A stretch of DNA of 64,000 nucleotides, from NCBI GenBank assembly GCA_046757685.1, contig JBHHYV010000005.1, forward strand, positions 374 through 64,373. The letters run 5' to 3'. Source of the stretch: Myxococcota bacterium (GTDB lineage: Bacteria; Myxococcota_A; UBA9160; SZUA-336). Position numbers and translations under genes: made by a program. The notes below the pieces were generated by a model. The model was not told the origin of the DNA, did no database searches, and was given only the letters and a program-made list of their open reading frames with translations. Shown one piece after another: positions 1 through 64,000 of the stretch (position 1 is its first letter; each line of letters starts with the position of its first letter).

Positions 1-2533
1 TCAGCGTGATGTTTGCGAGGTGACTCCGCTCCACCTCGTCGTTGACGGCGGCCAGGGTGCCCATCACGCCCCCGGCCATCACCAGCTGGACTCCGCGCGT
101 CCAGGTTCCGGTGGCCTGGAACTGTGGCTCGGGATCGCGCGCGCGCAGATCCTCTACGAGCAGGGAGCGGGTGTCGACCGAGAGCGCACGAATTCCCAGC
201 TCGGGATCGTCCCACCACTGCTCCACGTCTCCCCCGTCCCAGTCCGCGAGACCGTCCGGCCAGGTGAAGACCTCGCTCTCGCGGACGTGGGCGCGCGTCT
301 CGCGGTAGGTGGCGAGGGCGGCCTTGCGAAAGTCCTCGAACCAGCCGGGCAACCCCACCTGCGCGACGCTCTGCACCGGGACCTCGCGATAGCCGCCGGG
401 AACGCGGATGCGTACCTGCAGGCTGTGCTGGCGTACCGGGAGCAGGGGGCCCAGGGTGTAGTAGAGCAGGTCCTCGAGCCGTTCGATGTCGTACCAGGGA
501 GCTCCCGGGGACCCATGATTCTCGTCGAGCCGTACGCTCACCTGGCCCAGTGGGTGCGCCCGGATGTACCTCTCCGAGGCGCTCACCGCGCGACGGATCG
601 TCTCGCCGCGATGATCGGGATAGAAGACCATCATGCTCGTCGCGCGACCGCTGTTCGTGAGCAGCTGGCCGAGGGCGCCCGGCGGAGCGTTGGTTCGGAT
701 CCGGAAGATCAGCCCTCGCACGCCGGCTCCCCCGGGGACCTCCTCGAACTTGGGATCTCCGTAGCGCAGTCCCCGGTTGACGCTGCGCACCAGGGGAACC
801 AGGGACACCGCTCCCTGTGCCCCGCTCTCGATCTCCAGGGTCCGATCGAGCGACTCGAGCTGGTGCAGCACCGCAGCGTCGATCGCCGAGTTGTCGCGGT
901 CCCCGTCGGCGTAGACGATCAGTGCGTCGGCGCCCCCGAAACGCCGGCTGATCTCGGCGGCTGCCACGTTGAAGGGATGGTCGGGCCAGAAGAGGGGGGT
1001 TCCGGCGCTCGCCTCTCCGATCTGTGAACGGGTGAAGGTGAGGAAGGCCGATCCCGCGAAGAGGGCGACCGCGGTGCCGGCGATCCACCACTTGCCCCGG
1101 GGGTGGGTGGTCGCGATTCCCAGCACCCGGGTCGCCCGGATCATGAAGCGCGGCACGTAGTGCTTGGACTCACGGGGGGGCGGCAGCAGGCAGATCAGGA
1201 TAGGATGGAGGATCTCGACCGTCACGGCGATGGACGCGACCCAGAACGCCCCGAAGAGCCCCAGGTTGCGCATCTGGGGAATGGTCGTGAGCATGATCAC
1301 GAGCAGTCCTGCGACATCGGTGATGATCCCGAGGGTTCCGGGGACGATGAGCTCGCTCATGGCTCGAGCCGCGGCCTCCCGCTTGGCCTCCTCGGGATCG
1401 TCGTGCTCCGCCGAGATCGACTCGAAGTCCTCGAAGAAGCGCTCGGCCATCTGGACGGTGTGGGAGACGGCGCGCGCCGTGATGATCATCGGAATCACGA
1501 GGATCAGCGGATCGAAGGGGATCGCCAGCCAGCCCGTGAAGCCGACCCCCCAGATCACCGTGACGATCGCGCAGACCACGGGAATGAGCACCCCGTGCCC
1601 GCGCCGGAAGTAGAGCCAGAGCAGAGCAAAGACCGTGACCGCCGCGAGCAGGACGAAGACGACGATCTGCCAGGCATCCTTCAGGATCCAGCCGGTCAGG
1701 ATCGGGACGCCGACCACGAAGAGCCGATGTTCGGAATCCGACTCGCGCTCGACGATGGCCTGGACGTGGTCGAAGACTGCGCGGAAGATCTCACGCCGGT
1801 CCAGGCGATCGGTCACGAAGCCGGCCGTGATCAGGGCGGCGCGCTCGTCGCGGCTCACGAGCCGGCCGTACACCCAGGGGATCAGCTCGCGCACCCGGGC
1901 CCGAACCCGGTCCGCCTCGTCCTGGGTCTCGGGGAGCTCCTCCATCAGGTAGTCGCCGGTCACCCCGCCGACCGGATCCATCTCGACCACGCGCGTCGTG
2001 TGGTGGGTGATTCCCCGGACCAGATCGTGGTTGACCGGATAGGGCGGGTAGCGGCGATCCAGCTCCTCGCGGATCTCGCCGCGTGAGAGCAGGCCGCGGT
2101 CCTCGAGCTCGATCTGCAGGGCGCGGCGATCCTCGACGTGCGACTCGTAGTCCCAGCCGTCGAGCGACTTGGTGATGCGATCGATCCTGGCAAGCGTCTG
2201 CGGCGTGAAGATCGTTCCCTTCGAGACCTCGACCGCGATGGCGACGGTGGTGGAGTTTCCGAACTTGCCAGCGAACTTGTCCTGCGCGCGGATGAAGGGA
2301 TGGTCCGGGAAGAGGTCCCGGGCGCGGCTGTCGACGCGAACGACGGGACCCGGAAGCCGTTGCCCGAGCGCGTCGAGGACCGCGTTCAGGCTGGGAAAGG
2401 CGAAGAAGAGGGTGACGCCGACCAGGCCGACCGCCAGCGGAGTGCGCCGCCGAACGACCCAGCGGGCGAAGCGCAGTGTTCTTCGCTCGGAGCTCGGTCT
2501 CGTCTGGGGGGGCAAAAGGGGGGGGTCGGTCAT
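1..2533 (-). CDS. RND/MMPL-superfamily membrane exporter, 3' end beyond window start (partial)
   Basis: Own translation of the minus strand from ATG at ~2531-2533: MTDPPLLPPQTRPSSERRTLRFARWVVRRRTPLAVGLVGVTLFFAFPSLNAVLDALGQRLPGPVVRVDSRARDLFPDHPFIRAQDKFAGKFGNSTT... runs about 844 codons with no stop before position 1. Hydrophobic TM blocks (GVPILTGWILKDAWQIVVFVLLAAVTVFALLWLYF; ITDVAGLLVIMLTTIPQMRNLGLFGAFWVASIAVTVEILHPILICLL) alternate with large soluble loops, as in RND/MMPL (HpnN-like) exporters. Absent from the ORF track because no in-window stop. Confidence 0.6.
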   Translation of the reverse strand, partial: MTDPPLLPPQTRPSSERRTLRFARWVVRRRTPLAVGLVGVTLFFAFPSLNAVLDALGQRLPGPVVRVDSRARDLFPDHPFIRAQDKFAGKFGNSTTVAIAVEVSKGTIFTPQTLARIDRITKSLDGWDYESHVEDRRALQIELEDRGLLSRGEIREELDRRYPPYPVNHDLVRGITHHTTRVVEMDPVGGVTGDYLMEELPETQDEADRVRARVRELIPWVYGRLVSRDERAALITAGFVTDRLDRREIFRAVFDHVQAIVERESDSEHRLFVVGVPILTGWILKDAWQIVVFVLLAAVTVFALLWLYFRRGHGVLIPVVCAIVTVIWGVGFTGWLAIPFDPLILVIPMIITARAVSHTVQMAERFFEDFESISAEHDDPEEAKREAAARAMSELIVPGTLGIITDVAGLLVIMLTTIPQMRNLGLFGAFWVASIAVTVEILHPILICLLPPPRESKHYVPRFMIRATRVLGIATTHPRGKWWIAGTAVALFAGSAFLTFTRSQIGEASAGTPLFWPDHPFNVAAAEISRRFGGADALIVYADGDRDNSAIDAAVLHQLESLDRTLEIESGAQGAVSLVPLVRSVNRGLRYGDPKFEEVPGGAGVRGLIFRIRTNAPPGALGQLLTNSGRATSMMVFYPDHRGETIRRAVSASERYIRAHPLGQVSVRLDENHGSPGAPWYDIERLEDLLYYTLGPLLPVRQHSLQVRIRVPGGYREVPVQSVAQVGLPGWFEDFRKAALATYRETRAHVRESEVFTWPDGLADWDGGDVEQWWDDPELGIRALSVDTRSLLVEDLRARDPEPQFQATGTWTRGVQLVMAGGVMGTLAAVNDEVERSHLANITL

Positions 2534-2671
2534 CGGGTCCTCGTCGGCGGGCGGGAGTCTAGCAGCCTGCACGCGCGAGCATGGCCAGGCGTGGCCGACT
2601 AGAAGTCCTCCGAGACCTGGCCTAGTCTGCGGTCTTCACCTCGAGCTTCGATCCGCTCCCAGGGGGAACTT

Positions 2672-3121
2672 TTGGCAGCACGTAAGAAGGCCGCACCCAA
2701 GAGAGCCCGTCGCGGGAAGACGGCCCGCAAGAAGACGGCCCGCAAGAAGGCCGCGAGTGCCGGGCGAAGCACCCGCAAGAAGACGGCCCGCAAGGGACCG
2801 GCGCGCAAGAAGCCTGCGGCCAAGAAGAGTCTGCGGCGAAAGACGGCGCGCAAGAAGGCGACCTCGCGCAAGAGCCCATCGAGGAAGCGCACCCCCCGAA
2901 AGACGACCCGCAAGAAGACGGTGTCCGGAGCGAAGGCGCGCGCGAGGGCCACCGCGAGCAAGACGGTCCGCAAGAAGGCCGTCGGCACCGGGCATCGAGG
3001 CGCTCGAGCCGTGCCCGGCGTGGCCAGCTCCGGGATCCGAGCCCGCGAGGGAGACGCGGCCGTGCCCGATCCGATCCGAGCGGCGCTCCAGCGTCGTCGG
3101 TGGGCGATGCTGGAGCGCTAG
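2672..3121 (+). CDS. histone H1-like Lys/Ala/Arg-rich nucleoid protein
   Basis: 149 aa ORF; first ~105 aa are repeated TARKK/AAKK motifs (MAARKKAAPKRARRGKTARKKTARKKAASAGRSTRKKTARKGPARKKPAAKK...) encoded by repeated AAG codons. Resembles bacterial histone H1-like proteins (AlgP/Hc1/BpH1 type). C-terminal ~40 aa may be read-through. Confidence 0.55.
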   Translation: MAARKKAAPKRARRGKTARKKTARKKAASAGRSTRKKTARKGPARKKPAAKKSLRRKTARKKATSRKSPSRKRTPRKTTRKKTVSGAKARARATASKTVRKKAVGTGHRGARAVPGVASSGIRAREGDAAVPDPIRAALQRRRWAMLER

Positions 3122-3147
3122 CTCGGCCCGATCGACAAGGCGGATCT

Positions 3148-3513
3148 TCAGGCCTCGGCGAGCAGACCCCGGATATCCTCGAGCTCCTCGCGAAGCCTTG
3201 CGAGATCCCTGCGATCGGACGCCGAGGGGGAGCCGGGGTCGGCGCCACGCTGCAGCTCCGCGAGACGCTTGCGGGCCCCCTCGATCGTGAAGCGCTCCTG
3301 GTAGAGCAGGTGCTTGATTCGCAGGATCGTCTCGATGTCGCGCCGGCGGTACATGCGCTGGCGGGAGCGGGACTTGGGCGGAATCATCGCCTTGAACTCC
3401 GTCTCCCAGTAGCGCAGCACGTAGGGTTTGACGCCCGTCAGCTTCGCGACCTCTCCGATCCGGAAGTAGCTCTTCTCCGGGACCGACCGCATCGAGCTCT
3501 CGACGGTGTCCAT
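3148..3513 (-). CDS. MerR-family transcriptional regulator
   Basis: N-terminal MerR HTH signature YFRIGEVAKLTGVKPYVLRYWETEF; sits in the conserved position downstream of pheT-ihfA. Confidence 0.85.
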   Translation of the reverse strand: MDTVESSMRSVPEKSYFRIGEVAKLTGVKPYVLRYWETEFKAMIPPKSRSRQRMYRRRDIETILRIKHLLYQERFTIEGARKRLAELQRGADPGSPSASDRRDLARLREELEDIRGLLAEA

Positions 3514-3540
3514 GCTCGCCCTCCCCGCTTCGCGATCCGG

Positions 3541-3818
3541 CTACTGGTTTAGCGCGTTCTTCAGCACGAGGCTCGGCTTGAAGGTCAGCACGCGCCTCGC
3601 CTCGAGCTGGATCTCCTCGCCGGTCTGCGGGTTGCGGCCCTTGCGCGCGTTCTTCTCGCGCACGATGAAGTTCCCGAAGCCCGAGAACTTGACCTTGCGG
3701 CCCTCGATCAGCGACTCCTTGATCGAGTCGAAGACCGTCTCGACGAGCTCTGCCGACTCCTTCTTCGAGAAGCCGACCCGCTGATAGATGGTCTCGACGA
3801 TGTCTGCCTTCGTCACCT
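3541..3818 (-). CDS. ihfA: integration host factor subunit alpha
   Basis: C-terminal part of track ORF 3541..6222 reads (V)TKADIVETIYQRVGFSKKESAELVETVFDSIKESLIEGRKVKFSGFGNFIVREKNARKGRNPQTGEEIQLEARRVLTFKPSLVLKNALNQ, a typical IHF-alpha/HU fold; GTG start at ~3816-3818. Confidence 0.85.
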
Positions 3819-6251
3819 TGCCACTCCTCCATTCGCGGCCGAGCGCCGCGCCCCCTGAAAGCGCTTCTCCAGCATCCCCTCGATCCGACCGATGAACCGG
3901 GCGACCTCGTCCTCGGTCAATGTCCGGTCTGGACGCTGGAAGATGAGCCGGAACGCCAGGCTCACCCGGCCCTCGCCGACGGCCTCCCCCCCGTATCGGT
4001 CGAAGAGGTCGACGGACACGAGGCTCGAGCCGCCGGCCTTGCGGATCCCGGCGAGAATGTCCCCCGCCGCGCAGTCCGCATCGAAGACCCAGGCCAGATC
4101 GCGGCGTACGGCGGGGTGCCTCGAGACCTCGCGGTAGCGCGGCGGGCGCGTGGCGAGCTGGGGCACACTCTCGAGGTCCAGCTCCAGCACCGCACACGGG
4201 GCCTCGATCCCGAACGCCTCGGCGGTCTCGGGATGAAGCTCGCCCAGCGCCCCCAGGCGATGCTTGCCGCAGCGGATCTCGCACGAGACCCGCGGGTGCA
4301 GATAGGGCTCGGTAGAGCCGGCCTCGAAGACCCCGTCGAGCGAGAGATCCTCGAGGAGCCGCTCCGCGACGCCCTTGAGCTCGAAGAAGCCGGCGGGGCG
4401 GGGGTCGGGCTCCCAGGGCGACTTGCGATCGCCCTGGATCCACACGGCCACCAGCGCCTCTCGCTCCGCGGGCAGCTCCTGGGAGCCGGCCCGTAGGAAG
4501 ACCGGCCCGACCTCGAAGAGCCGCACCTCGTCGACCTGTCGCGCCAGGTTCATCGAAGCCGCCCGAAGCACCGCGGGCAGCAGGCTCGTGCGCAGGCGGT
4601 CCTCGTCCTCGACCAGGGGGTTGAGAAGCGCCAGCGCGGGCCGCCGGGGATCGTCGGCAGCGAGCCGCAGGGCGTCCGCATCCCGGCGATGGCTCACCGG
4701 AAGGCTGAGGATCTCGAAGGCTCCGGACGCCCACAGGCTGTCGCGCGCGCGCTCGATCGTGGGCATCAGGGGCGGAAGCGTCGCCCCACAGAGCGGCGCC
4801 TCGGGCACCGTCGTGGGGATCCGATCGTAGCCGTGGATCCGGGCCACCTCCTCGACCAGGTCGACGCCGATCTGCAGGTCGTTGCGCCAGCTCGGAACCT
4901 GGAAGTGCGCCCGGCCGGGGACGTTCGCCGGCAGCCCCTCGATTCCGAGCCGAGAGAGAACCCCGCGGATCTCGCTCTCCGACAGCTGGGTTCCGAGCAG
5001 CCGGTTGACGACGTCGAACTCCAGCTCGATCGGCCCGGCTGCCGGAGCGGGGTCGCCCTCGGCGGAGACCCGGCCAGGGGCGACCTGACCTCCGGCCAGA
5101 TCGGCGATCAGCCGTGCGGCACGGTCCAGGGCGCGCTCGATCCCCTCGCGGTCGATTCCCCGCTCGAAGCGGTACGAGGACTCGGTCTGAACTCCCAGGC
5201 GCCGCGCGGTGCGCCGGATTCGAGAGGGATCGAAGTGCGCGCTCTCGAGCAGCACATCGCAGGTGCCCGGACGCACCTCGGTCTCGGCGCCCCCCAGGAT
5301 GCCGGCGATCGCGACGGCGCGTTCGCGGTCCGCGATGACCAGGTCGCCGGGAAGCAGGCTGCGGGTCTCGCCGTCGAGCGTCGCGATCTTCTCGTCGGGC
5401 CGCGCGGAACGAACCTCCACCTCTGCGCCGCGTATGCTCGCCAGATCGAAGGCGTGCAGCGGCTGGCCCCACTCCGCCAGCACCAGGTTCGTCACGTCGA
5501 CCACGTTGTTGATCGAACGGTGCCCCGCCGCCTCGAGGCGGGCGCGGAGGGCCTCGGGCGAGGGTCCGACGCGGACCCCGCGGACGACGCGGGCCGCGTA
5601 GCGGGGGCAGCCGGCGCGGTCGGAGATCCGCACACCGATCGCCTGCGCGGCGGGAGCTCCCTGCTCGACCTCGGGAGCGATCTCGGGAAGGCGGAGCTCC
5701 CCCCCGAAGAGCGCCTGGACCTCGCGGGCGATCCCGAGCATCGACGCGCAGTCGCCCCGGTTCGGGGTGATCGCGACGTCGAGAACGGTGTCGCCGCACT
5801 CGATGGCCTCTGCGAGCGGTGCGCCGACCGTGGCATCGGCGTCCAGCACGCGGATCCCGGACTGGTCCTCGCCGAGCCCGAGCTCCCGGTCCGAGCAGAT
5901 CATCCCCTCCGAGACCTGTCCGCGAATCCTGGCTCGCTTGAGCCGCGTGCCGTCCGGCAGGCGCTGGCCGGCGGGGACGAAGGCGATGAGCTGGCCCGCG
6001 GCGACGTTCGGCGCTCCACAGACGACGTGCGCTGGCTCCGCCTGGCCCCAGTCGACCTCGCAGACGCGCAGCCGGTCGGCGTCGGGATGGGCCCGACAGT
6101 CGACGACGCGTCCCACGACGATTCCCGAGAGGTCGGGGCCGCTGCGCTCGAGCGCCTCGACCTCGAGGCCCGCGAGCGTGAGGGTCTCGGCGAGGCGGTC
6201 GGGGGACGGAAGGTCCACCCACTCCGCCAGCCAGCCAAGGGAGACCCTCAC
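3813..6251 (-). CDS. pheT: phenylalanine--tRNA ligase beta subunit
   Basis: Track ORF 3813..6428; conserved PheT N-terminus VRVSLGWLAEWVDLPSPDRLAETLTLAGLEVE begins 59 codons into the ORF. GTG start overlaps the pheS stop (GTGA). Confidence 0.9.
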   Translation of the reverse strand: MRVSLGWLAEWVDLPSPDRLAETLTLAGLEVEALERSGPDLSGIVVGRVVDCRAHPDADRLRVCEVDWGQAEPAHVVCGAPNVAAGQLIAFVPAGQRLPDGTRLKRARIRGQVSEGMICSDRELGLGEDQSGIRVLDADATVGAPLAEAIECGDTVLDVAITPNRGDCASMLGIAREVQALFGGELRLPEIAPEVEQGAPAAQAIGVRISDRAGCPRYAARVVRGVRVGPSPEALRARLEAAGHRSINNVVDVTNLVLAEWGQPLHAFDLASIRGAEVEVRSARPDEKIATLDGETRSLLPGDLVIADRERAVAIAGILGGAETEVRPGTCDVLLESAHFDPSRIRRTARRLGVQTESSYRFERGIDREGIERALDRAARLIADLAGGQVAPGRVSAEGDPAPAAGPIELEFDVVNRLLGTQLSESEIRGVLSRLGIEGLPANVPGRAHFQVPSWRNDLQIGVDLVEEVARIHGYDRIPTTVPEAPLCGATLPPLMPTIERARDSLWASGAFEILSLPVSHRRDADALRLAADDPRRPALALLNPLVEDEDRLRTSLLPAVLRAASMNLARQVDEVRLFEVGPVFLRAGSQELPAEREALVAVWIQGDRKSPWEPDPRPAGFFELKGVAERLLEDLSLDGVFEAGSTEPYLHPRVSCEIRCGKHRLGALGELHPETAEAFGIEAPCAVLELDLESVPQLATRPPRYREVSRHPAVRRDLAWVFDADCAAGDILAGIRKAGGSSLVSVDLFDRYGGEAVGEGRVSLAFRLIFQRPDRTLTEDEVARFIGRIEGMLEKRFQGARRSAANGGVAR

Positions 6252-7240
6252 CGCACCTGCTCCAGGACCCGGATGTCCGGGTCGAAGAGCATCCGGATGT
6301 TCGGGATCGCCAGACGCTGCATCGCGATCCGGTCGATCCCCATGCCGAAGGCGAATCCCTGCCAGCGCTGCGGATCGATCCCGCAGTTCTCGAGGACCCG
6401 GGGATGGATCATCCCGCAGCCCCCCCACTCCAGCCAGCCCTCCTGCCAGGGGAAGTCCATCTCCGCGGAGGGCTCGGTGAAGGGGAAGTAGCTGGCGCGG
6501 AAGCGGAGCTGGATCTGGGGTCCCATGAGGTGGCGTGCGAAGTCGTAGAGGAGGCCCTTCAGATCGCCGAAGGTCACCCGATCGTCGACGAGGAAGCCCT
6601 CGATCTGGTGGAACATGGGGTAGTGGGTCGCGTCGCTGTCATGGCGGTAGACCCGCCCGGGCGCGATGAAGCGGAACGGCGGCTCCCGCTGGCTCATGGC
6701 CCGGATCTGGACCGGCGAGGTATGGGTGCGCAGCACGTGCCCGCCCTCGACGAAGAAGGTATCGTGCATGTCTCGCGCGGGATGATCCTCGGGAAAGTTC
6801 AGCGCGCCGAAGTTGTTCCAGTCGGTCTCGACCTGTGGACCCGTCTCGATCGAGAAGCCGCGCACCCGGAAGAAGTCCGACATCTCGCGCATGAGCTTCG
6901 ACATCGGGTGCAGTCCGCCCCGCGGGGGCCGCGCCCCCGGGAGGGAGACGTCGAGGCGGCTCTCGGCCAGACTCGACTGGCGCGCCGCGTCGCGCAGCTC
7001 GGCCCTGCGGTCGGCCACCCACGACTCGATCCGCGCCTTGGAGGCATTGGCGGCTTTTCCCACGGCCGAGCGCTTCGAGGCATCGAGGCGGCCGATCGAC
7101 CGCAGACACGCAGAGACGCTGCCCTTGCGACCCAGGAAACGGGCGCGGACCTCGATCAGCGCCTGCGGCGTCGCCGCCTGCGCGATCGCGGCTCGCGCTT
7201 CCTCTTCGAGAGCCTGGAGCGGCTCGACCCCCGCCGTCAC
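6248..7240 (-). CDS. pheS: phenylalanine--tRNA ligase alpha subunit
   Basis: 330 aa; class II aaRS motifs (FRVRGFSIETGPQVETDWNNFGALNFPEDHPARDMHDTFF...GFAFGMGIDRIAMQ). Confidence 0.9.
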   Translation of the reverse strand: MTAGVEPLQALEEEARAAIAQAATPQALIEVRARFLGRKGSVSACLRSIGRLDASKRSAVGKAANASKARIESWVADRRAELRDAARQSSLAESRLDVSLPGARPPRGGLHPMSKLMREMSDFFRVRGFSIETGPQVETDWNNFGALNFPEDHPARDMHDTFFVEGGHVLRTHTSPVQIRAMSQREPPFRFIAPGRVYRHDSDATHYPMFHQIEGFLVDDRVTFGDLKGLLYDFARHLMGPQIQLRFRASYFPFTEPSAEMDFPWQEGWLEWGGCGMIHPRVLENCGIDPQRWQGFAFGMGIDRIAMQRLAIPNIRMLFDPDIRVLEQVR

Positions 7241-7252
7241 GGGCGGCCCCCG

Positions 7253-7606
7253 CTAGGCCGCGGCCGCCCGCGCTCGCTCGGCCAGCTCGGCGAAGGCCTC
7301 CGGCTCCGCGACCGCCAGCTCCGCGAGGATCTTGCGATCGATCTCGAGCCCCGCCCTCTTCAGTCCGAACATGAAGCGGCTGTACGAGAGACCGTGCTCT
7401 CGCGCGGCTGCATTGATGCGCACGATCCACAGACGATGGATCTGGCGCTTCCGCTGCCGCCGGTCGCGATAGGCGAACTTGTAGCTGCGCTCCACGGCCA
7501 GGCGGGCGGTCCGGACCAGGCGTCCGCGGGAGCCCCGGAAGCCCTTCGCGGCGCGCAGGATCTTGCGGTGCCGACGGTGGCGGCTCTGTCCTCTCTTTAC
7601 CCTCAC
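7253..7606 (-). CDS. rplT: 50S ribosomal protein L20
   Basis: 117 aa [79 protein letters not shown], canonical L20. Confidence 0.9.
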
Positions 7607-7622
7607 GCTCGATTCCTCCGAG

Positions 7623-7811
7623 CTAGATCAGCTTGCGAATGCGGCTTCGATCGGCAGCCGACACGACGCTGCCCTGCCGGAGCTGGCGCTTCCGCTTGGT
7701 GGTCTTCTTGGTCAGGATGTGATTCAGGTTCGCCTTGCTCCGGAGGATCTTTCCAGAGGCGCTGCGCTTGAAGCGCTTCGCGGCGCCCCGATGGGTCTTC
7801 ATCTTGGGCAC
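7623..7811 (-). CDS. rpmI: 50S ribosomal protein L35
   Basis: 62 aa [46 protein letters not shown], canonical L35. Confidence 0.9.
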
Positions 7812-7835
7812 GTTCGATGTCTCCCGCGGGCGACC

Positions 7836-8465
7836 CTACTCGAGCACTTCAGCGCTCTCGGGCTCGCTCGCCTCGCTGCCCTCCGCCTCATCGCTTCGGG
7901 CTTCCGTCCCGTTCTCTCCCTCGGCACGCGCCGACTTCTCTTCCTGCTTCTTGAGCCGCTCGATGGCCGGGCGGATGGGCGCCAGCGTCATGGCCATGGC
8001 TCTTCCCTCGAGCTTCGGAGACTGCTCGAGGGTCGCGATCTCCTTCATCATGTCTGCAACCCGCATCAAGAGCTCCCGACCCAGGTTCGTATACACGATC
8101 TCCCGACCCCGGAACATCACGATGCACTTCACCTTGTCGCCGTCGAAGAGGAACTTGCGCGCGTTTCGGAGCTTGAAGCCCAGATCGTGATCGCTGATCT
8201 GCGGTCTGAACTTCACCTCCTTGACCTGGGTCTGGTGCTGGGTCTTCCTGGCCTCGCTGGCCTTCTTCTTCTGCTCGAACTTGTACCGGCCGTAGTCCAT
8301 GATCTTGCAGACCGGGGGCTGGCCGTTGGGCGAGATCTCCACCAGGTCGAGCCCGGAGCGCTCCGCAATATCGAGGGCGGCGTCGGTCGGCATGACTCCG
8401 AGCTGTCTCCCGTCCTCGTTGACGACCCGCACCTCCGGGACCCGAATCCGCTTGTTGACCCGGAT
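7836..8465 (-). CDS. infC: translation initiation factor IF-3 (probable non-AUG start, acidic C-terminal extension)
   Basis: Track ORF 7836..8516 has conserved IF3 core (IRVNKRIRVPEVRVVNEDGRQLGVMPTDAALDIAERSGLDLVEISPNGQPPVCKIMDYGRYKFEQKKK...). Likely start is ATC at ~8463-8465, directly after a purine-rich GGAAGAAGAGAAG stretch. Extra acidic tail ...EEKSARAEGENGTEARSDEAEGSEASEPESAEVLE. Confidence 0.8.
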   Translation of the reverse strand: MRVNKRIRVPEVRVVNEDGRQLGVMPTDAALDIAERSGLDLVEISPNGQPPVCKIMDYGRYKFEQKKKASEARKTQHQTQVKEVKFRPQISDHDLGFKLRNARKFLFDGDKVKCIVMFRGREIVYTNLGRELLMRVADMMKEIATLEQSPKLEGRAMAMTLAPIRPAIERLKKQEEKSARAEGENGTEARSDEAEGSEASEPESAEVLE

Positions 8466-8502
8466 CTTCTCTTCTTCCGGCCGGAGGTCGCGCCACCGGC
8501 GC

Positions 8503-10434
8503 CTACGAAATCCCACGCGTTCGAACCTCTTCCCTCATCTCGCTCCTGAAGTCGTCCGTGTTCATCGACTTCTGCTCTCGCTGGTGGCGCCGCCGGACGT
8601 TTACGGTGCCTGCCGACTGCTCGCGGTCGCCGACGACCGCGATGCAGGGAACCTTCTGTCTTTCGGCCTCTCGAATGCGATACCCAAGCGTCTCGTTGCG
8701 CAGGTCGGCCTCGACGCGAAGCCCGTCGCCGACGAGCGCCTCGGCCACCTTGCGCGCGTACTCGCCGTGCCGCTCCGCGACGGGGAGCACCGCGACCTGC
8801 AGCGGAGAGAGCCAGAATGGGAAATCCCCGCCGGTGTGCTCGAGGTAGATGGCGATGAAGCGCTCCAAGGAGCCGAGTATGGCACGGTGCAGCATTTCTG
8901 GCTGGTGCTCGGCTCCGTCCCGACCAATATAGCGGAGTCCGAATCGACCCGGCATGGCCGTGTCGATCTGCAGGGTGGCCAGGGTCCAGGCGCGTCCGAG
9001 CACATCGACGAAGTCGAACTCGACCTTGGGACCGTAGAAGGCCCCCTGCCCCGTCTTGATTCCGCACTCGTAGCCCGCGTCCCGGACGGCGGCGGTCAGC
9101 GTCTGCTCGCCACGCTCCCAGTCGTCCGGCTCGCCGATGAACGCGTCGGGCCGCGTGGACACCGAGACGCGAACGCCCGAGAGGCCGAGGTCGCGATAGA
9201 CCTCGCCGGTCATCTCGAAGAAGCGCTCGACCTCGCGGGCCACCTGGTCGGGCTCGCAGTAGATGTGGGCATCGTCCTGGGCCATCGAGCGTACCCGGGT
9301 CAGTCCCTGCAGCGTGCCCGAGCGTTCGTTGCGGTGAAGCCGCGAGAACTCCGCGAGCCGCAGCGGCAGCTCGCGGTAGGAGCGCTTCTGGGAGCGGAAG
9401 AGCAGACAGTGCCCGGGGCAGTTCATCGGCTTGACGAAGAGCTCCTCCTCTTCCTCGTTGACGATGCGGAACATCTCGCCCCGGAACTTCTGGTAGTGGC
9501 CCGAGACCTTGAAGAGCGCTGCGTCGAAGATCTGCGGGCAGATCACCTCCTGGTAGCCGTAGCGGCGGTAGAGGCCTCGCATGTAGCTCTCCAGCCCCTG
9601 GTAGAGCACCAGCCCTCGGGGCAGGTAGAAGGGGGAGCCCTGGGCCCACTCGTGGAACTGGAAGAGACCGAGCTCGGGCCCCACCCTCCGGTGGTCGCGG
9701 CGCCGGGCCTCCTCGACGCGCGCCAGGTGCTCGTCGAGCTGGCGGCGACTTGCGAAGGCGGTGCCGTAGATCCGCTGCAGCATCTCGTTGCGCTCATCGC
9801 CCCGCCAGTAAGACCCCGCCACCTCGAGCAGCTTGTGCGCCCCGATCTGGCCGGTTCGCTGCACGTGGGGTCCGCGACAGACGTCCACGAAGTCGCCGTG
9901 CCCGAAGACCGTGATCGGCTCATCGTCGGGAATGTCCTCGAGGCGTGCGAGCTTGAGCGTCTCGCCACGGGCCTCGAGCAGCGCTCGAACCTGCTCGCGG
10001 GTCTGGACGTCGCGCGTGAAGGGCGCATCCCGATCGATGATGCGCTGCATCTCCGCCTCGATGCGCGGAAAGTCCTCCGGGGTCACGCGCTCGGGAATCC
10101 GGAAGTCGTACTGGAACTTCTCGCTGTGATCCGAGCGCCCGACATCGATCTGGGTGCCGGGCCAGAGCCGCTGCACCGCGTCGGCCATCACGTGCTCGGC
10201 GGAGTGGCGAATCACCTCGCCCGCCTCGGGGTCGCGGGTCGTGAGAATCCGGCAGGTTCCGGAGTGGGGAATCGGCTCGCGCAGGTCGACCCAGCCATCG
10301 TCGAGCTTGGCCGCCACGGCTGCGCGGGCCAGCCCGGGGCCGATCTCTCGCGCGAGGTCGAGCGGAGTCGCTCCCCGCTCGAGCGTCCGCCGACTGCCGT
10401 CCGGAAGGACGATCTCGATCTCCGAGGCTTGCAT
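8503..10434 (-). CDS. thrS: threonine--tRNA ligase
   Basis: Track ORF 8503..10509; TGS/editing/class II catalytic/anticodon-binding regions recognisable (MQASEIEIVLPDGSRRTL...HRAILGSLERFIAIYLEHTGGDFPFWLSPLQVAVLPV). Start at internal ATG ~10432-10434. Confidence 0.9.
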   Translation of the reverse strand: MQASEIEIVLPDGSRRTLERGATPLDLAREIGPGLARAAVAAKLDDGWVDLREPIPHSGTCRILTTRDPEAGEVIRHSAEHVMADAVQRLWPGTQIDVGRSDHSEKFQYDFRIPERVTPEDFPRIEAEMQRIIDRDAPFTRDVQTREQVRALLEARGETLKLARLEDIPDDEPITVFGHGDFVDVCRGPHVQRTGQIGAHKLLEVAGSYWRGDERNEMLQRIYGTAFASRRQLDEHLARVEEARRRDHRRVGPELGLFQFHEWAQGSPFYLPRGLVLYQGLESYMRGLYRRYGYQEVICPQIFDAALFKVSGHYQKFRGEMFRIVNEEEEELFVKPMNCPGHCLLFRSQKRSYRELPLRLAEFSRLHRNERSGTLQGLTRVRSMAQDDAHIYCEPDQVAREVERFFEMTGEVYRDLGLSGVRVSVSTRPDAFIGEPDDWERGEQTLTAAVRDAGYECGIKTGQGAFYGPKVEFDFVDVLGRAWTLATLQIDTAMPGRFGLRYIGRDGAEHQPEMLHRAILGSLERFIAIYLEHTGGDFPFWLSPLQVAVLPVAERHGEYARKVAEALVGDGLRVEADLRNETLGYRIREAERQKVPCIAVVGDREQSAGTVNVRRRHQREQKSMNTDDFRSEMREEVRTRGIS

Positions 10435-10513
10435 GTCCGGGTCCCGTCCGCCTGCCGGCTCTGGTGTAAGCAGGCGGATTTCATAACAATTCGGCCGCTT
10501 CAGGTCCACACCT

Positions 10514-11614
10514 TCAGCCCGGTCCCCCGGCCTCGGGTCCCGCCTGGCCCCCGGAGTCGGGCTTGGATGGAGCCCCCCGGGCGAGGGCCTCCCGCACGGC
10601 GGGCCAGAGGGCCTCCTTGGCGATGGCCAGGACCGGCACCGCGACCAGCATTCCGACCAGGCCTGCGAGCTGATGGGCGGCGAGGAGGCCGAGCACCACC
10701 GCCAGCGGATGGAGCCCGAGCCGGTCCCCGACGATCTTGGGCGTGATCAGGCTTCCCTCGAGCGCCTGGACGGCGCCGAAGCCGATCGCCGTCCAGACCA
10801 TGGGCATCCCGATCCCGCCCTCGAACGCGACCAGCAGCTCTGCCAGGGCCAGGCCGAGGGCCGGCCCGGCGTAGGGAATCAGCGTGAGAGCGCCCGCGAG
10901 GATGCCCACCAGGATTGCGAAGGGAACTCCCGCAAGGTGGAAGGCGCCCGCGTAGAGGGCGCCTACGACGATGCAGACCGTCAGCTGCCCCCGGAGGTAC
11001 GCCGAGACGATCCGATCGACCTGACGGGCCGTCTCGAGCACGCGGGGCCTCACGTCGGCCGGGATCACCGAGGCGGCCGCGGCGCGAATGCGTGGCGCGT
11101 CCCGGAGCAGGTGGAAGCAGAGGAGCGGAACCAGGGCCAGCTGCACGAGCACGCCGACGATGCCGGCCGTCGTCGAGAAGAGCTGCGAGGCCACCGCCGC
11201 GAAGGGGGTCCCGAGGGACTCCGGCTGGATCTGCTCCACCACGCCGCGCCAGGCGCGCAGGTCGAGGACGGCCTCGGGCCAGGGGGAGTGGGCCTGGAGC
11301 CAGGGCAGCCACTCGCCCACCAGCCGATCCGCCAGGGGTGGGACGAGCTGGACCAGCTCGCCCAGCTCGGTCCACAGGAAGGGCCCGAGCCAGAGCGCGG
11401 CGGCCAGGGGGACCAGGACCGCACAGCCCACCGCGGCTCCCGCGCCGACCCAGCGGTCGACCCCTCGTCGCTCGAGGGTGTTCACCAGCGGCCCCATGAG
11501 GTAGGCGACGAAGCCAGAGAGCGAGAGCGCCAGCAGGACTCCCTGGAGGGCCCACCCCAGCGCCGCCAGCAGCAGGCCCGCGAGCAGGACGAGGCCGGCG
11601 TCCCTGCGGTTCAT
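10514..11614 (-). CDS. AI-2E family (PerM/YdiK/UPF0118) membrane transporter
   Basis: Track ORF 10514..11692; polytopic membrane protein with AI-2E-like C-terminal region (GALTLIPYAGPALGLALAELLVAF...LEGSLITPKIVGDRLGLHPLAVVLGLL). Likely start MNRRDAG at ATG ~11612-11614. Confidence 0.7.
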   Translation of the reverse strand: MNRRDAGLVLLAGLLLAALGWALQGVLLALSLSGFVAYLMGPLVNTLERRGVDRWVGAGAAVGCAVLVPLAAALWLGPFLWTELGELVQLVPPLADRLVGEWLPWLQAHSPWPEAVLDLRAWRGVVEQIQPESLGTPFAAVASQLFSTTAGIVGVLVQLALVPLLCFHLLRDAPRIRAAAASVIPADVRPRVLETARQVDRIVSAYLRGQLTVCIVVGALYAGAFHLAGVPFAILVGILAGALTLIPYAGPALGLALAELLVAFEGGIGMPMVWTAIGFGAVQALEGSLITPKIVGDRLGLHPLAVVLGLLAAHQLAGLVGMLVAVPVLAIAKEALWPAVREALARGAPSKPDSGGQAGPEAGGPG

Positions 11615-11618
11615 GGGC

Positions 11619-12854
11619 TCACCGGCCGGGATCTGCCCGAGCGCCGGTGCCGGCCGCCGGCGCGGGTGCCGTGGCAGAGGCCCCGCTCGCATCCGGGAGA
11701 CTCGCGACGGGGATCAGCCGCAGCTCCACGCTCTTGGAGAGCACGCCTCGTTTCTCGAGCCTGAAGCCCGGGAAGCTGGAGGCGGCCAGGCGCTCGGCCA
11801 GCGCCCCGGGCGAGAGCGTGCCCTCGACCTCGAGGACGGCCCGTCCCGGGGCCAGGCGCTCGATCGAGGCGCGCTTTGCCCCGAGGCTTCGGAGCAGGGC
11901 TCGCTGAACCGCCTCGACCTGTGCCAGGCCGGCGACGTCGGCGAGCCGCACCTCCAAGGGTCCCACGGGCCCCGCGAGGGTCGTCCAGTTCCCGCGGAGC
12001 TGCTGGACCACGTTGTCGGCCACCTGGCTCTGGAGTGCGGCCAACGCGCGGCGCTGAGCCTCCGAGAGGCGCGTGTGGTACGCCGGCGCGTCGAATCGAG
12101 ACGACGCCAGCAGCGAGCCGTCGCGCGTGCGTCGCGCTCGAACGCTCACCTCCAGGCTGCCCCCGACGAGGCTCTGACCGACGGTGCGCGCGATCCAGCG
12201 AAGGTCGGCATCGAGGGCGACGTCGCTCCCGAGCTCCTTCCCGACCTCCAGGGCGCTCCGCGGAGGGGACACCGGACTCGCGGACGGAGGAGGGGGAAGC
12301 ACGATGTAGCCCGCCTCGCCGAGGCGCTGGCTCAACGCCTGGGTCAGGAGTCGAGGCAGCGAAGGGTCGATCTCGGACTCTCCCGGGACGACCTGCGCTA
12401 CGACGACCACCGAGGGTCGGTCCGGGGAGGGGCCGAGCCAGCCTGCGGCGGTCAGGAGCTTGCGCACCTGGCTGCCATCGAGGGTCGCGAGCACCGTGAC
12501 GGCATACTCCGAGCGCGACGGGTCGCCCGCGACGGGGCGCGGACCCGCACCCGGCTCGATCCGGTAGGTCACCAGGGCTTCGGCAGCGCGGGGCGCGAGG
12601 GCGGCGCGGAGCGCCTCGGTCTCCTCCGGCCCCAGCTCTCGCCCGAGCTGGGTGCGCGCCACCTGCAGGACGGCCTCGACCACCGCCGCTCGAAAGGCCC
12701 GTTCCCGGCCGGGCTGGCTCTCGTCGGCTCCGAGAGGCGCGATGCCCTCGGCTCGAACAGAGACCGGCCCGATGGCGAATCCGAGCCGGGGCGCCCAGGC
12801 GCCAGCGACCAGTCCGAGCAGGAGGATCCCGCGAGCGATACGACCCCGTGTCAA
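11619..12854 (-). CDS. hypothetical secreted protein (signal peptide)
   Basis: Track ORF 11619..13079, but its first ~75 codons overlap the dnaE 3' end. Plausible TTG start (LTRGRIARGILLLGLVAGAWA, signal-peptide-like) overlaps the dnaE stop (TTGA). No recognisable family. Confidence 0.45.
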   Translation of the reverse strand: MTRGRIARGILLLGLVAGAWAPRLGFAIGPVSVRAEGIAPLGADESQPGRERAFRAAVVEAVLQVARTQLGRELGPEETEALRAALAPRAAEALVTYRIEPGAGPRPVAGDPSRSEYAVTVLATLDGSQVRKLLTAAGWLGPSPDRPSVVVVAQVVPGESEIDPSLPRLLTQALSQRLGEAGYIVLPPPPSASPVSPPRSALEVGKELGSDVALDADLRWIARTVGQSLVGGSLEVSVRARRTRDGSLLASSRFDAPAYHTRLSEAQRRALAALQSQVADNVVQQLRGNWTTLAGPVGPLEVRLADVAGLAQVEAVQRALLRSLGAKRASIERLAPGRAVLEVEGTLSPGALAERLAASSFPGFRLEKRGVLSKSVELRLIPVASLPDASGASATAPAPAAGTGARADPGR

Positions 12855-15800
12855 AGCGCAGCCCGGCACTCGACCGACGCCGGTCCGAAGAGACCCTCGA
12901 TCTCGGATACGAGCTCCGCAGTCACGCGGACGCGATGTTGCGCGAGAGAGAGCACGGCCTCGACCGTCCCGAGGCCGAGCTCGATCCGGATCGGGATCTC
13001 CCCCGGCGCCGGATCGAGGAGCGCCCGCAGCCTCTCGAGACGCTCCCGGGTCGCGCGCTTGGCGGGGACGCGAATGCACAGCTCACGCGTCCGCCAGCCC
13101 CAGGCCTCCTCGAGACGAACCACCTCGTCCACCATCAGCTCCGGACGCTCCGTCTCGATCTGGAGGGTGCCCTCGACGAGCAGGGGCTCGGCGGAGCGCA
13201 GCACCTCGGCGTGCTGCTCCCAGACGGCGGGGAAGAGCACCACGGGGACGACCCCCGAGAGGTCCTCGAGGATGCCCCGAGCCATCAGCTGGCCTCGCCG
13301 CGTCTTGGTGGTCTGGATCGCCTGCAGGAGACCTCCCATCCGGACGCGCTGTCCCCGGAGACCCTCGTGGATCTCCCCGGGTCTCACGCTGCACAGGCGT
13401 CCCAGGGTGTCATCGTGCACCTGCAGGGGATGCCCGGTCACGTAGAAGCCCAGGATCTCCTTTTCGCCCGCCAGGCACTGCTCTCGCGGCCACTCCCCCC
13501 GATCCTCGGGAACCGGCTCCGGTGAGGCCAGGTCCCCCGCGAAGAGCGACCCCTGGCCCGAGGTTCGCTCCCGCTCGGCTCGCTGCCCGCGCTCGAGCGC
13601 GGGTCCGACGGCGCTCCAGAGCGACGCGCGAGTGGCCCCGAAGACATCGAACGCGCCGCAGCGCACCAGGCTCTCGACCACGCGTCGATTCACGCGTCCT
13701 CCCTCGACGCGCTCGCAGAAGTCGTAGAGGCCACGGAAGGCCCCGCCCTCCGCGCGCGCCTTGAGGATCGACTCGACCGCCCCTTCCCCCACGTTCTTGC
13801 ACCCACCCAGCCCGAAGCGGATCGCCCGGCCGTCTTGGGCCACGCTGAAGTCGGCGTCGCTCTCGTTCACGCAGGGCGGAAGCACCCGGATCCCGCGCGC
13901 CGCGGCGTCGCGCATGTAGCGGTCCAGCTTGTCGTGCTCCCGCCACTCCGCAGTCATCATGGCCGCGACGAACTCGGCCGGGTAGTGGGCCTTCAGGTAA
14001 GCCGTCTGGTGGGTCAGCAGGGCGTAGGCCGCGGAGTGCGCCTTGTTGAAGCCATAGCCCGCGAACTCGTAGATCTGGTCGAAGAGAGCCTCGACCGGCT
14101 TGCGGGGGTACCCGTTCTGGACGCAGCCCTCGATGAAGTCCTTGCGCTGGCTCTCCATCTCGCTGGCGATCTTCTTGCCCATCGCGCGCCGGAGAAGATC
14201 GCCCTTGCCCAGCGAGAACCCCGCCAGCCGGTTCGCGATCTGGAGCACCTGGTCCTGGTAGAGGATCACCCCGCAGGTCTCGCCCAGGATCTCCTCGAGC
14301 TCCGGCAGCAGGTAGCGTACGGGCTTGTTTCCCTGCCGCCGCTCCGCGAAGTCGTCGGCCATTCCCGACTGCAGGGGCCCGGGGCGGTAGAGCGCCACCA
14401 GCGGGATCAGGTCCCGAAAGTGGCGCGGCCTGCACTTCACCACGCGATCGGTCATGCCGCTCGACTCGAGCTGGAAGACGCCATCGGTGTCTCCGCGGCA
14501 GAGCATGTCGTAGGTGTCGGGATCATCGAGGGGCGCGGCCTCGATGTCGAAGTCGGGATCGCCACGCGCGCGGATTCCGCGGACGGCATGATCGATGATC
14601 GTCAGGGTGCGCAGCCCGAGGAAGTCGAACTTCACCAGGCCCATGGCCTCGGCGGCACGATAGTCGAACTGGGTGACGACCTCCTTGGTCCGCGAGTCCC
14701 GGTAGAGCGGCACGCTCTCCAGCAGCGGGCGCTGCGAGATCACGATTCCGGCGGGGTGCTTTCCGGGGTTGCGGATCTGGCCCTCGAGCGAGCGGGCGAG
14801 CTCGAAGACCTCGCGCGCCTGGGTGTCCCGCGCGAGCAGCACCTGGAGCTCCTTCGAGGCCCTGCGCGCTTCGTCGAGGGTGATGCCGAGCACGTTCGGT
14901 ACGCACTTGGCCAGGCGATCCGCCTCGCCGAAGGACAGGCCCTTGACCCGGGCCACGTCGCGCAGGGCCGCCTTGGCCTGCATGGTCCCGAAGGTCACGA
15001 TCCCGGCGACGCGTCGCCCCTCCTCTCCCTCGCCGTTGTAGCGCTGCTCGACGTAGCGGATCACCTCGGAGCGGCGGTTCATGCAGAAGTCGATGTCGAA
15101 GTCGGGCATCGACACCCGCTCGGGGTTCAGGAAGCGCTCGAAGGGAATCCGGTACTCGACCGGATCGATCTCGACGATGCGCAGGGCCCAGGCGGTAAGG
15201 CTGCCCGCGCCCGAGCCCCTCCCGGGTCCGACGGGAATGCCCCGCTCGCGGGCGAAGCGGATGAAGTCCCAGACGATCAGGAAGTAGCCCGAGAACCCGC
15301 AGCTCCGAATCACCTCGAGCTCGTAGGAGAGCCTCTCCAGGTAGGGACGATGGCGGGGCTCCGAGTCCAGGGGCGCGTCCGGATCTCCGCAGAGCCGCTC
15401 GGCGAGCCCCCGCCGCGCGGTTCGGGCCAGGTAGGAGTCGGGCGAGCTCCCGGGCGGGAGGGGGAACTCGGGGAGCTGGGTCCGGCCCATCTCGAGCTCG
15501 AAGCGGCAGCGCTCGGCGACCTCGAGAGTGTTCGAGACCGCCTCGGGAAGGTCGTGGAAGACCTCGAGCATTTCGGAGGCGTCCTTCACGTAGAAGCCCT
15601 TGCCGGTGAACTGAAAGCGGTCCGGGTCGTCGAGCGTCTTGCCGGTCTGGACGCAGAGCAGGGTCTCGTGGGGGTGCGCGTCGGCCGCCTCGAGGTAGTG
15701 GGCGTCGTTGGTGGCCACCAGTGGAATCCCCAGGTCCCGATGCATGCGCAGCAGCTCGGCGTTCACCTCGTCCTGGGCCGGAATCCCATGGCGCTGCAGC

Positions 15801-16324
15801 TCGAGATAGAAGCGGTCGCCGAAGATCTTCCGGAACTCCTCCAGACGCTCCCAGGCCTCACGCTTCTCGCCCCGCAGGATGGCTCGCGGGACCTGGGCCG
15901 AGAGGCATCCGGAGGTCGCGATCAACCCTTCGGAGTGCGCGCGGAGCAGCTCCATGTCGATGCGCGGCTTGTAGTAGAACCCCTCCAGGAAGCCGCGCGA
16001 GACCAGCTGGACCAGGTTCCGGTAGCCCTCCTCGTTCATCGCGAGCAGCAGCAGGTGGTTGATGCCGTTGAACCCACCGGTCTCCCGGTCCTTCTGGAAG
16101 CGCGACCCCTGCGCCAGGTAGGTCTCGCAGCCCAGGATCGAGCGCACGCCGGCCTCGGCCGCGGCCCGCTGGAACTGCACCGCGCCGAAGAGGTTGCCGT
16201 GGTCCGTCATGGCGACCGCCGACATGCCCGAGGCCCGCGCGCGCTGCATCAGGGGGCGGACGCCGATGGCTCCGTCGAGGATCGAGTACTGGGTGTGCAG
16301 GTGCAGGTGAGCGAACTCAGCCAT
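12851..16324 (-). CDS. dnaE: DNA polymerase III alpha subunit
   Basis: 1157 aa; PHP domain start MAEFAHLHLHTQYSILDGA, polymerase core and OB-fold regions. Confidence 0.95.
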   Translation of the reverse strand: MAEFAHLHLHTQYSILDGAIGVRPLMQRARASGMSAVAMTDHGNLFGAVQFQRAAAEAGVRSILGCETYLAQGSRFQKDRETGGFNGINHLLLLAMNEEGYRNLVQLVSRGFLEGFYYKPRIDMELLRAHSEGLIATSGCLSAQVPRAILRGEKREAWERLEEFRKIFGDRFYLELQRHGIPAQDEVNAELLRMHRDLGIPLVATNDAHYLEAADAHPHETLLCVQTGKTLDDPDRFQFTGKGFYVKDASEMLEVFHDLPEAVSNTLEVAERCRFELEMGRTQLPEFPLPPGSSPDSYLARTARRGLAERLCGDPDAPLDSEPRHRPYLERLSYELEVIRSCGFSGYFLIVWDFIRFARERGIPVGPGRGSGAGSLTAWALRIVEIDPVEYRIPFERFLNPERVSMPDFDIDFCMNRRSEVIRYVEQRYNGEGEEGRRVAGIVTFGTMQAKAALRDVARVKGLSFGEADRLAKCVPNVLGITLDEARRASKELQVLLARDTQAREVFELARSLEGQIRNPGKHPAGIVISQRPLLESVPLYRDSRTKEVVTQFDYRAAEAMGLVKFDFLGLRTLTIIDHAVRGIRARGDPDFDIEAAPLDDPDTYDMLCRGDTDGVFQLESSGMTDRVVKCRPRHFRDLIPLVALYRPGPLQSGMADDFAERRQGNKPVRYLLPELEEILGETCGVILYQDQVLQIANRLAGFSLGKGDLLRRAMGKKIASEMESQRKDFIEGCVQNGYPRKPVEALFDQIYEFAGYGFNKAHSAAYALLTHQTAYLKAHYPAEFVAAMMTAEWREHDKLDRYMRDAAARGIRVLPPCVNESDADFSVAQDGRAIRFGLGGCKNVGEGAVESILKARAEGGAFRGLYDFCERVEGGRVNRRVVESLVRCGAFDVFGATRASLWSAVGPALERGQRAERERTSGQGSLFAGDLASPEPVPEDRGEWPREQCLAGEKEILGFYVTGHPLQVHDDTLGRLCSVRPGEIHEGLRGQRVRMGGLLQAIQTTKTRRGQLMARGILEDLSGVVPVVLFPAVWEQHAEVLRSAEPLLVEGTLQIETERPELMVDEVVRLEEAWGWRTRELCIRVPAKRATRERLERLRALLDPAPGEIPIRIELGLGTVEAVLSLAQHRVRVTAELVSEIEGLFGPASVECRAAL

Positions 16325-16372
16325 CGGGGAGGTCCAGGGAGACGGGATGCCGACGCCGCGCGCCCGCCACCC

Positions 16373-17911
16373 TCACTCCCACTCGATCGTCGCGGGCGGC
16401 TTGCTCGAGATGTCGTAGACGACGCGATTGACTCCCCGCACCTCGTTGATGATGCGGCCGGAGATGCGCGCGAGCAATTCTGCGGGAAGGCGTGCCCAGT
16501 CCGCGGTCATCGCATCATCGGACTCCACGCAGCGAAGGCAGATGGCGTGCTCGTAGGTCCGCGCGTCGCCCATCACTCCGACCGAGCGGAGCGGGAGGAA
16601 GACGCAGAACGCCTGCCACAGGCGCGAGTCCCAGCCGGCGGCCCGGATCTCCTCGAGCGCGATCCGATCGGCCGCGCGCAGCCGCTCGAGCCGGCTCGGA
16701 GTGACCTCGCCGACGATGCGAACCGCCAATCCCGGTCCCGGAAAGGGCTGACGCATGTAGAGGGCCTCGGGGATCCCGAGGGTCGCCGCCAGCCGGCGGA
16801 CCTCGTCCTTGAAGAGCGCGCGCAGCGGCTCGACCAGCTCCAGGTGCATCCGCTCCGGCAGGCCGCCCACGTTGTGATGGGTCTTGATGGTCGCCGAGGG
16901 GCCGTGGACCGAGAGCGACTCGATCACGTCGGGATAGAGGGTTCCCTGCGCCAGGAAGCGCGCGTCGGGGTGACGCCGCGCCGCGCGCTCGAAGACCTCG
17001 ATGAACGTGTGGCCGATCACGACGCGCTTCTTCTCCGGATCCTCGACCCCGGAGAGCCGTTCCAGGAAGAGCCCCGCCGCGTCGAGGGTCTCGAGCGGGA
17101 TGCCCAGCTCGCCCTCGAAGGCCCGCTCGACGGCCTCGACCTCGCCGGTTCGAAGCAGCCCGTTGTCGATGAAGATGCAGTGCAGGCGCGGTCCCAGGGC
17201 TCGCTCGCAGAGCGCGGCCACCACGCTGGAGTCCACACCTCCGGAGACCCCGCAGAGCACGCTGGCGTCGCCGACTCGAGACTGGATCTCGCGGGTCTGC
17301 CGCTCGATGAAGTCCTCCATAGTCCAGGTCGCCGAGAGACCCGCGATCCTTATGAGGAAGTTCCGGAGGATCCGCAGGCCCTCGCGGGTGTGGGCGACCT
17401 CGGGATGGAACTGCAACCCGAAGATCGGCCGCTCGCGGTGGCGTATCGCGGCGAAGGGGCTGTTCTCCGAGGTGCCCACGGCCAGGAGCTCCCCCGGCAG
17501 CCCGCTGACCCGGTCACCATGGCTCATCCAGACCCGGGTCGGACTCGCCACTCCCTCGAAGAGCGGCTCGCCAGCGGCGAGGTCGAGATCGGCGCGCCCG
17601 TACTCGTGAGCCGCAGCCCTCTCGACGCGGCCGCCGAAGTGCTCGACCAAGAGCTGCTGCCCGTAGCAGATCCCGAGCACCGGGACCTGGAGCGCGAGGA
17701 GCTCGGCGAGAAGCTCCGTGGCGGCTTCCTCGACCACGCTCCCCGGGCCGCCCGAGAGCACGACGGCCGACGGCTGGAACGCGCGCACCCACTCGAGGTC
17801 GACCCAGGGAGGCACGATCTCGCAGTAGACCTCGAGCTCGCGAACCCGACGCGCGATCAGCTGGGTGTACTGGGAGCCATAGTCGACGACCAGGACCTGC
17901 TCTCGGTCCAT
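16373..17911 (-). CDS. guaA: GMP synthase (glutamine-hydrolysing)
   Basis: 512 aa; GATase domain then ATP-PPase motif SGGVDSSV; C-terminal ...KPPATIEWE. Confidence 0.95.
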   Translation of the reverse strand: MDREQVLVVDYGSQYTQLIARRVRELEVYCEIVPPWVDLEWVRAFQPSAVVLSGGPGSVVEEAATELLAELLALQVPVLGICYGQQLLVEHFGGRVERAAAHEYGRADLDLAAGEPLFEGVASPTRVWMSHGDRVSGLPGELLAVGTSENSPFAAIRHRERPIFGLQFHPEVAHTREGLRILRNFLIRIAGLSATWTMEDFIERQTREIQSRVGDASVLCGVSGGVDSSVVAALCERALGPRLHCIFIDNGLLRTGEVEAVERAFEGELGIPLETLDAAGLFLERLSGVEDPEKKRVVIGHTFIEVFERAARRHPDARFLAQGTLYPDVIESLSVHGPSATIKTHHNVGGLPERMHLELVEPLRALFKDEVRRLAATLGIPEALYMRQPFPGPGLAVRIVGEVTPSRLERLRAADRIALEEIRAAGWDSRLWQAFCVFLPLRSVGVMGDARTYEHAICLRCVESDDAMTADWARLPAELLARISGRIINEVRGVNRVVYDISSKPPATIEWE

Positions 17912-17915
17912 GGGA

Positions 17916-19860
<1,945 letters not shown>

Positions 19861-19863
<3 letters not shown>

Positions 19864-21405
19864 CGGGACCAGCCTTGCAAAGGCGTTCTGGAGCGCCCCA
19901 CGCCTGCCCGCCGGATCCGCGGGAAGCGCCAGGAGAGGAGTCGCATCGAGCTCGGGAATCCCGCTGCGCAACCTCCCGGACTCGGCCGCTCGCCGCGCCT
20001 GGAGCGTGGTGGCGAGCGGCACGATCGGTCGGCCCGAACCTCGGATCAGGCTCGAGATCGCCGCCCCCAGCGTCCGCGCCGACTCGTCCGGAGAGCCGTC
20101 GAGAACCGCCAGCCCACCGAGGGCCCCGTGACTCGCCACGTCGAGCAGCGGCGCGAAGAGCGGGTCGGCCGAGACACCCACCAGACGCAGGCACAGCTCT
20201 TCTCCGAGGGGCAGCTCCGCGAGGGTTCCGACCTGGGCCAGGGTCGAGCCCGAGGGGTCGCGCGCGGGGCGGCGCCGGGCGAGGCCACCCTCCGCCTCGA
20301 GTGCGTCCATCAGGCAGGCGAGTGCCGTCTCGGACGAGGGAAGCACCAGCACCTTGAGCTCGCGGCCCGGGCGCGTGCGCTGCGAGTCCATCCAGTCGCC
20401 GATGCGACGCACCTGCTTGGGAGTGAGCAGCTCCGCGGGCGCGGGGGTGGTGTCTCGCACCTCGGGCGCCGGGCTCACCACCGCGAGCGCTCCGCGCGCC
20501 ATCAGGTCCTGGATCGCCCGCAGGACCTGGTAGTCCGGGGCCGGACAGCGATCGACGATGCTCGAGAGCGGCGCGTCGCTCGCGGCGGTATCCAGGACCT
20601 GCCGCCAGAGCGGATGGACGATATCGGGAAGCCTGGAGCGCGAGATCCGGAGCCGCAGGCGTGCGGCCTGGGGTGGGAGCTTCGGGCGCAGCCGGTCCCA
20701 CTCGTCCAGCTGTCGCGCCCCTTCGAGCAGGAGGGCGCGGGTGGAGCGCTCGATCCGCTGCTCGACCTCGACGGGAGTGGGCGAGAACTCGAAGTGTCCG
20801 GTGCGCCAGCTGAGCAGGCGGAAGAGGGCCTTCTCTCCGGTCAGCGACAGGCCCTCGGCGGTGCGCACACTCGCCGAGACGACCTGACCCGCGTCCAGGG
20901 CCAGGCTTCCGGCTCCCGCGTCGGAGGCCCCGGAGACCGCCAGGAGGCCCGTGCGACGGCTCCCCAGGAAGAGCTGGAGCAGGTCCGGGAGAGAGAGCTG
21001 CTCGAGACTTCCCGCGACCTCGCTCTGCGCGCGCGACGGCAGGGGATCGGGCGCGGGATCTCGCATGCGCTCGAGCTGGTCGCCGAGCTCCGCGTCGCCC
21101 CAGGGCGGCTCGAGGACTCCGTCCCGGACGTCCATCCCGACCGGCGTCTCGAGCACGTCGTCGACGAGGAAGAGGAAGCGCGCGTCGCGGGTGCGGGGAT
21201 TGCCACGGAGGATCTCCGCGAGTCGTGCACCGTCGATGATGGGCAGATCGATCGGACACACGATCAGCGCGGGCACGCGCTCGAGAGCCATCTCGAGCGC
21301 CGCAGCCCCGTGAACCGCCCGGTCGATGATGTGGCCGCCCGCGGCGCAGGCCTCGGAGAGGCGCTTGCCTCGGCCCGGGTCGTCGTCGGCGAGCAGGATT
21401 CGCAT
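19861..21405 (-). CDS. response regulator: REC domain + DUF4388 (PATAN-type) + uncharacterised C-terminal domain
   Basis: 514 aa; REC N-terminus MRILLADDDPGRGKRL...LIVCPIDLP; DUF4388 signature GSLEQLSLPDLLQLFLGSRRTGLLAVSGAS...GEKALFRLLSWRTGHFEF; ~250 aa C-terminal region unassigned. Confidence 0.75.
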
Positions 21406-21411
21406 GGTGGC

Positions 21412-23232
21412 CTAGCGCCCCATCCCGAGCCCGACCTCGGCGCGCAGCCGAAACGCCAGGTGTTCGACCAGAGCGGGATCCGAGGCGTGGAAGAGCCGGC
21501 GCTGGCCGTCCGCCTCGGGCGGTCCGGCGATCAGCGCATAGCCCGGAGCCTCACCGAAGCGGACGATCCAGCTGACGCTGGGATCGACACCGGTCGGGGG
21601 CGACAGGGCGTGCAGGTTCGGTCCCGAGGGCAGGGTGTCGCCGTCCACGGCTACGAAGACCTCGGTCGCGGCCTCGACCGCCCCGAGCGCCGCCAGGGGT
21701 GCCAGGAAGCCCGCCCGCTCCGCACCCGGCGAGAGGAAGAGCATCCCCGAGTCGCCGGGTCGGCTGACCAGCTCCGAGATCAGGATCTCCGCCGCGGAGC
21801 AGACCAGCTCCGCAGGAGCCGGCGCGCCGTGCTGGATCAGGCGGTCACAGAGCTCGGGCAGGGGCGCTGCGAGGTCGAGGCCGAGCTTGCGCAGCAAGCT
21901 GTGACGGTCTGCCTCCGCCCGCTGGCGTGCCCCATCGAGCAGCTCCTCGATGCTCGAGCCGTCCACCGGAAAGCTGGCGCTCCCGAGGCACGCGCCGAGG
22001 CCGGCGGTCCGGGTTTGCGCCTCGGAGTGCCGGGTCCCGATCCGGCTCGCGATGCGCCGCTTCAGGATCGTGCCTCCCAGTGGATCGGCCTCGGCCACCA
22101 GGATCCAGAGCTCCTCGCCCTGGCCGCGCGTCAGCAGGTCGGTCGAACGCATGCAGCTGCGCACCGCGTCCTCGAGCGCCACGCGCGAAGAGACCTCGCA
22201 CTCGCTCGCATCCACGCACAGCAGACCCAGGCTGCGGCCGAAGCGCTGCGCCTTGTGCAGCTCGAGCTGGGCGACCGCCTTCAGGAAGGCGAGGTCCGGA
22301 AGAGGCGGCTCGCCCGGGCTCTGGCCGGAAGGCTCGGAGCTGGGAGCCTCCAGCTCGCGGAGCGTGGGCTCCTCGATGCGCACGAGACGTTCGAGGGCCA
22401 GTGCGCCGAGCTCTCCGAGTCGAGCGCAGGTGCGCTCGGCCGTCCGCGGATCGCGCGTGCTGACCGGGTCCGCCGCCGCCATGTGCAGGACGGCCACGGC
22501 GAAGAGCACTCCTCCCCGCACACAGGGTGCGAGCAGCCGCATGCCCTCGTCTCCACGCGGACCCAGTGCCGTCGGCTCCCCGGCCCGCGCCCGGGCCAGC
22601 AACGAGGGCGGGAGCTCCGGGTCGACGCGCGAGGAGCCTTCGGGCAGCACCGCGGCGCGGCGAGGCAGCCCGGTCTCGGGATGGATCAGCCAGATCGCGC
22701 CGTCGCTCGCTCCCGCCTCGATCGTGTAGAGCTCGAGCAGCTTGCGGGCGACCGCATCGGGATCGCCCAGGGTGAACATGGCGGTCGCGCGCTCGTAGAG
22801 CGAGAGCTGACCCATGAACTCGAGGTTCTCGGAGACCAGGCGCGCATGCTCCTCGCGCAGGCGACGCTGGCGGAGGACTCCTTCGATGGCGGCGATCAGG
22901 CCGTCGGAGTCGATGGGCTTGAGCAGGTAGTCGGCGGCCCCGCAGCGCATGGCCGCGACGGCGGAACGAACGTCCCCGACGGCCGTGATGACCACGATCT
23001 CCTGGTCGGGCCAGCGCTCCCGAACGCGCTGGACCACCTCGACCCCGTTCATGTCAGGCATGACCAGGTCGGTCAGCACCACGTCGAAGCGCTCTCGCTC
23101 GAGCGTCGCGAGCGCCTCGGGACCGCTCGCGGCGAGAGTGACGCCGTAGCCCGCCGCGGAGAGCACCTCCTCGAGGTGCGAGCGAAAGTAGAGCTGGTCG
23201 TCGACCGCCAGAATCCGCGCCTCTGGAGTCAT
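21412..23232 (-). CDS. response regulator: REC + degenerate GGDEF-like domain
   Basis: 606 aa; REC domain (ILAVDDQLYFRSHLEE...FDVVLTDLVMPDMNGVEVV); degenerate diguanylate-cyclase-like motif TRGQGEELWILVAEAD in place of GG(D/E)EF. Confidence 0.7.
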   Translation of the reverse strand: MTPEARILAVDDQLYFRSHLEEVLSAAGYGVTLAASGPEALATLERERFDVVLTDLVMPDMNGVEVVQRVRERWPDQEIVVITAVGDVRSAVAAMRCGAADYLLKPIDSDGLIAAIEGVLRQRRLREEHARLVSENLEFMGQLSLYERATAMFTLGDPDAVARKLLELYTIEAGASDGAIWLIHPETGLPRRAAVLPEGSSRVDPELPPSLLARARAGEPTALGPRGDEGMRLLAPCVRGGVLFAVAVLHMAAADPVSTRDPRTAERTCARLGELGALALERLVRIEEPTLRELEAPSSEPSGQSPGEPPLPDLAFLKAVAQLELHKAQRFGRSLGLLCVDASECEVSSRVALEDAVRSCMRSTDLLTRGQGEELWILVAEADPLGGTILKRRIASRIGTRHSEAQTRTAGLGACLGSASFPVDGSSIEELLDGARQRAEADRHSLLRKLGLDLAAPLPELCDRLIQHGAPAPAELVCSAAEILISELVSRPGDSGMLFLSPGAERAGFLAPLAALGAVEAATEVFVAVDGDTLPSGPNLHALSPPTGVDPSVSWIVRFGEAPGYALIAGPPEADGQRRLFHASDPALVEHLAFRLRAEVGLGMGR

Positions 23233-23271
23233 GCCTCTCCTGGGCCGCGGGGGGGGAGGCCCGCTGACAGC

Positions 23272-23760
23272 CTACATCTTGTACTTGCCGAAATCCCCAG
23301 GATCCATCTCCCGGAGCCGGCGCTTCCATCCCTCTTTGTCGGTAGGCGCGGCGATTTCTTGCGCCTCCGGGTCGGCCCGGGCGAGCACCTTCGAATCGAC
23401 ACGAATTGGGGCCTCGAGGCGGACGGCCAGCGCGATGGCGTCGGAGGGCCGCGCGTCGAGGCGTTGCTCGACGCCGGCCGCGTCGCGCAGGACGAGCTCC
23501 GCGTAGTAGGTGTCGTCCCGCAGGTCGACGATCTCGACCGCTTCCAGCTCGGCCGAGAGCGTGCGCACGACGTCGCGCAGCAGATCGTGGGTGAGAGGCC
23601 GGGGAAACCGAGTTCCCTGGAGCTCACGGGCGATCGCGGCGGCCTCGACCATGCCGATCGCGATCGCCAGGTGAGGCCCCTCGTCGGACTCGAGAACGAG
23701 CACCGCCCCCTGGCGCTCGGCATCGACCGTGAGCCCTGCAATCGTCATCGTGAGCCGCAT
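23272..23760 (-). CDS. bifunctional nuclease (DUF151/BFN) family protein
   Basis: 162 aa; LAIAIGMVEAAAIARELQGTRFPRPLTHDLLRDVV...YAELVL, typical DUF151. Confidence 0.7.
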   Translation of the reverse strand: MRLTMTIAGLTVDAERQGAVLVLESDEGPHLAIAIGMVEAAAIARELQGTRFPRPLTHDLLRDVVRTLSAELEAVEIVDLRDDTYYAELVLRDAAGVEQRLDARPSDAIALAVRLEAPIRVDSKVLARADPEAQEIAAPTDKEGWKRRLREMDPGDFGKYKM

Positions 23761-23798
23761 GGCATCCCTACCCTACCGATCCCTACCTTACCGAATGG

Positions 23799-25184
23799 TT
23801 ACCGAATCGGGGCGGCCTCCGTTGGCCGGCTCCGAGCGCGACCGAGCAGGGAGTGGGGCGTCGCACCGGTGATCTCGACCTCGAGGAGCTCCCCCGGCGC
23901 GGCGGCCCCGCACGCGCTGAAGTTCACGATCCGGTTGTAGGGGCAGCGTCCCGAGACCTGCGGGGGGCCGTGGCGGCTCGGACCCTCCACCAGGACGGTC
24001 GCCCGCTCTCCCACCCGGGACCGGTGGGCGGCGAGCGTCAGCTCCGCCTGGAGCTCCTGAAGCTCGCTCAGCCGCTGTGCGGCGACCCGGGCCGGCACCT
24101 CCAGGGCCTTGCGGCGCAGCGCGGCAGTGCCCGGCCGGGGGGAGTACTTGAACGAGAAGCTATCGACGAAGCCCACCCTCCGGCAGAGGCTCAGGGTCTG
24201 CTCGAAATCCGAGTCCGACTCGCCCGGAAAGCCCACGATCCAGTCCGTGGTGATGCAGAGGTCCGGTCGTGCGAGGCGCAGCTGGTCGATCAGGGACAGG
24301 TAGGTCTCCCGGGTGTAGCGGCGATTCATCGCCCGGAGCACCGCCGACGATCCCGACTGGACGGGCAGGTGCAGGTGGGGGCAGAGCTCGGGGATCTCGC
24401 GGTAGGCGCGAATCAGGCTCTCGTCCATGAAGGCGGGATGGGGGCTGGTAAAGCGGACCCGCTCGATCCCGGGCACGCCGGCCACCCGCCGGAGCAGCTC
24501 GCTGAAGCCCACCTCCCCGCTCGTCCGCCCGGGCCTGGGCCGGCCGTAGGCATTCACGGTCTGCCCGAGCAGCGTGACCTCGCGAACCCCGCGTGCGGCC
24601 AGACGCCGCACCTCGTCCTCGATCTCGTGGCTGGGCCTGGATACCTCGCGTCCGCGGGTCCGGGGCACCACGCAGAAGCTGCAGAAGAGGTCGCAGCCCT
24701 CCATCACGGTCACGAAGGCCCTGCCCGGCGAGAGCGGGGGGAACTCGGGATGCCGCTCCGGCAGCTCGAAGCGCGCGGTCGGGTCGTCGCCCCAGTCGAC
24801 CCGCTGGGTCCGGACGCGGCCCCGGGCGGCCCGGATCATCGCGGGCACGTGGCGGAGGTTCTGGGAGCCGAAGACGAAGTCCAGGGCGGGGAAGCGCCGC
24901 AGCAGCTCCGCGCCCTCCTGCTGGGCGACGCAGCCACCGACGCCGATCACCAGGTCGGGGCGTTCCCGCTTGCGCTCACACAGCCCCCCGAGCTCGGAGT
25001 AGAGCTTGTGCTCGGCCCGGTCGCGCACCGAGCAGGTATGGACCAGGTACACGTCCGCGGAGGCAGGGTCCGCCGCCGGGCGGAGCCCCTCGTGCCAGAG
25101 GAGGTTCTCGATCTTCTCTGCGTCGTGCTGGTTCATCTGGCAGCCGAAGACGCGCAGGTGGAAGGAGCCGCTCATCCCGGCCAC
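23799..25184 (-). CDS. miaB: tRNA (N6-isopentenyladenosine-37) methylthiotransferase, MiaB-like radical SAM MTTase
   Basis: 461 aa; UPF0004 N-domain (FHLRVFGCQMNQHDAE), radical SAM CDLFCSFCVVP, C-terminal TRAM domain. Confidence 0.85.
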   Translation of the reverse strand: MAGMSGSFHLRVFGCQMNQHDAEKIENLLWHEGLRPAADPASADVYLVHTCSVRDRAEHKLYSELGGLCERKRERPDLVIGVGGCVAQQEGAELLRRFPALDFVFGSQNLRHVPAMIRAARGRVRTQRVDWGDDPTARFELPERHPEFPPLSPGRAFVTVMEGCDLFCSFCVVPRTRGREVSRPSHEIEDEVRRLAARGVREVTLLGQTVNAYGRPRPGRTSGEVGFSELLRRVAGVPGIERVRFTSPHPAFMDESLIRAYREIPELCPHLHLPVQSGSSAVLRAMNRRYTRETYLSLIDQLRLARPDLCITTDWIVGFPGESDSDFEQTLSLCRRVGFVDSFSFKYSPRPGTAALRRKALEVPARVAAQRLSELQELQAELTLAAHRSRVGERATVLVEGPSRHGPPQVSGRCPYNRIVNFSACGAAAPGELLEVEITGATPHSLLGRARSRPTEAAPIR

Positions 25185-25346
25185 AAGCTAACAGAGGCCC
25201 CGGAGACCGCCTCCCGGCATCGATCTCCAGTGGGTCGAAGATGCCGAAAACGCTTGAAAACGAGGGACTTCGGCCGATAGATCGAAGCGGTCACCCGAGG
25301 GGATCCTCAAGCTTTGCTTGAAGTCCAGGGGCCGCCGGCGCCCGGT

Positions 25347-25374
25347 TTGACATCCGTGCACGAGGGTGCATAAT
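25347..25374 (+). promoter_or_regulatory. near-consensus sigma70-type promoter (TTGACA-N16-CATAAT)
   Basis: ggtTTGACAtccgtgcacgagggtgCATAATgagcc; striking in a ~70% GC background; faces away from both flanking minus-strand genes. Confidence 0.4.
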
Positions 25375-25381
25375 GAGCCTA

Positions 25382-25512
25382 CCAAGTCCTATGGAGAAGG
25401 CGGCGGAGACGGCATTTCTTGTTTGAAATGTCCAACCTCTCACCCCCCACAAGTCGCCGCCGCCCTCTCCGACCCATCTGACGGCCCCCGGTGGACGCAC
25501 CGGGGGCCGTTC
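25382..25512 (+). ncRNA. candidate small RNA (promoter-to-hairpin transcript, ~130 nt)
   Basis: Predicted TSS ~7 nt after the -10; transcript ends at the perfect 11-bp GC hairpin 25483-25508. Contains a locally AT-rich segment (ttcttgtttgaaatgtcc). Only tiny ORFs (11 and 17 codons) without SD. Confidence 0.3.
25483..25508. terminator. perfect 11-bp GC stem-loop (GGCCCCCGGTG-gacg-CACCGGGGGCC), possible bidirectional terminator
   Basis: Seen directly. ~78 nt downstream of the vWA gene stop (minus strand) and at the end of the candidate plus-strand sRNA. No U-tract, as is common in high-GC genomes. Confidence 0.35.
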
Positions 25513-25585
25513 GACGTTCGCGATCCCCGTGCGAGCGGTGCAACGGCTCCGCGGCTCCGCCCTCGGGGCGCCGGGAGACGACCGC

Positions 25586-26995
25586 TCAGAGGATCAGGCG
25601 ATCGACCAGGCGGGTCAGCTGCTTCAGGTTGCGGCACTCCTCGGCGACATCGGTGTAGGGCACGTACTTGTCCATGACGCTGTCGCCGAAGCCCCAGGCC
25701 CCGGGGGACTCGGGGTTGATCCAGATGACGTTCTTGGCCTTCCGGTGGATCTCGCGCAGGCACCAGGTGCGCGGGTCGTTGTAGTTGTTCCGAGCGTCTC
25801 CGATCACGACCACGGTGGTGCGGTTGTCGACCGCGGAGAGGTAGTCCCGCCAGAAGGTATGGAAGGCCATCCCGAAGTTGGAGCGCGTGTACACGTTGAT
25901 CACGTCCCCGCCCTCGAGGGCCTCGTCGATCGCGATCTGGACGTCGTGGTCCCGGAAGAGCTGGGTCACCTCGCCCAGCTCCGCCACGAAGACGAAGCTG
26001 CGGACCTTGGTGAAGCACTCCTGCAGGCTGTAGACGAACTGCAGCATGAACCGGCAGACGTTCGCAACCGAGCTGGAAATGTCACAAATGACGACCAGCT
26101 TCGGGCGTTCCTTCCTTCGATGCTTGAAGATCAGGTCGAAAGGGACGCCGCCGTGCCCCAGGTTCCGGCGCAGGGTCTGCTTGAGGTCGAACTTGCCCCG
26201 GCGCTCCCGCTTGCGCCGTAGGGACACGATGTTCTTGAGCTTCTGCGCGAGCCGGGTCACCAGGTCGCGCATCCTGCGGATGTCCTCCTCCGTCAGGTTG
26301 TAGAAGCTCTTCTCCTTGAGGCTCTCTCGGCGGAAGCGCTCGAGGTAGTCGTGGTTCTGCTTGTCGAGCTCCTGCTCCGCGTAGCGGCGGATCGAGCGCC
26401 GCAGGGCCTCCTGGACCGCCTTCATCAGGTTCTCGAGCTGCTCGATCTCCTCGTCGCCCATCCCCTGCTCGCGCAGCCGCTCCACCAGGCTCTCGAGGTC
26501 GCCGGACGCCTGGTCCAGACCCATCTGCTCGAGCATCCGGCGCGAGAAGAAGCCGATCTGGAGCATGTTCTGGATCCGCTCGATGCCGGCCTCCTCGCCC
26601 GCCTGCCGGATCAGCTGCTCGAGCAGGTTCGAGTCCATCGAGAGCATGGCCTGGGCCAGCTCGGAGAGGTCGACGTCCATGTTCTCGAGCATCTCGCGGA
26701 GGGCCTCGAGCAGCGCGTCGAGGTCGCCTTCGCCGCCCATCCCCGCCACCGCCTGGGCCAGCTGCTCGTTCAGGACATCGTGGAACCCCGACCAGAACAG
26801 GTCGAAGAGCCGGTCGTAGGTGGGGATGTCGTCGCCCCGCTTGACCATCGAGGTGCGCAGCGCGTCCCGGAAGAGCTCGCGGTCCTCGAGAGGCAGCTCG
26901 TCGAGGGACCGGAAGGCGTCGATCGCCTCCGAGACCGAGACCCGGACACCCGACTTTCGGAGCAGATTCGTGAACTCGACGATCTTCTTCTGCAT
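25586..26995 (-). CDS. vWA-domain protein, CoxE-like (MoxR-associated)
   Basis: 469 aa; C-terminal vWA/MIDAS region KLVVICDISSSVANVCRF...VVVIGDARNNYNDP; coiled acidic N-terminal region; directly downstream of a MoxR ATPase. Confidence 0.8.
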   Translation of the reverse strand: MQKKIVEFTNLLRKSGVRVSVSEAIDAFRSLDELPLEDRELFRDALRTSMVKRGDDIPTYDRLFDLFWSGFHDVLNEQLAQAVAGMGGEGDLDALLEALREMLENMDVDLSELAQAMLSMDSNLLEQLIRQAGEEAGIERIQNMLQIGFFSRRMLEQMGLDQASGDLESLVERLREQGMGDEEIEQLENLMKAVQEALRRSIRRYAEQELDKQNHDYLERFRRESLKEKSFYNLTEEDIRRMRDLVTRLAQKLKNIVSLRRKRERRGKFDLKQTLRRNLGHGGVPFDLIFKHRRKERPKLVVICDISSSVANVCRFMLQFVYSLQECFTKVRSFVFVAELGEVTQLFRDHDVQIAIDEALEGGDVINVYTRSNFGMAFHTFWRDYLSAVDNRTTVVVIGDARNNYNDPRTWCLREIHRKAKNVIWINPESPGAWGFGDSVMDKYVPYTDVAEECRNLKQLTRLVDRLIL

Positions 26996-27008
26996 GCGGC
27001 GCCCCGAG

Positions 27009-27998
27009 CTAGTGGAGCACGCTCTTCTTGACGCCCGAGGGGGTCGCCGGCGGCGCGACGACGGGCCGGCGCGCGGCCTCCTCGGCGCTCTTCTTCGCGA
27101 GCAGCTTCGACAGCTCCGCCTGGGCCTTGTGGATGTCGCCCTCGTACTTGAGGATGATGTTCATCGTTCCGGCCACGAGCTCCGCCTCGAGGTGGTCCGC
27201 GTTCAGCGTCATCAGCGCGCGGGCCCAGTCGAGCGTCTCCGAGATCGAGGGACTCTTCTTGAGATCCAGGTCCCGGATCCGCTGCACCAGCTGCACGATC
27301 TCCTCGGCCAGTCGCCCGTCGATGCCCGGCACCTTCGTGTTCAGGATCTGGATCTCGAGCTCCTCGCTGGGGTAGTCGATCCAGAGGTGCAGGCAGCGAC
27401 GCTTGAGGGCGTCGGTCATCTCGCGCGCCTCGTTCGAGGTCAGGAAGACGAGCGGAATGTGACGCGCCTCGACGGTCCCGATCTCGGGCACGCTGACCGT
27501 GAAGTCGGAGAGGATCTCGAGCAGGAAGGCCTCGAACTCGGGGTCCGACTTGTCGACCTCGTCCACCAGCAGCAGGATCGGCTCCGGAGAGGTGATCGCC
27601 TTCATCAGCGGTCGGGGGACGATGAAGCGCTCGCTGAAGAAGACGTCGTCCTGGGCGGCGATCCGCTCGGAGGCCTCCTTCATGCTTCCGGCGCCTAAGA
27701 TCACCTCGCCGATCTTGTCGCGCAGCATCTGGGTGTAAAGCAGCTGCTTGGAGTACTCCCACTCGTAGAGGGCCTTGGACTCGTCCAGTCCCTCGTAACA
27801 CTGGAGCCGGATCAGCGGCCGTCCCAGGGCGCTCGAGACCACCTTGGCGAGCTCCGTCTTGCCGACGCCCGCGGGCCCCTCGACCAGGACCGGCTTCTGC
27901 AGCCGGTTGGCCAGGAACACGACCGTGGCGATCTTCTTGTCACAGACGTAGCCCTCTTCCCCGAGCCGCTTCTCGACGTCCTGTACCGAATCAAACAT
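27009..27998 (-). CDS. MoxR-family AAA+ ATPase (CoxD-like)
   Basis: 329 aa; Walker A VLVEGPAGVGKTELAKV, Walker B ILLVDEVDKSDPE, sensor/arginine-finger regions typical of MoxR. Confidence 0.85.
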   Translation of the reverse strand: MFDSVQDVEKRLGEEGYVCDKKIATVVFLANRLQKPVLVEGPAGVGKTELAKVVSSALGRPLIRLQCYEGLDESKALYEWEYSKQLLYTQMLRDKIGEVILGAGSMKEASERIAAQDDVFFSERFIVPRPLMKAITSPEPILLLVDEVDKSDPEFEAFLLEILSDFTVSVPEIGTVEARHIPLVFLTSNEAREMTDALKRRCLHLWIDYPSEELEIQILNTKVPGIDGRLAEEIVQLVQRIRDLDLKKSPSISETLDWARALMTLNADHLEAELVAGTMNIILKYEGDIHKAQAELSKLLAKKSAEEAARRPVVAPPATPSGVKKSVLH

Positions 27999-28596
27999 GG
28001 TTGCTCCTCACTGCCTGGATTTTGTCTGGGCGTGCATCGAGGTCCTGGCGGGGCACGCGCTCCTCGTTGTGCGCCATGAGGTCGAGGAGCCAGTCTCGCC
28101 ACAGGCGTTGATACCGGATCCCGAACTCCACCACCATCCGGCGGAAGGGATCGACGGTCCCCTCCTCGAGCGTCTCGAGCACGCGCTCGAGGTCGGAGAG
28201 CCGGCGCTCGACCTCGCGGAGACGCTGCTCCCCGAGCATCCCGACCTCGTCCGGCTCGAGCTGCGAGAGGAACGAGCACTTCTGGAGGAACTCGTTGCGG
28301 AGCAGGAAGTCGTAGCGGACGGGCCGGCCCCCCGGATAGGCGCGCCGGAGCCAGTCCCGAAAGGCCCGGCGGCCGGTCGCGGTCGGGCGGTAGAGATGCC
28401 GGGCTGGGCTCGACTTCTGGGGAACGACGGTCTTCTGGATCCAGCCGCGCGACTCCAGGCGCGCGAGCGCGGGGTAGAGCTGGCCGTCATTGAGGCCGAA
28501 GTCCTCGGAGTAGCTTCGGGCGAGCTGCTTCTTGATCGAGTAGCCGTGGGAGGGGGACTCGATCAGGACGCCCAGGATCGTGAACTCGACCGACAC
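27991..28596 (-). CDS. PadR-family transcriptional regulator
   Basis: 201 aa; wHTH with PadR signature ILGVLIESPSHGYSIKKQLARSYSEDFGLNDGQLYPALARLESRGWI. GTG start 1 nt after the ribBA stop. Confidence 0.8.
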   Translation of the reverse strand: MSVEFTILGVLIESPSHGYSIKKQLARSYSEDFGLNDGQLYPALARLESRGWIQKTVVPQKSSPARHLYRPTATGRRAFRDWLRRAYPGGRPVRYDFLLRNEFLQKCSFLSQLEPDEVGMLGEQRLREVERRLSDLERVLETLEEGTVDPFRRMVVEFGIRYQRLWRDWLLDLMAHNEERVPRQDLDARPDKIQAVRSNHV

Positions 28597-28597
28597 G

Positions 28598-29857
28598 TCA
28601 GCTCATCAGGCTCAACAGGTGCCCCAGCTTGTCGCGCTTGGTCCTGAGGTAGTGCAGGTTCTTCTCGTTCGGTCGGACCTCGAGCGGCACCCGCTCGACG
28701 ATGTGGAGGCCGTAGCCCTCGAGGCCCGCGCGCTTGGCCGGGTTGTTGGTGAGCAGCCGGATCTTGCGGACGCCCAGGTTGACGAGGATCTGGGCCCCGA
28801 CGCCGTAGTCGCGAAGATCGGCCTGGAATCCGAGTCGCTCGTTGGCCTGGACCGTGTCGAGCCCCTCCTCGTCCTGCAGGGCGTAGGCTCGGATCTTGTT
28901 CGCGATTCCGATTCCCCGCCCTTCCTGCCGCAGGTAGACCAGTACTCCCGTCCCGGCCTCCTGGATCATCTTGAGGGCGGTCTGCAGCTGGTCTCCGCAG
29001 TCGCAGCGAATCGAGCCGAAGGCGTCGCCGGTGAGGCACTCGCTGTGCATTCGAACCAGCGTGGGCTCATCGGGCTGGACGGTACCGCGGATCAGCGCCA
29101 CGTGATCGATGTGGTCGATCTCGTTCTTGAAGACGATGGTCCGGAAGTCGCCAAACTCGGAGGGCAGGTTCGACTCGGCCGCCCGGTGCACCAGGCTCTC
29201 GGTGTGGAGCCGGTACTTGATCAGGTCGGCGATCGAGAGAATCCGCAGGCCGTGCTTCTGGGCGAAGGCCCGCAGGTCCGGCATCCGCGCCATCGTGCCG
29301 TCCTCGTTCATGATCTCGCAGATCAGGCCGGCGGGCTTGAGACCCGCCAGGCGCGCGAGGTCGACGCTGCCCTCGGTCTGCCCCGAGCGCCGCAGCACGC
29401 CCCCGGGCTTGGCGATCAAGGGGAAGACGTGGCCGGGCCGCACCAGGTCGGTCGGCCGGGTCATGGAGCCGATCGCCACGGAGACCGTCCGGGCCCGGTC
29501 CGCCGCCGAGATGCCGGTCGTGACTCCCTCGCGCGCCTCGATCGAGACCGTGAATGCGGTGCCGAAAGGGGTCTGGTTCTGGGCATCGGGCACCATCATG
29601 GGAAGCTCGAGCTCCCGGGCCCGTTCCGGCGTCAGGGCAAGACAGACCAGCCCACGGCCGTGGGTCGCCATGAAGTTGACCGCCTCGGGAGTGACCTTCT
29701 CCGCCGCCATGCACAGGTCGCCCTCGTTCTCGCGATCCTCGTCGTCGACCAGGATCACCATCCTGCCGGCGCGGATGTCCTCGATGGCGTCGAGCACGGC
29801 GCTCGAGAACGCGTGGATCTCCTCCGCCTGCACCGCCTGCGTCTGCCGACTGCTCAT
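28598..29857 (-). CDS. ribBA: bifunctional 3,4-dihydroxy-2-butanone-4-phosphate synthase / GTP cyclohydrolase II
   Basis: 419 aa; DHBP synthase half ([21 protein letters not shown]) fused to GTP cyclohydrolase II half ([19 protein letters not shown]). Confidence 0.9.
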
Positions 29858-29885
29858 GGGTGGGAACGACTCCAGCCTTCGATGG

Positions 29886-29904
29886 GTACCTAGAGCTTAG
29901 GTAC
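29886..29904. promoter_or_regulatory. perfect inverted repeat GTACCTA-N5-TAGGTAC, third GGTACCT half-site ~12 nt downstream; candidate operator between ribBA operon and the mglA-like gene
   Basis: Seen directly in the 156-nt divergent intergenic region: atgGGTACCTAgagctTAGGTACgccgcgcggacGGTACCTtctg. Confidence 0.3.
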
Positions 29905-30013
29905 GCCGCGCGGACGGTACCTTCTGCCCCGGGGAGCGGTCAAGTCGGCGGGCGCCCGCGGCCGATACCCAGGGTGGACCGAACCCAGGACCCTAGAAGC
30001 CACGGGGCGCAAC

Positions 30014-30691
30014 GTGCCGCAGCTCAATCTCGAGACCCGCGAGATTACACTCAAGATCGTCTACTACGGGCCGGCCCTCTCCGGCAAGACGACGAACCTG
30101 CAGCAGCTCCACTCGCTGCTCGGCCGGCAGGTCCGCGGCAAGATGGTCACTCTCGATACCCAGGACGACCGGACGCTCTACTTCGACTTCCTGCCGGTCG
30201 AGTTCGGGTCCGGGGACTACCGGATCCGCCTCAAGCTCTTCACGGTCCCCGGCCAGGTCATGCACCGCTCGACCCGGCGGGTGGTGCTCGCGGGTGCGGA
30301 CGCAGTCGTCTTCGTCTGCGACTCCCAGCGCAGCGCCGCCTCCGCCAACGCCTACTCCTACCGGGACCTCGGCACCAATCTCAAGGCGAACGGGCTCGAT
30401 CTCGAGACGCTCCCGCGAGTGATCCAGTTCAACAAGCGGGACGTTCCCGACGTGAAGCCGCTGGCGGAGATCCGCGAGGCGTGGAAGGACAGCGACGTCC
30501 CCGTGGTGCCAGCGGTCGCGGTCTCGGGCGAGGGAGTGATCGAGACCTTCCGCCTGCTGCTCGAGCGTCTCTACGCCGATCTGGATCGGCGGCATGGCTT
30601 CGGCCGTCAGTTCGGCCTCTCTGCGGAGGCCTTCCTGGAAGGGGTGCTCGGGGACCTGCCGCCGAAGCCCGAGGAGCCGCCGCTCGCCTGA
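30014..30691 (+). CDS. MglA-family Ras-like small GTPase (orphan, no adjacent MglB)
   Basis: 225 aa; aligns along its length with Myxococcus MglA. P-loop YYGPALSGKTTNL (MglA YYGPGLCGKTTNL); switch I TQDDRTLYFDFLP with Arg/Thr; switch II FTVPGQV with catalytic Gln; NKRD guanine-specificity motif. Confidence 0.8.
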   Translation: MPQLNLETREITLKIVYYGPALSGKTTNLQQLHSLLGRQVRGKMVTLDTQDDRTLYFDFLPVEFGSGDYRIRLKLFTVPGQVMHRSTRRVVLAGADAVVFVCDSQRSAASANAYSYRDLGTNLKANGLDLETLPRVIQFNKRDVPDVKPLAEIREAWKDSDVPVVPAVAVSGEGVIETFRLLLERLYADLDRRHGFGRQFGLSAEAFLEGVLGDLPPKPEEPPLA

Positions 30692-30703
30692 AGCGGGCGA
30701 AGC

Positions 30704-31693
30704 TCAGCGGATCTGGAGCTTCTCGAGCAGCTCCGCCGCGGCCCGCATCGGGGTGACTCGCCCCTCCCCCACCGACTGCTCCAGCGCTCGCAAGCGCTCG
30801 TGCAGTCGCGGATCCCGGTCGAATCGAGCGCGCACGCCCTCCTCGACGAGCCGCCAGAGCCAGCTGCGCGCCTGGCGGGAGCGGCTCTCGCGCCGCTCGC
30901 CGCTCGCCTCCTGGATCCGTCGGTGCTCGAGAACCTGCTCCCAGAACTCGCGAACGCCCTCGCCGGTCTGCGCGCTCGCGGACAGGACCTTCGGTCGCCA
31001 GTGGCGGGAAGGCGGCCGCAGCAGCTGCAGGGCGTGCTCGTAGTCCCGGCGGGTGCGAGCGGCGAGCTCCACCTGCTCGCCGTCGCACTTGTTGACGACC
31101 AGCAGGTCCGCCAGCTCCAGGACGCCCCGCTTGATCCCCTGCAGCTCGTCTCCCGCCCCGGGCTGGAGGAGCACGCAGAAGAGGTCGACCATCGAGGAGA
31201 CCGCGAGCTCGGACTGCCCGACCCCGACCGTCTCGATCAGCACCACGTCGTAGCCCGCCGCCTCGCAGACGATCACGGCCTCGCGGGTCCGCTCTGCGAC
31301 GCCCCCGAGCGCACCGCCCGAGGGCGAGGGCCGGATGAAGGCGCGCGGCTCTCGAGCGAGCTTCTCCATCCGAGTCTTGTCTCCAAGGATGCTTCCGCCG
31401 CTCACGGGACTCGAGGGATCGACCGCCAGCACCGCGACGCGGTGGCCCCCCTGCACGAGCGAGAGGCCGAGCGTCTCGATGAACGAGCTCTTCCCGACGC
31501 CGGGGGAGCCCGTCAGGCCCACGCGCTGGGCTCCGCCGGCATGAGCGCCCAGCGCGTCCAGGATCTCGGCGGCCTGCTCCCGGTGCTCGGGCCGCTGGCT
31601 CTCGAGCAGGGTAATGGCCCGGGCGACCCCGCGACGCTCCCCTGCGAGCACGCGGCGGCAGAGATCGGCCGCGTCCTCGAACGAGCCGCTCAT
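30704..31693 (-). CDS. meaB: methylmalonyl-CoA mutase-associated G3E GTPase MeaB/ArgK
   Basis: C-terminal ~330 aa of track ORF 30704..32335: [20 protein letters not shown]...[22 protein letters not shown]...VNKCDGEQ. Start [11 protein letters not shown] at ATG ~31691-31693. Confidence 0.85.
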
Positions 31694-33873
31694 GCGCGGC
31701 GCGCGCGCACTGCCTCGAGCACCCCGCTCGCGGCCTCGGGAATCGGCGTTCCCGGACCGAAGACCCGCGCCACGCCCAGCGCCTGCAGACGCGCGTGATC
31801 CCGCGAGGGAATGACCCCGCCGCAGATCACGACGATGTCTCCCGCCCCCTCCGCGCGCAGCGCGTCGATCAGCTGGGGTACCAGCGTCCGGTGGCCCGCG
31901 GCCAGGGTCGAGACCCCGACCACGTGCACGTCGTTCTCCACCGCCTGGCGCGCCGCCTCCTCGGGGGTCTGGAAGAGGGGGCCGATGTCGACGTCGAAGC
32001 CGAGATCGGCGAAGGCGCTGGCGATGATCCGCGCCCCCCGGTCGTGGCCGTCCTGGCCGAGCTTGACCACCAGCATTCGCGGGCGCCGGCCCTCGTCGCG
32101 TTCGAAGGCCTCCACCTCCTTCTGGATTCGCTCCAGCGCCTCGTCGTCGCCGAACTCGGCGCGGTAGACACCCGAGACACCCCGCGTCTCGGCCCGGTGG
32201 CGGCCGAAGACGTCCTCGAGCGCCTGGGAGATCTCGCCGACCGTCGCCCGCGCGCGCGCCGCCTCGAGGGCGGCCTCGAGCAGGTTGGCCTCGCCGCGTG
32301 CCGCGTCTCGAAGCGCGTCGAGCGAGCGTCGCCAACGCTCTGCATCCCGGCGAGCGCGTACCTCGTGGAGCCTGCGAATCTGGGCCTCGCGTACCGCGCG
32401 GTTGTCGATGTCGAGCACCTCGACCGGCTCGTCGCTCTCGGGCGCATAGCGGTTCACGCCCACGATCACCTCCTCGCCTCGATCGATGCGCGCCTGCCTG
32501 CGGGCGGCAGACTCCTCGATTCGCATCTTCGGCATTCCCGACTCGATCGCCGCGGTCATGCCGCCCTGCGCCTCGATCTCGTCGATCAGCTGCTGCGCCG
32601 CGTGCGCGAGCGAGTGGGTCAGGCTCTCGACGTAGTAGCTTCCACCGAGGGGGTCGATCACCGAGGGGATCCAGGTCTCCTCGGCCAGGATCAGCTGGGT
32701 GTTCCGCGCGATGCGCGCGGAGAAGGGCGTGGGCAGGGCCAACGCCTCGTCGAAGGAGTTGGTATGCAGCGACTGCGTCCCTCCCAGCACGGCGGCCAGC
32801 GCCTCGAGCGTCGTGCGGACGATGTTGTTGTAGGGGTCGCGCGCCGTCAGGCTGACCCCGGAGGTCTGGCAGTGGGTGCGCAGCATCGAGGAGCGCGGGT
32901 CGCGCGGCCCGAAAGGCTCGATCAGCCGGGACCAGAGCAGGCGGGCCGCGCGCAGCTTCGCGATCTCCATGAAGAAGTTCATGCCGATCCCGAAGAAGAA
33001 CGAGAGCCGGGGTGCGAAGGCATCGATCTCGAGCCCGCGGCCCAGAGCCGCCCGGACGTACTCGAGCCCGTCCGCCAGCGTGAAGGCCAGCTCCTGGACC
33101 GCGGTCGCGCCGGCCTCCTGGATGTGGTAGCCCGAGATCGAGATCGAGTTGTAACGGGGCATGTGCGCGGCGGTGTACTCGATGATGTCCGCCACGATCC
33201 GCAGGCTGGGGGAAGGCGGGTAGATGTAGGTGTTGCGGACCATGAACTCCTTGAGGATGTCGTTCTGGATGGTCCCCGAGAGCTGCTCCTGCGGCACGCC
33301 CTGCTCCTCGGCTGCCACCACGTAGCAGGCGAGCGTGGGAAGCACCGCCCCGTTCATGGTCATCGAGACCGACATCTGGTCGAGGGGGATGCCGTCGAAG
33401 AGCATCTTCATGTCCTCGACCGAGTCGATGGCGACGCCCGCGGCGCCGACGTCGCCCTCGACGCGCGGATGGTCCGAGTCGTACCCCCGGTGGGTGGCCA
33501 GGTCGAACGCCACCGAGAGCCCCTTCTGGCCCGCCTCGAGGTTCTTGCGGTAGAAGGCGTTCGACTCCTCGGCGGTCGAGAACCCGGCGTACTGCCGCAC
33601 CGTCCAGGGCCGGTTGGCGTACATCGTGGCGCGAGGACCCCGCACGAAGGGAGCGAGCCCGGGAAAGGTATCCAGGTCCTCGAGGCCCTCGAGATCGGCC
33701 TCGGTGTAGAGGGGCCGGATCCGGAACCCCTCGGGCATCTCGCGCTCGAGAGCTTCCAGGCTCCGCCCGCGCAGCTCCCTCTCCGCCTGCTTGCGCCAGG
33801 CCTCCCCGTCGGTCTGGGGGTGGGTGGTCTGGGGGTGGGTGGTCTGGGGGTGGGTCCCGTCTCGCTTCGTCAT
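31690..33873 (-). CDS. methylmalonyl-CoA mutase (large subunit with C-terminal B12-binding domain)
   Basis: 727 aa; mutase catalytic core plus DxHxxG-type B12 domain ([30 protein letters not shown]). N-terminus carries the tandem [15 protein letters not shown] repeat. Confidence 0.9.
33811..33855. repeat. 3 x 15-bp perfect tandem repeat (ggtctgggggtgggt) encoding THPQT x3 at the mutase N-terminus
   Basis: Seen directly at ~33811-33855. Confidence 0.8.
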
Positions 33874-33889
33874 CGGTAGCCTCCGCTCC

Positions 33890-36800
33890 CTACATGGCCC
33901 GACGATAGCGCCCGCCGGCTTCGAAGAGCGCTTCGGTGATCTGTCCGAGGCTCGCGACCTTGACCGTCTCCATCAGCTCCTCGAAGACGTTGCCCCCCGC
34001 GAGCGCCACCGCTCGCAGGCGCGCCAGTGCTGCGGGGGCCTCGTCGCGATGGCGCCTCTGGAAGGCGCGCACACCCTCCAGCTGAGCGCGCTTCTCGTCC
34101 AGGCTCGCGCGCACCAACGTCTGCGGCGTCTCGGCGCGAGGCTCCGGGTGGGCGCGGACGAAGGTGTTCACCCCCACCACGGGCAGCTCTCCAGAGTGCT
34201 TGAGCGACTCGTAGTGCAGGCTCTCGTCCTGGATGCGGCCGCGCTGGTACATGGTCTCCATCGCCCCCAGCACCCCCCCACGCTCGGCGAGGCGGTCGAA
34301 CTCCTCGAGGACGGCCTCCTCGACCCGGTCCGTCAGGATGCGGGTCAGGATGGCTCCCTGGAGGGGGTTCTCGTTCTTGAGCGTCCCGAACTCGCGGGTC
34401 AGGATCAGCTGGATCGCGAGGGCGCGGCGTACGGACTCCTCGGTCGGTGTCGTGACGGCCTCGTCGAAGGCGTTGGTGTGCAGGCTGTTGCAGCGGTCGC
34501 AGAGTGCCGTGAACGCCTGGATCGTGGTGCGGATGTCGTTGAAGCTCATCTCCTGGGCGTGCAGGGAGCGACCGGAGGTCTGGATGTGGTACTTCAGCTT
34601 CTGGCTACGCGTCGCGGCGCCGTAGCGCTCGCGCATCGCGATCGCCCAGATGCGCCGCGCCACCCTGCCGATCACGGCATACTCGGCGTCGAGGCCATTC
34701 GAGAAGAAGAACGAGAAGCTCGGCGCAAAGGTGTCGATCTCGAGGCCGCGCGCGAGGTAGTACTCGCAGTAGGTGAACCCGTTCGCGAGCGTGAAGGCGA
34801 GCTGGGTCAGCGGGTTCGCACCGGCCTCGGCGATGTGGTAGCCGGAGACCGAGACCGAGTAGAAGTTGCGGACGTCGTGGGCGCAGAAGTACTCCTGCAC
34901 GTCCCCCATCAGGCGCAGCGAGAACTCCGTCGAGAAGATGCAGGTGTTCTGCGCCTGGTCCTCCTTCAGGATGTCGGCCTGCACGGTGCCGCGGACCCGC
35001 GCCAGGGCGTCGGCCCGGATGCGCGAGTAGGTCTCCGGGTCCACGACGCGATCGCCGCGGGTGCCGAGCAGGGCCAGGCCGAGCCCGTCGTGCCCCTGCG
35101 GGAGGGGTCCGAGGTAGCGGGGCCTCGAGCTCTCGCCCTCCCGATCCAGGCGGGCCCGGACGCCTTCCAGACGGCCGCTCTCGGCCAGGTGCCGCTCCAC
35201 GGCCTGGTCGATGGCGGTGTTCAGGAAGAAGGCCAGGATCACGGCGGCGGGCCCGTTGATCGTCATCGAGACCGAGGTGCTCGGATCGAGCAGGTCGAAG
35301 CCGGAGTAGAGCTTCTTCGCGTCGTCGAGCGAGCACACCGAGACTCCCGAGGTCCCCACCTTGCCGAACACATCCGGACGCTCCTCGGGATCGCGGCCGT
35401 AGAGGGTGACGCTGTCGAATGCCGTCGAGAGCCGGACGGAGGGCTGGCCGCTCGAGAGCAGGTGAAAGCGCCGGTTCGTGCGCTCGGGCGGGCCCTCGCC
35501 CGCGAACATCCGGGTCGGATCCTCCCGACCGGTGCGGCGGAACGGGAAGACCCCGGCGGTGAAGGGAAAGAAGCCCGGCAGGTTCTCCTCGCGCAGGAAG
35601 CGGATCCGCTCCCCCCAGTCGGGAAGCTCCGGGGCCGCTACCCGCGGAAGGGCGAGACCCGAGAGGGTCTCGAAGCGGTTGCTCACCTCGATCTCCCGGT
35701 CGCGAACGCGGTAGCTCTGGCGCTCGCGGCGATAGCGCGCCAGCGTCTCCGGCCAGGCCTCGATCCGCTCGCGGTCGGCGGGGTCGAGCGCCGCGAGCGC
35801 CTCTCGGGCCTGCTCCCGGAGGCGCTCGGGAGGCTCGCGCAGCAGCTCGATCGCCCGTGCGAGCGCCTGCGCGTCCCGGGCGCGCTCGACCGCGTCCCGG
35901 GTTCGCTCCCGGTAGAGGCGAACGCTCTGGGCGATCTCGGCCAGGTAGCGGACGCGCGCCGCCGGGATCAGGGGAGGCGCGACCTCGGGCGCGGGGCCGG
36001 TGGAGGCGGCAGGCACGAAGCCCTGGAAGCCCGCCTCTGCGAGCCGTCCCGCGAGCGCCCGGTAGACCCGGTCGGTTCCCCGGTCGGCGTAGCGGCTCGC
36101 GACCGCCGGAAAGATCGGCAGCTCCTCGTCGGGAGTCTCGGTCGCGTCGTGGCTGCGACGCCACTGGCGGCGCACGTCGCGCAGCGCGTCGCTCGCCCCC
36201 GCACGATCGAATTTGTTGAGCACCGTGAGATCGGCGAGCTCGAGCATGTCGATCTTCTCGAGCTGTGAGGGGGCGCCGAACTCCGGGGTCATGACGTAGA
36301 CGGAGAGGTCGGCGCGGTCGACGATCTCGGAGTCCGCCTGGCCGATGCCCGCAGTCTCGACCACGATCCAGTCGAAGCCCGCCGCCTGGACGACCCGGAT
36401 CGCATCGTCGATCGCACCGGAGAGAGCCAGGTGGGCGCGGCGTGTCGCCATGGAGTGAACGAACACGCGGGGGGGCCGGATCGCGTTCATCCGAATGCGG
36501 TCGCCGAGCAGCGCGCCGCCGGAGCGCCGTCGGGTCGGGTCGACGGAAAGGATCGCGACGCTCCTCGAGGGGCTCTCGACCTGGAAGCGGCGAACACACT
36601 CGTCGACGAGCGTCGACTTTCCGGCCCCGCCCGTTCCGGTGACGCCGACGACCGGCGCCGGGGGCCCCTTGCGCCGAAGATCGAGCCGGCTACGCAGATC
36701 CGCGACGCGTCGCGCGTCCCCCGGCGCGCCCCGCTCGAAGAAGGAGATCAGACGGGCGATCGCGAGCGGCTCTTCGACGCAGAGTCGCTCGAGCTCGGCT

Positions 36801-37267
36801 TCGGGCTCGACCCGGGGCCGCTCCGAGCACTCCCGGACGATGCACTGCAGCATGCCGCGCAGGCCGAGCCGCTGGCCATCTTCCGGGCTGAAGATCCGGG
36901 CCACTCCGTAGCGCTGGAGCGCCTCGATCTCGTCGGGCACGATCGTGCCACCTCCGCCCCCGTAGATGCGGATGTGATCCGCCCCCCGCTCGCGCAGCTG
37001 GTCGACCAGGTAGCGGAAGAACTCGAGGTGCCCCCCCTGGTAGGAGCTGACCGCCACCGCGTCGGCGTCCTCCTGGAGCGCGGCCGTGACGATCTCGTCC
37101 ACCGAGCGATCGTGACCCAGGTGAATCACCTCGCAGCCCAGCTCCTGGAGCAGCCGCCGCATGATGTGGATGGCCGCGTCGTGCCCATCGAAGAGCGCGG
37201 CCGCCGTCACGACCCGGATCGGGGAGTCGGGCGCAGGAGCCGGCTCGAGCAGGCGGGCGCGCGTCAT
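33890..37267 (-). CDS. icmF: fused isobutyryl-CoA mutase IcmF (B12-binding + MeaB-like GTPase + mutase domains)
   Basis: 1125 aa; N-terminal B12 domain ([32 protein letters not shown]), central G3E GTPase ([16 protein letters not shown]...VLNKFD), C-terminal mutase barrel. Confidence 0.85.
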
Positions 37268-37303
37268 GCGCGGAGTATGGGGTCCGCCGCATGTGCTCGC
37301 AAT

Positions 37304-38437
37304 TCAAGGGGATTCTTCGAGCGCTTCGGCTGCGGCCCGGAGTGCACCCACGATGTGGTAGACGCTGGTCGCGCGCATCGAGCGGCTGCGGCCCGCCTCG
37401 TCGGGCTCGAGGTACTCGACCCAGCCTGCGTGCGCCCGGCTGCGGAAGCGCCCCACGCAGGTCTCCAGGGCCGCTCGAAGGGCCGGACGCGCTTCCGGGC
37501 TGCGCCGGACCGCGGCCGCGCGGGCATGGACGCGCTCCAGCTGGGGCCAGAGGCGAAGGGTGCGGTCCAGCGGGCGGCCGGCGCGATCGACCTCCGCGTA
37601 GACCCCGCCCGTCACAGCATCGACGCCGTAGCGCTCGCCGAAGTGTACGAGGCGCGCGCTCTCGCGCTCGACGGAGCCGGCGCGCGCGTCGGGGTCCCTC
37701 CTCTCGAAGCGCTCGAGCAGCCAGGCCCACTCGAATTGGTGCCCCGGCTCGATGGGGGCATCGGACGGCGTCCAGTCGGCGCGGAAGCGCTCTCCGATGG
37801 TCCCCGACTCGGGATCGATCAGCTTCCAGCGCGCCAGCTCGACCACGCCTCGCGCGCGCTCCAGGAACGTGCGCTCGCCCGTGGCGTCGTGGACCGCCAG
37901 GAACGCCTCGAGCAGGTGGAGATGAGGGTTCTGCTCGCGTACGCCAAGCTCGCCCTCGCGACTCAGGTAGCCCAGCCCCCCCGGGTCGAGCAGGCGCGCG
38001 TCGAGCAGATCGAGCGTGCGCTCGATCGCTCGACGGGCCTCCCCCTCGCCGCTGGCCGCCAGGTAGTGTGCGAGCCCGAGCAACACGAAGGCGAGCTCAT
38101 AGCTGTCGGCCGACGCATCTCGCGGAGCCCCGTCCCGCGGGAGCGTCCGGTACCATCCGCCGCCGCCCGGGTGCCACCACGACTCGCAGAGCTCTCCGAA
38201 GGTCCGGTCTGCGGCCTCGCGAGCGAAGGAGCCGGCCCCCATCCGCACGCCTTCCGAGAAGGCGTAGAGCATCCGCGTCTGCACCCGGAGCCGCTTGAAC
38301 TCGTCCCCCGTCGGAGACAGGTCCATTTCGAGCGCGTTCCAGAAGCCTCCCCGCCCGCGATCGCGGCCATGCTCCCACCACAGCGGGAGCAGCTCGTCGA
38401 CCAGGTGCGAGCGCAGCGATCGCGCCGTCAGGTCCAT
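37304..38437 (-). CDS. N-acyl-D-glucosamine 2-epimerase (AGE) family (alpha/alpha)6-barrel protein
   Basis: 377 aa; AGE-like features (WWEHGRDRGRGGFWNALE...YELAFVLLGLAHY...EQNPHLHLLEAFL). Confidence 0.65.
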   Translation of the reverse strand: MDLTARSLRSHLVDELLPLWWEHGRDRGRGGFWNALEMDLSPTGDEFKRLRVQTRMLYAFSEGVRMGAGSFAREAADRTFGELCESWWHPGGGGWYRTLPRDGAPRDASADSYELAFVLLGLAHYLAASGEGEARRAIERTLDLLDARLLDPGGLGYLSREGELGVREQNPHLHLLEAFLAVHDATGERTFLERARGVVELARWKLIDPESGTIGERFRADWTPSDAPIEPGHQFEWAWLLERFERRDPDARAGSVERESARLVHFGERYGVDAVTGGVYAEVDRAGRPLDRTLRLWPQLERVHARAAAVRRSPEARPALRAALETCVGRFRSRAHAGWVEYLEPDEAGRSRSMRATSVYHIVGALRAAAEALEESP

Positions 38438-38488
38438 CGCGCGCGAGTCTAGCGGACGGCTCCCCGGGGTCGCGCGTCAGGCCAGGTC

Positions 38489-40040
38489 TCAGACGGGCCA
38501 GACGCCGTGCTTCTTCCGCGGAGGCTCGTCTTCCGGGCGATCGCGGAGCAGCGCGAAGCGGCGCACGAGATCGGCACGCAGCCTCGTGAAGGGGACGACG
38601 TCATCGATCACCAGCTCGCTCGCGAGCCGCATCAGGTCCACGTCCTCGGAGTACTCGGCGCGCAGCCGCTCCACGAGCGCCGGGCGGTCCTCGGGCGGAG
38701 TGGCCTGGATGCGGTTGTAGAAGACCGCGTTGACGGCCGCCTCCGGGCCCATGACGGCGATCCGTGCGGAGGGGAGTGCCAGGCATGCATCGGGCGCGAA
38801 GCCGGGGCCGTTCATCGCGTAGAGGCCCGCCCCGTACGCCTTGCGCACGATGACACTGATCCGGGGAACGCTCGCCTCGGCCACGGCACTGATCATCTTG
38901 GCACCCGCACGGATGATGCCCTGCCGCTCGACCTGCTTCCCGATCATGAAGCCCGGCACGTCGGCCAGGTAGAGCAGCGGCAGGCTGAACGCATCGCAGA
39001 GCCAGATGAAGCGGGTTGCCTTGTCGGCCGAGTCCACGAAGAGCACGCCGCCCCGCTGGCGGGGCTGGTTCGCCACGACGCCCACCGGATGGCCGTCGAT
39101 GCGCGCGAGGCCGGTCACCAGCTCGCGCGCGAAGAGGGGCTTGAGCTCGAAGAAGGACCCGGCGTCGACGACCCGTCGGATCACCTCGAACATGTCGAAG
39201 GGCCGATTCTCGTCGCCGGGAATCGCGGCCTCGAGGTCGTCGCAGGCCAGCTCGGGCTCGAGCGGACACTCGACGGGCGCCGCGGCGCCGGTGCGGCCGG
39301 GCAGGTACGACAGGTAGCGGCGCGCGGCAGCCAGCGCCTCGTCCTCATTGGCGCAGAGCAGGTCTCCGCAGCCGCTCACCGTGCAGTGCATGCGGGCGCC
39401 GCCCATCTCTTCGAGCGAGACCTTCTGGCCGATCACCATCTCGGCCATCCTGGGGGAGCCCAGGTACATGCTCGCGTGGCCCTCGACCATCAGGACGACG
39501 TCGCAGAAGGCCGGGATGTAGGCGCCCCCGGCCGCGGAGGGACCGAAGAGGCAGCAGACCTGCGGCACCAGGCCCGAGAGGCGCACCTGGCTGCGAAAGA
39601 TCCGTCCCGCGCCTCGCCTTCCGGGGAACATCTGCACCTGGTCGGTGATGCGCGCGCCGGCCGAGTCGACCAGGTAGACCAGAGGCACGCGCAGGCGCTC
39701 GGCCGTCTCCTGGATCCGTAGGATCTTCTCGACGGTGCGCGCACCCCAGGACCCGGCCTTGACGGTCGAGTCGTTGGCCATCAGGCAGGCCGCTCGCCCG
39801 TCGATCCGGCCCGTCCCGATGACGACGCCATCGGCGGGAAGGTCGGGGGCGCTCACGTTTGCGAAGAGTGCGTCCTCGACGAAGGAGCCCGCATCGACGA
39901 GACGGTCGATCCGCTCGCGCGCAAAGAGCTTGCCCTGGCTCCTCGCCTTCTCGTGCGCGGCCGGAGCTCCACCTTGCCGGAGGCGGGCGATCTCATCGGA
40001 GAGCGACGACCGGGCCGTGGCGATTCCCCTCGAGCCTCTG
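38489..40040 (-). CDS. acyl-CoA carboxylase carboxyltransferase beta subunit (PccB/MMCT 12S-like); 5' end/start codon unresolved
   Basis: Track ORF 38489..39856 (GTG start) is clearly carboxyltransferase (PADGVVIGTGRIDGR...GGAYIPAFCDVVLMVEGHASMYLGSP...). The conserved N-terminal region ...EIARLRQGGAPAAHEKARSQGKLFARERIDRLVDAGSFVE continues in-frame upstream of that GTG up to an in-frame TGA at ~40120, with no ATG/GTG/TTG in between. Confidence 0.75.
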
Positions 40041-40057
40041 GACCCTCTCGCCTGCGC

Positions 40058-40900
40058 TCAGTAGCTGAAGAAGCCGCGACCAGTCTTGGTCCCGAGCCAG
40101 CCCGCCTCCATGTGCTTCTTCAGCAGCGGACACGGGGCGTAGCGAGGGTCTCCCAGCTCGCGATGCAGCGAGTCCAGGATGGCGTAGACGATGTCGAGCC
40201 CGACGAGGTCTGCGAGCGCCAGCGGACCCATGGGATGGTTGCATCCGAGCTTCATGCACTCGTCGATCGTCACGGCGTCGGCGACTCCCTGCATGAGCGC
40301 CCAGATCGCCTCGTTGATCATCGGCATGACGACGCGATTGACGACGAAGCCGGCCAGGTCCCTCACCTCGAGCGGAATCTTGCCGAGCCTCTCTGCGAGC
40401 TCTCGGGCGCGGGCGACCGTCGCCTCCGAGGTCTCGAATCCGCGCACGACCTCGACCAGCTTCATCGCAGGAACGGGGTTGAAGAAGTGGAGCCCCACGA
40501 AGTGGGGGGCGCGACCCGAGTGGGCGGCCAGGCGGGTGATCGAGAGCGAGGAGGTATTCGAGGCGAAGATCACCGAGTTGGCACACAGCTCATCGAGCCG
40601 CGCATAGAGCGCACGCTTGATCTCGAAGTCCTCGGGCGCCGCCTCGATCACGATGTCGGCGGCCTTGAGCTCCTCGATCTGCACGACTCCATGCACTCTC
40701 GCGAGCACGGAGTCGTGCTCCTTCTGGCTGATCTTCTCGCGCTGCAGCAGCCGGCCCAGACCCTTTCGGACCCGCGTCAGCCCGCGATCCACAGAGTCCT
40801 GCTTGCGGTTCCAGAAGAGCACCTCGAGCTCCGCCTGGGCCGCGACCTGCGCGAGACCGCTCCCCATGGTTCCGGTTCCGAGAATCCCGATCGTCTTCAT
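40058..40900 (-). CDS. hbd: 3-hydroxybutyryl-CoA / 3-hydroxyacyl-CoA dehydrogenase
   Basis: Track ORF 40058..41020; NAD Rossmann start MKTIGILGTGTMGSGLAQVAA at internal ATG; C-terminal 3HCDH domain. Confidence 0.85.
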   Translation of the reverse strand: MKTIGILGTGTMGSGLAQVAAQAELEVLFWNRKQDSVDRGLTRVRKGLGRLLQREKISQKEHDSVLARVHGVVQIEELKAADIVIEAAPEDFEIKRALYARLDELCANSVIFASNTSSLSITRLAAHSGRAPHFVGLHFFNPVPAMKLVEVVRGFETSEATVARARELAERLGKIPLEVRDLAGFVVNRVVMPMINEAIWALMQGVADAVTIDECMKLGCNHPMGPLALADLVGLDIVYAILDSLHRELGDPRYAPCPLLKKHMEAGWLGTKTGRGFFSY

Positions 40901-40979
40901 CGATTCACCTCTCCGCTCTCCGCACCCTGGACCCTGTCTCGCGTGACCTCGCTTCGCCGCCTCCGGCTGGAGCGAGGGC

Positions 40980-42158
40980 TCACAGCAGCTCCACGGCCAT
41001 CGCCACCGCCTCGCCGCCACCGATGCACAGCGTCGCGATTCCCCGCTGCTTGCCGCGGTCGCGGAGGGCGTGGAGCAACGTCACCAGGATCCGAGCGCCC
41101 GAGCAGCCGATCGGGTGGCCGAGCGAGACCGCTCCGCCGTTCACGTTGACGGTCTCGGGGTCGAGACCGTGCTCCTTGATCGCCGCCAGGGTGACGCCCG
41201 AGAAGGCCTCGTTGATCTCGTAGAGGTCCCAGTCCGCCGGTCCGGACGACGTCCGCGCGTAGAGCTTCTGGAGAGCCTGGACCGGAGCGATCGTGAACCA
41301 CTCCGGATCCAGCGCCGCGGTCGAGTCCGCCAGGATCCGGGCGATCCTCGGAAGTCCGAGGGCCTCCGCGCGCGCCTCGCTCGCCACCACCAGGGCCGCT
41401 GCCCCGTCGTTGATCGTCGAGGCGTTCGCCGCCGTGACCGTCCCGTCGCGGCCGAACGCGGGTCGCAGCGAGGAGAAGCGAGAGGCGTCTCCGCGCGCGG
41501 GCTCCTCGTCGGCATCGACCCGGATCGGGTCGCCGCGCCGCCGGGGCACCTCGACCGGGACGATCTCGTCCGAGAACTTGCCCTGCTCCTGCGCGAGCCG
41601 GGCGCGTCGATAGGACTCGGCTGCGAAGGCGTCCTGGTCCTCGCGCGTGAAGCCGTACTTCTCGGCCACCCGGTCCCCGCACGTGCCCATGTGCATGTTG
41701 CCGTAGGGATCCCAGAGGCCGTCGTGGATCAGTGTGTCGATGATCTCGCCGTTGCCCAGGCGGTAGCCGCTGCGGGCGTTCGGAAGCGCATAGGGAGCGT
41801 TGGTCATGCTCTCCATGCCTCCGGCGACGAGCAGCTCGGCCTCGCCCACCAGGACCTCGCGGCGCGCGAACATGACCGCCTGCAGACCCGAGCCGCAGAC
41901 CTTGCTGATCGTGACCGCTCCGCACGACGTGGGCAGACCCGCCTTGATGGCCGCCTGGCGGGCCGGCGCTTGGCCGGCCGCGGCGGAGAGCACGTTGCCC
42001 ATGTAGACGCGGTCGATCTGGTCCACGGGAGCGCCGGAGCGCTCGACCGCGGCGCGAATCGCGACGGCGCCCAGGTCCGAGGAGGAGAGCGACGCGAAGG
42101 CTCCCTGCAGGGAGCCGATCGGAGTGCGCGCGGCGCTACAGATGACGACGTCGGTCAA
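40980..42158 (-). CDS. acetyl-CoA C-acetyltransferase (thiolase II)
   Basis: 392 aa; active-site Cys region SKVCGSGLQAV and C-terminal NVNGGAVSLGHPIGCSGARI. TTG start preceded by AGGAGG. Confidence 0.9.
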   Translation of the reverse strand: MTDVVICSAARTPIGSLQGAFASLSSSDLGAVAIRAAVERSGAPVDQIDRVYMGNVLSAAAGQAPARQAAIKAGLPTSCGAVTISKVCGSGLQAVMFARREVLVGEAELLVAGGMESMTNAPYALPNARSGYRLGNGEIIDTLIHDGLWDPYGNMHMGTCGDRVAEKYGFTREDQDAFAAESYRRARLAQEQGKFSDEIVPVEVPRRRGDPIRVDADEEPARGDASRFSSLRPAFGRDGTVTAANASTINDGAAALVVASEARAEALGLPRIARILADSTAALDPEWFTIAPVQALQKLYARTSSGPADWDLYEINEAFSGVTLAAIKEHGLDPETVNVNGGAVSLGHPIGCSGARILVTLLHALRDRGKQRGIATLCIGGGEAVAMAVELL

Positions 42159-42307
42159 GGGAGGTCCTCCTGGAGTGAGCCAGCCGCCTGAGCGGACTGG
42201 GCGAGTGATGGGAAGCTGTGCACAGCCGTGCCGATCCGGGAGCGGGTGGGGCGGCCCAGGCTAACGGAACGTGTCGCTTCGCGTCAAGCAGATGTTTCCT
42301 TGTGATT

Positions 42308-43333
42308 TCAAGAGCTTAGCCGGAGAGATCCCTGGGCGCCCCGGGTCTCTCGAGCGGCCTCGGGCAGACCGGCATCGCCCCCGATCGCAGTCCAGGGCCG
42401 CACCTTCCGCAGCCAGCTCCCGGAGCCCGGCTGCGGATCGCAGCCCGTGTAGCGAGGCGGTCGGGCTCCGCTCCCCGGAGAGTCGGCGAGCAGCCGCCCG
42501 CGCGCCAACAGCTCGCGGAGCGCCGCACGCAGCTCGCTGGGAGGCGTGTCGAGCGCCGCCTGCAGCTCTGCGAACGAGAGCAGCGCGGGATGCTGGCGCA
42601 GATGCTCGAGCACCCGCAGAGCCAGCTCGGAGATCGCGGGCGCCGCCCTCGGGACCGGGTCCGGGACTGGGTCCGCGGGAGCCGGCGCTGGATCGGCGGC
42701 CTGGACCTCACAGGGAGTCCGAGGCTCCGGAGCCCCGGTCGAGGCGGCGCGGCCGCCCCCGACCCACCGCAGCGATCCTCCCGCGCCCACGACCCCCACC
42801 GCGTCGATTCCCCGGGAGGTGGATTGCAGGAGCGCGCTCAGCTGCGCCGTGGCCTCCGGCCCGATCGGGTGCAGAGCCAGGAGCTGAGTCTCGAGGTCCC
42901 GCGCCAGGTCCACCACGCGGTCGAGAGCCGTGGAGGTCGGGCACTCGCTCGCCTCGTCCTCTGCGCGGAGCAGCGCCGCGAGCGGATCGACGACGATCAG
43001 CGCGGGTGCGAGAGAGCGCGCGCGCTGGCGCACCTGCTCCAGCAGCCCGGCATCCACCCGGGCGTAGAGCACGTGAAGCTCGTCCTCGCAGCGAACCCCG
43101 AGCGAGCACAGGTCGGCGCGCAGCGGCGCCAACGGAGCCTCGATGTGGACATAGAGCACGGCACCCTGGAATGTCGCGGACCCGCGCCACGACTCCCCGC
43201 GTGCCACTGCCAGCGCCAGCTCCCGAGCCATGCGCGGCACGCAGGCGGCGTCGGGACCCACGAAGAGGCTCGCCCCGACCCGGGAGAGGTGCCCCTCCAG
43301 GAGCGCGCAGGGATTCTCACGCACTGAGCTCAT
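42308..43333 (-). CDS. hypothetical: RecA/KaiC-like core with degenerate P-loop plus C-terminal winged-helix
   Basis: 341 aa; N-terminal ~200 aa has RecA-fold-like layout with a Walker-A-like segment lacking Lys (LFVGPDAACVPRMA) and Walker-B-like PALIVVDPLAALL; C-terminal wHTH-like ISELALRVLEHLRQHPALLSFAELQAALDTPPSELRAALRELLARGRLL. Sits where recO follows era in many genomes but has no RecO features. Confidence 0.45.
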   Translation of the reverse strand: MSSVRENPCALLEGHLSRVGASLFVGPDAACVPRMARELALAVARGESWRGSATFQGAVLYVHIEAPLAPLRADLCSLGVRCEDELHVLYARVDAGLLEQVRQRARSLAPALIVVDPLAALLRAEDEASECPTSTALDRVVDLARDLETQLLALHPIGPEATAQLSALLQSTSRGIDAVGVVGAGGSLRWVGGGRAASTGAPEPRTPCEVQAADPAPAPADPVPDPVPRAAPAISELALRVLEHLRQHPALLSFAELQAALDTPPSELRAALRELLARGRLLADSPGSGARPPRYTGCDPQPGSGSWLRKVRPWTAIGGDAGLPEAARETRGAQGSLRLSS

Positions 43334-43501
43334 CGCCCGCGGGAGCTTTCAAGGCCCGTGCCTGGGTGGGGGGACGCGACCGCGCTCGAAGCGCGTTCGG
43401 AGGTGAAGAGGCCTACCCTCGGTGGAAGAAGCCCGGACGAAGCTGCCGCCCCGTTGCCGCCGAGAGCGCGAGCCAACTCCTGCAACTCCTGGGACGCGAC
43501 G

Positions 43502-44386
43502 CTACAGGTAGCCGAGCTCTCGCGCGCGCCCGAGGCGCCGGGTCCAGAAGCGGTCGGTCTTGACCCAGAGATTCAGGTGGACCGGCTTCTCGAGCTGAAG
43601 GCCGATTCGCCGCCGCGCCTCCGTACCGAGCCTCTTGAGTCCTCGCCCACCCTCTCCGACCACGATCCCCTTGTGCGCATCGCGCTCCACCAGCACGCTT
43701 GCACGGATTCGCACATCGCGCTCCGACTCCCGCCACTCGTCGATCTCGACCGCGATCGAGTAGGGCACCTCGTCTCGGTAGATCTCGAAGGCGACCTCGC
43801 GAATCACCTCGGCCGCCAGGAAGCGCATCGGGCGATCCGTCAGGAAGTCCTCGGGGTAGAGGGGCGGAGAGACGGGCAGCAGGTCGAGCATCCGCTCGAC
43901 CAGCCGGTCCAGGCCCCATCCGGTGACCGCCGAGATCCGAAGGCAGTCCTCGAAGCGCGAGGTATCGACTGGCGACGTCTCCCGGGACCGGTCGCACTGG
44001 GTCCGCAGCAGGAGCGTCGGGGCCGCGATCGTCGAGAGACGCTCCTCGGGCTCGTCCCACGACGCCCGAGCGTCGAGGAGCAGCAGCCGAAGATCGGCGT
44101 CGCGCGCCGCCTCCACGGCGGCGTCGGTCATCGCGCGGTTGAAGCGTCGCTGTCCCCGGTGCACGCCGGGAGTGTCGATGAGCACGCCCTGACCGCCCGG
44201 ACGATGGAGAACCCCGAGCACGCGGCTGCGCGTGGTCTGGGCGCGCGGACTGGTGATCGCGATCTTCTCCCCGAGCAGCGCGTTCAAGAGCGTGGACTTT
44301 CCGGAGTTGGGACGGCCGAGAAGAGCGACCACGCCGGCGCGATGCGCGATCGGGTTCGGCTCGCTCGGGCTCGCGGCGCTCACGGT
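43502..44386 (-). CDS. era: GTPase Era
   Basis: Track ORF 43502..44584; conserved part starts VSAASPSEPNPIAHRAGVVALLGRPNSGKSTLLNALLGEKIAITSPRAQTTR...; C-terminal KH domain. Confidence 0.85.
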   Translation of the reverse strand, partial: TVSAASPSEPNPIAHRAGVVALLGRPNSGKSTLLNALLGEKIAITSPRAQTTRSRVLGVLHRPGGQGVLIDTPGVHRGQRRFNRAMTDAAVEAARDADLRLLLLDARASWDEPEERLSTIAAPTLLLRTQCDRSRETSPVDTSRFEDCLRISAVTGWGLDRLVERMLDLLPVSPPLYPEDFLTDRPMRFLAAEVIREVAFEIYRDEVPYSIAVEIDEWRESERDVRIRASVLVERDAHKGIVVGEGGRGLKRLGTEARRRIGLQLEKPVHLNLWVKTDRFWTRRLGRARELGYL

Positions 44387-45094
44387 GCCGACTCTCCGGA
44401 GTCCAGGCGTTCGAGCGCGCGCGCCGCAGCCCGCTGCTCGGCCAGCTGCTTCGAGGAGCCCGAGCCGCGCGCCGCGAGCATCCCCCGGAAGGAGACGCCA
44501 ACCTCGAACTCCGGCCGGTGGGCCGGTCCACGAGAGGCCAGGAGCGCGTAGCTGGGATGCGGCTCGCCGCGCGCCTGCAGCCACTCGCTCAGGCGCGACT
44601 TGGCGTCCAGGCGGGAGGCTCCCGGCGACTCCAGGCCGGGGCCGACGACCCGTTCGATCAGCTGCCGGGCTGGCTCGAGTCCCCGGTCCGCGTACACGGC
44701 ACCGACGACGGCTTCGAAGACGTCGGCCAGGATCGAGTCCTTGTCGGCCCCGCCGCTCTGGCGCTCGCCGCGGCTGAGCCGAACCTCCGCCCCGAGCGCG
44801 AGGGTCCGCGCGTGGCCTGCGAGCGCCTCGCGGTTGACCGCGTTCGCTCTCGCCCGGGTCAACTCGCCCTCGGGAGCCTCGGGTGCGAGACGCATCAGCA
44901 GATCGCTCACCACCAGCTCCAATACCGCATCTCCCAGGAACTCGAGCCGCTCATAGTGTGCGGCGGATCCGGCCCCGGTCTCGTGGGCGTAGGAGGGGTG
45001 GGTGAGCGCCTGGGCGAGGAGCCTGCGATCGCGAAACGCGTGGCCGATGCGCTGCTCCACGCGCTCCAGCACCGCGACCGGATCCTCAGGCCGC
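44380..45094 (-). CDS. rnc: ribonuclease III
   Basis: Track ORF 44380..45276; RNase III signature ERLEFLGDAVLELVVSDLL and C-terminal dsRBD; probable GTG start giving MLERVEQRIGHAFRDRRLLAQALTHPSY. Confidence 0.85.
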
Positions 45095-46177
45095 GTCAGC
45101 GATCCAGCCTCCGCCGAGCACACGGTCGTCGCCGGCGTCGTAGACCACCGCGGCCTGGCCCGGTGCGGCGGCGCGGATCGGTCGCTCGAAGTGCAGCGTC
45201 GCCCGCTCGCCGCGGTGGACCTCGAGCCGCGCCCGGGTCGCGCGCTGCCGGTGGCGCACCTGCGCGCAGACCTCACCGGCCGGGGGCGCGGGCGTCAGCC
45301 ACGAGGTCCGAACGAGATCGATCGAGTCGCGCTCGACGTCGGAGCTGCGGCCGACCACCAGCCGGTTGCGCTCGGGCTCGACGCGGCGCACGAACCACGG
45401 CCCGCCCGACAGGCCCAGGCCGCGACGCTGACCGACCGTGTAGCCGACGGCTCCCGGGTGAGTTCCGAGGCGTCGACCTTGCGGGTCCACGATCTCTCCG
45501 GGGCCCCGCCGGGCCTCCGGCCGCAGCGCGTGGATGACCGGCCGGACGTCGCCCTCTGGGATGAAGCAGATGTCCTGGCTCTCGGGCTTGTCGGCGGTGG
45601 CGAGTCCGAGCTCGCGCGCCAGCGCGCGGACCTCGGACTTCGAGAGCTCCCCGAGCGGGAACGCGACCGCGTCGAGCAGGGCCCGGGGCAGGTCGAAGAG
45701 GAAGTAGGTCTGGTCCTTGTCTCGATCTCGAGGCCGGTAGAGCGCAGGTCCGCGATCGGGCCCGGGCGCCAGGCGGGCGTAGTGCCCCGTGGCGACGCCG
45801 CGCGCACCGAGCGAACGCGCCCTCGCGACGAGCCGGCCGAACTTGAGCATACGGTTGCAATCGATGCAGGGGATGGGCGTCTCGCCGCGGGCGTAGGCCT
45901 CGGCGAAGGGCTCCACGACGTCGCGCCGGAAGGCGTCGCGGTAGTTGACCACGTAGTGACGAATTCCGAGCGCCCGAGCGACGCTGCGTGCGTCCATCGC
46001 CTCGGAGTCTCCACAGCAGCGTGAGGTGCGCCGCGACGAGGCATCTGTGGACTCTTCGAGAGGGCTCCCGAGGTCCATCGTCACGCCCACCACCTCGGTC
46101 CCCTCGCGCGCGAGCAGGGCCGCGGCGACGGACGAGTCGACCCCCCCGCTCATGGCGACCAGCCAACGCTCCCTCAT
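45086..46177 (-). CDS. mnmA: tRNA-specific 2-thiouridylase MnmA
   Basis: C-terminal ~363 aa of track ORF 45086..46579; PP-loop LVAMSGGVDSSVAA, catalytic Cys region PCIDCN. Confidence 0.85.
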   Translation of the reverse strand: MRERWLVAMSGGVDSSVAAALLAREGTEVVGVTMDLGSPLEESTDASSRRTSRCCGDSEAMDARSVARALGIRHYVVNYRDAFRRDVVEPFAEAYARGETPIPCIDCNRMLKFGRLVARARSLGARGVATGHYARLAPGPDRGPALYRPRDRDKDQTYFLFDLPRALLDAVAFPLGELSKSEVRALARELGLATADKPESQDICFIPEGDVRPVIHALRPEARRGPGEIVDPQGRRLGTHPGAVGYTVGQRRGLGLSGGPWFVRRVEPERNRLVVGRSSDVERDSIDLVRTSWLTPAPPAGEVCAQVRHRQRATRARLEVHRGERATLHFERPIRAAAPGQAAVVYDAGDDRVLGGGWIADAA

Positions 46178-47331
46178 GGATGCGTCTCCTTGCGGACCCG
46201 TTCGACGATCCCCGGCAGGACCGCGAGCAGCCGCTCGACGTGGTCGGCGACGGTTCCGACGCCGAGGCTGATCCGGATCGAGCCTCCCCCGACCTCGGGG
46301 GAGAGACCCATCGCGAGCAGGACGTGCGAGGGCTCGAGCGAGCCTGAGGCGCAGGCGGCGCCGGCGGCGACTGCGATTCCCTCCATGTCGAGCGCCTGGA
46401 CCAGCGCCTCTCCGTCCGCGCCGACGAACGAGACCGACAGGACATGCGGCAGCCGATGCGCGGGAGCGCCGTTCGCGATCGCGTCCGGAATCGTCTCCTG
46501 GATGCCCCGCCAGAGCCGGTCCCGGAGGGCTCCCAGCGTCCGGCGCCTCTCGTCCAGGTCTCGCATCGCCGCCACGCACGCGGCTCCAAACCCCACGATC
46601 CCAGGAACGTTCTCGGTCCCCGCCCGGCGCCTTCGCTCCTGGGGACCGCCGTGCAGCAGGGGCTGGACCCGAGCCCCGGCTCGCACGTAGAGCGCGCCGA
46701 TCCCCTTCGGACCCCCCAGCTTGTGGGCGGAGAACGAGGCAAAGTCCACCGGCTCGCTCGCGAGCCGCAGCGGCAGCTTGCCCAGCACCTGGACGGCATC
46801 GCTATGGAAGGCGACCCCCGCGTCGCGGGCCCTTCCCGCAAGCTCGGGGATGGGCTGCAGCACGCCCGTCTCGTTGTTCGCCCACATGACCGACGCCAGC
46901 TGCGTCGGGCGCGTGAGGGCCTCGGAGAAGAGCTGCGGGTCGAGCCGGCCGTCCGCCTCCACGGGCAGGACCGTCACGGCCAGGCCCCCGCGGCGCAGCT
47001 CCCGGGCCGTGTCGAGCACCGAGGGATGCTCGGTCGCGCACGTGACGAGCTGGCGTGCGGGACTCGCCGCCAGGGCCCGTCGCGCGGCGTGCTGGAGCAC
47101 CGTATTGCTCGCCTCGGTCGCCCCGCTCGTGAAGACGATGCACCCCGGGTCGCAGCCGACCGCGGCGGCCACCTGGCTGCGCGCGGCTTCGACCGCGTCG
47201 CGGGCCGCGCTGCCCGCCCAGTGAATGCTCGAGGGGTTCCCGAAGTCCTCCCGCAGGACCCGCATCATGGCGTCGACCACCTCGGGTCGCAGTGGCGTCG
47301 TCGCGTTGTGGTCCAGGTAGATGCGCTGCAT
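46174..47331 (-). CDS. cysteine desulfurase (NifS/IscS-like, class V aminotransferase)
   Basis: C-terminal ~385 aa of track ORF 46174..47628; MQRIYLDHNATTPLRPEVV, PLP-lysine region SFSAHKLGGPKGIGALY. Confidence 0.85.
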   Translation of the reverse strand: MQRIYLDHNATTPLRPEVVDAMMRVLREDFGNPSSIHWAGSAARDAVEAARSQVAAAVGCDPGCIVFTSGATEASNTVLQHAARRALAASPARQLVTCATEHPSVLDTARELRRGGLAVTVLPVEADGRLDPQLFSEALTRPTQLASVMWANNETGVLQPIPELAGRARDAGVAFHSDAVQVLGKLPLRLASEPVDFASFSAHKLGGPKGIGALYVRAGARVQPLLHGGPQERRRRAGTENVPGIVGFGAACVAAMRDLDERRRTLGALRDRLWRGIQETIPDAIANGAPAHRLPHVLSVSFVGADGEALVQALDMEGIAVAAGAACASGSLEPSHVLLAMGLSPEVGGGSIRISLGVGTVADHVERLLAVLPGIVERVRKETHP

Positions 47332-47374
47332 TTCCGGTCTCCAGGCTAGCAGCTGCCCCGGGCTTCCGGGCGCC

Positions 47375-47800
47375 TCAGTCGCACGCGGGATCGTGGTCGC
47401 CGCTGTAGACCCAGGGCGCCAGGCGTGCAGCGAGCGTGGGGCCGATTCCGGGGACCCGCTCGAGGGCCTCCACGTCGCTGTACGGACCCCGACGCTCCCG
47501 CTCCCGCACGATGGCGCGCGCCCGAACGGCTCCGATGCCCGGCAGCTCGACCAGGTCCGCCACGCTCGCCCGGTCGAGCGAGAGTGGGAGGCCGAGCAGC
47601 CGGCGCGCCCGAGTGGGAAGCTCGTCACAGGGGCAGGTCGGGCCGGCGGTCGAGCGATCCAGGCGACAGCCCGCGGCCGTGGTCACCCACGCGAGAGGCG
47701 GCGTCGCGGCGGGGACCCTCGCGCGCAGCACCGCGAACATGGCGACGACCCCGAGGACGGCGAGTCGGGTGCGCCGCAGCGACGGAACCCGCGGGCCCAC
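47375..47800 (-). CDS. ComEA-like helix-hairpin-helix DNA-binding protein
   Basis: 141 aa; N-terminal hydrophobic segment; C-terminal HhH pair DLVELPGIGAVRARAIVRERERRGPYSDVEALERVPGIGPTLAARL. Confidence 0.65.
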   Translation of the reverse strand: MGPRVPSLRRTRLAVLGVVAMFAVLRARVPAATPPLAWVTTAAGCRLDRSTAGPTCPCDELPTRARRLLGLPLSLDRASVADLVELPGIGAVRARAIVRERERRGPYSDVEALERVPGIGPTLAARLAPWVYSGDHDPACD

Positions 47801-47803
47801 AGA

Positions 47804-49042
47804 CTAGGGATCCTCCGCTCGAGCTCGCCCGGCACCGAGCTCGAAGGTGTCGTGCAGGGTCCGGCAGGCCAGCTCGGTGTGCTTCTCCTCGACCACGACC
47901 GAGATCTTGATCTCCGAGGTATTGATCATCTGGATGTTGATCCCGGCATCGGAGAGCGCCTCGAACATGCGACCCGCCACTCCCGCGTGGTCCTTCATGC
48001 CGAGCCCGACCACCGACACCTTCGCGACCTCGGCGTCGGCCGTGACGCCCTCGGCGCCCAGCTCGCGGGCGACCGCCTCCACGATCGGCAGGGCCCGAGG
48101 CAGGTCCCCGCGCGAGGTCGTGAAGGTGAGATCGGTAAAGCCGTCCCGGGAGACGTTCTGGACGATGACGTCGACGACGATTCCTGCATTCGAGATGGGA
48201 GCGAAGATCTTCGCGGCGATTCCGGGCACGTCTCGCACGCGAGCGAGGGTGATCTTGGCCTCGTCGCGGTTGTGGGTGACGGCGGATACGACGAGCCGCT
48301 CCATGACCTCCTCCTCGGGGACGACCCAGGTCCCCTCCTCTCGACTGAACGTACTGCGCACATGGATCCGCAGCCCGAAGTGCTGGCCGAGCTTGACCGA
48401 GCGGATCTGGAGCACGCGAGCGCCCAGGCTCGCCATCTCGACCATCTCGCCATACGAGATGCGGTCGAGCTTGCGCGCGTCGGGCACGACCCGGGGATCG
48501 CTCGTGAAGACTCCAGGCACATCGGTGTAGATCTCGACCCCGTCCGCCTCGAGCGCCACTGCGGTCGCCACCGCCGTCAGGTCGGACGCGCCGCGACCGA
48601 GGGTGGTGATGTCCCCGTTCGTGTCCAGCCCCTGGAAGCCCGGCAGGACGACGACCGCGCCACCCTCGAGCTCGGCTCGAATGCGCCGTGGATCGATCCG
48701 GCGGATGCGAGCGCGCGAGTGGGCGGCGTCGGTCTCGATCGGAACCTGCCAGCCGAGCAACGACCGGACCGCAACTCCGCGCGCACGGAGGGCGAGCGCC
48801 AGCAGACCCGTCGCGACCTGCTCTCCGGTCGAGAGGATCACGTCGACCTCGCGCGGCTCGGGGGCGGAGCTGACCTCGTGCACGAGATCCGAGAGCCGGT
48901 CGGTCTCTCCCGCCATCGCCGATACGACGGCCACCACGGAGTGGCCCGCGCTCCGGGTCGCGGCGATGCGCTCCGCGACGCTCGCGATGCGTTCCGGATC
49001 CTGGAGCGAGGTCCCTCCGAACTTCTGGACGATCAGCCCCAT
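47804..49042 (-). CDS. lysC: aspartate kinase
   Basis: Track ORF 47804..49183; MGLIVQKFGGTSLQD kinase start, C-terminal ACT domains. Confidence 0.9.
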   Translation of the reverse strand: MGLIVQKFGGTSLQDPERIASVAERIAATRSAGHSVVAVVSAMAGETDRLSDLVHEVSSAPEPREVDVILSTGEQVATGLLALALRARGVAVRSLLGWQVPIETDAAHSRARIRRIDPRRIRAELEGGAVVVLPGFQGLDTNGDITTLGRGASDLTAVATAVALEADGVEIYTDVPGVFTSDPRVVPDARKLDRISYGEMVEMASLGARVLQIRSVKLGQHFGLRIHVRSTFSREEGTWVVPEEEVMERLVVSAVTHNRDEAKITLARVRDVPGIAAKIFAPISNAGIVVDVIVQNVSRDGFTDLTFTTSRGDLPRALPIVEAVARELGAEGVTADAEVAKVSVVGLGMKDHAGVAGRMFEALSDAGINIQMINTSEIKISVVVEEKHTELACRTLHDTFELGAGRARAEDP

Positions 49043-49490
49043 GTGCGTCGGACCTTCTCTGCAAGTGCCTGCGACCGCGGACCGACCGGATCGAGGTACA
49101 GGCGTCGCGCGCAGTCTGACGCAATCTCCAGCCGGATCCAGAGCCGGTCCCTTCCCAGGGCCTCGGGAAAGCGATCCGCCCACTCCACCACGACCACTCC
49201 GCGGCCGTCGAAGAGGTCGTCGAACCCGGCATCCCAGAGCCGCTGGAGCGACTCCACGCGGTAGAGATCGGCGTGGTGCAGCGGAGGATCGGTCGGGTAC
49301 TCCGCCACCAGGGTGTAGGTCGGGCTCGTGACGGGCGCCGAGTCCTCGAGACCCAGGCCGCGCGCGAGTCCCTGGGCGAGCACGGTCTTTCCGACGCCGA
49401 GCGGACCGACGAGCCCTACGACGTCGCCGGCGCGCAGCAGCGATCCGAGGCTCCTCCCCAGGGCCCGCGTGGAGGCCGCGCTAGGGGAAG
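49033..49490 (-). CDS. tsaE: tRNA t6A biosynthesis ATPase TsaE (YjeE)
   Basis: C-terminal ~150 aa of track ORF 49033..49743: GDVVGLVGPLGVGKTVLAQGLARGLG...SPTYTLVAEY...HADLYRV. Confidence 0.75.
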
Positions 49491-51082
49491 TCACGGACCA
49501 GGTCGTCACCCTGCGCCTCCCCCCGGGTGGGGTGCTCCGCCGCCAGGGCCCGCCACGCACTCGGAAGCCGCTCGGCGAGCTCTCCCGCCGTCCCGCCAAC
49601 CCCGGGCCCGAGGTCGCCGGCCAGGCCGTGCAGGTAGGCGCCGAGGCCAGCCGCCTCGAGGGGGGACAGCCCCTGGCCGAGCAGCGCGGCGACGCACCCC
49701 GAGAGCACGTCTCCGCTCCCGCCGGCCGCCAGACCCGGTCCACCGGTGGGGTTGACGAGGACCTCGCCGTCGGGCGCGCAGGCGAGGCTGCGGGAGCCCT
49801 TCAGGAGCACCACCGCTCCGGTCGCGCGGGCCAGCGATCGCGCCGCGCCCACGCGGTCGCGCTGCACCGCGGCAACGTCCAGGCCCAGGAGTCGCGCCAT
49901 CTCACCGGGGTGCGGCGTCAGCACCCGCACCGCGCGGGAGCGCAGGTCGGCGGGGCGACCCGCGAACCAGTTGAGGGCGTCCGCATCCACGACGGTGGGA
50001 CGCTCGCAGCCTGCGAGCAGGCGCTCGAGGGCTCGGCCCGTCTCGGGGGCCGTTCCCAGCCCGGGACCGACCACCACCGCGCTGCGCTGTGCAGCCGCCT
50101 CGAGCAGGGCGCCGGCCGACCCCTCGGCCAGCATGCCACCTCCCGCATCGGCGACGGGGAGACTCATCGACTCGCGAGAGGCGGCCGCGAGAACCGGATC
50201 GAGGCTCGCGGCGGCAGCGAGTGTGACCAGCCCTGCCCCGCTGCGCAGGGCCCCCTCGCCCGCCAGCAGAAGCGCGCCGGTCTTGCCGGTCGAGCCGCCC
50301 ACGACCAGCACGTGTCCATAGCTGCCCTTGTGGCTCCGGAGCGGGCGAGCCGGCAAGCGAGCGCGCGCCGCGCCGCGCGTCCAGAGGTGCTGGCGGACCG
50401 CCACGCGCTCGAGGCCTTCCCCCGGGAACCCCAGGTCGGCGACCACCACCTTCCCGGTGCTCGCTCGCAGGGCCTGTCCGAGCTTGGGAAGCCCCAGTGC
50501 CGCGATCAGCGCCGGCTCCAGGACGGGTCCCAGGAAGTCCCCGGTCTCGCACGACTGGCCCGAGGGCACGTCGAGGCAGGCCAGCGGCAGATCCGAGTCC
50601 GCCAGCCTCTCGAGGATTGCGCCGAACAGGCCCTCGACCGGACGCGCCAGCCCGACGCCGAGCAGCGCGTCCACCGCGAGGTCCGCGCCCCGGATCAGCG
50701 GCTCGAGGCCGCTCGCCTCCTTCAGCGCGACCACCTCGATCCCACAGGCTCCGAGCATGTCGCGATTGACGCGGGCCTCGGCGCTCTGGCGGTTCGGATC
50801 CCCCACGGCCACCACCACCGGTCGCACGCGGCGATCCCACTCGCGCAGCACTCGAGCCAGGGCAAACCCGTCGCCGCCGTTGTTGCCGGGGCCGCAGATC
50901 ACCAGTGGGCGCTCGAACCCGCCCAGCTCGCGGCGCAGCGCGAACGCCGTCCCACGCGCCGCGTTCTCCATCAGCAGTCTCTCGGGAAGCCCCGCTCCCT
51001 CGATGGCAAAGCGATCGATCGCTCGCATCTCGTCGGCCGTCGGACAGGGCCAGCCCCGCTGCTCGAGCGTACTCGAATCCAC
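49481..51082 (-). CDS. nnr: bifunctional NAD(P)H-hydrate repair enzyme Nnr (epimerase + ADP-dependent dehydratase)
   Basis: C-terminal ~530 aa of track ORF 49481..51430; YjeF-N (LVICGPGNNGGDGFALAR) and YjeF-C (KGSYGHVLVVGGSTGKTGALLLAGEGALRSGAGLV...GGSGDVLSG). Confidence 0.8.
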   Translation of the reverse strand: MDSSTLEQRGWPCPTADEMRAIDRFAIEGAGLPERLLMENAARGTAFALRRELGGFERPLVICGPGNNGGDGFALARVLREWDRRVRPVVVAVGDPNRQSAEARVNRDMLGACGIEVVALKEASGLEPLIRGADLAVDALLGVGLARPVEGLFGAILERLADSDLPLACLDVPSGQSCETGDFLGPVLEPALIAALGLPKLGQALRASTGKVVVADLGFPGEGLERVAVRQHLWTRGAARARLPARPLRSHKGSYGHVLVVGGSTGKTGALLLAGEGALRSGAGLVTLAAAASLDPVLAAASRESMSLPVADAGGGMLAEGSAGALLEAAAQRSAVVVGPGLGTAPETGRALERLLAGCERPTVVDADALNWFAGRPADLRSRAVRVLTPHPGEMARLLGLDVAAVQRDRVGAARSLARATGAVVLLKGSRSLACAPDGEVLVNPTGGPGLAAGGSGDVLSGCVAALLGQGLSPLEAAGLGAYLHGLAGDLGPGVGGTAGELAERLPSAWRALAAEHPTRGEAQGDDLVRDFP

Positions 51083-51209
51083 GCCGCGAGAAGCTAGCAG
51101 GCCCCGACCGAAGCCACTCGAGCGAGACGAGCGAGACCTCCTCCGTGGGGAGGCCGACTCCCTCGCGCCTGCAGCCGGAGCCCGCCGCCGAGTCGGCGGC
51201 CCGGCGCGA

Positions 51210-51881
51210 TCAGATCTCCTGGGGCCTCGACGTGCGCCGGGCGCCCGCCAGTGTGCCCGGCACCCACGCGATCGCCACCAGTCCGGCGAGCAGCGGGGCG
51301 AGCAGGTGTGCGAAGACCAAGTGGAGGGGATCCGAGATCCCGCAAGCCACGTGGCCCGGCAGGGCGACGAGCGCGGCGATGCCCACGACGCCCAGCACTG
51401 CGGTCGCGACAGGGCGCCGCGGGACCCCATGGCCGATGAAGCGCGTGACGAAGTAGGCGGGCAGCAGCGCCGGAACCAGGGTGAGCCCCAGGCAGGTCAG
51501 ACCGCTCGCCAGGCCCGCGGCCGCGGGAGTGGGGAGCGCAACCAGGTAGACGGCGATCGCGACCGTGGCTGCCAGGCCGGCTCCGGCGATCGAGAGCCCG
51601 GCGCGCTCGAGCCGGATGCGGCCCGGCACACACGCGCCGAGAGCGGCCGCGAGAGCTCCGGCCGCCACGGCTCCGTGGCCCGCCACCGCCAGCCACGCGC
51701 CCGGGCGGCTCGGAGCCGAGCCGAACACACCCACCGCGACCGCGACCAGGCACGAGGCGGCGGCCGCCCCTACGGCCAGGGTGAGACCGAGCGCCGCCGC
51801 GCGGGAGAGCGGGGGCAGGATCTCGACCGGCCTCAGGTCCGCCGAGAGACGCTCGATCAGCTCGTCCGTGCTTGGACTCAC
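51210..51881 (-). CDS. anti-sigma factor, DUF1109/NrsF-like polytopic membrane protein
   Basis: 223 aa; short cytoplasmic N-terminus MSPSTDELIERLSADLRPVE then ~6 TM segments with conserved Cys; start overlaps the ECF sigma stop (ATGA). Confidence 0.65.
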   Translation of the reverse strand: MSPSTDELIERLSADLRPVEILPPLSRAAALGLTLAVGAAAASCLVAVAVGVFGSAPSRPGAWLAVAGHGAVAAGALAAALGACVPGRIRLERAGLSIAGAGLAATVAIAVYLVALPTPAAAGLASGLTCLGLTLVPALLPAYFVTRFIGHGVPRRPVATAVLGVVGIAALVALPGHVACGISDPLHLVFAHLLAPLLAGLVAIAWVPGTLAGARRTSRPQEI

Positions 51882-52480
51882 TCTCTCTCCCTCTCTCCCA
51901 GGATCGCGCGGAGCGCCTTGTAGCCACGGTGGGCGCGAACGCGCAGCGCCCCGGGACTGATACCCGCCTTCTCTGCCGCCTCGGCGACCGTGAGCTCGTG
52001 GATCTGGATGGACTCCACGGCCTGGCGCTGGGCCGGAGGCAGCGACTCGAGGGCACGCCGGAGCGAAGGTGAGAGCGGAGCCCCGACCCTGGAGGTGAGC
52101 GAGGGCCGCTCGTCGATCTCGGCTGCCGCCGTGCTCTCGGCCACCGCCAGCTCGCGTCGAATCCGGCGCATCCGAGCGCGCTGAGCATCGATGACCGCGT
52201 TGCGCGCAATCGCACGGAGCCAGCCACCAAAGGGTCGCCCGCTCTGATAGGTGTGGCGCGCCCGGTGCACCGAGATCAGCACCTCCTGCACGACGTCCTC
52301 CACTCTCGACGAATCCCTGAGCCGGAACCCCACATAGGACCGCAGGACCGGAAGGACCTCGCGCAGGAGCTTCTCGTAAGCGGCCTGGTCACCCCGCTGA
52401 GCGGCCCTCATCAGCCCGCTCCAGCGCGCTTCCTCTCGCGCCCTGCGATCCTGCGTCTGATCCTCGCCGTCCATACGCAC
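51878..52480 (-). CDS. ECF-type RNA polymerase sigma-70 family sigma factor
   Basis: 200 aa; region 2 (AAYEKLLREVLPVLRSYVGFRLRDSSRVEDVVQEVLISVHRA) and region 4 HTH (LPPAQRQAVESIQIHELTVAEAAEKAGISPGALRVRAHRGYKALR). True start may be the internal Met (..LMRAAQRGDQAAYEKLL). Confidence 0.85.
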   Translation of the reverse strand: MRMDGEDQTQDRRAREEARWSGLMRAAQRGDQAAYEKLLREVLPVLRSYVGFRLRDSSRVEDVVQEVLISVHRARHTYQSGRPFGGWLRAIARNAVIDAQRARMRRIRRELAVAESTAAAEIDERPSLTSRVGAPLSPSLRRALESLPPAQRQAVESIQIHELTVAEAAEKAGISPGALRVRAHRGYKALRAILGERERE

Positions 52481-52498
52481 ATCCCGGCGCTCGGGTTA
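52473..52498 (-). promoter_or_regulatory. ECF-type promoter motif GTAACC-N16-CGTA upstream of / overlapping the annotated sigma-factor start
   Basis: Minus-strand reading of ~52473-52498: GTAACCcgagcgccgggatgtgCGTA. Matches the GTAACC-N16-CGAA motif recalled for the Caulobacter SigF/NrsF system. Confidence 0.4.
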
Positions 52499-52552
52499 CA
52501 CCGCCCCGACCGCCTCTGGATCAAACCACACTCGATCGAAGAGCGCGACTGC

Positions 52553-52579
52553 AGGTAACTCTCGCGCGCTCCACCACGT
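52553..52579 (+). promoter_or_regulatory. second ECF-type promoter motif GGTAAC-N17-CGTA upstream of the DUF3179 gene
   Basis: Plus strand caGGTAACtctcgcgcgctccaccaCGTAtc; ~35 nt upstream of a strong SD (AAGGGAG) and the GTG start at ~52614. Confidence 0.4.
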
Positions 52580-52613
52580 ATCTGCCACACATGGCGGCAA
52601 GGGAGCGGAAGGC

Positions 52614-53588
52614 GTGAGGCGGGTCCCTACCTGGATGGCGCTCGTGCCTCTGCTGGCGCTCCTGTGGCCCGCCGGAGCGAACGCGAGCGCACCGAGGCTG
52701 AACGGCTTTCAGCTCGACCCTTCCGACGTACCGGTCGACGAGATCCTGCGGGGCGGTCCCCCTCGGGACGGAATCCCCGCACTCGACCACCCCGAGACGC
52801 TGCCCGCCGATCAGGCTCCGTGGCATCCCGAGGAGCTCGTCCTGGGGGTCGAGGTGTCGGGCGACGCGCGCGCCTACCCGATCGCGATCCTGAACTGGCA
52901 CGAGCTGGTCAACGACACGGTCGGGGGAGAACCGATCCTGATCTCCTACTGCCCCCTGTGCGGCAGCGGGCTCGTGTTCGACCGCCGCATCGACGGGGTC
53001 GCCCGCAGCTTCGGTGTCTCGGGGCTCCTCTACCAGTCCGACCTGCTGCTCTACGATCGCGAGTCGGACAGCCTCTGGTCCCAGCTCGAGTCGAAGGCCG
53101 TCACGGGCCCGGCCCGCGGATCGCGGCTGCGGGTCCTCCGGTCGGCACTCGTCCCCTGGGGCACCTGGCGCAGCCGCCACCCCGACACCCGGGTACTCTC
53201 TCTCGACACGGGGTACGGGCGCGACTACACGCAGTCACCCTACGGCGGATACGCACGCTCCGATCGCCTCTACTTTCCGGCACACCTGGATCGGCGCTAC
53301 CCGCCGAAGGCGCCCACCCTGGGCTTGCGGCTCGCCGACGGGACGGCGCGTGCGTTCCCGGCTCCAGAGATTCTGCGTGCCGGAGGTGAGATCGAGACGA
53401 AGTTTGCCAATCGACCCATCCGCGTGCGCTACGATGCCGCAGGGGGAACCTTCGATGTCACCGCGCCGCCCGACGTGGAGGTGATCGAGGCCTACTGGTT
53501 CGCCTGGTCGGCGTTCCACCCGAGCGCGAGCGTGTTCGTCGCGGTAGAGCCCGCGGCCGAAACCCATGGAGAGGAGACCTCTAGATGA
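52614..53588 (+). CDS. DUF3179-family secreted protein
   Basis: 324 aa; signal peptide MRRVPTWMALVPLLALLWPAGANA; DUF3179-like conserved blocks (PRDGIPALDHPE...ISYCPLCGSGLVFDRRIDG...LLYDRESDSLWSQ). Stop overlaps the downstream start (ATGA). Confidence 0.7.
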   Translation: MRRVPTWMALVPLLALLWPAGANASAPRLNGFQLDPSDVPVDEILRGGPPRDGIPALDHPETLPADQAPWHPEELVLGVEVSGDARAYPIAILNWHELVNDTVGGEPILISYCPLCGSGLVFDRRIDGVARSFGVSGLLYQSDLLLYDRESDSLWSQLESKAVTGPARGSRLRVLRSALVPWGTWRSRHPDTRVLSLDTGYGRDYTQSPYGGYARSDRLYFPAHLDRRYPPKAPTLGLRLADGTARAFPAPEILRAGGEIETKFANRPIRVRYDAAGGTFDVTAPPDVEVIEAYWFAWSAFHPSASVFVAVEPAAETHGEETSR

Positions 53589-54760
53589 CCCGACCCCGAC
53601 TCGTGCATGCCCTCGCCGCCTCGGCGATGGGCCTGGCCCTTCTCTGGGGCAGCTCGGCCGCGAGCGTGCAGGCTTCGGCGCTGCCGGCCCCCAGCACCTT
53701 GAACCCCTGTGCGGCCAAGACCCTGAATCCCTGCGCCGCCAAGACCCTCAACCCCTGTGCGGCGAAGACCCTGAATCCCTGTGCCGCCAAGACCCTCAAC
53801 GCCGCTGCCGCCCGGACCCTGAACCCCTGTGCGGCCAAGACCCTGAATCCCTGCGCGGCCAAGACCCTCAACCCCTGTGCGGCGAAGACCCTGAATCCCT
53901 GTGCCGCCAAGACCCTCAACGCCGCTGCTGCCCGGACCCTGAACCCCTGCGCGGCCAAGACCCTCAACCCCTGCCTGGCTCGCAAGCTCAATCCCTGTGC
54001 CGCCAAGACGCTGAATCCCTGCGCTGCGAAGCATTCGAGCGGGGACGGGGCCAGCCTGCTCGATCCGCGGACTGCGCGGCACCTGGTGACTCAGCTCGAG
54101 GTGAAGCCCCGCAGCATGATCCGGACCGTTGCCGCACACTCGAATCCCTGCAACCCGTGCGCAATGAAGCGGAACCCGTGCAACCCCTGCGCGATGAAGC
54201 ACAATCCGTGCAACCCCTGTGGCGCCAAGGGAAACCCCTGCAACCCGTGCGGAATGCGCAATCCCTGCAACCCCTGCGGAGGAGCGGCCCGCATCAACCC
54301 GTGCCAGTTCAAGCGTCCGACGGGGCTGTCGCTCGTGCGGGCCAGCCAGAAGGACCTCGTGGCCGAGGGCGAGAAGCTCTGGAACGACCGGTCGCTCGGC
54401 CGCAGCGGGCTGGCCTGCGCGAACTGTCACATCCAGAACTACATGCAGATGAACCCGACCTTCGGAAAGCCCTATCCGCACTACGTCGAGATGGTCCAGC
54501 AGCGCTCGGGTATCGACGAGGTCAGTGCCGACGAGATGGTGCAGTTCTGCATGATGGCCCCGATGGCCTCGAAGCCGCTGGGATGGCACTCGCGCGAGCT
54601 GGCCGCGCTGACCGCCTATGTCGAGCACATCCATCCCGGCTACCACCCCGTCGGAGGTGCCGGCGCCAACCCCTGCAACCCGTGCGGCATGAAGCACAAC
54701 CCGTGCAACCCGTGTGGCATGAAGCACAACCCCTGCAATCCATGCTCGAAGAAGATGTGA
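53585..54760 (+). CDS. secreted mono-heme c-type cytochrome flanked by Cys-rich NPC / CNPC (CxxC) tandem repeats
   Basis: 391 aa. Signal peptide MTRPRLVHALAASAMGLALLWGSSAASVQASA. About 15 x 8-aa repeats LNPCAAKT (with a 40-aa super-repeat duplicated). 5 x 10-aa repeats NPCNPC(A/G)MK(R/H). Cytochrome c core LVAEGEKLWNDRSLGRSGLACANCHIQNYMQMNPTF... (single CxxCH). 3 x C-terminal NPCNPCGMKH repeats. About 33 Cys in total. Confidence 0.75.
   Translation: MTRPRLVHALAASAMGLALLWGSSAASVQASALPAPSTLNPCAAKTLNPCAAKTLNPCAAKTLNPCAAKTLNAAAARTLNPCAAKTLNPCAAKTLNPCAAKTLNPCAAKTLNAAAARTLNPCAAKTLNPCLARKLNPCAAKTLNPCAAKHSSGDGASLLDPRTARHLVTQLEVKPRSMIRTVAAHSNPCNPCAMKRNPCNPCAMKHNPCNPCGAKGNPCNPCGMRNPCNPCGGAARINPCQFKRPTGLSLVRASQKDLVAEGEKLWNDRSLGRSGLACANCHIQNYMQMNPTFGKPYPHYVEMVQQRSGIDEVSADEMVQFCMMAPMASKPLGWHSRELAALTAYVEHIHPGYHPVGGAGANPCNPCGMKHNPCNPCGMKHNPCNPCSKKM
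53694..54040. repeat. ~15 copies of a 24-bp tandem repeat (ACCCTGAAYCCCTGYGCSGCCAAG), including a 120-bp block duplicated with 2 mismatches
   Basis: Seen directly; ~53697-53816 and ~53817-53936 are near-identical. Confidence 0.85.
54143..54306. repeat. 5 copies of a ~30-bp tandem repeat encoding NPCNPCxMKx; 3 further copies at ~54668-54746
   Basis: Seen directly (aatccctgcaacccgtgcgcaatgaagcgg and variants). Confidence 0.8.
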
Positions 54761-54770
54761 GGATCCCGGC

Positions 54771-56021
54771 TCAGCGAAGGAGCTGGCGGATCTCGCGGAG
54801 CAGGTAGCCTGACTTCTCGATCCGCGACCTCGCGCGCTCGATCTCGGCGCGGGCTCGCGGGTCCCGCAGGGACGGCAGCAGCACCCGGTACATCTCGCGG
54901 TAGTAGTGATCGGGGTCGATCCACACGCGGGCGACCAGGGCGCGAGCCCGCGGGTGCCGGGGCCGCTCGTAGTCCAGACTCACCGTCTGCCCGGGCAGGA
55001 CTCGCGTGTCGGAGCGTTCCCGCCCGGTCGACAGGTCTAGATCCCGCCCGATGAGAGCGTAGACCGACGTACCCTCGATCGGGTTTCCCGCCGAATCTTC
55101 CTGCTCGATCTCCAGACGGACCTGCGGAGTGACGTAGGTCGGGAACGCGTGTCCCACGTCGCGATTCCGGACGAGCAGCACGCTGGCATTCGGGCTCCGA
55201 GCCTGGAGCTCGATGTCGAGCGCCTGCCGAACCCAGTCGGCGTCGTGGATCCCTCGCCACAGGTGCGCGCGATCAGGCATGTGGCAGGTCTGGCAGGTGC
55301 GTCCCTCGCGTGCCTGGGGGCTGTCGCGCCACTCTGCCCAGGTGTTCTCGACCGGCTTGCCGGAGATTCCGGCATCATCGAAGAACTGGTGGCACTCGGC
55401 ACAGAAACGGCTCTCCCCGAACTCCGGGTGGGCCACGAAGCCGGCGTGCGGAGCCGGGTCGGCCGGCGGACCGGCTCCAGCGCGACGGACGGGGCCATGG
55501 CGTCGGTGCGCACGCACGTGGCAGCCGGCGCACACCAGACCTTGCGCGCGCAGCGCGGGGTCGAAGTCCGGGTTCGCGTCGAGCGTGGCGGTGTAGGGGA
55601 TCTGCTCTGCGAGCGGTGTGTGGCAGGTGTGGCAGCTCCGAGCCTGGGCGGGGTGGGAGAGCGATCCCTCGATCAGCTGGCCTTCGAGCCCGGGCGTCCA
55701 GCTGTGGGCGTGAACCGATGTCTGCCACTGTGCGAGCTGCAGCGGATGGCACGCGCCACATGTCGCCGGCTCGAGCGACGCCTCCGGAGCGCTGAACGAG
55801 CGTGGGGGGGGGCCCTGGGGAGGTACAGGCAGCGACCAGTAGCGCGCCAGGAAGGGTCCGAGTGTGCTCTCGCGGTCGAGACCCACCCCGGCCCCCGGGG
55901 CGAGCGTGCTCTGCATCGGGGACATCGCGCCCGTATCCAGGTCCGGTGGCAACGACGGCGGCTCCGGCGAGCGGCCACACCCGAGGGCGAGGAGCGCGAG
56001 CCCCGACCCCCATAGGTGCAT
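54771..56021 (-). CDS. multiheme (5 x CxxCH) c-type cytochrome, probable lipoprotein
   Basis: Track ORF 54771..56207; likely start MHLWGSGLALLALGCG (lipobox-like). Heme motifs CGACH, CHTCH, CAGCH, CAECH, CQTCH. Convergent with the repeat cytochrome with a ~10-nt gap. Confidence 0.8.
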   Translation of the reverse strand: MHLWGSGLALLALGCGRSPEPPSLPPDLDTGAMSPMQSTLAPGAGVGLDRESTLGPFLARYWSLPVPPQGPPPRSFSAPEASLEPATCGACHPLQLAQWQTSVHAHSWTPGLEGQLIEGSLSHPAQARSCHTCHTPLAEQIPYTATLDANPDFDPALRAQGLVCAGCHVRAHRRHGPVRRAGAGPPADPAPHAGFVAHPEFGESRFCAECHQFFDDAGISGKPVENTWAEWRDSPQAREGRTCQTCHMPDRAHLWRGIHDADWVRQALDIELQARSPNASVLLVRNRDVGHAFPTYVTPQVRLEIEQEDSAGNPIEGTSVYALIGRDLDLSTGRERSDTRVLPGQTVSLDYERPRHPRARALVARVWIDPDHYYREMYRVLLPSLRDPRARAEIERARSRIEKSGYLLREIRQLLR

Positions 56022-56133
56022 GTGCGACGATCTCGGGGCACGCATCTCGAGCAGAGGGTAGCCATCCTGGAAGCACGACGTCGCGGATCCGCTCGCGTGC
56101 ACCCGCGAACGCAAGGAGCGTAGGATTCGAGCA

Positions 56134-56766
56134 ATGGGAATCTCTTCGCGCATCCATGGCATCGGGCTCTCGCTGGCGTGGGCCGTCTTGCTCCTCGTAG
56201 GCATCACCTGCGCCGGAACTCTCTCGGGGGGCGCGGATCCTCAACACTACCGGCTCTCCGGGAGCTCCGACTGGCAGGTCGTGGGCTCCGACCGGGTTCT
56301 CGACGACCTCAGCGAGCGCTACCCGGAGTTCTTCGCCCTGGTCCTCGATCCGGATCGCCGCGAGGACATCGACCTGCGCGCGATTCGCGACGATCTGGAG
56401 CACCAGCCCGCGGACCGGCGCAACTACGACGCACTGAACGCCACGGCCATCGCCTACTTCGTGATGAACGAGCGCGCGGAGGAGGAGCGAGGCGGCGAGC
56501 TCTACTTCGTCCACTCCTTCCGGGCCGCCAAGCTGGTCGCCGTCCCCTGGCAGGCGTACGGACGTGTCGCGGACCCGGAGCTGCGCGACTCGATCCTGGA
56601 CTTCTTCGAAGACATCGCCAGCGGCAGCAAGCACTACTCGGCTCGCACCGCGAGCCGGCTGCACCGCGTCGTCTCCTCGCTGGCCCGCAAGGAAGACGAT
56701 GCGGCGAGGCTGGAGAGGATTCGCGCGCTCAGCGAGCGCCTGGCTCCTCCGGAGCCGGGCCGCTGA
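56134..56766 (+). CDS. hypothetical secreted protein or lipoprotein
   Basis: 210 aa; N-terminal signal ([28 protein letters not shown]), acidic soluble domain, no recognisable family. A weaker ECF-like motif GGTAGCC-N15-CGTC lies ~70 nt upstream. Confidence 0.5.
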
Positions 56767-59077
56767 GCGCTCCCTCGAGACCGGCATCGATGCGCACCCG
56801 TGCGGGGGGGAGGCAGCTTCGCTCGTTGCACGCCTGGTAGCGTACGTAGAGCGGACCCGGAGCCTGCACGGGGGCGTCGAGGGTCACCTGGCCCGAGTAG
56901 ACCCGAAGGGTCACGTCGGCGAACTCGGGCCGGAAGTCATGGCCCGGGGGGTAGCGGACTCCCGCGATCGCATCGGCCGCGGCGTTCTCGATCTGGGTGG
57001 GGATCAGGTAGGGGAGCGAGGCGGGGTTGGCGTTCACGTGCCAGCCCGCGGTGATGTGCAGTCGCACCCGCCGGCGCTCTGCGGAGGGCGGCGTCGATGC
57101 TCCGCTCGGCCCGGAGAGAACCTCGATGCGCACGCGATCCTCGCTGCGGGGAAGCCGTGTGGGGGCCGAAGGCGCCTGCGAGCCGCGCGCGACTCTCTGG
57201 GGTCGCTCCTGAAGGGCCAGCACCAGGCTTGCGAGAGCCGAAGGGGCGCGCGAGATCGGCTCGGAGAGGGCGGACGCCGCGCGGGTCCGCGCCTCGGCGT
57301 AGCGGGGATCGTCGGTCCGTGCGGCCAGCTCGGCGAGCACCCGGAGCGCAACCCCGCTCCCGGAAGGAAGCGCCCCGTCCTCGAGGGGCTGCGGGCGGAA
57401 GAGCAGACCATCGTTGCGCCGCGTGAGGTAGAAGCCGCCGAGCTCCGGATCCTGGAAGAGGCTCAGCATCTCGTCGGCCAGGCTCCGGGCCTGCTCGAGC
57501 CAGCGGGCGTCACCCGTGGCGGAGTGCAGCGCGAGAAGACCGTCCGCGAGATCGGCATAGTCGTCCAGCACTGCGCGCTCGCGTACCTGGCCGGCGATGT
57601 AGTCGCGGGCGAGTCCTCCCTCGGGCCGCCGGAGCCGCTGCAGCACGAAGCTCGCAGCGTCGGCTGCCAGCCGGACCCACTCGGGATGGTCCAGGCGCAG
57701 ACCCGCATCGACGAGTCCGCGGATGGCCAGCCCATTCCAGCCGGCGACCACCTTGTCGTCGCGCCGCACCTGCGGTCGCGCGCGCCGGCGCTGTAGCAGG
57801 CTCGCGCGCGCGGGGGCCTGTGACTCGATCCCTTCGAAGGAGGCCGTGGGGAGCCGGACCCGCAACACCCCCCGGCCCAGGTCGTCGCCCCCTCGGGTCG
57901 GCATCGGAGTCAGGGCGTAGACCGCGAGAAAGCGCTCGGCGCGCTCGGCCCCGAGAACCTGGCGGATCTCGGCCTCGGTCCACAGGTAGGACGCCCCCTC
58001 GACGTGACCGACCTCGGCGTCGAGCGCCGAGTAGAAGCCTCCCTCCGGATCGCGCATCTCGCCCTGCAGCCAGCGCACGATGTCCTCGCAGACTGCGCGA
58101 TAGAGGGGGCGCCGCGTTCGCTCCCAGGCCCGCGCATAGACGGAGAGGAGCTGGGCGTTGTCGTAGAGCATCTTCTCGAAGTGTGGAACGGACCAGCTGG
58201 GCTCGGTGGAGTAGCGGTGGAAACCGCCACCGAGCGCGTCGTGAATCCCGCCGAACGCCATCTCGTCGAGGGTGTGGGTGAGGCGCTCGAGATCCCCGGT
58301 CTCGCCGCCCAGGAGCAGCATCAGCTGGCTGGGACGGGGAAACTTGACGCGACGCGAGAAGCCACCGTGCAGCGGCTCGTACTGGTCGGCCAGCTCCCGA
58401 CGGGCGCGCGCGAGCAGCGCGGCGGGGTCGAGTGCGACCGAGGATGTGCCCGCGCGGCTCGCCGGTCCGCCGCGGCCCAGGACGCCCGCGATCCGCGCGG
58501 CGACCCGACGAACGCGGTCGGGATCGTCGCGCCAGACCCGCGCCACCTGCTCCAGGACCCTCGGAAAGCCGGGTCGGCCGGGCCGGTCTGTCGGCGGAAA
58601 GTAGGTCCCGGCGAAGAAGGGCTCTCCCTCGGGCGTCAGGAAGAGGTTGTTGGGCCAGCCGCCCTGGCCGGTCAGCGCCTGGGTCGCCGCCATGTACACC
58701 CGGTCGAGGTCGGGCCGTTCCTCGCGGTCCACCTTGATGCTGACGAAGGAGCGATTCATCTGCGCAGCGATCTCGGGATTCGAGAAGACCTCGCGCTCCA
58801 TCACGTGGCACCAGTAGCAGGTGCTGTAGCCGATCGAGACGAAGATCGGCCGGTTCTCGCGCCTGGCCCGCTGGAGCGCCTCCTCGCCCCAGGGGTACCA
58901 GTCGACGGGGTTGTCGGCGTGGAGCTGGAGGTAGGGGCTCGCCTCCCGAGCCAGGCGGTTGCGCGCCGCGGCGCCGGGGCTCCAGCCGGCCAGCACCGCG
59001 ATTGCGGCCAGGAGCGCCCCCGCGACAGGGCGACGCGACCCCCTCGCCGCCTCGGTCGAATCAGGAATGATTCTCAA
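56729..59077 (-). CDS. periplasmic thioredoxin-fold DUF255 (YyaL-like) protein with (alpha/alpha)6 domain and C-terminal DsbD-N-like domain
   Basis: Track ORF 56729..59632; probable TTG start ([38 protein letters not shown] signal peptide) preceded by GGAG. DUF255 block [59 protein letters not shown]; C-terminal ...[14 protein letters not shown] Cys pair. Confidence 0.7.
59058..59073. promoter_or_regulatory. AT-rich inverted repeat GAATCA-N4-TGATTC (Fur/PerR-box-like) at the divergent junction of the thioredoxin-like gene and the fur-family gene
   Basis: tcGAATCAggaaTGATTCtcaaatctcc; an AT-rich island in GC-rich DNA, overlapping the first codons of the thioredoxin-like gene and ~25 nt upstream of the fur-family GTG. 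Confidence 0.3.
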
Positions 59078-59098
59078 ATCTCCGCTAGCATAGCGCCC

Positions 59099-59569
59099 GT
59101 GGCCTCCGCGCTCCCCCAGCGTCGACACCGGACTCGCCAGCGCGAGCAGATCCTCGCGACCCTGCGCGCGACCGCGCGGCATCCGAGTGCTCGGGAGCTT
59201 CACCGCGAGCTGCAGCGCGACTGCCCACGGCTGGCGCTCGGGACCGTCTACCGAAACCTCGAGATCCTGGTGGCCGAGGGCCAGGTCCGCGAGGTCCCGA
59301 CCGCAGGTCGGGCCTCGCGCTACGACGGCAACCCGCTCCCGCACCATCACTTCATCTGCGAGTCGTGCGGCGAGATCCACGACCTGGACGTCCGGGTGCC
59401 CTCGGGTCTCATGGCTCGCGTCCAGGCGCGCTACGGGCTGCGCACGCGCCGCCTGCGCATCGACTTCTTCGGCCTGTGCCCCTCCTGTGGCGGCGCAGGG
59501 CCGAGGCGGACCCGTCGAACCAGCAACCACGCGGGAGTGACCCGCACAGAGGAGAGGAGCCATGGCTGA
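59099..59569 (+). CDS. Fur-family transcriptional regulator (PerR-like)
   Basis: C-terminal ~157 aa of track ORF 58004..59569 from GTG: [53 protein letters not shown]...[15 protein letters not shown]...[14 protein letters not shown] (Fur DNA-binding helix and two CxxC pairs). Confidence 0.8.
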
Positions 59570-59984
59570 TCTCAAGGGCACGAAGACCCACCAGAACCTG
59601 AAGGATGCCTTCGCAGGCGAGTCGCAGGCCAACCGCAGGTATCTCTACTTTGCGAAGGCCGCCGACATCGAGGGATACCCCGAGGTCGCGGGTCTCTTCA
59701 AGAACACCGCCGACGCCGAGACGGGTCACGCGCACGGGCACCTCGACTACCTGAAGCAGGTCGGCGACCCGGCCACCGACAAGCCGATCGGCGATACCTC
59801 GCTGAACCTGGTGGCCGCCGTGGCGGGCGAGACCTATGAGTACACGGAGATGTACCCGGGAATGGCCCGCGCGGCGCGGGACGAGGGCTTCAGCGATGTA
59901 GCGGAGTGGTTCGAAATGCTCGCCAAAGCCGAGAAGTCCCACGCCGGCCGCTTCCAGAAGGCGCTCGACACGCTCGACGACTGA
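59562..59984 (+). CDS. rubrerythrin-family ferritin-like diiron protein (no rubredoxin domain)
   Basis: 140 aa; ExxH diiron motifs ([14 protein letters not shown]; ETGHAHGH; [12 protein letters not shown]; AEKSHAGRF). Start overlaps the fur-family gene end. Confidence 0.85.
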
Positions 59985-60077
59985 GCCGCTCCGGCGCGGC
60001 GGGGGCCGGTGATGCACGCGCCCTCGCCGCCCGGAGGCGAGCGTCCCTCCTTCAGCCCTTCTCCCAGAGCGAGGCCC

Positions 60078-61367
60078 ATGACCGACCTGCCGCCGTCGCC
60101 CGCCTCCGAGGTCTCGATCCCACGCGCGACCGACCCCGGCTACCGCGACCCCCGCGCCCTCGAGGTCGAGCTCCGGCGGGTCTTTGCAAAGTGCCAGGAC
60201 TGCCGGCGCTGTCTTCCGCTCTGCCCCTCGTTCCCCACCCTCTTCCAGGCCCTCGATCGCCACGACGGAGATGCCGATCGGCTCGAGGCGGACGAGATGT
60301 GCTCCGTCATCGATCTCTGCTACCAGTGCAAGCTCTGCTACAACCACTGCCCCTACCATCCGCCTCACTCCTGGATGCTCGACTTTCCCAGACTGATGAC
60401 ACGCGCGAAGGTCGTCCGCGCGAGCGAGGAGGGGATTCCCTGGGCCGACCGGCTCGGAGCGCGCCAGGACCTGATGGGGCTCGTGTCGTGCCAGACGGCG
60501 GCGCTCACGAATACGGCGTTCCGGAGCCGCGCCCTCCGGCTGCTGATGGAGAAGGCCACTGGGATCGATCGACGCTGGCCGATGCCCCGCTACGAGCGCA
60601 GACCGATCTCGCGCTGGCTCGCCCAGCGTTCCCGCCCCGCCCATGCGCGTGAGGTGCTGCTCTTCACGACCTGCTTCGTGGAGTACTCCGAGGCCAGGAC
60701 CGCGCGCGCGCTGGTGCAGGTGCTCGAGCACAACGGAATCGGGGTGCGCGACGGCTACGAGGCCTGCTGCGGAGCACCCTTTCTGCACGCAGGCGACCTG
60801 GAGAGCGCGACGCGGAACGCGGAACGCGTCGTCGCCGCCCTCGCGCCCCAGGTCCGCGACGGGATCCCGATCGTCGTCCCGGGACCGACCTGCTCCTATC
60901 AGCTCAAGCGCGAGTACCCCGATCTGCTCGACAGCGAGGACGCGAGACGCGTCGCGGAGAGCGCCCTCGACATCGGAGAGTTCCTGTGGGCCCTGAAGGG
61001 GGAGGACGCCCTCTCCCGCGAGTTCCCCAGGCCCCTGGGCACGGTTGCCTACCACCTCCCCTGCCACCTGAAGTCGCAGAACATCGGCTTTCGGTCGCGC
61101 CAGCTGCTGCGACTCGCGGGTGCCGAGGTCCAGATGCTCGATCACTGCTCGGGGGTCGACGGGACCTGGGGCATGAAGGCTCGATTCTATGACCGGAGCC
61201 AGCGCGTCGCCGACCGGCTCGTCGACGCGATCCAGGCGATGCGCGCCGACACTGTCGCCACCGACTGCCCGCTGGCCGCGTTGCGAATCCAGGAACGGAC
61301 CGGCCGCGACGCCGTTCACCCCGTCGTTCTGCTACGCGACGCCTACGGGCTTCCGGAGCTCGGATGA
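60078..61367 (+). CDS. Fe-S oxidoreductase, GlpC/GlcF/HdrD-like (2 x [4Fe-4S] ferredoxin motifs + CCG domains)
   Basis: Track ORF 60009..61367; [12 protein letters not shown] and [12 protein letters not shown] cluster motifs, then cysteine-rich CCG-type regions (TTCFVEYS...ACCGAPF; PGPTCSYQ...LPCHLK...[11 protein letters not shown]). Confidence 0.75.
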
Positions 61368-61948
61368 GGCGGCTCGAGGCGGGTGAGATCCTGGACCTCA
61401 CGGCGTACGAGAAGGTTCGCGACGCGTTCCGCTCCCGGATCATCGCACTCAAGAACGATCGTCGGGTCGCGGTGGGCGATCGGCTGAGCTTTCTGTTCGA
61501 GAACCGGGACACGGTCTCGCTCCAGGTCCACGAGATGATCCGGACGGAACGACTCGTCGACCCCGAGGCGATTGCGCAGGAGCTCGAGATCTACAACGAG
61601 CTGATTCCCAAAGATGGGGAGCTCTCGGCGACCCTGATGATCGAGATTCCCGATGCGGGGGACATCCGGACGCAGCTCGATCGCCTGATCGGAATCGATG
61701 AGCACGTGCATCTCGATATCGGTGCCGAGTCCGTGCAGGCCACCTTCGATCCCAAGCAGTTCGAGGAGGACCGGATCTCGGCGGTCCAGTACGTGCGCTT
61801 CCCGCTCGGACCGAGGCTGGCGAGGGACTTCGTGGACCCTCGGATCGAGATCCGGCTTCGCGTCGCACATCCGGCCTACGTCGCCTCGACGACGCTCGGC
61901 GAGGCGACCCGCCGCGCGCTCGCGCGCGACCTGCTCCCCGAGGGCTGA
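61364..61948 (+). CDS. DUF3501-family protein
   Basis: 194 aa [64 protein letters not shown]...; start overlaps upstream stop (ATGA). Confidence 0.65.
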
Positions 61949-62024
61949 GAGGGCTCGTTCACGCCCTCGCTCCCCCTCGGGAAGCACATCGGTCTACACT
62001 TCCGACACAATCCTGGGAGGACAC

Positions 62025-63170
62025 ATGGCAGGACCCCTGACGGGAATCCGGGTGATCGAGCTCCAGGGCATCGGGCCCGGACCCTTCTGCGGAATGATGC
62101 TGGCCGACATGGGGGCGGAGATCTTGCGGATCGATCGCGCATCGAGCGTTCCCTCGCAGCCGCCCGAGGGCAGGCGCGCCGACATTCTCGGCCGAGGTCG
62201 CCGCAGCGTCGCCGTGGACCTCAAGCGCGCAGACGGGGTCGAGACGGTCCTGCGCCTGGTCGAGCGTGCCGATGTGATCTACGAGGGCTTCCGGCCCGGG
62301 GTCGCGGAGCGCCTGGGCGTGGGGCCCCAGGTCTGCCTGGAGCGCAACCCGCGCATCGTCTACGGCCGCATGACGGGCTGGGGGCAGGAGGGTCCGCTGG
62401 CGCAGGCCGCAGGGCACGACATCAACTACATCGCGCTGAGCGGCGCGCTCCACGCGATCGGCCGGGCCGGAGAACGTCCCGTTCCACCGCTCAACCTCGT
62501 CGGTGACTTCGGAGGCGGGGGGATGCTCCTCGCCTACGGCATCGTCTGCGCGCTCGTCGAGCGGGCGACCTCGGGCCGGGGTCAGGTCGTCGATGCGGCG
62601 ATGGTCGACGGCTCGGCGGCCCTGATGGCGATCATCTATGGAATGGCCAGCCTCGGCTTGTGGCGCGACGAGCGGGGAGTGAACCTGCTCGACACCGGTG
62701 CCCACTTCTACGACACCTACGAGACGCGCGACGGCAAGTACGTCTCGATCGGATCCATCGAGCCGCAGTTCTACGCCCTTCTCCTGCAGCTCACGGGCCT
62801 CGAGGGCGAGGATCTGCCGCGCCAGAACGACCGCACCGCGTGGCCCGCGATGCACGAGCGCCTGGCCGAGATCTTCCGGACCAAGACGCGCGACGAGTGG
62901 TGCGAGATCATGGAGGGCACCGACGTCTGCTTCGCGCCCGTACTCTCCCTCTCCGAGGCGCCCCAGTCGGCCCACGCCCGGGCTCGCAACACCTTCCGCG
63001 AGATCGACGGCGTCATCCAGCCGGCACCGGCCCCTCGATTCAGCCGCACGCGTCCCGAGCTGGACCGCCCGCCGGCCTACCCGGGGGAGCACACGGAGCC
63101 CGCGCTGCTCGAGTGGGGCTTCGAGCCCCACGAGATCGAACGCCTCCGGGAGGCCAAGGCCATCGTCTGA
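62025..63170 (+). CDS. CoA-transferase family III (CaiB/BaiF; alpha-methylacyl-CoA racemase-like)
   Basis: C-terminal ~381 aa of track ORF 61698..63170 from [38 protein letters not shown]; catalytic Asp region ...[13 protein letters not shown]. Confidence 0.85.
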
Positions 63171-63180
63171 TCCAGGACGG

Positions 63181-64000
63181 CTACTTCGTGTCGCGCTCCC
63201 GCACGAACTCGACCAGTCCGCGCACCAGCGCGCTCTGGCTGGCTCCGCCGAAGACCTGCTTCAGATCTTCGTAGAGCGTCGGGTCGTTGATCAACGCGCC
63301 CACCGTGCCGTCTCCGCGGTCGATCTTCGCCAGGATGCTGTTCAGTCGGGCCAGCGCGGGCTCCTGTCCCTTCTCGGAGTAGACGAGCCCGTGCAGGACC
63401 CCGTGCCCGTTCTGGACCTCCTCGACCAGGCTCCGCAGACCCTCGGCGGTTCCCCGGAGCTCTCGGATCACCTCCGCGCCCGACTCGTCGTAGAAGAGCG
63501 CGTGCACCAGCCCGTCCTCTTCCTCGACGCTGCGAACCAGGCGGTCCATTGCCGCGATCAGACGAGCCAGGCTCTCGCTTCCCATCTCGCGATCGAAGGT
63601 CTCGGCGATCCGATCCGCCGTGCTCGTCAGCTGCACCAGGTTGTCCAGCAGCGCGCGGCCCTTGCTCGCCAGCTCCGAGAAGGTCGCCGCTTCCTGGGTC
63701 TGGATCCGGCTGCCCGGCGGCAGCCCGGGAGCGTCCAGCGTGCCGATCGAGATCTCGACGTATTTGTCCCCGAGCAGGCCGATCGTCCCGATCAGGGCGG
63801 TGGAGTCCGAGCGGATTCGCGACTGGACCGACGCATCCAGCTCCATGGCGACGCGAATCGGTCGCGGCGCACCGGGCTGGAGAAACTCGATCGAGCGAAC
63901 CCGCCCCACGTTGTTGCCCGCCAGATGCACCGGCGCGTTCACGGTCAGTCCCTCGATGTTCGTGAACTCCGCGTAGAGCGTATAGCGGGGCGAGAAGAGC
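63181..64000 (-). CDS. MCE/MlaD-family protein, 5' end beyond window (partial)
   Basis: Track ORF 63181..63942, but the frame stays open to the window end (..LFSPRYTLYAEFTNIEGLTVNAPVHLAGNNVGRVRSIEF...), typical Mce/MlaD domain then a coiled C-terminal region. Confidence 0.7.
   Translation of the reverse strand, partial: LFSPRYTLYAEFTNIEGLTVNAPVHLAGNNVGRVRSIEFLQPGAPRPIRVAMELDASVQSRIRSDSTALIGTIGLLGDKYVEISIGTLDAPGLPPGSRIQTQEAATFSELASKGRALLDNLVQLTSTADRIAETFDREMGSESLARLIAAMDRLVRSVEEEDGLVHALFYDESGAEVIRELRGTAEGLRSLVEEVQNGHGVLHGLVYSEKGQEPALARLNSILAKIDRGDGTVGALINDPTLYEDLKQVFGGASQSALVRGLVEFVRERDTK

Follow-up and report, generated by a model that had tools for sequence, protein, structure and literature searches.

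Operons in which a perR gene is coupled to a rubrerythrin gene (rbr) are already classical. In Desulfovibrio vulgaris, the perR-rbr-rdl operon is headed by a Fur-family PerR-like gene, with a dyad box just 5' that implies autoregulation (Rodionov et al. 2004, PMC545781). A second described arrangement is the RBR-RFO-DUF3501 trio, which was named and surveyed, together with the introduction of the RFO name, by Cardenas et al. 2016 (PMC5114695). The three genes occur together in 185 genomes, and fusions of DUF3501 with RFO are on record (PMC5114695), both of which we counted as evidence for a functional unit. The text of PMC5114695 has no occurrence of 'PerR'.

Here we analysed a 64,000-nucleotide stretch of DNA (the window) from an uncultured, GC-rich member of Myxococcota, whose genome is metagenome-assembled. 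The region of interest (Table 1) is apparently a peroxide-defence cluster made up of a PerR-type repressor, a rubrerythrin and its two known companion genes, with one conserved repressor-binding site as the apparent switch.

Table 1. Features of the perR-rbr-RFO-DUF3501 region (window coordinates)
Feature	Position	Strand	Basis
yyaL-like gene, 782 aa, TTG start	56729-59077	-	Pfam Thioredox_DsbH/DUF255, E 3e-73; C-terminal DsbD_N, E 8e-9
Inverted repeat GAATCA-GGAA-TGATTC (GAATCAGGAATGATTC)	59058-59073	.	Exact match, sole one in window
Extended AT-rich element AATCAGGAATGATTCTCAAAT around candidate PerR operator	59059-59079
Candidate PerR operator, 7-1-7 box CAGGAAT-G-ATTCTCA, centre 59069	59062-59076	.	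Relatives' weight matrix
Putative perR -10 (-10-like TAGCAT), 7 nt 5' of GTG	59086-59091	+	Orthologous spacing
Possible yyaL -10, TATGCT	59092-59087	-	Read from reverse strand
perR-like Fur-family regulator gene, 156 aa	59099-59569	+	Pfam FUR, E 4e-23
Rubrerythrin gene, 140 aa, without rubredoxin domain	59562-59984	+	Pfam Rubrerythrin, E 6e-31
GC-rich hairpin in rbr-RFO spacer	59985-60042	+	RNA fold
RFO gene, GlpC/HdrD-like Fe-S protein, 429 aa	60078-61367	+	Pfam, two 4Fe-4S motifs and CCG, E 6e-19
DUF3501 protein gene, 194 aa	61364-61948	+	Pfam PF12007, E 2e-62, 211 bits
CoA-transferase family III gene, 76 nt 3' of DUF3501 gene	62025-63170	+	Pfam

Pfam matches confirm the five genes and the domains assigned to them in the preliminary description of this DNA. 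The tight packing claimed there is found at two junctions: perR runs 8 nt into rbr (ATGGCTGA), and RFO runs 4 nt into the DUF3501 gene (ATGA). The rbr-RFO junction, however, is loose, with a 93-nt spacer that contains the GC hairpin, taking 60078 as the RFO start. This ATG is the most likely start because the 429-aa gene was also called on an independent assembly (an identical Logan contig) and GAGG lies upstream; RFO of relatives has 431 aa, and an alternative GTG at 60009 would give 452 aa. A Shine-Dalgarno sequence, GGAGAGGAG, precedes rbr. The start codons of the divergent genes, described as about 20 nt apart, are indeed separated by 21 nt (TTG 59077 for yyaL and GTG 59099 for perR), and the called starts reproduce NCBI proteins of 782 aa (YyaL) and 156 aa (PerR) with 100% identity and coverage. 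In relatives perR is likewise the first operon gene, and the Myxococcota loci L002, L004, L005, L007, L008, L010, L017, L085, L089, L166-169 and L171 have conserved the gene order perR-rbr-RFO-DUF3501. The CoA-transferase gene has the same position in L017, L166, L167, L168, L169 and L171; whether it is part of the operon unit is uncertain.

The rubrerythrin is of the aerobic/sulerythrin type. It matches the 140-aa rubrerythrin chain 9onm_A with an E-value of 1e-61, and the values for 4di0 (B. pseudomallei Rbr, as given in the reference list of a paper) and S. tokodaii sulerythrin (1j30) are similar. The alignment also shows the di-iron motifs ExxH and ExxE. RFO has two CxxCxxCxxxCP motifs and two CCG domains, and a sequence search found no solved structural relative for it. 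For DUF3501, the PDB relative is 3fjv (E 1e-24), annotated as of unknown function. The AlphaFold model of the protein (pLDDT 90) structurally matches 3fjv alone; neither a signature of cofactor binding nor structural relatives beyond the family itself were found. The DUF3501 family comprises 2166 clusters at 50% identity, and P0468, a DUF3501-ferritin-like fusion, was counted as evidence for physical contact. The trio had been described as a recurring but functionally uncharacterised neighbourhood; it does recur, but it was already named and surveyed in 2016 (PMC5114695).

The yyaL-perR junction differs sharply in composition from its surroundings, with 40% GC at 59056-59092 compared to 74-79% in the flanks and 70% in the whole window. 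The AT-rich repeat GAATCA-N4-TGATTC reported there is present as a perfect copy, the only exact one in the window. It is sited at the divergent junction, yet with the called starts it covers yyaL codons 2-7 and is thus not strictly intergenic. A conserved operator does lie at this junction, as had been proposed, but the conserved element is not this repeat: in a comparison of ~25 orthologous loci, GAA-N3-TTC is the invariant core 5' of perR in all of the ~24 sites, including every locus listed above with the conserved gene order, and its axis in the window (59069) is 3.5 bp off that of the repeat (59065/66). Pairs +-2, +-3 and +-4 of the 7-1-7 dyad are (nearly) invariant, at 24/24, 24/24 and 23/24 sites; the right outer half of the window box is degenerate (4/7 pairs complementary). 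A weight matrix derived from 19 sites of relatives, with the window excluded, gave 25.9 bits for 59061-59077 and 11.7 bits for the second-best site in 64 kb, while maxima per 64 kb in 100 simulated sequences had a mean of 13.3, the highest being at most 19.5. The match at this site therefore exceeds chance, though on an axis slightly shifted from the GAATCA repeat. Such boxes are also enriched beside PerR-like genes of other phyla, where 57 of the 123 independent loci have one scoring 16 bits or more in the 150 nt 5' of the gene (0.007 expected per 160 nt), as do 21/34 loci with rbr directly next. We consider 59062-59076 a candidate PerR operator. The suggestion that the repeat is Fur-box-like did not hold, since the E. 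coli Fur box has no match within 3 mismatches in the 64-kb window; instead, the left half equals that of Desulfovibrio PerR boxes, the half-site CAGGAAT and the core being those predicted in 2004 for ahpC and rbr2 (PMC545781). Within 3 mismatches, the B. subtilis Per box is not matched in the 64-kb window either, nor is the full Desulfovibrio PerR consensus matched by the window box.

The perR mRNA looks leaderless, as 23/23 tabulated orthologous loci have TAnnnT followed by 6-8 nt and an in-frame start codon, which is GTG in all but one (ATG). TAGCAT is the putative perR -10 element. The window has no recognisable -35 hexamer, and a consensus scan detected no canonical sigma-70 promoter. Two spacing classes can be distinguished: the box centre is 16-17 nt from the -10 in the clade with the yyaL linkage and 38-40 nt from it in the other loci. 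In the sub-clade of the window the box lies over the -35 position, whereas 18 other loci have it ~22 bp farther upstream. Given a leaderless start with TAGCAT 7 nt before GTG, the box centre would be at about -30 in the window; in most relatives it would be near -52, a less typical repressor position.

We consider it quite probable that perR-rbr-(hairpin)-RFO-DUF3501 forms an autoregulated operon for peroxide stress, operating as follows. The metal-loaded PerR-type repressor would bind the single dyad box and, since this box covers the perR -35 position, would exclude RNA polymerase. By analogy with B. subtilis PerR, peroxide would oxidise the regulatory metal site, the repressor would leave the DNA and the operon would be expressed. 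The rubredoxin-less rubrerythrin would then reduce H2O2 at its di-iron site. RFO, through its 4Fe-4S and CCG clusters, and DUF3501 are most likely dedicated rubrerythrin partners that form an electron-delivery module replacing the missing rubredoxin domain, with DUF3501 possibly serving as an adaptor. The hairpin 3' of rbr (-53 kcal/mol, z only -1.6, no U-tract) probably holds the rbr transcript above that of RFO-DUF3501, possibly as an intra-operon attenuator or mRNA stabiliser; most relatives have a comparable perfect hairpin of 11-16 bp there, with differing stem sequences.

Might the functional operator nevertheless be the GAATCA-N4-TGATTC dyad, or might both overlapping dyads bind two repressor dimers? 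Classical Fur operators are overlapping arrays, and the dyad, fully complementary (6/6) in the window alone, retains 5/6 in L162 and L166, the closest yyaL-linked relatives. However, mean complementarity in relatives is 0.54 on this axis, about that of unconstrained A/T-rich flanks, compared to 0.68 on the 7-1-7 axis with its (nearly) invariant GAA/TTC pairs. Moreover, the 6-4-6 spacing is not among known Fur-family geometries, and the longer palindrome AATCAGGAAT-G-ATTCCTGATT, intact in L086, accounts for the repeat as a side effect. We consider a role for the GAATCA dyad highly improbable. The identity of the regulator also deserves attention. Its best PDB matches are the PerR structures 4i7h and 2fe3, and the five PerR regulatory ligands (H37, D85, H91, H93, D104) as well as the four zinc cysteines (C96/C99/C136/C139) all align, in agreement with the initial PerR-like assignment, which is thereby supported. 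One residue counts against PerR identity: where B. subtilis PerR has N61, whose equivalent serves others as a PerR criterion (PMC12754779), the regulator has Arg (TVYRNLE), as in Fur proteins, and this Arg is kept in the 31 aligned family members. The regulator could then be a metal-homeostasis protein (Fur, Mur or Zur-like), with the operon tracking iron or manganese and the rubrerythrin acting mainly as a ferritin-like metal handler; the rubrerythrin has a further Pfam match to the Ferritin family, and its B. pseudomallei homologue is promiscuous, binding several metals. We find this unlikely, as the complete ligand set includes the two Asp residues at positions where Fur proteins other than PerR have Glu, the nearest solved relatives are PerR proteins, a Fur box is absent from the window, the left half-site and core of the box match predictions on Desulfovibrio ahpC, rbr2 and perR, and rubrerythrins adjoin family members across phyla.

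The remaining question is whether the box, which plausibly could occlude both divergent genes as first suggested, also serves yyaL. Its product, apparently secreted and identical to NCBI protein P0217 over 782 aa, has an in-frame, signal-peptide-like N-terminus ahead of the conserved NRLAxEASPYL, similar in length to that of homologues; a CYWC motif and a Cys pair in the C-terminal part were read from the sequence. The architecture is the family norm, PF11412 (DsbD_N) being recorded for almost every one of the best 120 homologues listed. Since the box abuts yyaL, this periplasmic thioredoxin-fold/DsbD-N-like thiol oxidoreductase would probably be co-repressed in the sub-clade of the window, the only one where the divergent pairing is conserved. 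The yyaL-box-perR arrangement is common to L162, L166-L168, L169 and L171 (full flanking synteny in L166/L167). By sequence, there are at least four distinct versions of the pairing around the box (window, L162, L166-168, L169/L171), and it persists in L162, where YyaL is only 58% identical to that of the window. Direct reading of L166/L169 shows a perfect yyaL TATAAT that begins 11 nt from the centre of the box. On the other hand, the box might serve the perR operon alone, its contact with yyaL being accidental (a compacted or misassembled intergenic region, a mis-set start) and yyaL being controlled elsewhere, for example by an ECF sigma factor. In 18 relatives the box and the operon are not accompanied by yyaL, and the yyaL homologues of L164 and L165 diverge from ECF sigma/anti-sigma genes without a strong box. 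The window also lacks both this TATAAT and the ~77-nt leader that separates the box from the yyaL start in relatives; here the box falls inside the first yyaL codons, and GGAG is just 2 nt 5' of the TTG, a poor Shine-Dalgarno spacing. The start at TTG 59077 is thus uncertain, and for the same reasons so are the expression and regulation of yyaL in this genome. We regard a box dedicated to perR as quite possible, though less likely than co-repression of yyaL, our preferred reading.

Compared with known systems, the cluster is well formed, yet an ordinary instance of what has already been described. Like D. vulgaris perR-rbr-rdl (PMC545781), it has a Fur-family PerR-like gene at the head of a rubrerythrin operon and a dyad box just 5', and the window box has the CAGGAAT half-site and AAT-N-ATT core in common with the D. 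vulgaris ahpC/rbr2 predictions. It differs in its rubredoxin-less rubrerythrin of the aerobic type, in having RFO and DUF3501 after rbr where D. vulgaris has a rubredoxin-like gene, in the degenerate right half of its box, in an apparently leaderless promoter and in its host, which belongs to the Myxococcota and is uncultured and GC-rich. With the aerobic-type rubrerythrin-RFO-DUF3501 cluster (PMC5114695; B. pseudomallei 4di0/9onm, DUF3501 3fjv), it shares the three families and the working hypothesis of Cardenas et al. 2016 that the partners substitute for the rubredoxin domain; the window operon is in addition headed by a PerR-type gene and box and has a hairpin between rbr and RFO. The regulator has the Fur-family fold, the Cys4 zinc site and the His3Asp2 regulatory site in common with B. 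subtilis PerR, in which Asn61 takes the place of its Arg. The B. subtilis Per box TTATAATnATTATAA and the window box are both 7-1-7 dyads with an AAT-N-ATT core, whereas the latter has G/C at positions 4-7 (CAGGAAT versus TTATAAT). Finally, the YyaL-like protein resembles YyaL/SSP411 (DUF255) proteins in its CxxC thioredoxin domain and in a middle region weakly matching an (alpha/alpha)6-barrel-like fold, and the DsbD N-terminal domain in its DsbD-N-like C-terminus with a Cys pair, but in contrast to other YyaL/SSP411 proteins its gene is linked to a PerR box, a link observed solely in the sub-clade of the window.

The genes and the junction repeat that the preliminary description reported are present in the sequence, and Pfam bears out all of its gene calls (table below). 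The window has a GC content of 70% and its contig is annotated at NCBI as a Myxococcota MAG. Downstream of DUF3501 lies a CoA-transferase III gene, and beyond yyaL a multihaem cytochrome gene. The tight packing described for the unit is found at two of its junctions, perR/rbr (8-nt overlap) and RFO/DUF3501 (4-nt overlap), but the rubrerythrin gene (rbr) and the gene for RFO, an Fe-S oxidoreductase associated with rubrerythrin, are more loosely joined than implied, with a 93-nt spacer between them. The RFO start at ATG 60078, giving 429 aa, is called identically on an identical independent contig, and relatives have 431 aa. The two divergent start codons, TTG 59077 and GTG 59099, are indeed close together, the coding regions being 21 nt apart, and they give the NCBI proteins exactly. 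Because of these starts, the repeat placed at the divergent junction, while present, occupies yyaL codons 2-7.

Features of the perR-yyaL region and its surroundings (window coordinates)
Feature	Position	Strand	Evidence
Cys/Pro-rich repeat cytochrome ORF	53585-54760	+	
210-aa ORF, lipoprotein-like N-terminus	56134-56766	+	no Pfam match
DUF255/Thioredox_DsbH protein with C-terminal DsbD_N (yyaL)	56729-59077	-	Pfam
Candidate PerR operator (box), centre 59069	59062-59076		weight matrix
Fur-family regulator (perR)	59099-59569	+	Pfam
Rubrerythrin, 140 aa, without rubredoxin domain (rbr)	59562-59984	+	Pfam
GC hairpin 3' of rbr	59985-60042		
RFO, 4Fe-4S and CCG protein	60078-61367	+	Pfam
DUF3501 protein	61364-61948	+	Pfam

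Several further observations concern individual genes of the region. The window PerR has 156 aa versus about 140-147 aa in most relatives; its Arg/Thr-rich C-terminal tail (59530-59569) reaches into the rbr start and makes the 8-nt overlap, whereas in relatives about 18 nt separate the two genes. By exact-protein look-up this PerR is not on record, and the DUF3501 protein is found only on a 3-kb contig without the perR/yyaL junction. The 210-aa ORF sits between yyaL and the multihaem cytochrome gene, convergent with yyaL and overlapping its 3' end by 38 nt. The ORF at the left of the table is an unusual cytochrome, in which many tandem LNPCAAKT and NPCNPCGMK-type repeats flank a cytochrome-c-like core; the syntenic gene in L162 and L166, two related loci, matches SoxA-TsdA_cyt-c, and the one in L162 also gives a weak Cornifin repeat match.

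The regulator has the winged-helix and dimerisation fold of the Fur family, as indicated by PF01475 (82 bits vs a cut-off of 23) and by PDB sequence matches, the best of which are 4i7h (5e-18) and 2fe3 (7e-16), which are PerR from S. pyogenes and from B. subtilis. All five ligands of the regulatory metal site (His37, Asp85, His91, His93 and Asp104 in B. subtilis numbering) are aligned by HMMER to 2fe3, in the segments HPSA, SRYD, HHH and IHD, and the corresponding H28, D76, H82, H84 and D95 are invariant among 31 aligned family members. The structural Zn(Cys)4 site is likewise present, CESC and CPSC aligning with C96/C99 and C136/C139, and both CxxC pairs are invariant in 31 relatives. A scan within the 64 kb also finds a candidate cognate dyad operator upstream of the regulator's own gene. 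One residue departs from this picture. Asn61 in the recognition helix of B. subtilis PerR, which is reported to specify the Per box over the Fur box and has been used as a PerR criterion in work on M. xanthus PexR (PMC12754779), is replaced by Arg (window residue 52, in TVYRNLE), and this Arg is invariant in the 31 aligned members. Since Fur proteins carry Arg at the equivalent position (PMC12754779), the substitution keeps alive the possibility that the regulator is a metal sensor. In this PerR-like family, however, the Arg co-occurs with a G-containing box (CAGGAAT), and we take it as fitting such a different operator without excluding a PerR-type mechanism.

For the operator, PerR-like loci were fetched from species genomes and metagenomes and their neighbour genes placed by tblastn. 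Myxococcota relatives, with regulators 43-63% identical, keep the gene order perR-rbr-RFO-DUF3501, and upstream of their perR genes they share an A/T-rich dyad, AAAtCAGGAAT-N-ATTCCTGattt, each upstream region having exactly one or two GAA-N3-TTC cores. A weight matrix of 17 positions built from 19 relatives' sites, with the window left out, scores 25.9 bits at 59061-59077, the next best score in the 64 kb being 11.7; in 100 simulated controls the maximum per 64 kb averaged 13.3 and peaked at 19.5. The site, CAGGAAT-G-ATTCTCA, is a 7-1-7 dyad. Over 24 sites, complementary pairs about axis 59069 occur at positions ±2 in 24/24, ±3 in 24/24 and ±4 in 23/24 (GAA/TTC). The proposed operator at the junction therefore survives as a conserved candidate site, with its axis at 59069 and not at 59065/66. 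The repeat first described, GAATCA-GGAA-TGATTC, does occur at 59058-59073, is unique in the window, and lies as stated in an AT-rich setting, a stretch of 37 nt that is 40% GC, against 74-79% in its flanks. Its axis, by comparison, is poorly conserved: GAATCA-N4-TGATTC reaches 6/6 only in the window and 5/6 in two relatives, and the mean complementarity in relatives is 0.54. The repeat is most readily understood as arising from a longer palindrome, AATCAGGAAT-G-ATTCCTGATT, found intact in locus L086; the right outer half of the window box (ATTCTCA) is degenerate.

The repeat had also been called Fur-box-like, which does not hold, as neither GATAATGATAATCATTATC nor TTATAATNATTATAA is matched anywhere in the window within three mismatches; readings as an E. 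coli Fur box or a B. subtilis Per box were rejected on this ground, and the cognate box of the window regulator differs from the latter. The box shares its left half and core with sites (cACAGGAATGATTCCTGTT and others) that a 2004 study predicted as Desulfovibrio PerR boxes, upstream of ahpC, rbr2 and perR (PMC545781). Since the full Desulfovibrio consensus ACAGGAATNATTCCTGT has no match in the window within three mismatches, the likeness is limited to these parts. In 57 of 123 PerR-like loci from other phyla, kept out of matrix training, the 150 nt upstream of the regulator gene contain a hit scoring 16 bits or more (background 0.007 per 160 nt). The box travels with the regulator family. Taken with the shifted register, the comparative data support its reading as a candidate PerR operator.

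At all 23 orthologous loci tabulated (the window, 59062-59099, and loci from L001-L012, L081-L090, L162 and L166-L171), an in-frame GTG (once ATG) is preceded, at a distance of 6-8 nt, by TAnnnT. This gap leaves no room for a ribosome-binding site, which suggests that the perR mRNA is leaderless. A scan of 58700-59700 for consensus promoters and terminators found nothing, so the putative promoter elements are defined solely by conservation across loci. The box takes two positions relative to them. In the long spacing (18 loci) its centre, near -52, precedes the -10 by 38-40 nt, with a TTGC -35 between box and -10; in the short spacing (the window, L162, L166-168, L169 and L171) it is 16-17 nt before the -10, near -30, without a separate -35. 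The classes differ by about 22 bp, or two helical turns. The short-spacing set comprises exactly the loci with yyaL divergent upstream, and the short form is found nowhere else.

The yyaL product has a Thioredox_DsbH domain with a CxxC (CYWC) and a C-terminal DsbD_N domain with a DsbD-alpha-like Cys pair (QACNERSC). Its N-terminal hydrophobic segment, comparable in length to that of homologues, looks signal-peptide-like by eye. This combination is the standard architecture of the YyaL family; among the best 120 homologues listed, nearly all have DsbD_N (PF11412) on record. In the first 11 relatives yyaL is absent upstream of perR, where the genes vary (ferredoxin-like, membrane protein, fumarase-like, DUF47/Pit and others), and some yyaL homologues diverge from ECF sigma genes instead of perR. 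The idea that the pairing is unique to this genome was nevertheless overturned by L162, which encodes the closest YyaL homologue (58% identity) and has a box scoring 22 bits some 100 nt upstream of the yyaL start and, where its contig ends, a fragment of a divergent perR. In L166 and L167 the entire gene order around the window locus recurs: ECF sigma, SoxA/TsdA-type cytochrome, multihaem cytochrome, yyaL, perR-rbr-RFO-DUF3501, CoA-transferase and MlaD. In relatives yyaL lies 34 nt upstream of the multihaem cytochrome gene, with nothing in between in L166/L167, and the two are probably co-transcribed. On the yyaL strand of L166 and L169 a perfect TATAAT begins 11 nt from the box centre, and there is a leader, about 77 nt long, in which GGAGG precedes the ATG. 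The window yyaL is without such a leader, and its TTG start lies beyond the box, towards perR. That the shared box co-represses yyaL is therefore plausible within the clade but uncertain for this genome. Two unrelated PerR-like loci (L028, a Planctomycetales MAG, and L123, a metagenome contig of 42% GC) also have a YyaL homologue downstream of the regulator, within 0.5-4.6 kb, which hints at a wider PerR-YyaL association.

Within the operon, a long GC hairpin occupies the region immediately 3' of the rbr stop. In the window it is not significant against shuffles (z -1.6); we retain it only because relatives carry analogous hairpins at the same place, perfect over 11-16 bp, with unrelated stems and without a U-tract (L003, L004, L007, L008, L010, L017, L082, L084, L085 and L166-L171). 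L002, L005 and L086 have short rbr-RFO spacers and no hairpin. The hairpin may serve as an attenuator inside the operon or as a 3' stabiliser, and so determine how much rbr transcript there is relative to that of RFO/DUF3501.

The trio of rubrerythrin, RFO and DUF3501 had been presented as a functionally uncharacterised neighbourhood. It was defined, and RFO named, by Cardenas et al. 2016, who found it in 185 genomes, noted DUF3501-RFO fusions, took co-location of rbr with the other two as a criterion of the aerobic type and hypothesised electron transfer from the partners to rubrerythrin (PMC5114695); in a 2025 preprint on BpRbr the partners are electron suppliers still as a hypothesis only. 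The window rubrerythrin has the di-iron four-helix domain as its sole Pfam match, with the ExxH/ExxE ligand motifs conserved in the PDB alignment, and is about as close to the B. pseudomallei Rbr (9onm, E 1e-61) and S. tokodaii sulerythrin (1j30, 4e-57) as such proteins get. In the window and in relatives rbr adjoins RFO and DUF3501, the co-location of the aerobic (sulerythrin-like) type. RFO contains two ferredoxin-type 4Fe-4S motifs (CxxCxxCxxxCP twice; Fer4_7/8/10) followed by two CCG cysteine-rich domains (CCG/CSG; Pfam CCG in two stretches), and sequence search found no solved relative. DUF3501 (PF12007, 211 bits) is full-length, covering profile positions 3-187 of 187. Its confident model matches 3fjv, a solved but unannotated structure (TM 0.90), and no other structure. 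A search of 1.8 billion representatives gave 2166 DUF3501 clusters, including fusions to a ferritin-like domain (383 aa, P0468), weakly to a HIT domain and to a protease domain of Rce1-like type (538 aa, P0338). The weak HIT fusion was seen in P0342, one scanned member from a class of proteins of roughly 300 aa, and this class is frequent among the best representatives. The ferritin-like fusion, taken with the DUF3501-RFO fusions already published, lends mild support to DUF3501 contacting both partners.

It is tempting to see here a single PerR operator that, in a myxobacterial sub-clade, co-ordinates two compartments, a cytoplasmic peroxidase module (the trio) and a periplasmic YyaL/DsbD-N thiol oxidoreductase, and whose position on one and the same leaderless promoter has shifted by about two helical turns (near -30 vs near -52) from one sister lineage to another; we hold this combined view to be tentative and rather unlikely as a whole. 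If it is true, the widespread uncharacterised YyaL-DsbD_N family would gain a first physiological role, in peroxide defence or repair, and the two operator positions would be a natural experiment in Fur-family repressor action. Through its peroxide-type regulator and operator, the locus provides independent genomic support for the aerobic-type trio as a peroxide-stress device. It is also a compact system for testing the roles of RFO and DUF3501, with testable regulatory details in the leaderless perR promoter with its two operator positions and in YyaL-DsbD_N as a candidate PerR-regulon member. Earlier work had already described or predicted each of the parts, namely the type of regulator, the type of operator, the trio and the YyaL architecture. 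To these known systems the locus makes modest additions: an aerobic-type trio headed by a PerR-type regulator and its box, a putatively leaderless promoter whose operator takes two positions, YyaL-DsbD_N as a candidate for PerR control and a recurrent hairpin after rbr.
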